A stretch of DNA of 63,645 bases, filler included, from Collodictyon triciliatum (taxonomy: Eukaryota): NCBI GenBank assembly GCA_043381765.1. It is 12 parts of 12 records of this genome, joined end to end, with 100 filler letters (N's around TTAATTAATTAA, not from the genome) between each part and the next. Parts side by side here need not be neighbours in the genome. Positions count along the whole stretch, not along the records: positions 21,587 to 26,885 come from JBHJMP010005318.1; 11 more parts are not named here. One strand, given 5' to 3'. Positions 1-63,645 of the stretch are shown one piece after another. How positions within the stretch are numbered: the stretch's first letter is position 1; the number at the start of each line of letters is the position of its first letter. Both the position numbers and the translations under genes were made by a program. Under the pieces are notes generated by a model. The model had not been told where the DNA came from and ran no database searches. It was given only the letters and a program-made list of their open reading frames with translations.

Positions 1-16585: not shown

Positions 16586-17234
16586 ACATAGAACAGCACA
16601 TTTTCAAAGAGGCAGCGAAGCAAGTCTACCACAGCTCAGTTAAATATCGCAGTTAACTGACTTAACTCACGTTACGAGAGAGGATTGCGCCCATTTTTTT
16701 TTCCTGCTTGTCTTTGTGCCCGTTACCCGGTAAACTGGAGGATTGTTCTTATGTGCAATGAAGAAAGAAAACATGAACACTCTGCACATTATAAACTTGT
16801 CTGCTTTAGCCTCTCCGCCTGTTAAAACCCAGTGGGGCCATCAATTCCTGTGCTCTCTTTATTTTGCTCTCATTATTTCCTGTCGGTCTGCTGATTGTGC
16901 TTCGGCTTTATACTTCGGTCGCTTGTCAGGAGGATAAGGTTGAGCCGAAATAGTTATTAATAGAATTCGGTTGAATATTCCACATTTAATCAATATTCGC
17001 GGATAGGATTCGTTACCTAAGGGTAAAAATTGCTTCCTTTTCCTTTCTTTTTGTGTTGGCAGACACCAACCAACTCTTCTCACAGCGCAATATTTGCATT
17101 CGCAATCAAATTACAATCAATATGATGGATATGATGAAACTAAATAACAAACGCATGTATTATACAGAGATCCTGTGAATAGTATTCAGTTCTTCTCTTG
17201 GGAGGCAGTTTTAATTTAGGTAGCGGCAATCGTG

Positions 17235-19136
17235 TTACTTTTGCTTGGGGAATCGCCCCAAGGCTTCGCCTAGCTTAAGCTTCTGGCCAGGCTTCACCGT
17301 GAACTCGTATTCGGGTGCCTCAAATACCAAAACAACAGTGGAGCCCAAATTGAACGACGCGATTTCATCTCCCTTGAGAAAGGCTAGGTTGTTGTATGTA
17401 CGCAAACTTGACGGCTGTTTATACTGACTGTCCTTATTGGTCTCGATTGACTGTAAAGTTGTGACGTTAGTGGCCATGAGCCGCGAATGATAGAAGTAAA
17501 AAAGGAGAAGTTAAAATGTGTCTCTAAACAGGTTATAGTGGGTTTTAAGGCTTCTCACAGGGTCAAATTTGATTCCTATTGATCCGACATTATAGGCCCC
17601 GACTGCAGTCATGGAGAAATAGCCGTGCTCCCATGTCCCGCTCAATACAACACGCTCGTTGAGAACAAACAGGCTCTTGACCAACTCCAGGACTCTGGGA
17701 GCCACAGAAAAGAGCTCACCTGGACAGAAAATAAAGACAGGAGGAGTGATAAATAAATAAATAAAAAAGGATTGTCTATGTGGCACTTAGAATGGATTGC
17801 ATACTGATGTGGTATAAGGAACATCAAACCAACGAAGGATTGTAGGTTGTAGTATTTTTTTTTCAGCACGTGCAGGATACTATACATATGCATATGTGGT
17901 GTTGTTTAGATAGTCCTGAGTACCGCTGAAATGGCGAGTGCGCTGAATCTTCCAGTCCACGGGCGTGTGGATGCGATGGTAGTCTCCTGGGGCGAGGTAA
18001 ATAATGCAGTGATACAGCTTGTTTCCTGGGCGCAACGGGGCAAAGTTTTGTGGTACTTCCCCAAGGAACTGATCCATAGGATAAGTGATTCCTTTAACCT
18101 GCTCGATCTTGTTTCCATCAACCAAACCAAAGTGAAGCACACGGCCATCCACTGGGGATATCTAGTCAAAAGTGATGAGCCAGTTCAGAACAGGCCACTC
18201 CATTACAGTAACAATCACACACGCATACGTGTGTGTATTTGAATAAATGCTCGCAATTGCATCGCGTTTTAAAATGATCGTATAGATTCAATATCAAGTC
18301 CATACAAGCACTGATGACATATCAAGAATAAGGATATAAGAGTATAAGCCGACCAGCAGACATATACATGAAAGCTGCCAAACTCACAATGCTCTCGGAC
18401 GACAGAGGACGTACTCCACTTTTCAATTCGCGGGCGAAAAACTCTGCGAGGTTCTTGTACTCTTCCAACGACTGTGCTTTCATTTCAGATAGGTTACAGC
18501 CAAATGCCCGGGTCCATCCTTCATAAACCGGCGCACGCATCCAAACAGGCAGAGTCAAATTGTGGACATATCCCCACGCCCGCGAAAACGCACGGGAGGG
18601 GAGCTTCTTGAGTGCTTGGACCTATTAATTCGTTTATATTCCCTCTTTTACACGAGCATTTAAACGGAAAAGGTGCAGATATGCCATAGCAAAAGAAATA
18701 AATATATAAAAGAGAGATAGGCTATATTGGTATATGTTAAGGACGAGGAAAGAATGGAAAATATCGTCTGCTTAACGTGTTTCAATAAAAAAAAAGATTA
18801 TTTAATTATAGGGGAAAGGAAGAAAAAAAAACTACCACTAATAATGATATGTACTTTCATGAACTCTACCTTCCAGCTGTCCGGCTCAAAAGGCGGGACA
18901 TTGTCAGCAGTCCAGACATAATAGGCCGAGCCAAAGACAGCAACGCTTCCAGCAGAAAAGACGAGGCGAAGAATCTTCCTTGGCGAGGCGCCTCCAGGAG
19001 GCTTTTCTGAGTATGTGCGGATAATCGATGCAGGTGTGCCCAAAGGAAGTGGCCAGCGAGGACGCAACGAGGCAGGCGCAGAGCGAGCAGCCTGGCAGAG
19101 TTCGCGGCCGAAACCAAGCAGCGGGCGAGTAAGCAT
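17235..19136 (-). CDS. PISD: Phosphatidylserine decarboxylase, mitochondrial type (Psd1), multi-exon
   Basis: Arg-rich presequence and [86 protein letters not shown] (LGST self-cleavage motif). Confidence 0.96.
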
Positions 19137-19527
19137 CTGTGATGATTGAGCGCAGGCTGTGCAATGAGGGAGTATAACAAATAAATAAATGATATTATTT
19201 TTATTTTTAACAAGAAAAAAAAGTTCAAGTCAGCCCCTTCTTGTGTTGTGTTGTTGCGTTTCTTGGCAGGAAGGATGATCGAGACAAAAAGCAAGCCACG
19301 CTCTGCGTAATGATGCTATATGTGGAATCATGAACTTTTGTGCATCATGACCATTGTGGATTTTACTCAAATTCCATTTTACCACAGCGCGGGAAGCAGG
19401 GTTGACAAATCTTTTTGTTTTCTTTTTCGCGTGGCTCTAGGGTCGGTGTCTGCTTTACTAGTCACAAGAAGTGTAGGCGGTTGTCTGTGTGTGCGTGGGT
19501 AGAATGAGTCTTGAACGCCTTTTCTGT

Positions 19528-21255
19528 TCAGTCTGAGCTCAGTTCGATAGGCCGACGGCGAGTCAAGGTTGAATCAGCCAGGGTGTCTCTGGTGAGTACA
19601 TCCTCCTCCTCTGCATCATGCTCGCCACCCATGCGGTATGATGACTCGGATATGAACGCTCCATCATGTGCGAGGTCGCGAGGGGAATACTGTGGCATTG
19701 AGCCGTATGCTGCATCGTCTTTGCGCACCTGTTCGGAAGCTTGGTGTGATGATGACGCACCTGCTGATGAGTCTGTGAGGAAACGAAGGTCCACGCGCGG
19801 AGCTCGCAAAGTTGAGATTGTAGGCTCTTGCTCGGGTGAGTGCATGACAAAACCGTGTCCGATAGGTTCGATAGAAGGGTGGACCAAAAGAGGCTCTGGG
19901 ATGGATAGCTCGTTTGCTGCTCGGTCGATTGGTTGGGTGTCGACATTGTTTGGTCTCTTTGAGAACCCGTTTGACGCGTGGTGTAAGTGGTGCTGTATCT
20001 ATAGTAATCAGTTTTCGAGGAGAAATTCATATGGTTACTAGCGTATATATATATTCATATAGATGAAAATTACTGTAAAAAGGAAAAAGGAAAAAGGAAA
20101 AAGGAAAAAGGAAAAAGGAAAAAGGAAAAAGGAAAAAGGAAAAAGGAAAAAGGAAAAAGGAAAAAGGAAAAAGGAAAATAAGGAGATAATGCGACGGTTA
20201 AACCTTTCCAATTAATTCTCTGGGATTGTCGGACGTTATGTATACAGTAAGCAAAATATGGGCCAATGTTGTAACACAGCTGATTGCCATAAAAATGGAA
20301 ATAGTAAGAAAGCTTATACAGAGAAAAGCTGATGTGTAGAACCAATGAAACATGACGTGCCTATGAAAAATAATGTTACTTGTCATTTCCTTTTTAAATA
20401 GTTAATATGAGAGTGATTACATGCTGGTTTGATTTCTGGTATAAGTAAGAAAAAAATTGCACTGTAGTCATGTCATTCCACGTGATTACACCCACAAAGA
20501 GCATAATGTCACACTGTAGCAAAGTAAATGAAAGGTGGAAATAAATCAAGGAAACAACGATGCTTGATAAATTAATATACTGCAAATAAGTCAGACTGGC
20601 TCGAAATTCAATTGTAGCGGAGTATACGTGCACAGCTTTGGATGATAGAGTCACAATAGCACTTGTGAATGGGTACGACTTTGGACGTACAATCATATTA
20701 GATTATTAGTTATTATGTTTGGTGGAAAAAAAATGACATAAATTATGAATGTATATAATTTCAAGGGAAGGGTACGTCGTGATAGTTAAATCAGGTTTTT
20801 TTCATCAGATTGGTAATTACTCTAGTTTCAATGAATTCTTCCATGAGTACAAATTCCAGCATCTGCTTTTGCTCTGAGAGATTGAATATCAGCGGAATCG
20901 CGTAAAAAAGAGACGATATTGCACTGACTATATCGGATTGGTATTTCATAATCCCCTGTACATGAAAAGAAAATAATGAGCGGGATGGTATTCTACTCGT
21001 CACAAGAACACATTTTTGAATGCCATATGATATGGATTGGGAGGGGCATACATGAGATATATATGAATATAGGCAAGCTCAAAAGAACAAACATAATTTT
21101 GTAATCAACCACAACAAGAACCATACTTTTTCCATGTGTATTAATTGAGCCATGAAGTAAAGAAAATATTAAAAAAAAAACACAAACAGGTCTCTTAGCG
21201 GCGGCAAGTGTTTGATTATATGCATCCACAAGTATAATTTCCACCATGAATACGC
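19528..21255 (-). CDS. BSCL2: Seipin (lipid-droplet biogenesis), 3' part; 5' truncated by contig end
   Basis: GVFMVEI..AKRP|GIMKYQSDIVSAISSLFYAIPLIFNLSEQKQML..|VHVYSATIEFRASLTYLQHVMFHWFYTSAFLCI matches the seipin lumenal domain and second TM. Confidence 0.85.
20076..20178. repeat. (AAAAAGG)n 7-mer repeat in a seipin intron
   Basis: Perfect tandem array. Confidence 0.9.
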
Positions 21256-21486
21256 CTGATGAAACATATCAAATTTAATTTTCAACTATAGTCTAATAAT
21301 TTCACATGCAAATGTTAAAATAATCAATCAGAAAGGTAGTGATTTGTGAAACTAATTCCTTGTTTGTATGGTTGTCCTTGTTCGTAAGAAAAGAAAAGAA
21401 AAGAAAAGAAAAGAAAAGAAAAGAAAAGAAAAGAAAAGAAAAGAAAAGAAAAGAAAAGAAAAGAAAAGAAAAGAAAAGAAAAGAAA

Positions 21487-21586
21487 NNNNNNNNNNNNNN
21501 NNNNNNNNNNNNNNNNNNNNNNNNNNNNNNTTAATTAATTAANNNNNNNNNNNNNNNNNNNNNNNNNNNNNNNNNNNNNNNNNNNN
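21487..21586. other. Artificial contig linker
   Basis: N44-TTAATTAATTAA-N44. Confidence 0.98.
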
Positions 21587-21642
<56 letters not shown>

Positions 21643-21704
21643 TTTTACTTTTTAATCAGAAATCTCTACAAATTTAAAAAAATCATCAATAAAATCAACT
21701 TCGA

Positions 21705-24700
21705 TTAGTTACCATTTGTTTTTTTTGATGAAACGGAGGGTTCTCTTGAAGTTTGAACCGGCTTGAATATTGTAGAATTGATGCCTCCCTGGAATGACGG
21801 TGTAAGGGAGAATTCATGTCGTCCACTTTGATTCCCAGGTATGTGTTCATTATTGGCAGAGTTCGTTGTCATGAAGGTAGGGGAGTTTGAAGATGGCATA
21901 TCCATAATATCTCCAAGCTTCGTATTAGAATTTTGAAATGTGTCGGTAGTAGAAGGTAAGAGTGAATTGATTTTACCATTATATGATTCAGTGATTAGTT
22001 TGAGAGGAGATTTAGAGGCGTTCTCATAAGTTATACCTCCCACCCCAGATTGTGTTTTCCTAAAAGTAAGGTTTTCAGATACTTTTTCGGAAAAATATTC
22101 TCCTTTATTTGATTTTGTAGGTGAAAATATCGATGTTTTGCTAGGTTCATTCATTTCTAAACTATCGATAACTGTCTGACTTTTTTGGAACCTCTCAGAC
22201 AAAGACATTCTATTTGTTTCGATATAACCATCATCTGATAATGTTCCCTCAAAATCAGGTGAATTATTTTGCAAGAAGGATTCCATACGGTCAGCCTCAG
22301 ATACTGTTTCTACGAATGTGTGTGACATTGTATAATCTATCGATTTGATGGATCCTTCAAAACTAGCAGTGCTAATTTCAAACAAAGGAGTTATCGCTTC
22401 ATTCTTTTCAATGGCTTGATTACTAGATGGGGTTGTAGATAATTCTGGTGTCCGATGATTTTCCTCTGTTTTTATGATTCCTTGCACCGATTTTGTTGGT
22501 AGATAGATCCGTGAGTTTGAAATGAGGTCGTTATTGATATCTTCAGGTCCAGAGATGGTATTTGAATACTGTAGAGTATTTGGCATTTTATTCGTCTCTA
22601 GGGCTCCATTTAATGATGGAGTTGTTTCAAATAGTCTACTATCGCTGGCGGGATTGCTTATTTTTCCAAAAAATGTCTCCGTCGCCAAAAATTGGGGCGA
22701 ATTTAGAGATCCACTAGGAGTTTGTGTCTGAGCTTGGGTATTCGATTGACTTTCACACTTTACGAAATGTATATAATCTGATGGCTTCATACTTCCTTTA
22801 TGATCAAGGTTGAATATAACATCACGATCACTTGAAGTCATTCCTAGGCTATCGTATGTGGTCATGTGTACCGCTACTCCAACAACTTCGTGCTCTATTG
22901 TCCGACCTGTGACAATTAATGTCCCGTTATTCATGTTCTCTGCTGTTACTCTGATTCCTTCGTTTGTAGTTATTTTGTTCAATCCTCTTTCGATATTCAT
23001 ATCTCGATTTAATGAAGTCAGGAATATCAATTCATAAGATGTTTGTATGCTAGAGTAGCTCATATCAGCTGTTTGTGAATGCACCAGCACTTGAAGATTG
23101 TAGTAGCTTGTGCATGAGGTACTTAATTCTAAGCCAAAGAATCTCCATTTGTTCGCGAGGACTCGAATCAGATAAACTGCGTCCTGTATTTGTGGCTCTC
23201 CGTTTCTGTCAACATCAAGAACTTGGAGCTGTGCCGAGCCCACTTGTGTGGTTATCAGCCCTGCGAGGTACCGAAGTGTGAATTGCACATCGGCCACAGA
23301 AAACTCGCAGTCCCCGTCCGTATTACCTTTAATGGTCCACGGGTCGCACGGCCATGTTCTGGATTGGGCTTCCGTTTCCATCCTTTCCGCGTATTTGTTG
23401 AACAACTCAGACACCTTGCTGCTAATGTCTGTACGTGTCTGAGAAGACAATCCTACCCTAAGCGTAGTACTTCCTGCAACAATTGCTCTTGACTGTCCTA
23501 GTCCCAGCGCCGTACCTATCGGAGAAGGTGTTGCTTCATTCGATAGCATCTTGCTGATAATTCCCATAAAATGTGTTATTCCATTATGTTTGCCTTTGAC
23601 CACGAGTTTTACAATCTCGATAATATTTCTGGAGGTGCTTGTTACACTTGTTGCTGCAACTATACGAACCACACCAGGTGGGTCGTTCAGAGTCACTTCG
23701 AGCTGACCACCAGGCCAGCTTGCACCAACAGAGTGTGAAGTAATTTCAACGATTTTGTCGTCATAGAACAGACTCATATCAATGCTGCCCAGGAATTTGC
23801 CCCCTGAATTGACACGCACAGGGATGGTCAAACTGGCCCCTTTATTTATTCCACTAAGCGCTAGACCACTCATGCTTCCTATATCTACGTCTCCAATGTC
23901 TGGTATAAGATTTCCATATGTGCTCGATGCATGTGATGCTCCAGTGCACGTAGACGCTGCTATCTTGACTACTCCGCGCGAGTTGGAGTGCAAAGTGGCA
24001 TAACCATTCTTGTTAATAGATATCGAACTGGCGTCGTCGCTCAAATAATGAAGTAAATCTTTAATAGTGTGAGCTGCTGGGTGCTTTGAGCCATCTTGCA
24101 GAACAATACTCGAAGCAAACAGCTGAGATGATATTCCTTGGATACCTTGGTATGTTTGTGGGAATGAAGTAGAAATAGAGACGGCTCTTATTTCATCATC
24201 AATGACCTCAACTACTAGGTGTCCTGATTCGCCCAAATAAGTCGCTGTTACTGTTTCGTTGCCATATCTCAACCCAGTGGGTACCAGAATGTTTTTACTT
24301 TCGATTTCGAGCCCAGGGACTTCCGAGTTGGCCGTCATAAACTTTGTGGAGGTATCGATCGTGATATCAAATGTGCTTGAATCTGACAGAATTAAGGACA
24401 ATCCTAATTTTGCTCTTTGGAAGACACTAGTGCATTCATACCGGTGCAGTCTAACCAGAGACAACAGGGAGGAGCCTGTATATTCTGGATATGGACTTGC
24501 AGTTACCTTAAGAGACAAAAATCCCAAAACCGTGACTTGAATCCTGCCTTGCAAGCCAGGGGCGTTTTCAACCGTGGCGATGACCGCGGCAACACCTATT
24601 CCCTTCCCTGTGGCAACCACACAGACCCTAACGATCTCACTATACTCGCTGTCTTTTCTGACTTGTATAATGTCCTTGTTATCTCCCACCGCAACATCAA

Positions 24701-26885
24701 ACTTTGTTCTTGGGTCCAAGGTGTAATCTTTATGCTTCCCATTCTCAAAAAGACATATCACTTGTATGCGACTTGTTGTAGGAATACCTGCTTTTGAAGC
24801 TAGATTATTGGTGTCTGTGATTTTGTCGTTGGAGAGGGTTATACTAATTGCAACTATTTTGGGTAATTTCAAATCTACAAGCCCAAGTCCCGAAGCGTAG
24901 ATTTTGCCACATGAGCTCCATTTCACATCAACAAAATACCCACATCCGTTTGAGACAGATTGGACTCTTAGTGGATTGGTAGTCACCGTTACAGAGGAAG
25001 TTATTGATGTCATAGATAATCCGTCTGACTCTTGAAGCAGCTCTCTCGAGCCGTCAGATAGCAAAGCATACGCACTAACATAACCAGTCTTGTCCTCCAT
25101 GTCAAAGTTTTGCACGATTGAGACCTTCAGACCAGTAGTTGTTGCTGGTGTCAGTAACTCGACTTGTTCCACAGCACTGATGGTAACATCTGTGAATATG
25201 ATGGGTTCTATCCTCACTATGCTCACGTGGTCATCCGAAACCGTAAAAGACAGCGAGTTCGACGGGACTTTGGTTGCTGAAACGATCGCAGACCCGGATC
25301 GAATACCTGTCACAGTGTTGTTTCTGCATAGAACAATACTGGGCTCGGACGAATGAAGAGAAATCAACTCAGTCACGTCAGCTTCAAAGCTGTCTGGCCC
25401 ACTGACAAATTTTGCACTTGCGCTGATACGGCTGGTCTGGTATTTTGAACCGGAGCAATCTGATAGCTTTACTTTATCTATTCGGTTTAGAGTGGTATTC
25501 TGGGTCCATAAATTTATAGGTAGCTCTGGATGCCATACTCGGATGGTGGTTGTTGCATCTTGGTATGAAATTATCACATATGAAGGAGTTGAGAACGTTT
25601 GGTCGTCAAGCTGAGCAGTGCATTTCTCCATCTTCAATATATCTGGGTGGGAGCTTGTACACGTGGCCAGGTATGTGATGTCGCTTGGATTCTGGAACTC
25701 ATAGTACTCTAGAACTTTCACAGGTATTTGGAGCTTCATTTTGTTGATCGCAGCGGTATTGATTACATGATGTTGCTTGGCTCCAATGAAGTGGCCACTT
25801 ATCGTGTCTTGTGCGATTTGGATGTACCCAATATCTCCAGAATGCGCTCCATCAAACACAATTCCGAGAGATGAGTCGCCCACTATAGGTACATTTTTAA
25901 TGTCTGTCATTTGCTTGATAATCAAGCTGACAGGTCCACTAGGCTGTGAGGGTGTCTTATTTGTCAACCACGTAATTGTAGCAATATTAAATGACCCTGT
26001 GACAGATGACTCGCTGACACCACTTTGCCGTGTCCACACTATGGATGCACTGCTTTTTTGGATATTTGTGGCACCCGAGAACTTGCCATCGCCCATAATC
26101 TTTGATATCGACATCACAGCTTCGGGAATGTTGATAACTATGTTGATACCTTCCAGCACTTTGCCGTTGGTATAGGCCGTTAGCGTTGTTGTGAATGAAG
26201 AACTAGGCAAAACTGGGTGCTGTGGAAGCTGCATTTTTACACCAGCCACAGGATTTTCGCCATAAAATGGGGTTGCCATCATGACAGCTGATCTGAGAGA
26301 CACGGTTCTGTTAGCATACATCACGGTTGGGGTGATCATGGTCTGTCTGGATGAGAAGGCGTATCCAGGAATAGTGATTATAGTCAAGCAAGGAGTGGAC
26401 CCGTCATAAGTGCAATGATACTTTAATCCTGGCATCTCGACAGTTGACACATATATCTGTCCACCTCTGTTTACCGTCTCTCCATTGCTTCCCACAAGCC
26501 AAGCGCGTACCTTGAGAATGGGTAAGGACTGATAAATCGACGTGGACAACGTGATACCAGATGGCCAAGACGGCATTGCCTTTGACACATTGAGAGATAA
26601 TGGGCCCGATAATACACCCGCGAATGATGATGACACTGATACAGATGATATAGCGTCACTCAAACCCGTCACGTTCCTTTTAAACGACCAGTGCTGTAAA
26701 TTTTGACTAGTTGGTGACGAGAAACCACCATTGGTTGGAGTAAACATCAACGGAATTTCGACGACGGAAAAGACGGGGCCACATATACCGCAGGAATTAA
26801 GAGAATTCCCTATGGGACATGATGTGTTACTTGTTATTGTCAATGTCATTGATGGCGATGGCGATGGCGATGGCGATGGCGATAG
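21705..26885 (-). CDS. Giant TMEM132-like surface protein fragment: cohesin-like domain, Ig-like repeats, second cohesin, dockerin, shared domain, S/T stalk; open at 5' end, probably spliced onward at 3' end
   Basis: Frame is open to the contig end through an (SP)n repeat. TMEM132-like motifs: VINTAAI..IPVKV, CTSSHPDILK, IRVWHPELPI, YQTSRISASAKF, DVTELI. Cohesin-like: LTIPVRVNSGGKFLGSIDMSLFYDDKIVEI. Dockerin: GNTDGDCEFSVADVQFTLRYLAG..DVDRNGEPQIQDAVYLIRVL. A possible GT donor (G|gtaact) lies just before the stop. Confidence 0.85.
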   Translation of the reverse strand, partial: LSPSPSPSPSPSMTLTITSNTSCPIGNSLNSCGICGPVFSVVEIPLMFTPTNGGFSSPTSQNLQHWSFKRNVTGLSDAISSVSVSSSFAGVLSGPLSLNVSKAMPSWPSGITLSTSIYQSLPILKVRAWLVGSNGETVNRGGQIYVSTVEMPGLKYHCTYDGSTPCLTIITIPGYAFSSRQTMITPTVMYANRTVSLRSAVMMATPFYGENPVAGVKMQLPQHPVLPSSSFTTTLTAYTNGKVLEGINIVINIPEAVMSISKIMGDGKFSGATNIQKSSASIVWTRQSGVSESSVTGSFNIATITWLTNKTPSQPSGPVSLIIKQMTDIKNVPIVGDSSLGIVFDGAHSGDIGYIQIAQDTISGHFIGAKQHHVINTAAINKMKLQIPVKVLEYYEFQNPSDITYLATCTSSHPDILKMEKCTAQLDDQTFSTPSYVIISYQDATTTIRVWHPELPINLWTQNTTLNRIDKVKLSDCSGSKYQTSRISASAKFVSGPDSFEADVTELISLHSSEPSIVLCRNNTVTGIRSGSAIVSATKVPSNSLSFTVSDDHVSIVRIEPIIFTDVTISAVEQVELLTPATTTGLKVSIVQNFDMEDKTGYVSAYALLSDGSRELLQESDGLSMTSITSSVTVTTNPLRVQSVSNGCGYFVDVKWSSCGKIYASGLGLVDLKLPKIVAISITLSNDKITDTNNLASKAGIPTTSRIQVICLFENGKHKDYTLDPRTKFDVAVGDNKDIIQVRKDSEYSEIVRVCVVATGKGIGVAAVIATVENAPGLQGRIQVTVLGFLSLKVTASPYPEYTGSSLLSLVRLHRYECTSVFQRAKLGLSLILSDSSTFDITIDTSTKFMTANSEVPGLEIESKNILVPTGLRYGNETVTATYLGESGHLVVEVIDDEIRAVSISTSFPQTYQGIQGISSQLFASSIVLQDGSKHPAAHTIKDLLHYLSDDASSISINKNGYATLHSNSRGVVKIAASTCTGASHASSTYGNLIPDIGDVDIGSMSGLALSGINKGASLTIPVRVNSGGKFLGSIDMSLFYDDKIVEITSHSVGASWPGGQLEVTLNDPPGVVRIVAATSVTSTSRNIIEIVKLVVKGKHNGITHFMGIISKMLSNEATPSPIGTALGLGQSRAIVAGSTTLRVGLSSQTRTDISSKVSELFNKYAERMETEAQSRTWPCDPWTIKGNTDGDCEFSVADVQFTLRYLAGLITTQVGSAQLQVLDVDRNGEPQIQDAVYLIRVLANKWRFFGLELSTSCTSYYNLQVLVHSQTADMSYSSIQTSYELIFLTSLNRDMNIERGLNKITTNEGIRVTAENMNNGTLIVTGRTIEHEVVGVAVHMTTYDSLGMTSSDRDVIFNLDHKGSMKPSDYIHFVKCESQSNTQAQTQTPSGSLNSPQFLATETFFGKISNPASDSRLFETTPSLNGALETNKMPNTLQYSNTISGPEDINNDLISNSRIYLPTKSVQGIIKTEENHRTPELSTTPSSNQAIEKNEAITPLFEISTASFEGSIKSIDYTMSHTFVETVSEADRMESFLQNNSPDFEGTLSDDGYIETNRMSLSERFQKSQTVIDSLEMNEPSKTSIFSPTKSNKGEYFSEKVSENLTFRKTQSGVGGITYENASKSPLKLITESYNGKINSLLPSTTDTFQNSNTKLGDIMDMPSSNSPTFMTTNSANNEHIPGNQSGRHEFSLTPSFQGGINSTIFKPVQTSREPSVSSKKTNGN

Positions 26886-26985
26886 NNNNNNNNNNNNNNN
26901 NNNNNNNNNNNNNNNNNNNNNNNNNNNNNTTAATTAATTAANNNNNNNNNNNNNNNNNNNNNNNNNNNNNNNNNNNNNNNNNNNN
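26886..26985. other. Artificial contig linker
   Basis: N44-TTAATTAATTAA-N44. Confidence 0.98.
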
Positions 26986-26986
26986 G

Positions 26987-43350: not shown

Positions 43351-45930
43351 CCCCGCCTTGCAACAAAGTTATTCTTCGGAAGAAAAACAGATGATAACCT
43401 CCCAGACTGCTGCCCAATTCGTGATATGAGAGGCAAGGAAAGGTGCTCCTCATTACTATCTTTTTGGGCTTTATTTTCCACATCAGATTCATTGTATCCC
43501 TTTTTACATCGCCCACTTGCTTTTTCATTGATATTTGGCCCATCAGACTTGCATTTTAAATCTTCTGGTACTTCGGAGCCTCTATATGTTTCATAGGATT
43601 TGGAAAAATGGGATAATATTTCAGAAGAAAATGTCTGATAGAAAAATTAAACATCTCAAATGCACCAACACATGGTAATGCAGTACCGTTTTTTCATTCA
43701 TTAAGATTCCTATGAAAATTAGGTTTGAAATTACTCATCAAAAAGAATTTCTTTCATGATAGATGCCTCCATTTTTTGTGTATTTGCCTCGAACGTCAAA
43801 GGTATTACAGCTGATCCATCAACAATAGGATACGGTCTTTTGGGTAACTCAAATTGTTCCGCAAGTTCTAATGTTTTAGGGAGCTCAATGGTGTCTACCA
43901 GGTACTGTTCCTTAGAGTAGTTCTGTGGCGAAGGATAAGAAGGATGTCTGAGCAACATAACACAGAGTATCTCTTGCAAGATAAAATGAAATAACATTCG
44001 CGGAAACTCTAGCCTTTGCACTTCCATCGGTGGAATTATATTACAATATCTGTCTTAAGAAACCAACAGTGATAGATCTCGGCAGTAGGACGTGCTTTTG
44101 GTGGATAAGAGGAGTCCATAAAAACTCGTCGACAGATGGTCTCTTTTCAACATCAGAAACTGTACAAGAAGAAAAGGCATTGTGGATAACCCATCAGAAA
44201 TCAAGGCTGATTATACATCATTTCTTTATGAATTCAAACCCAACAAGCTCTCAATGGCCGCTCCAAGTTCCTTGGAATATAAATCTGGGATTGGTGGGTG
44301 TGTACCCTGCAAGACTTTTTTGCCAAGTGATTTGTAGTCTTGCCCATTGAATGGGTATGTTAGAGTTGCCATCTCGTATGCGACGCACCCTAAAACAAGG
44401 TCAAATCAAACGAGGACATGTACTTTATATTTAGAGTAGTCCAAATAATGGGAGGTTAACGAAAAAAAAAAATCATCGTTTCGAAGAAAATACCAACCTA
44501 GAGACCAAACGTCGGTTTTCGATGTATATGGAGTATGAACCCAGACTAAAAGAGAAAAATATAAATCAATATATGTATGTATCACATGAGTTGAGCTGGC
44601 GAGAGGTTTCATATAAATAAATCTGCAATAACACCCGGATGAGAGATTCCATTGATGATGGGGAGATAGTTTTAATGATAGCCCGTACTTTCAGGGCTTT
44701 GGAAGTAGGGTGTTCCGATCATAGTCTTTGCAAAGTCTGCCTCCATAAGTTTAGCGACGCCCTTGGAGGGAGAAGTTTCCGTTATTGGGATGTCGGAGAT
44801 AGGCATATGTGCGTTGTATGTACATCTTGTGGAAAGAGATATGCGATGAATCAGAACATACCAAATCCCCGATTTTAACAAAGTGTTTGTCAGTGATGAA
44901 TATGTTTGAACTTTTGATATCGCGATGGATTATGTTCATTTGGTGCAGACATTGCAAGCCGAATGCAATCTGTAGAAGGACTGACCATACTAAATCTTCC
45001 GGGAAGTATCGAGGTTGCTGGTGCGCCCGACGTTTCTGTGTGATGCAGATTATCATATTCAGGAGAGAGAGATTAGTAGGATGGCCTGGTTACTAAGTTA
45101 TTTGATATAAGTTATTTGACTCTAGATTACATGCTGAAAGACATGCCAATCCAGTATTAGAGGGATATATGTACTGGATTAACCTTGATCAACGCATGCA
45201 GGTCGCCTCTGGCAGCATATTCCATAATCTGGAGGATCACCAACCAGGGCCATGGCGAAGAAGCATTATAGAAGATATTTTCGTTTAATTGAAAGCTGAT
45301 AATGATTCATAGCTATTTGAAAAAAAAATAGAAGATCAAGCAGTATCGAAACGCAGGATTACAACGTAACCAGACTTAAGGGAAGAAAGCTTGTAGGTAT
45401 TTTCCAGCGAGTTACCTCAAAAACGAAAAGAATAATAATGTGGTGTTTTGAAGAGAAAAGTGTATTTAAAACGTTCGTTACGGTACAATAAATAGTTTGT
45501 TGTTGTCAAAGAAGGCTTCGTAGTATGAGACAACACAAGGGTGTTGCACCGAAGCCATGAACCGAATCTCATTCATGGCTCTGACTCTACAAAACATACA
45601 CGTCAAGAGCAGGCCTGAAGCGGGCTCAAGCCAGTTGAATAAGGATGTGATATGAATCTAAAGCCACAAGGACAACCGAATAAAAATATAAAAAAATCAC
45701 CTTTCTTCTGTGTTGAGCTTTGCGATGCTGACGACTTTGAGTGCATATCTTTGTGAGATGCGTCAGAGTATTTGAGTCAAACAAAAACAACGGAAAAAAT
45801 ATAAAAGCAAAGAAGGGAAAAGGAAGATATCCACTCACTCGCAGCTATCGGCAACACGCACAACTTGGTACACCGCGCCGTATCCACCTTTGCCGATGAG
45901 CTTACGTACGCGGAAGTCTCTGAGACTCAT
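43351..45930 (-). CDS. NIMA-related (NEK) Ser/Thr kinase, multi-exon; 3' end uncertain
   Basis: MSLRDFRVRKLIGKGGYGAVYQV; NEIRFMASVQHPCVVSYYEAF; IMEYAARGDL; HRDIKSSNIF; KIGDL|GVAK; TMIGTPYFQSPE; PYTSKTDVWSLG|CVAYEMATL. Confidence 0.92.
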
Positions 45931-46465
45931 GGCCACCGGACGGAGAAGTTGTGTTGTGTAGCGAACCTGCCAAGGCGATAAGTAGGCAGCCGTTTGAGTT
46001 TGTTATAGCGTGGAGCAACTCTTGATGTGTTGGGAATCGAAGCACGAGGATTCGCTTATGTCTTTACTATCGGTGGTTCGGTGCGACAAGCGTTTCGTGC
46101 TTCTCCTCAAGCAAAGGTGGGGAAATAAAAAGGATTCGCTAAAAAAAAAAAGTATGGTTCTACAGAAGGGCAGAGTGTTTGAGCAAATCAAGTATGTGCA
46201 GCGGTGTTTCTGATCTGAGATGCATCCGTTTGGCATGCCCTCTTCTGGAAATTACCATTTCTGGGTTAGGGTACAGAGAAGTTATCAATCCTTTCATTTC
46301 CGCCGCGATATCGCCTCGGGCTAGATATGTGTCTGTTGATGATTACTTTATTTCATGCTCTGCGGCAGCACGGAGCGCGTCTTAGTAGTGTGTGTGTGTG
46401 TGATGAGGTGTGATGTGGTTGTATAGGGTGGCGGAGAATGTGGTTCTGTGGTCATGGGGAGGCGC

Positions 46466-47202
46466 TTAGAGGCGGATGTCCACGGTCTTCTGGCAGTTCT
46501 CTCTACCGTAGCAGCCCTGCTGGGTGGTGGGGGCAAAGCCAATGAGGCGGGTGTTGAAGCCGTTGCGCTCAGCGATGGCGACGAGCTCGTTGTAGATCTC
46601 GGGGGAGAGGGAGGGTGTGCGGGCAAGGATCCACAGGGCCAGGCGGCAGGGCTCACCGACGAGGACGTAGCCGTAGTCGCGGTCTGGGCCGTAGGTGATG
46701 ATGTAGTAGTTGGGGGTGGTGGTCGGGTTGTCGGTGAAGCTGACGGCGAGCTCTCCAGGCTTGGTGGGGTCCAGCTGGTCAGCGCGGCCGAAGATGACTT
46801 CGAGTTCTCCGTCGACGGTCTTCTTGCGGCATTCGTTGCGGACCTCCACATAGGGGCCGTTGCGGTCCGAGGTGACGGTGTAGTTGGCGTTGGTGCACAC
46901 GCAGTCACGCTGGAAGGTGGAGCGGACAAACGTGGTGGTGGCAATCTCGTACCAGCGGCCTGTCGATGGAGGGGAGGAGGTGTTGGTCAGTTCCGACATG
47001 CAGCGCGTTACGGGATTATATGGCGAGTGCGCGGGTTGGCTATTCATGTGTTTGTATGTGTGTGTATGTGTGTTTGCTTACCAGAGTAACGGTTGAGGTC
47101 GAGCTCCGAGACTGAGTTGAGGGGGGTTGTGCAGAACTGGGCGAAGGCCGCTTGCGAGAAGACGGCGACGGCGAAGAGGGCGATGACGGCAGTACGGGAC
47201 AT
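46466..47202 (-). CDS. Secreted lipocalin (ApoD/Blc/TIL-like); exons 47202-47082 and 46959-46466
   Basis: Signal peptide MSRTAVIALFAVAVFSQAAFA; LDLNRYSG|RWYEIA (GxWYEI motif); DYGYVLVGEP..LWILARTPSL. Confidence 0.93.
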
Positions 47203-48052
47203 GATGAATCTGGTGGGTTGAGGTGGGGTGAGTGCGGTGCGGTGCGCTTCCAGGAGTTTGACGGGTTCGTTGCTCAGTGCTTGTGTCTTGTTACTGGGTT
47301 GTTCGATCTTCAGCTCCTTAATGGAATGTTTCATTTAGCAAACAAAGACTCTTTTGCTTCCTGCTTTATACCCACAGCAACAGAAAAGCCCCGAAATGCA
47401 ACAAAGGAAGTTTCTAACCACAGAATTTCTTACCCCAGATTTTCCGAGTGTGCGCACCAAGCAATAGGCTGCTGTTCTTGTAGCCAGGGTACCATATACG
47501 GGAATCTGGGCAGCTAGCACCATATTTTCTTCTTGATTAACTTGAATATATACACATATACATATTTCATGTTAAAAATTCGCAAATAGAAAATTATTAA
47601 CTTATTTGATAAAGTAGATACATTAAATTCCAAAATTATTTTCTTAATTAGGTATGATTAACGAAGTGCTTGGATGATCATTCCCACAATATAAACTCGC
47701 AGATCCGTTTTTTCTCTGGGAGTGTTCGGTGCGTTGGGTGTCATTATGCCGCATGCTCTGCCAGTTGCTGCAGACTTTTTTCTATGTTCCACAACAAAAT
47801 GTGTTGATGTGAATGAAAATGCCACAAAATGCGAATCATGAATCGAAGGCTTTCTGTCATTCCCCTTTGGAGGCCTCTCCCAGTTCTGTCCGGTCCCTCG
47901 GGAGGATTTCTTTTCTTTCGTCTTTTTTTTTATTTTTTTATTTTTTTTATTTTTTAACCGCCCCTCCTTTTTGCTTTGCTTCGTTTTGCCTAAGCCGCCT
48001 GAATACGTCGCCCAGGTCAGACGGGTCCAGAAGCGCGTATTGCAATCCGGAA

Positions 48053-48317
48053 TGGACTCGCTCTTCGGTCTTCGACGGAATGCCAAAGGAAACGCCTCAA
48101 ACGCACAGTCCCCGCAGTCACCTACAAGATCAACACCAGAGAGTCTGCCCGAGCCTCCCGGTTTCCGCCTGCTCAGCCACGATCAGTCGTCGACGACACC
48201 CCGCACGGCTCTTTGCGAGGAATACTGCGCCGACTGTGACAAAGTTCTACAGGATAAGGCGCCACTGTTTGTCTCATTGCATTTCAAAATCCCCTTTCTC
48301 TTGTACTTTTCTTTTGG
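48053..48317 (+). CDS. Probable first exon of an unidentified gene, truncated by contig end
   Basis: ATG GAC TCG.. S/P-rich reading frame in higher-GC sequence, followed by a (GTAT)n array. Donor position not resolved. Confidence 0.35.
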
Positions 48318-48437
48318 TATGTATGTATGTATGTATGTATGTATGTATGTATGTATGTATGTATGTATGTATGTATGTATGTATGTATGTATGTATGTAT
48401 GTATGTATGTATGTATGTATGTATGTATGTATGTATG

Positions 48438-48537
48438 NNNNNNNNNNNNNNNNNNNNNNNNNNNNNNNNNNNNNNNNNNNNTTAATTAATTAANNNNNNN
48501 NNNNNNNNNNNNNNNNNNNNNNNNNNNNNNNNNNNNN
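48438..48537. other. Artificial contig linker
   Basis: N44-TTAATTAATTAA-N44. Confidence 0.98.
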
Positions 48538-48885
48538 CGCTCGGCCGTCTCCCTGCGGGGGTACGCAAGGCCCAGGCCGCTCGACAGGTCGGATGCCAGC
48601 AGCACAACGCCCTCCGTGGCGCACTCGCGGGTGCGGTGGACTTCGCACAGCTGCTCCAGCAGACGCAGGCGTGTGGCGTGCGTCAGTGTCTCAGTGTACT
48701 CGCCCACAAGGCGCACCACGCAGCCGGCCGGGTAGAGTCCCTTCTCCTGCAGTCCCGCTGCTCGCTCCACCGGTCGCGTCCAGTAGTGCTCGTAGACCAC
48801 ATTCTCGTCGTCAAGTTGAGGCACCTCACTCTTGTGCGCTTAGCTTGCGCTGGCCGCACCTGAGCTCGGCTTGGTTGCCATACGT

Positions 48886-48939
48886 GTGGTTTTTGTGCAA
48901 AACCAAAGGGAAACGTGGTTTTTGTGCAAAACCAAAGGG
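48886..48939. repeat. Two direct copies of a 25-bp internally palindromic unit GTGGTTTTTGTGCAAAACCAAAGGG
   Basis: Copies at 48886-48910 and 48915-48939; each contains TGGTTTT-N5-AAAACCA. Confidence 0.9.
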
Positions 48940-49387
48940 GATTCAATAAGAATTCATTTGTACTTTGGGTATTACAGCCGCAAAACTAACTCTCGCACAG
49001 ACTTCTCAACAGACTACTTCTTAGCTCACAAATACCAAAAAAACAAAAAACCAAAAAACAATAACTGAAAAAAGAAAGAAAAAAGGAAACTTGTCATGCA
49101 GCAGGTCAAAAGGGCAGTCGAAAAACTGGTGGCGAAGGCTCATACCGGACTAGAAGCCTGCAACCAAGATCAACAGCATAGTTAATCAATTTGTTTCTGC
49201 TCATAACCTCAATCGCCAGACACTCGCACTATATATCTAAGTCTTACTTTTTTCCCTGGCAAAACAGGTTATGCTTTATGGCTGAGCGTTCGAAACATGA
49301 GAGCCTGAATGAGGAGCCTTTTTTTTCCGGAACTCTTTTTATTAACCGCACCTGATAGAAAACACGAGCCGCGACCCGTCGAAGGCT

Positions 49388-50720
49388 ATGCAATTTGCAG
49401 CCAGTTCTTCTGGTTCCAACGCTGGTGCGGAAAACCCCCGGGTTGCACGTAAGTCTTGGAAGACCCGTGCGAGGAAGCCGCCTGCAAGTCTGTCTGAGCG
49501 GACAGTATTTTTGCACGGGGTCGAGCAAGTCGTTTACAACAAGAACAAGGCCCGCAGGCTCACAGATGCGCTCGCCTCCTTCTTGAAAGCGAACAAACTT
49601 TGGGAAGAGTCCATCCAAATGCCATTACCGGACAGCGAAGGCCTTTTCCTTATTGCCTTTCGCACTGCAGAGAACGCCCGAAAGCTTCTGGAGCTGAGGA
49701 AGGTAAGTTTGATCGATATTACGATCAGCTTCGGCTGAAGTAAACCAACAGAGACATCGGTGATGCTCCACCAACTACCGCTGGATGTGTGGCCGCAACT
49801 CCTTCGTGAGGAGCTGAAGCCGTTCAGACCGGCCCACGTGGAGATCAGAAAGGACAAAGGCTTCTTCACAGACACGGCCGTGGTGAAGCTTCTTTGTCAT
49901 AAGAACCAGCTCCCTGCAAAGTTTACGGTCATGGGCAAAAAGTGTCCAAAGCGCATCCTCAAAGAGCATCCACCAGATGCGAACAACGAACGACAAGTAA
50001 AAGCCCCGCAAAAGAATACACCTGCCAAGCAGACAAGCAGCAACGGGGTCAAGGAAGCCAAGGCCAGGCAACAACAGAGTCCGCAAGACTCACAGCAGAT
50101 ACGCACAGGCAGCGACAGCGACGATGATATGGAGGGAAATCTCGGTTCCTCTTCAGAATCCTCGCATTCAAGCAATCCAACACCAACCCTGGACAAGCCC
50201 GCACATCACAAAACCCAAGAGCAGCGCATCTCCAAACCCCGAAAGAAATCCCCCTTCAACTGCCCATTAAGACTGACGTGAATATGGTTAACATATGATG
50301 CATCAAGGCAGTCTTCGTTACTTATCCGAAAGGATACTCCAAAGCGAAGGCAACACAAGAACCAGCGCCCATCAAAGATAGCCCATTTACCCTGCCCCAG
50401 CCCGTCGCACCGAGAACCAAGGAGCAAGAGCAAACAGCAAAAGTTGAATCCAAGCTTGGAACTTCACACACTAAAGACAGTCCGAGCAAGCAGGAGTGTA
50501 TGTTTCTAAATCCACAAACGCGTATCCATACTCCGGTTAAGCAAAGTCCACTGCCAGCTACGCATAGTCCCGATGCCAGGGGACGGTTAAGCGCCACTTC
50601 CGATAATTCCAGATGAACAACGATGTATCGCTTTTTGTCAGAGTCTCTCAGCAAGAAACGCAAGGGAAGTGACCCGTTGTCCCCTCAAAAGACTCATCCT
50701 GTGGAATGAAATAGGATGTA
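49388..50720 (+). mobile_element. Decayed non-LTR retrotransposon ORF1 (L1/Tx1-like)
   Basis: ORFs 49388-49738 and 49760-50281 are in one frame, split by a TGA. RRM-like pattern (FLIAFRTAENARKLL..VMLHQLPLDVWPQLLREELKPF..GFFTDTAVV) then a low-complexity tail. RLILWNEIG near 50690 weakly resembles an APE endonuclease start. Confidence 0.55.
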
Positions 50721-51162
50721 AACCTTGTCTGAGATAGACGGTTGAAAGGACTCGTCGGAATCGATTTGAGAAGTAACTGTCATGTGCGTGCTTTCATCGA
50801 CCTGTTAACTTTATCCACTCTTCTGTCAGTCTCGAATACAACCAGAAATCGTGTTGGAGCTGATTCACCTCGGGTAGAATAGTCTGCGCGTGAGAACACT
50901 TTCTCTCCTTTCTATTTTCTTTTTCTTTCCACCCGAAACACAAAAACTCCAATCACACAATCCGGGGTTTTCCACTTTCTGGCTCGCAACTCATTTCTTG
51001 TCCTAGAGGCGAAGTCGGTTTCCTCGGCTTTGTTTTCTCTCAATAAACTGTTGAAATAGAGTTGGATGGAGTTACGCCAAGCGCCATAGTTATTTTTTTT
51101 ATTCGTTTTGAGGTCAACTCTTGAACACTCCAGACGTCGAGTATAAAACAGTTAGTAGTGTA

Positions 51163-52214
51163 TCACATTCCACACAGCTCGAGTCTTTTTAAAAATACAT
51201 TCTTCGCAAATTTGTAGAAGGAAACATCTTCTTTGTTGTATTTCAAGAATATCTCATAATCTACATCTGTAGCATTCAGTTGACTTGAATTTCCCACGTT
51301 CGATCTTCTGCCATCATATTCCTAAGGTATCAATCGTGAGACATGAATAAAGGCAAACTTAAATGACCACTTACAATTGAAAAAAAGTCGGGATAGATCT
51401 TGCGCAAAAGCTGGGTAGTTTTATACATTTCTTCAGTAATTCCTACAACACTAAAAGTAGCAATTAGTCTGACTTTGGAAATGTATAGCGAAACTGAATC
51501 CTTTTTTCTGCACTCTTCCTGTAAGCCACAGAAGAACAACATTTGATGATTTGATACTTGTTTTGAGTCATCCTCTAAGGAGGAATGGCACATGTTATTA
51601 AAGAAATTACATTGAAAGTGTTTGAATGAGACAAGCCTTGAAAATGGCTCCCTTACCACACTGAAGTAGGAAATGTCCCCATACCCTGTGAGGGTATGAA
51701 AACTGTTTATAGGTAAATAAGAAACATAGTGTGTGTGGCTGTCAACTACAACTGGGGCCATATTTAACATTTCCTTAGCCCTCACTTTAATTTCTTCACT
51801 GTTGATGTCGAGTTGGTATGGATTCTTAATTGGGTGAGTAAAGGTGTTATTCTCCAAAGCTGTATAAGAAAGATGCTTAAATGACATCATTGTCGCTTGA
51901 GAAGCTAAGGAGTTCTTGGATATGTAGTCCATAACAGTTCTGGAACCGCATTTTGGAACCCGATTATAATATATTATGGACGGCCTCTGGGACTGACACC
52001 CGGATATTAATTTTATAAGCTCGTCATCGGAATATATAGTCTGTAGGTTTACGATATCGTGGTCGGTGTCGACAATTTCACTCACCAATTTCTTTTTGTT
52101 ACTATTATACTCATTATAAGGCGTAGGAGTTGCCAATAACTTGTTTGGGATGAGGCAGGTAATTGTCAGGATTAAAACGACTTGTAAAACAATGATATAA
52201 GCAAATGACGCCAT
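51163..52214 (-). CDS. Golgi type II sulfotransferase, heparan sulfate 2-O/uronyl 2-sulfotransferase-like (exons 52214-51375, 51321-51163)
   Basis: N-terminal signal-anchor; 5'-PSB loop IYYNRVPKCGSRT; 3'-PB SVVREPFSRLVS; FFCG; VVGITEEM; terminal exon NKEDVSFYKFA. One in-phase 53-nt GT-AG intron. Confidence 0.88.
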
Positions 52215-52899
52215 GGGATGGTGCTACGATCGTACAGCTTGCGACTTATTCGGATGAGATAAACCTGTAAAATCTTTATAAATTGGATGAGATAGTGGAT
52301 GAATTTACTTGGTGTTGCGCAGTTTATATCTAGCGAAGCGAGTACATATTCGTTACAGGAAGTTTATGCAACAACTTGAAAGGGTAAGTCACTAATTCTA
52401 CACTATCTTACATGTCCCTAGATTCTATCAAGATATTCAAGGTTGTTCGATAAAATTTAATGATTCTTGGGCGGGACCGTCCTCTTTGTGATTGGTGAAT
52501 GGTAACATATCGTTCAATTTGTATAATTAAGTATACTACTAATAAATTTGAATTATTAGTATTCGAATTTCCGATAATTTCCCTACAATATGGACAATAT
52601 TTACATGTTACGGGTTTTCTATATCATGGACTTAGTATGACCCAAATAGGTAAGCGGAGGCATGCTTACCAAAGTCTTTTAAAAGAATTCATAGGGAATT
52701 TAGTGATTTATTCGATGGAGTATAACAATGCGGCGTAAATGTTGAATTTTAACACGAATATCTGTCACATCGTAGCTCTCAGTTTTTGTGGTTAGACATC
52801 AAGAGTAAGTAACTGTTAGAATAGTGTTTGACTGAGTCGTACAATAGACAAACTTGAGGACGATGAACTTGAGCATGGTTTATAGATAGATAAAATTGA

Positions 52900-53837
52900 T
52901 AACAACCACGATATCTGGTAAGCCTCCGAACTCGTTGTCTCATTGGGTGGGCAGCAGGGGTTGGATATGCTGTGGGAGATATCGCACGACACATTCCCAC
53001 ATCTCTCTTCGCTTGCGGTCAGAGTAGCGAAGAATGCGAGCGTGTTTCAGCAGGCTGTTCAGGAAGCTGTATTGCACGAGGCTTTCCAGCCTGGATACAT
53101 TGATTTCTCGTTCGGGTGAATCATTGGAGCGAGAGAATGCGCGCACACTCCATAGGGACCACAGCGTATGTCCCCTTGTGACTGTCCAGAGTATTCTATA
53201 GTCGTGGGTCATTCGTTATTGTGGGCCAAGCAGGATTCAGACGCTCTGAGACGGCTGGGAGCATAATCAAGCTCAGAGAGCATCTTGTGGGTAGCCTCTG
53301 TCACTTTTTGAGCAACAAAGCACTTCACAAATGTGTGTTCGATAGAGTCGTCTCCACTATGGCACATGGTGCATTCTGGAGAGGTCGTTGCTGCATAGAC
53401 TACGCGCGCACCTATCCACAGCTCTCTGTTGGAGATATAGAGCAGCAGGGTGCGGTGTTTCGGGAGTAACTAGGGTATACGGGCTTGCTTCCAGCTTTTA
53501 ATTTTGATTATTCGTAGTGATGAAGTTGCAGCAGATGTCTCCTAGTTCCTTCAGCCTTTGGATATTCAGCAAAGTGCCTTTCATGTTTTAGATAAGGGTC
53601 GACACCATCACTTGGTTCCACAACCTTACTTTCCCCACGTCCGAGAGATGAAAGTTGCTCCACACTGATATTTTCGACTTGATGTTCTCAACCAGGGTTG
53701 TCCATTTGCTATCTGATTGTGAACCGAATATGATGCCTAGATACTTGAGTGGATGTGACGGTGACTTCCACACAATGTTTCCTGGAAACATCAGTCCATC
53801 CTGAAACCCAAAAAGAATTCCATCTGTCTTGTCATAG
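52900..53837 (-). mobile_element. Decayed L1/Tx1-clade LINE ORF2 3' portion (RT thumb, CCHC zinc finger)
   Basis: DKT..KYLGI..KWTTLVENIKSKISVWSNFHLSDVGKVRLWNQVMVS, then stops/frameshifts, CTMCHSGDDSIEHTFVKC (zf-RVT) and LWSLWSVR. Confidence 0.85.
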
Positions 53838-53937
53838 NNNNNNNNNNNNNNNNNNNNNNNNNNNNNNNNNNNNNNNNNNNNTTAATTAATTAANNNNNNN
53901 NNNNNNNNNNNNNNNNNNNNNNNNNNNNNNNNNNNNN
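53838..53937. other. Artificial contig linker
   Basis: N44-TTAATTAATTAA-N44. Confidence 0.98.
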
Positions 53938-54166
53938 TAATGAAGTAAATTGAAAAATTGTTCCCTTCCTGCGCTCTTTGATAAAACAAAAACAAAAAAA
54001 AATATTATGTAAAGTCTGTAAATCTTTCGGGTTTTTACTAATATCCCAGTCTCCTTTTCTTTATTTCGAAAATAAAATAAAAATAAAAAATAGATAATTT
54101 ATTCAAGCTCATTTGCTCGGTGGACTTCGGTTGTCAATTTTATACTATTCATTTTGCTATTTTATT

Positions 54167-63645: not shown

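What the first reader, a model, noticed from the sequence alone, without database searches (positions are those of the whole stretch)
23140..23845. Adjacent cohesin and complete type I-like dockerin inside a eukaryotic TMEM132-like surface protein
Seen: a cohesin-like beta-sandwich (LTIPVRVNSGGKFLGSIDMSLFYDDKIVEI..GVVRIV..IEIVKLVVKG, ~23455-23845), a short linker, then a duplicated Ca-loop/helix (GNTDGDCEFSVADVQFTLRYLAG; DVDRNGEPQIQDAVYLIRVL, ~23140-23330). Established: cohesin-dockerin is the high-affinity Ca-dependent pair of bacterial cellulosomes; animal TMEM132 has a cohesin-like domain but no dockerin; scattered non-cellulosomal eukaryotic copies have been reported. Inference: both partners in one non-enzymatic extracellular protein could allow head-to-tail polymerisation or trans cell-cell binding, a eukaryotic cohesin-dockerin coat or adhesion system, and may reveal the ancestral ligand of the TMEM132 cohesin.
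Basis: partly seen in the sequence, partly recalled or inferred. Interest (0 to 1): 0.85.

Follow-up and report, generated by a model that had tools for sequence, protein, structure and literature searches.

The report
Self-clasping cohesin-dockerin surface protein module
A protist surface protein related to animal TMEM132 carries a real bacterial-type cohesin next to a real dockerin that most likely snap onto each other, and in most eukaryotic relatives (though not in this copy) the link between them carries protease cut sites, suggesting a 'cut but still held' clasp on cell-surface adhesion proteins.

Summary
Observation confirmed. A type I-like cohesin fold (23900-23451; Z 11.6 to solved cohesins) and a two-Ca-loop dockerin (23351-23136) lie in a partial 1726-aa eukaryotic ORF. 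They end a conserved ~1,150-aa cassette: CohA, six BIG domains, CohB, dockerin, Ig-like X. Its first half is the TMEM132 ectodomain. The cassette occurs in Diphylleia (with REJ-GAIN), Salpingoeca, Prymnesium, Cymbomonas, cadherin-bearing proteins, and 22 of 107 genomes of one bacterial class (mostly Myxococcota records). The dockerin co-varies with its own neighbouring CohB (top coupling, Gly/Phe versus Val/Ala), not with the TMEM132-type CohA. Not found in the literature searched: 103 of 156 eukaryote-type CohB-dockerin linkers carry furin-type sites (about 90-fold enriched) and 0 of 15 bacterial-type linkers do. The window's own linker lacks them. Best reading: a Ca-dependent clasp that holds a convertase-cut ectodomain on its membrane part. 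Binding and cleavage are inferred, not shown. The scan had already noted self-paired cohesin-dockerin in this genome and in another one.

The parts
21705..26885 (-). Partial ORF, 1726 aa, filling contig 5 (21587-26885); 5' end lost at an (SP)n microsatellite; no TM segment
   Evidence: 37% identity over 1380 columns to Diphylleia rotans P0003
26241..26723 (-). Region at the position of the TMEM132 'conserved region' (aa 55-215); assigned by position only
   Evidence: aligns to P0003; no Pfam hit
25800..26240 (-). CohA (aa 216-362): first cohesin-fold domain, at the TMEM132 cohesin position; no dockerin coupling above background
   Evidence: profile-profile to CohB 98%, E 2.3e-13; directly precedes Ig_TMEM132_4th
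23901..25799 (-). Six BIG/Ig-like domains (aa 363-995); the first three match TMEM132 domains 4-6 in the family
   Evidence: Pfam; AF2 all-beta, pLDDT 88.8; family profile hits BIG repeats of a teneurin-like protein, E 1.9e-16
23451..23900 (-). CohB (aa 996-1145): type I-like cohesin; V1076 (23660-23658) couples with dockerin A1244
23352..23450 (-). CohB-dockerin linker; helical in the model; no R-x-K/R-R or KR/RR site here, unlike most eukaryote-type relatives
23136..23351 (-). Dockerin (aa 1179-1250): Ca loop 1 at 23324-23289, Ca loop 2 at 23216-23181, three helices; probable staple disulfide C1180 (23348)-C1193 (23309)
   Evidence: Cys co-occurrence
22761..23135 (-). X domain (aa 1251-1375): conserved Ig-like beta-sandwich after the dockerin
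   Evidence: best structural matches only Z 7-8
21708..22760 (-). S/T/N/E-rich low-complexity tail, 351 aa, where P0003 has PKD/REJ-GAIN-TM; may be spliced at a GT at 21712
   Evidence: RNA-library contig X1 identical at 22606-22756
26987..31248 (+). Separate contig 6: C-terminal part of a paralogue: second half of a dockerin, X, PKD/REJ (28190-29479), intron 29760-29935, GAIN/GPS (30475-30591), R/S-rich stalk, TM and cytoplasmic tail

Best explanation
The pair is the end of a conserved extracellular rod: CR-CohA-BIG x6-CohB-linker-dockerin-X. SHOWN: both folds, the fixed order, family-wide co-variation of CohB with its own dockerin, and strong enrichment of convertase-type sites in eukaryote-type linkers. 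INFERRED step 1: the Ca-loaded dockerin docks on the CohB of the same cassette, on the strand 3/5/6 face that type I cohesins use (the face assignment is recalled). INFERRED step 2: in most eukaryotic members a furin/kexin-type protease cuts the linker, usually twice, in the secretory pathway. The N-terminal rod then stays on the membrane-anchored part only through the cohesin-dockerin bond. This is a 'cut but held' clasp, working like the Notch S1/HD, SEA or GAIN junctions, releasable by force or Ca loss. Bacterial-type copies have a 12-19 aa uncut linker. The window copy keeps the coupled Val/Ala pair but has lost the canonical cut sites. It is probably a permanently tethered version, or is cut by another protease (about 0.3).
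For: 196 of 215 CohB hits are followed by a dockerin, in 141 of 151 proteins. mfDCA on 196 units ranks CohB V1076-Doc A1244 first of all pairs, with S1034-D1190 5th and P1069-R1248 14th; the states are Gly/Phe 92 and Val, Leu or Ile/Ala 36. On 136 full cassettes the maximum MI-APC Z with the dockerin is 16.2 for CohB and 4.7-5.8 for CohA and BIG1-6; mfDCA agrees, 10.2 against 5.7. A1244 aligns to chain position 57 of 1OHZ_B, in the C-terminal dockerin helix. Own-cassette concordance is 68 of 73, and 19 of 30 multi-cassette proteins mix both classes. The AF2 model of CohB-linker-Doc-X has pTM 0.90, i.e. one rigid unit (it uses the same family alignment, so it is not independent). R-x-K/R-R occurs in 103 of 156 eukaryote-type linkers and KR/RR in 143 of 156, against 0 of 15 bacterial-type linkers, 11 of 7000 same-length background windows, and 12% of composition-shuffled linkers. 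Density is 18.3 against 0.20 per 1000 aa; 0 of 120 post-X windows have the motif; 116 of 152 unique linkers have two or more basic clusters, the first a median 10 residues after the conserved V-A-G motif at the start of the last cohesin strand.
Against: The window's own linker has no R-x-K/R-R and no KR/RR; Diphylleia P0003 has one KR, and L012 has none. 13 of 152 unique eukaryote-type linkers have no dibasic site. The phylogeny-controlled test of the Gly/Phe switch is not significant: 7 independent pairs, 4.3 the same way, 0 opposite, p 0.125. Co-variation cannot separate cis from homotypic trans binding. The bacterial linker may be too short for the same cis geometry (inference). The window dockerin is below the Pfam cut-off and lacks the Ser/Thr pair at loop positions 10-11 of canonical type I dockerins (that motif is recalled). 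'Eukaryote-type' was assigned by tree and features; only 5 of these search-hit representatives have a named eukaryotic source.
Confidence: 0.65

Rival explanations
1. Trans or head-to-tail binding: CohB of one molecule binds the dockerin of another, building a surface polymer or a cell-cell bond. After cleavage, the middle pieces of multi-cassette proteins would be dockerin...cohesin building blocks.
For: Co-variation fits homotypic trans binding equally well. Multi-cassette proteins carry up to 4 cassettes. The bacterial linker is only 12-19 aa and may not allow the cis geometry. Some proteins carry CohB repeats without a following dockerin (P0087, P0096, P0133), which could catch free dockerins.
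Against: Tethered partners favour cis binding. Cassette-specific residue codes (68 of 73 own-cassette concordant) would keep the original order rather than favour open polymers. The single-chain model is one compact unit, pTM 0.90.
Confidence: 0.17
2. The pair is a purely structural, never-opened Ca-stiffened joint in a long stalk. The basic linker is only a by-product of precursor processing, with no release or sensing role.
For: The window copy, L012, the bacterial copies and a subgroup of cadherin-bearing cassettes have no cut site. The dockerin is stapled and packed against the X domain.
Against: Cut sites are tightly placed and about 90-fold enriched across distant lineages. Diphylleia-type copies that mostly lack them carry a GAIN/GPS cleavage module instead.
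Confidence: 0.1
3. The dockerin is the ligand of CohA, the cohesin at the TMEM132 position, and so reveals the ancestral TMEM132 ligand.
For: CohA is a true homologue of CohB (98%, E 2.3e-13). P0114 has a natural CohA-BIG1-3-basic linker-dockerin-X cassette without CohB.
Against: CohA-dockerin coupling (MI Z 5.3; DCA 5.7) is at the level of the BIG domains, while CohB gives 16.2 and 10.2. CohA is the least conserved domain of the cassette, with mean entropy 2.95 against 2.54 for CohB.
Confidence: 0.05
4. A cellulosome-like scaffold that recruits dockerin-bearing enzymes to the protist surface.
For: The folds are closest to type I cellulosomal modules. Multi-cohesin proteins without dockerins exist in the family.
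Against: No glycoside hydrolase domain was found in the window protein, P0003, P0004 or 16 scanned relatives. 198 of 207 dockerin hits follow a CohB (the search was seeded with the cassette, so free dockerin enzymes could be missed). The genome is not held.
Confidence: 0.03

Closest known systems
TMEM132 family, and the TMEM132-like core of choanoflagellate and sponge cadherins (coherins, lefftyrins, hedglings); PMC6030884
   Same: CR-cohesin-BIG x3 order, with Pfam TMEM132 domains 4-6 hit across the family. The paper states the five-domain core is present in those cadherins. Many hits here carry cadherin repeats.
   Different: The cassette runs on with three more BIG domains, a second cohesin, a dockerin and an X domain. 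The paper says dockerin homologues are not detectable in vertebrates and does not describe this extension in the text read; its Fig. S2 could not be seen. The window protein has no cadherin repeats. The cassette also occurs in a CRuM, a haptophyte, a green alga and bacteria.
Type I cohesin-dockerin pair of cellulosomes (e.g. 1OHZ, 2CCL, 6KGC)
   Same: Cohesin fold at Z 11.3-11.6; duplicated Ca loops and three helices; family profile E 4.8e-8 to the Xyn10B dockerin.
   Different: Both partners lie in one chain with a cleavable linker; no enzymes; a Cys at loop-1 position 6 with a staple disulfide; no Ser/Thr 10-11 pair (canonical motif recalled); an Ig-like X module after the dockerin.
Polycystin-1-like REJ-GAIN proteins
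   Same: Contig 6 and Diphylleia P0003 have PKD/REJ, GPS and one TM segment.
   Different: The N-terminal part is the TMEM132-cohesin-dockerin cassette, and there is a single TM segment rather than a channel-like region. The window ORF itself has an S/T-rich tail instead.
Cut-but-held receptor junctions: Notch S1/heterodimerisation domain, SEA, GAIN (from own knowledge)
   Same: Works-like analogy only: cleavage in the secretory pathway, with the two pieces held non-covalently.
   Different: Unrelated fold. The holding force would come from a Ca-dependent cohesin-dockerin bond, known in bacteria for high rupture forces (>120 pN, as quoted in PMC6030884).

Membership tests
Cohesin (PF00963), type I-like | Score above the Pfam gathering cut-off | tested here: met
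   27.8 vs 24.1 bits on 23409-23888; not reported in the full-length scan
Cohesin (PF00963), type I-like | Cohesin beta-sandwich superposable on solved cohesins | tested here: met
   Z 11.6, rmsd 2.3 A, 133 aa; top 18 rows are cohesin entries; Foldseek agrees
Cohesin-dockerin pair | Ca-dependent high-affinity binding | not testable with these tools
   Needs ITC or native gel; only co-variation is available
Dockerin type I (PF00404) | Score above the Pfam gathering cut-off | tested here: not met
   15.0 vs 22.9 bits, E 0.028; 3 of 16 relatives pass on whole-protein score
Dockerin type I (PF00404) | Two 12-residue Ca loops, each followed by a helix, with a middle helix | tested here: met
   Asp/Asn at 1, 3, 5, 12 in both loops; three helices in the models; family profile hits more than 15 solved dockerin-containing sequences, best E 4.8e-8
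Dockerin type I (PF00404) | Structural superposition on solved dockerins | tested here: inconclusive
   The lists were filled by the cohesin and X domains; the dockerin was not modelled alone
Dockerin type I (C. thermocellum specificity class) | Ser/Thr pair at loop positions 10-11 (motif recalled; seen in the 1OHZ_B alignment) | tested here: not met
   Val/Ala and Ile/Gln in the window; variable in the family
TMEM132 | CR-cohesin-three BIG domains in order | tested here: inconclusive
   Ig_TMEM132_4th 26.6 vs 27 bits and a weak 5th; P0003 passes the 4th at 38.6; CR has no profile hit
TMEM132 | TM segment after BIG3 with PP1 and WIRS cytoplasmic motifs | tested here: not met
   BIG3 is followed by BIG4-6, CohB, dockerin; no TM in the 1726-aa frame
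Coherin (cadherin with cohesin) | Extracellular cadherin repeats | tested here: not met
   No cadherin hit in the window ORF, contig 6 or full-length P0003; the window ORF lacks its N terminus
Cellulosome scaffoldin | Dockerin-bearing hydrolases in the same organism | not testable with these tools
   No genome held; no hydrolase domain in the scanned family members
Convertase-cut clasp (proposed here) | R-x-K/R-R or KR/RR in the CohB-dockerin linker of the window protein | tested here: not met
   None in the 48-aa stretch, whereas 103 and 143 of 156 eukaryote-type linkers have them

The most novel reading that the evidence does not exclude
The ancestral TMEM132-type ectodomain ended in a convertase-activated cohesin-dockerin clasp, a further kind of 'cut but held' surface junction beside GAIN, SEA and Notch HD. 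Giant sponge-like and choanoflagellate cadherins would be cut into several dockerin...cohesin modules with cassette-specific codes. These could be released by force or Ca loss, or swapped between molecules and neighbouring cells. The cassette crossed between eukaryotes and one class of Myxococcota-type bacteria, and animal TMEM132 is a truncation that lost the clasp.
Probability: 0.35. Interest if true: 0.85.

Novelty: new variant of a known kind. Interest (0 to 1): 0.6.

Why it matters
It gives a concrete, bench-testable mechanism for the cohesin domains of pre-metazoan adhesion proteins, which have had no known partner. The partner is the dockerin next door, and the bond probably replaces a cut peptide backbone. 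A mechanically strong, Ca-switchable clasp on choanoflagellate and sponge-type cadherins would bear on how early cell adhesion was made and released. It also redirects the TMEM132 question: the cohesin that animals kept is not the one that pairs with this dockerin. The bacterial copies give small, easily expressed models, and natural Gly/Phe versus Val/Ala pairs could supply orthogonal protein connectors. For the window copy itself the gain is smaller, because it is partial and lacks the cut sites.

Tried and rejected
Complex prediction (CohA + CohB + 2 Ca + dockerin) gave 'no answer'. Scores were 0.59/0.51/0.53; controls with an unrelated partner scored 0.61 and 0.51, and the control with CohB replaced scored 0.01; the alignments were not used. 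It is not counted either way.

Donor of the gene: trees put the window protein with myxobacterial-type rows (FastTree 93; IQ-TREE quick 95*; the careful search did not finish). The AU test did not reject all 20 bacterial rows as one clade (p 0.595, and the held tree was better by 5.3 lnL), so no claim of a myxobacterial donor or of two transfers is made. That tree used 54 hand-picked rows of 185.

Single-sequence search of the PDB with CohB-dockerin found no cohesin or dockerin. Foldseek with the 1160-aa model gave only Ig-array matches. A profile search for longer proteins returned one unrelated BIG-repeat protein. Pairwise BLAST of CohA against CohB found nothing; only profile-profile did.

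The idea that contigs 5 and 6 form one gene or a head-to-head cluster was rejected: they are separate contigs joined by an artificial linker, and they overlap in domain content at 32% identity.

Two GTDB loci in a 'Bacteroidetes' bin (L010, L012) were read as misbinned eukaryotic contigs and left out of the bacterial count.

The phylogenetically independent test of the Gly/Phe switch was not significant; its tree included the two trait columns.

Expression is not shown: only short contig pieces of RNA libraries match, and uncovered parts prove nothing.

The contact role of dockerin Leu56 and cohesin Leu83 could not be confirmed from a paper. The host organism was not identified; other contigs show ordinary eukaryotic exons (79 frames scanned, mostly picked from the 166 listed).
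Full report
WINDOW AND GENE. The window is not one chromosome stretch. N44-linker-N44 gaps recur every ~5.39 kb, so it is a chain of ~5.3-kb contigs. Other contigs hold short exons of ordinary eukaryotic genes (phosphatidylserine decarboxylase, V-ATPase a, alpha-mannosidase, P4-ATPase). The finding lies in contig 5 (21587-26885), filled by one stop-free minus-strand frame of 1726 aa that begins inside an (SP)n repeat at the contig end and has no TM segment. No genome is held. Near-identical pieces (151-318 nt, 0-1 differences) occur in contigs of two lake-water RNA libraries (X1, X5), of run X9 (RNA only guessed) and of a probable DNA run (X2, covering 23199-23391); 4 of 13 listed runs were laid. 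The sequence is real; transcription is not strictly shown.

OBSERVATION. Cohesin: Pfam 27.8 bits against a cut-off of 24.1 on the isolated piece. An AF2 model of CohB-linker-dockerin-X (385 aa, pLDDT 90.3, pTM 0.90) matches type I cohesins best (Z 11.6, rmsd 2.3 A, 133 aa; the top 18 rows are cohesin entries; Foldseek agrees). Dockerin: below the Pfam cut-off alone (15.0 vs 22.9), but with two intact Ca loops and three helices. A 53-sequence family profile hits the Xyn10B dockerin (2CCL_B E 4.8e-8, 1OHZ_B 3.6e-7) and many others. The ESM Atlas returns cohesin/dockerin clusters at 0.95.

THE CASSETTE. A search of 1.84 billion representatives with aa 961-1381 found 407 proteins at E<=0.001; the best 150 were analysed. 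They share the order CohA-BIG1-6-CohB-dockerin-X. 196 of 215 CohB hits are followed by a dockerin, in 141 of 151 proteins including the window's, and 136 complete CohA-to-dockerin cassettes were recovered; single proteins hold up to four. CohA is homologous to CohB (98%, E 2.3e-13) and sits directly before Ig_TMEM132_4th, where PMC6030884 places the TMEM132 cohesin. Named eukaryotic carriers are Diphylleia rotans (P0003, the closest, 37% over 1380 columns), Prymnesium parvum, Cymbomonas tetramitiformis (2) and Salpingoeca rosetta. Of 22 representatives looked up, 6 had a named organism (these 5 and one Myxococcales MAG). Partner domains vary: cadherin repeats, EGF plus PTPase, TSP1, TNFR, ankyrin, and PKD/REJ-GPS-TM in P0003. 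Contig 6, next in the window but not shown to be adjacent in the genome, is the C-terminal part of such a REJ-GAIN paralogue. It begins in the second half of a dockerin and has a GT-AG intron at 29760-29935.

BACTERIAL COPIES. A GTDB scan gave 20 loci. 18 are high-GC (0.59-0.76) contigs. By record title 12 of these are Myxococcota or deltaproteobacteria, 3 'Enterobacteriaceae' (at GC 0.64-0.66, probably mislabelled), 2 'Proteobacteria' and 1 an unnamed 9.3-Mb chromosome. The other 2 look like misbinned Diphylleia-type contigs. 22 of 107 genomes of the GTDB class of G001 carry CohB-dockerin-X at E<=1e-15. In a 401-genome sample of the phylum there were 16 carriers, all among those class-level handles. 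The ORFs reach 14,117 aa and often begin with a lipoprotein-like signal. Trees group the window protein with P0003, L010 and L012 (100) and near one bacterial group, but bacterial monophyly is not rejected (AU p 0.595). One transfer between the domains is enough, and its direction is open; the narrow bacterial range would fit bacteria as recipients (inference).

WHICH COHESIN PAIRS. On 136 cassettes the strongest dockerin coupling is with CohB (V1076-A1244, Z 16.2); CohA and the six BIG domains reach only 4.7-5.8. mfDCA on 196 CohB-dockerin-X units ranks this pair first of all pairs, above intra-domain contacts, with S1034-D1190 fifth and P1069-R1248 fourteenth. The states are knob-and-hole: Gly/Phe 92, Val, Leu or Ile/Ala 36. 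With CohA in the same model the result holds (10.2 vs 5.7). V1076 lies in cohesin strand 6 and S1034 in strand 3, on the face that binds dockerins in type I complexes (recalled). A1244 aligns to the C-terminal helix end of 1OHZ_B. 162 of 169 tree rows are concordant, with 12 changes of each trait, but only 7 independent pairs exist on well-supported branches (4.3 the same way, 0 opposite, p 0.125). In 30 multi-cassette proteins, 19 mix both classes and each dockerin follows its own cohesin in 68 of 73 cassettes; the 5 of 54 cross-cassette figure is low partly by construction.

THE LINKER. Of 171 linkers with both anchors found (of 196 units), 156 are eukaryote-type and 15 bacterial-type. The split was assigned by hand from sequence features and later matched the tree and the GTDB loci. 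R-x-K/R-R occurs in 103 of 156, KR/RR in 143 of 156, and neither in any of the 15, which are 12-19 aa long. Background windows have the motif in 11 of 7000 and shuffled linkers in 12%. Density is 18.3 per 1000 aa in linkers against 0.20 elsewhere; 0 of 120 windows after X have it; 116 of 152 unique linkers have two or more basic clusters; and the following residue is mostly S, A, Q, E, N, G or D, as convertases prefer (own knowledge). The loop-1 Cys co-occurs with an unpaired upstream Cys in 153 of 171 cases and is absent with none or an even number in 23 of 28. That disulfide lies on the dockerin side of the cut and would not tie the halves together. Against the reading: the window linker has no such site, L012 has none, P0003 has one KR, and a subgroup of cadherin-bearing cassettes has none.

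MECHANISM. Shown: folds, order, co-variation, motif enrichment. Inferred: the dockerin clasps its own CohB, and in most eukaryotes a convertase removes the linker, so the rod is held on the membrane part by the clasp alone and can be released by force or Ca loss (0.65). Rivals: trans or polymer binding (0.17), a purely structural joint (0.10), ligand of CohA (0.05), an enzyme scaffold (0.03). The window copy probably keeps the clasp uncut.

WHAT IS KNOWN. PMC6030884 was read in parts 1-2 of 3 of its main text, reference passages and supplement legend passages ('dockerin' 0 times there). Its figures, including Fig. S2 with the premetazoan architectures, were not visible and may already show the second cohesin or the dockerin. 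The paper describes CR-cohesin-3xBIG in animals and in coherins, lefftyrins and hedglings, and notes no dockerin in vertebrates. Nichols 2012, Peer 2009 and the 1OHZ paper were not held; I recall, unverified, that the first two report cohesin and dockerin modules in Monosiga. Ten full-text searches (listings only) showed no paper on a cleaved cohesin-dockerin linker, on the extended cassette, or on myxobacterial TMEM132-like proteins; subscription journals are not covered. Two earlier AI notes of this scan reached a similar 'self-paired cohesin-dockerin' reading, one in this genome; they are leads, not support.

VERDICT. The feature is real. A eukaryotic cohesin beside a dockerin is a variant of the known premetazoan TMEM132-like cassette, not a new kind of system. 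The cognate pairing with the second cohesin, the convertase-type linker and the bacterial carriers are the additions. Interest 0.6.

Noticed in passing
window 5300-59322, every ~5.39 kb: Eleven identical 100-bp linkers (N44, a stop-rich 12-mer, N44) join contigs of 5,285-5,300 bp: the window is a concatenation of similar-length contigs, many ending in microsatellites.
   Followed up: yes
window 26987-31248 (+): Paralogue fragment: half dockerin, X, PKD/REJ, intron 29760-29935, GAIN/GPS with an intact H-L-T site, a long Arg/Ser-repeat juxtamembrane stalk, TM and a Pro-rich tail. The R/S-rich extracellular stalk is unusual.
   Followed up: partly
P0114, aa 6672-7450: Natural short cassette CohA-BIG1-3-basic linker-dockerin-X, without BIG4-6 and CohB: a TMEM132-length core followed by a dockerin.
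   Followed up: partly
P0087, P0096, P0133: Proteins with 2-5 CohB-type cohesins and no following dockerin, scaffoldin-like; source unnamed.
   Followed up: partly
G001:C1:2832123-2833238, G002:C12:558536-559648, G063:C183:31981-33093: The cassette sits in giant Cys-rich bacterial ORFs of 11,000-14,000 aa in one GTDB class.
   Followed up: partly
L010, L012: Contigs in a 'Bacteroidetes' pond bin are Diphylleia-type eukaryotic sequence (L010 nearly identical to P0003): contamination in a GTDB genome.
   Followed up: partly
L004, L005, L007: Records titled 'uncultured Enterobacteriaceae' have GC 0.64-0.66 and their proteins group with Myxococcota rows; the titles are probably wrong.
   Followed up: partly
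P0040, P0083, P0143 and the 27-row clade: Haptophyte and green-algal carriers mostly use dibasic RR followed by Leu, Gln or Ser rather than R-x-K/R-R. All named carriers are phagotrophs or mixotrophs (own knowledge), a possible link to prey capture.
   Followed up: no
P0059: Cassette fused to EGF repeats and a protein-tyrosine phosphatase domain, i.e. a receptor phosphatase.
   Followed up: no
window 11299-13011 (-) and 40737-42143 (+): Long open frames (570 and 468 aa) without any Pfam hit above cut-off.
   Followed up: no
window 51330-52223 (-); 46469-47077 (-); 17238-19229 (-); 57792-59051 (-): Sulfotransferase (PF03567), lipocalin (PF08212), intron-split phosphatidylserine decarboxylase and GH38 alpha-mannosidase exons: ordinary genes on unrelated contigs.
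   Followed up: no
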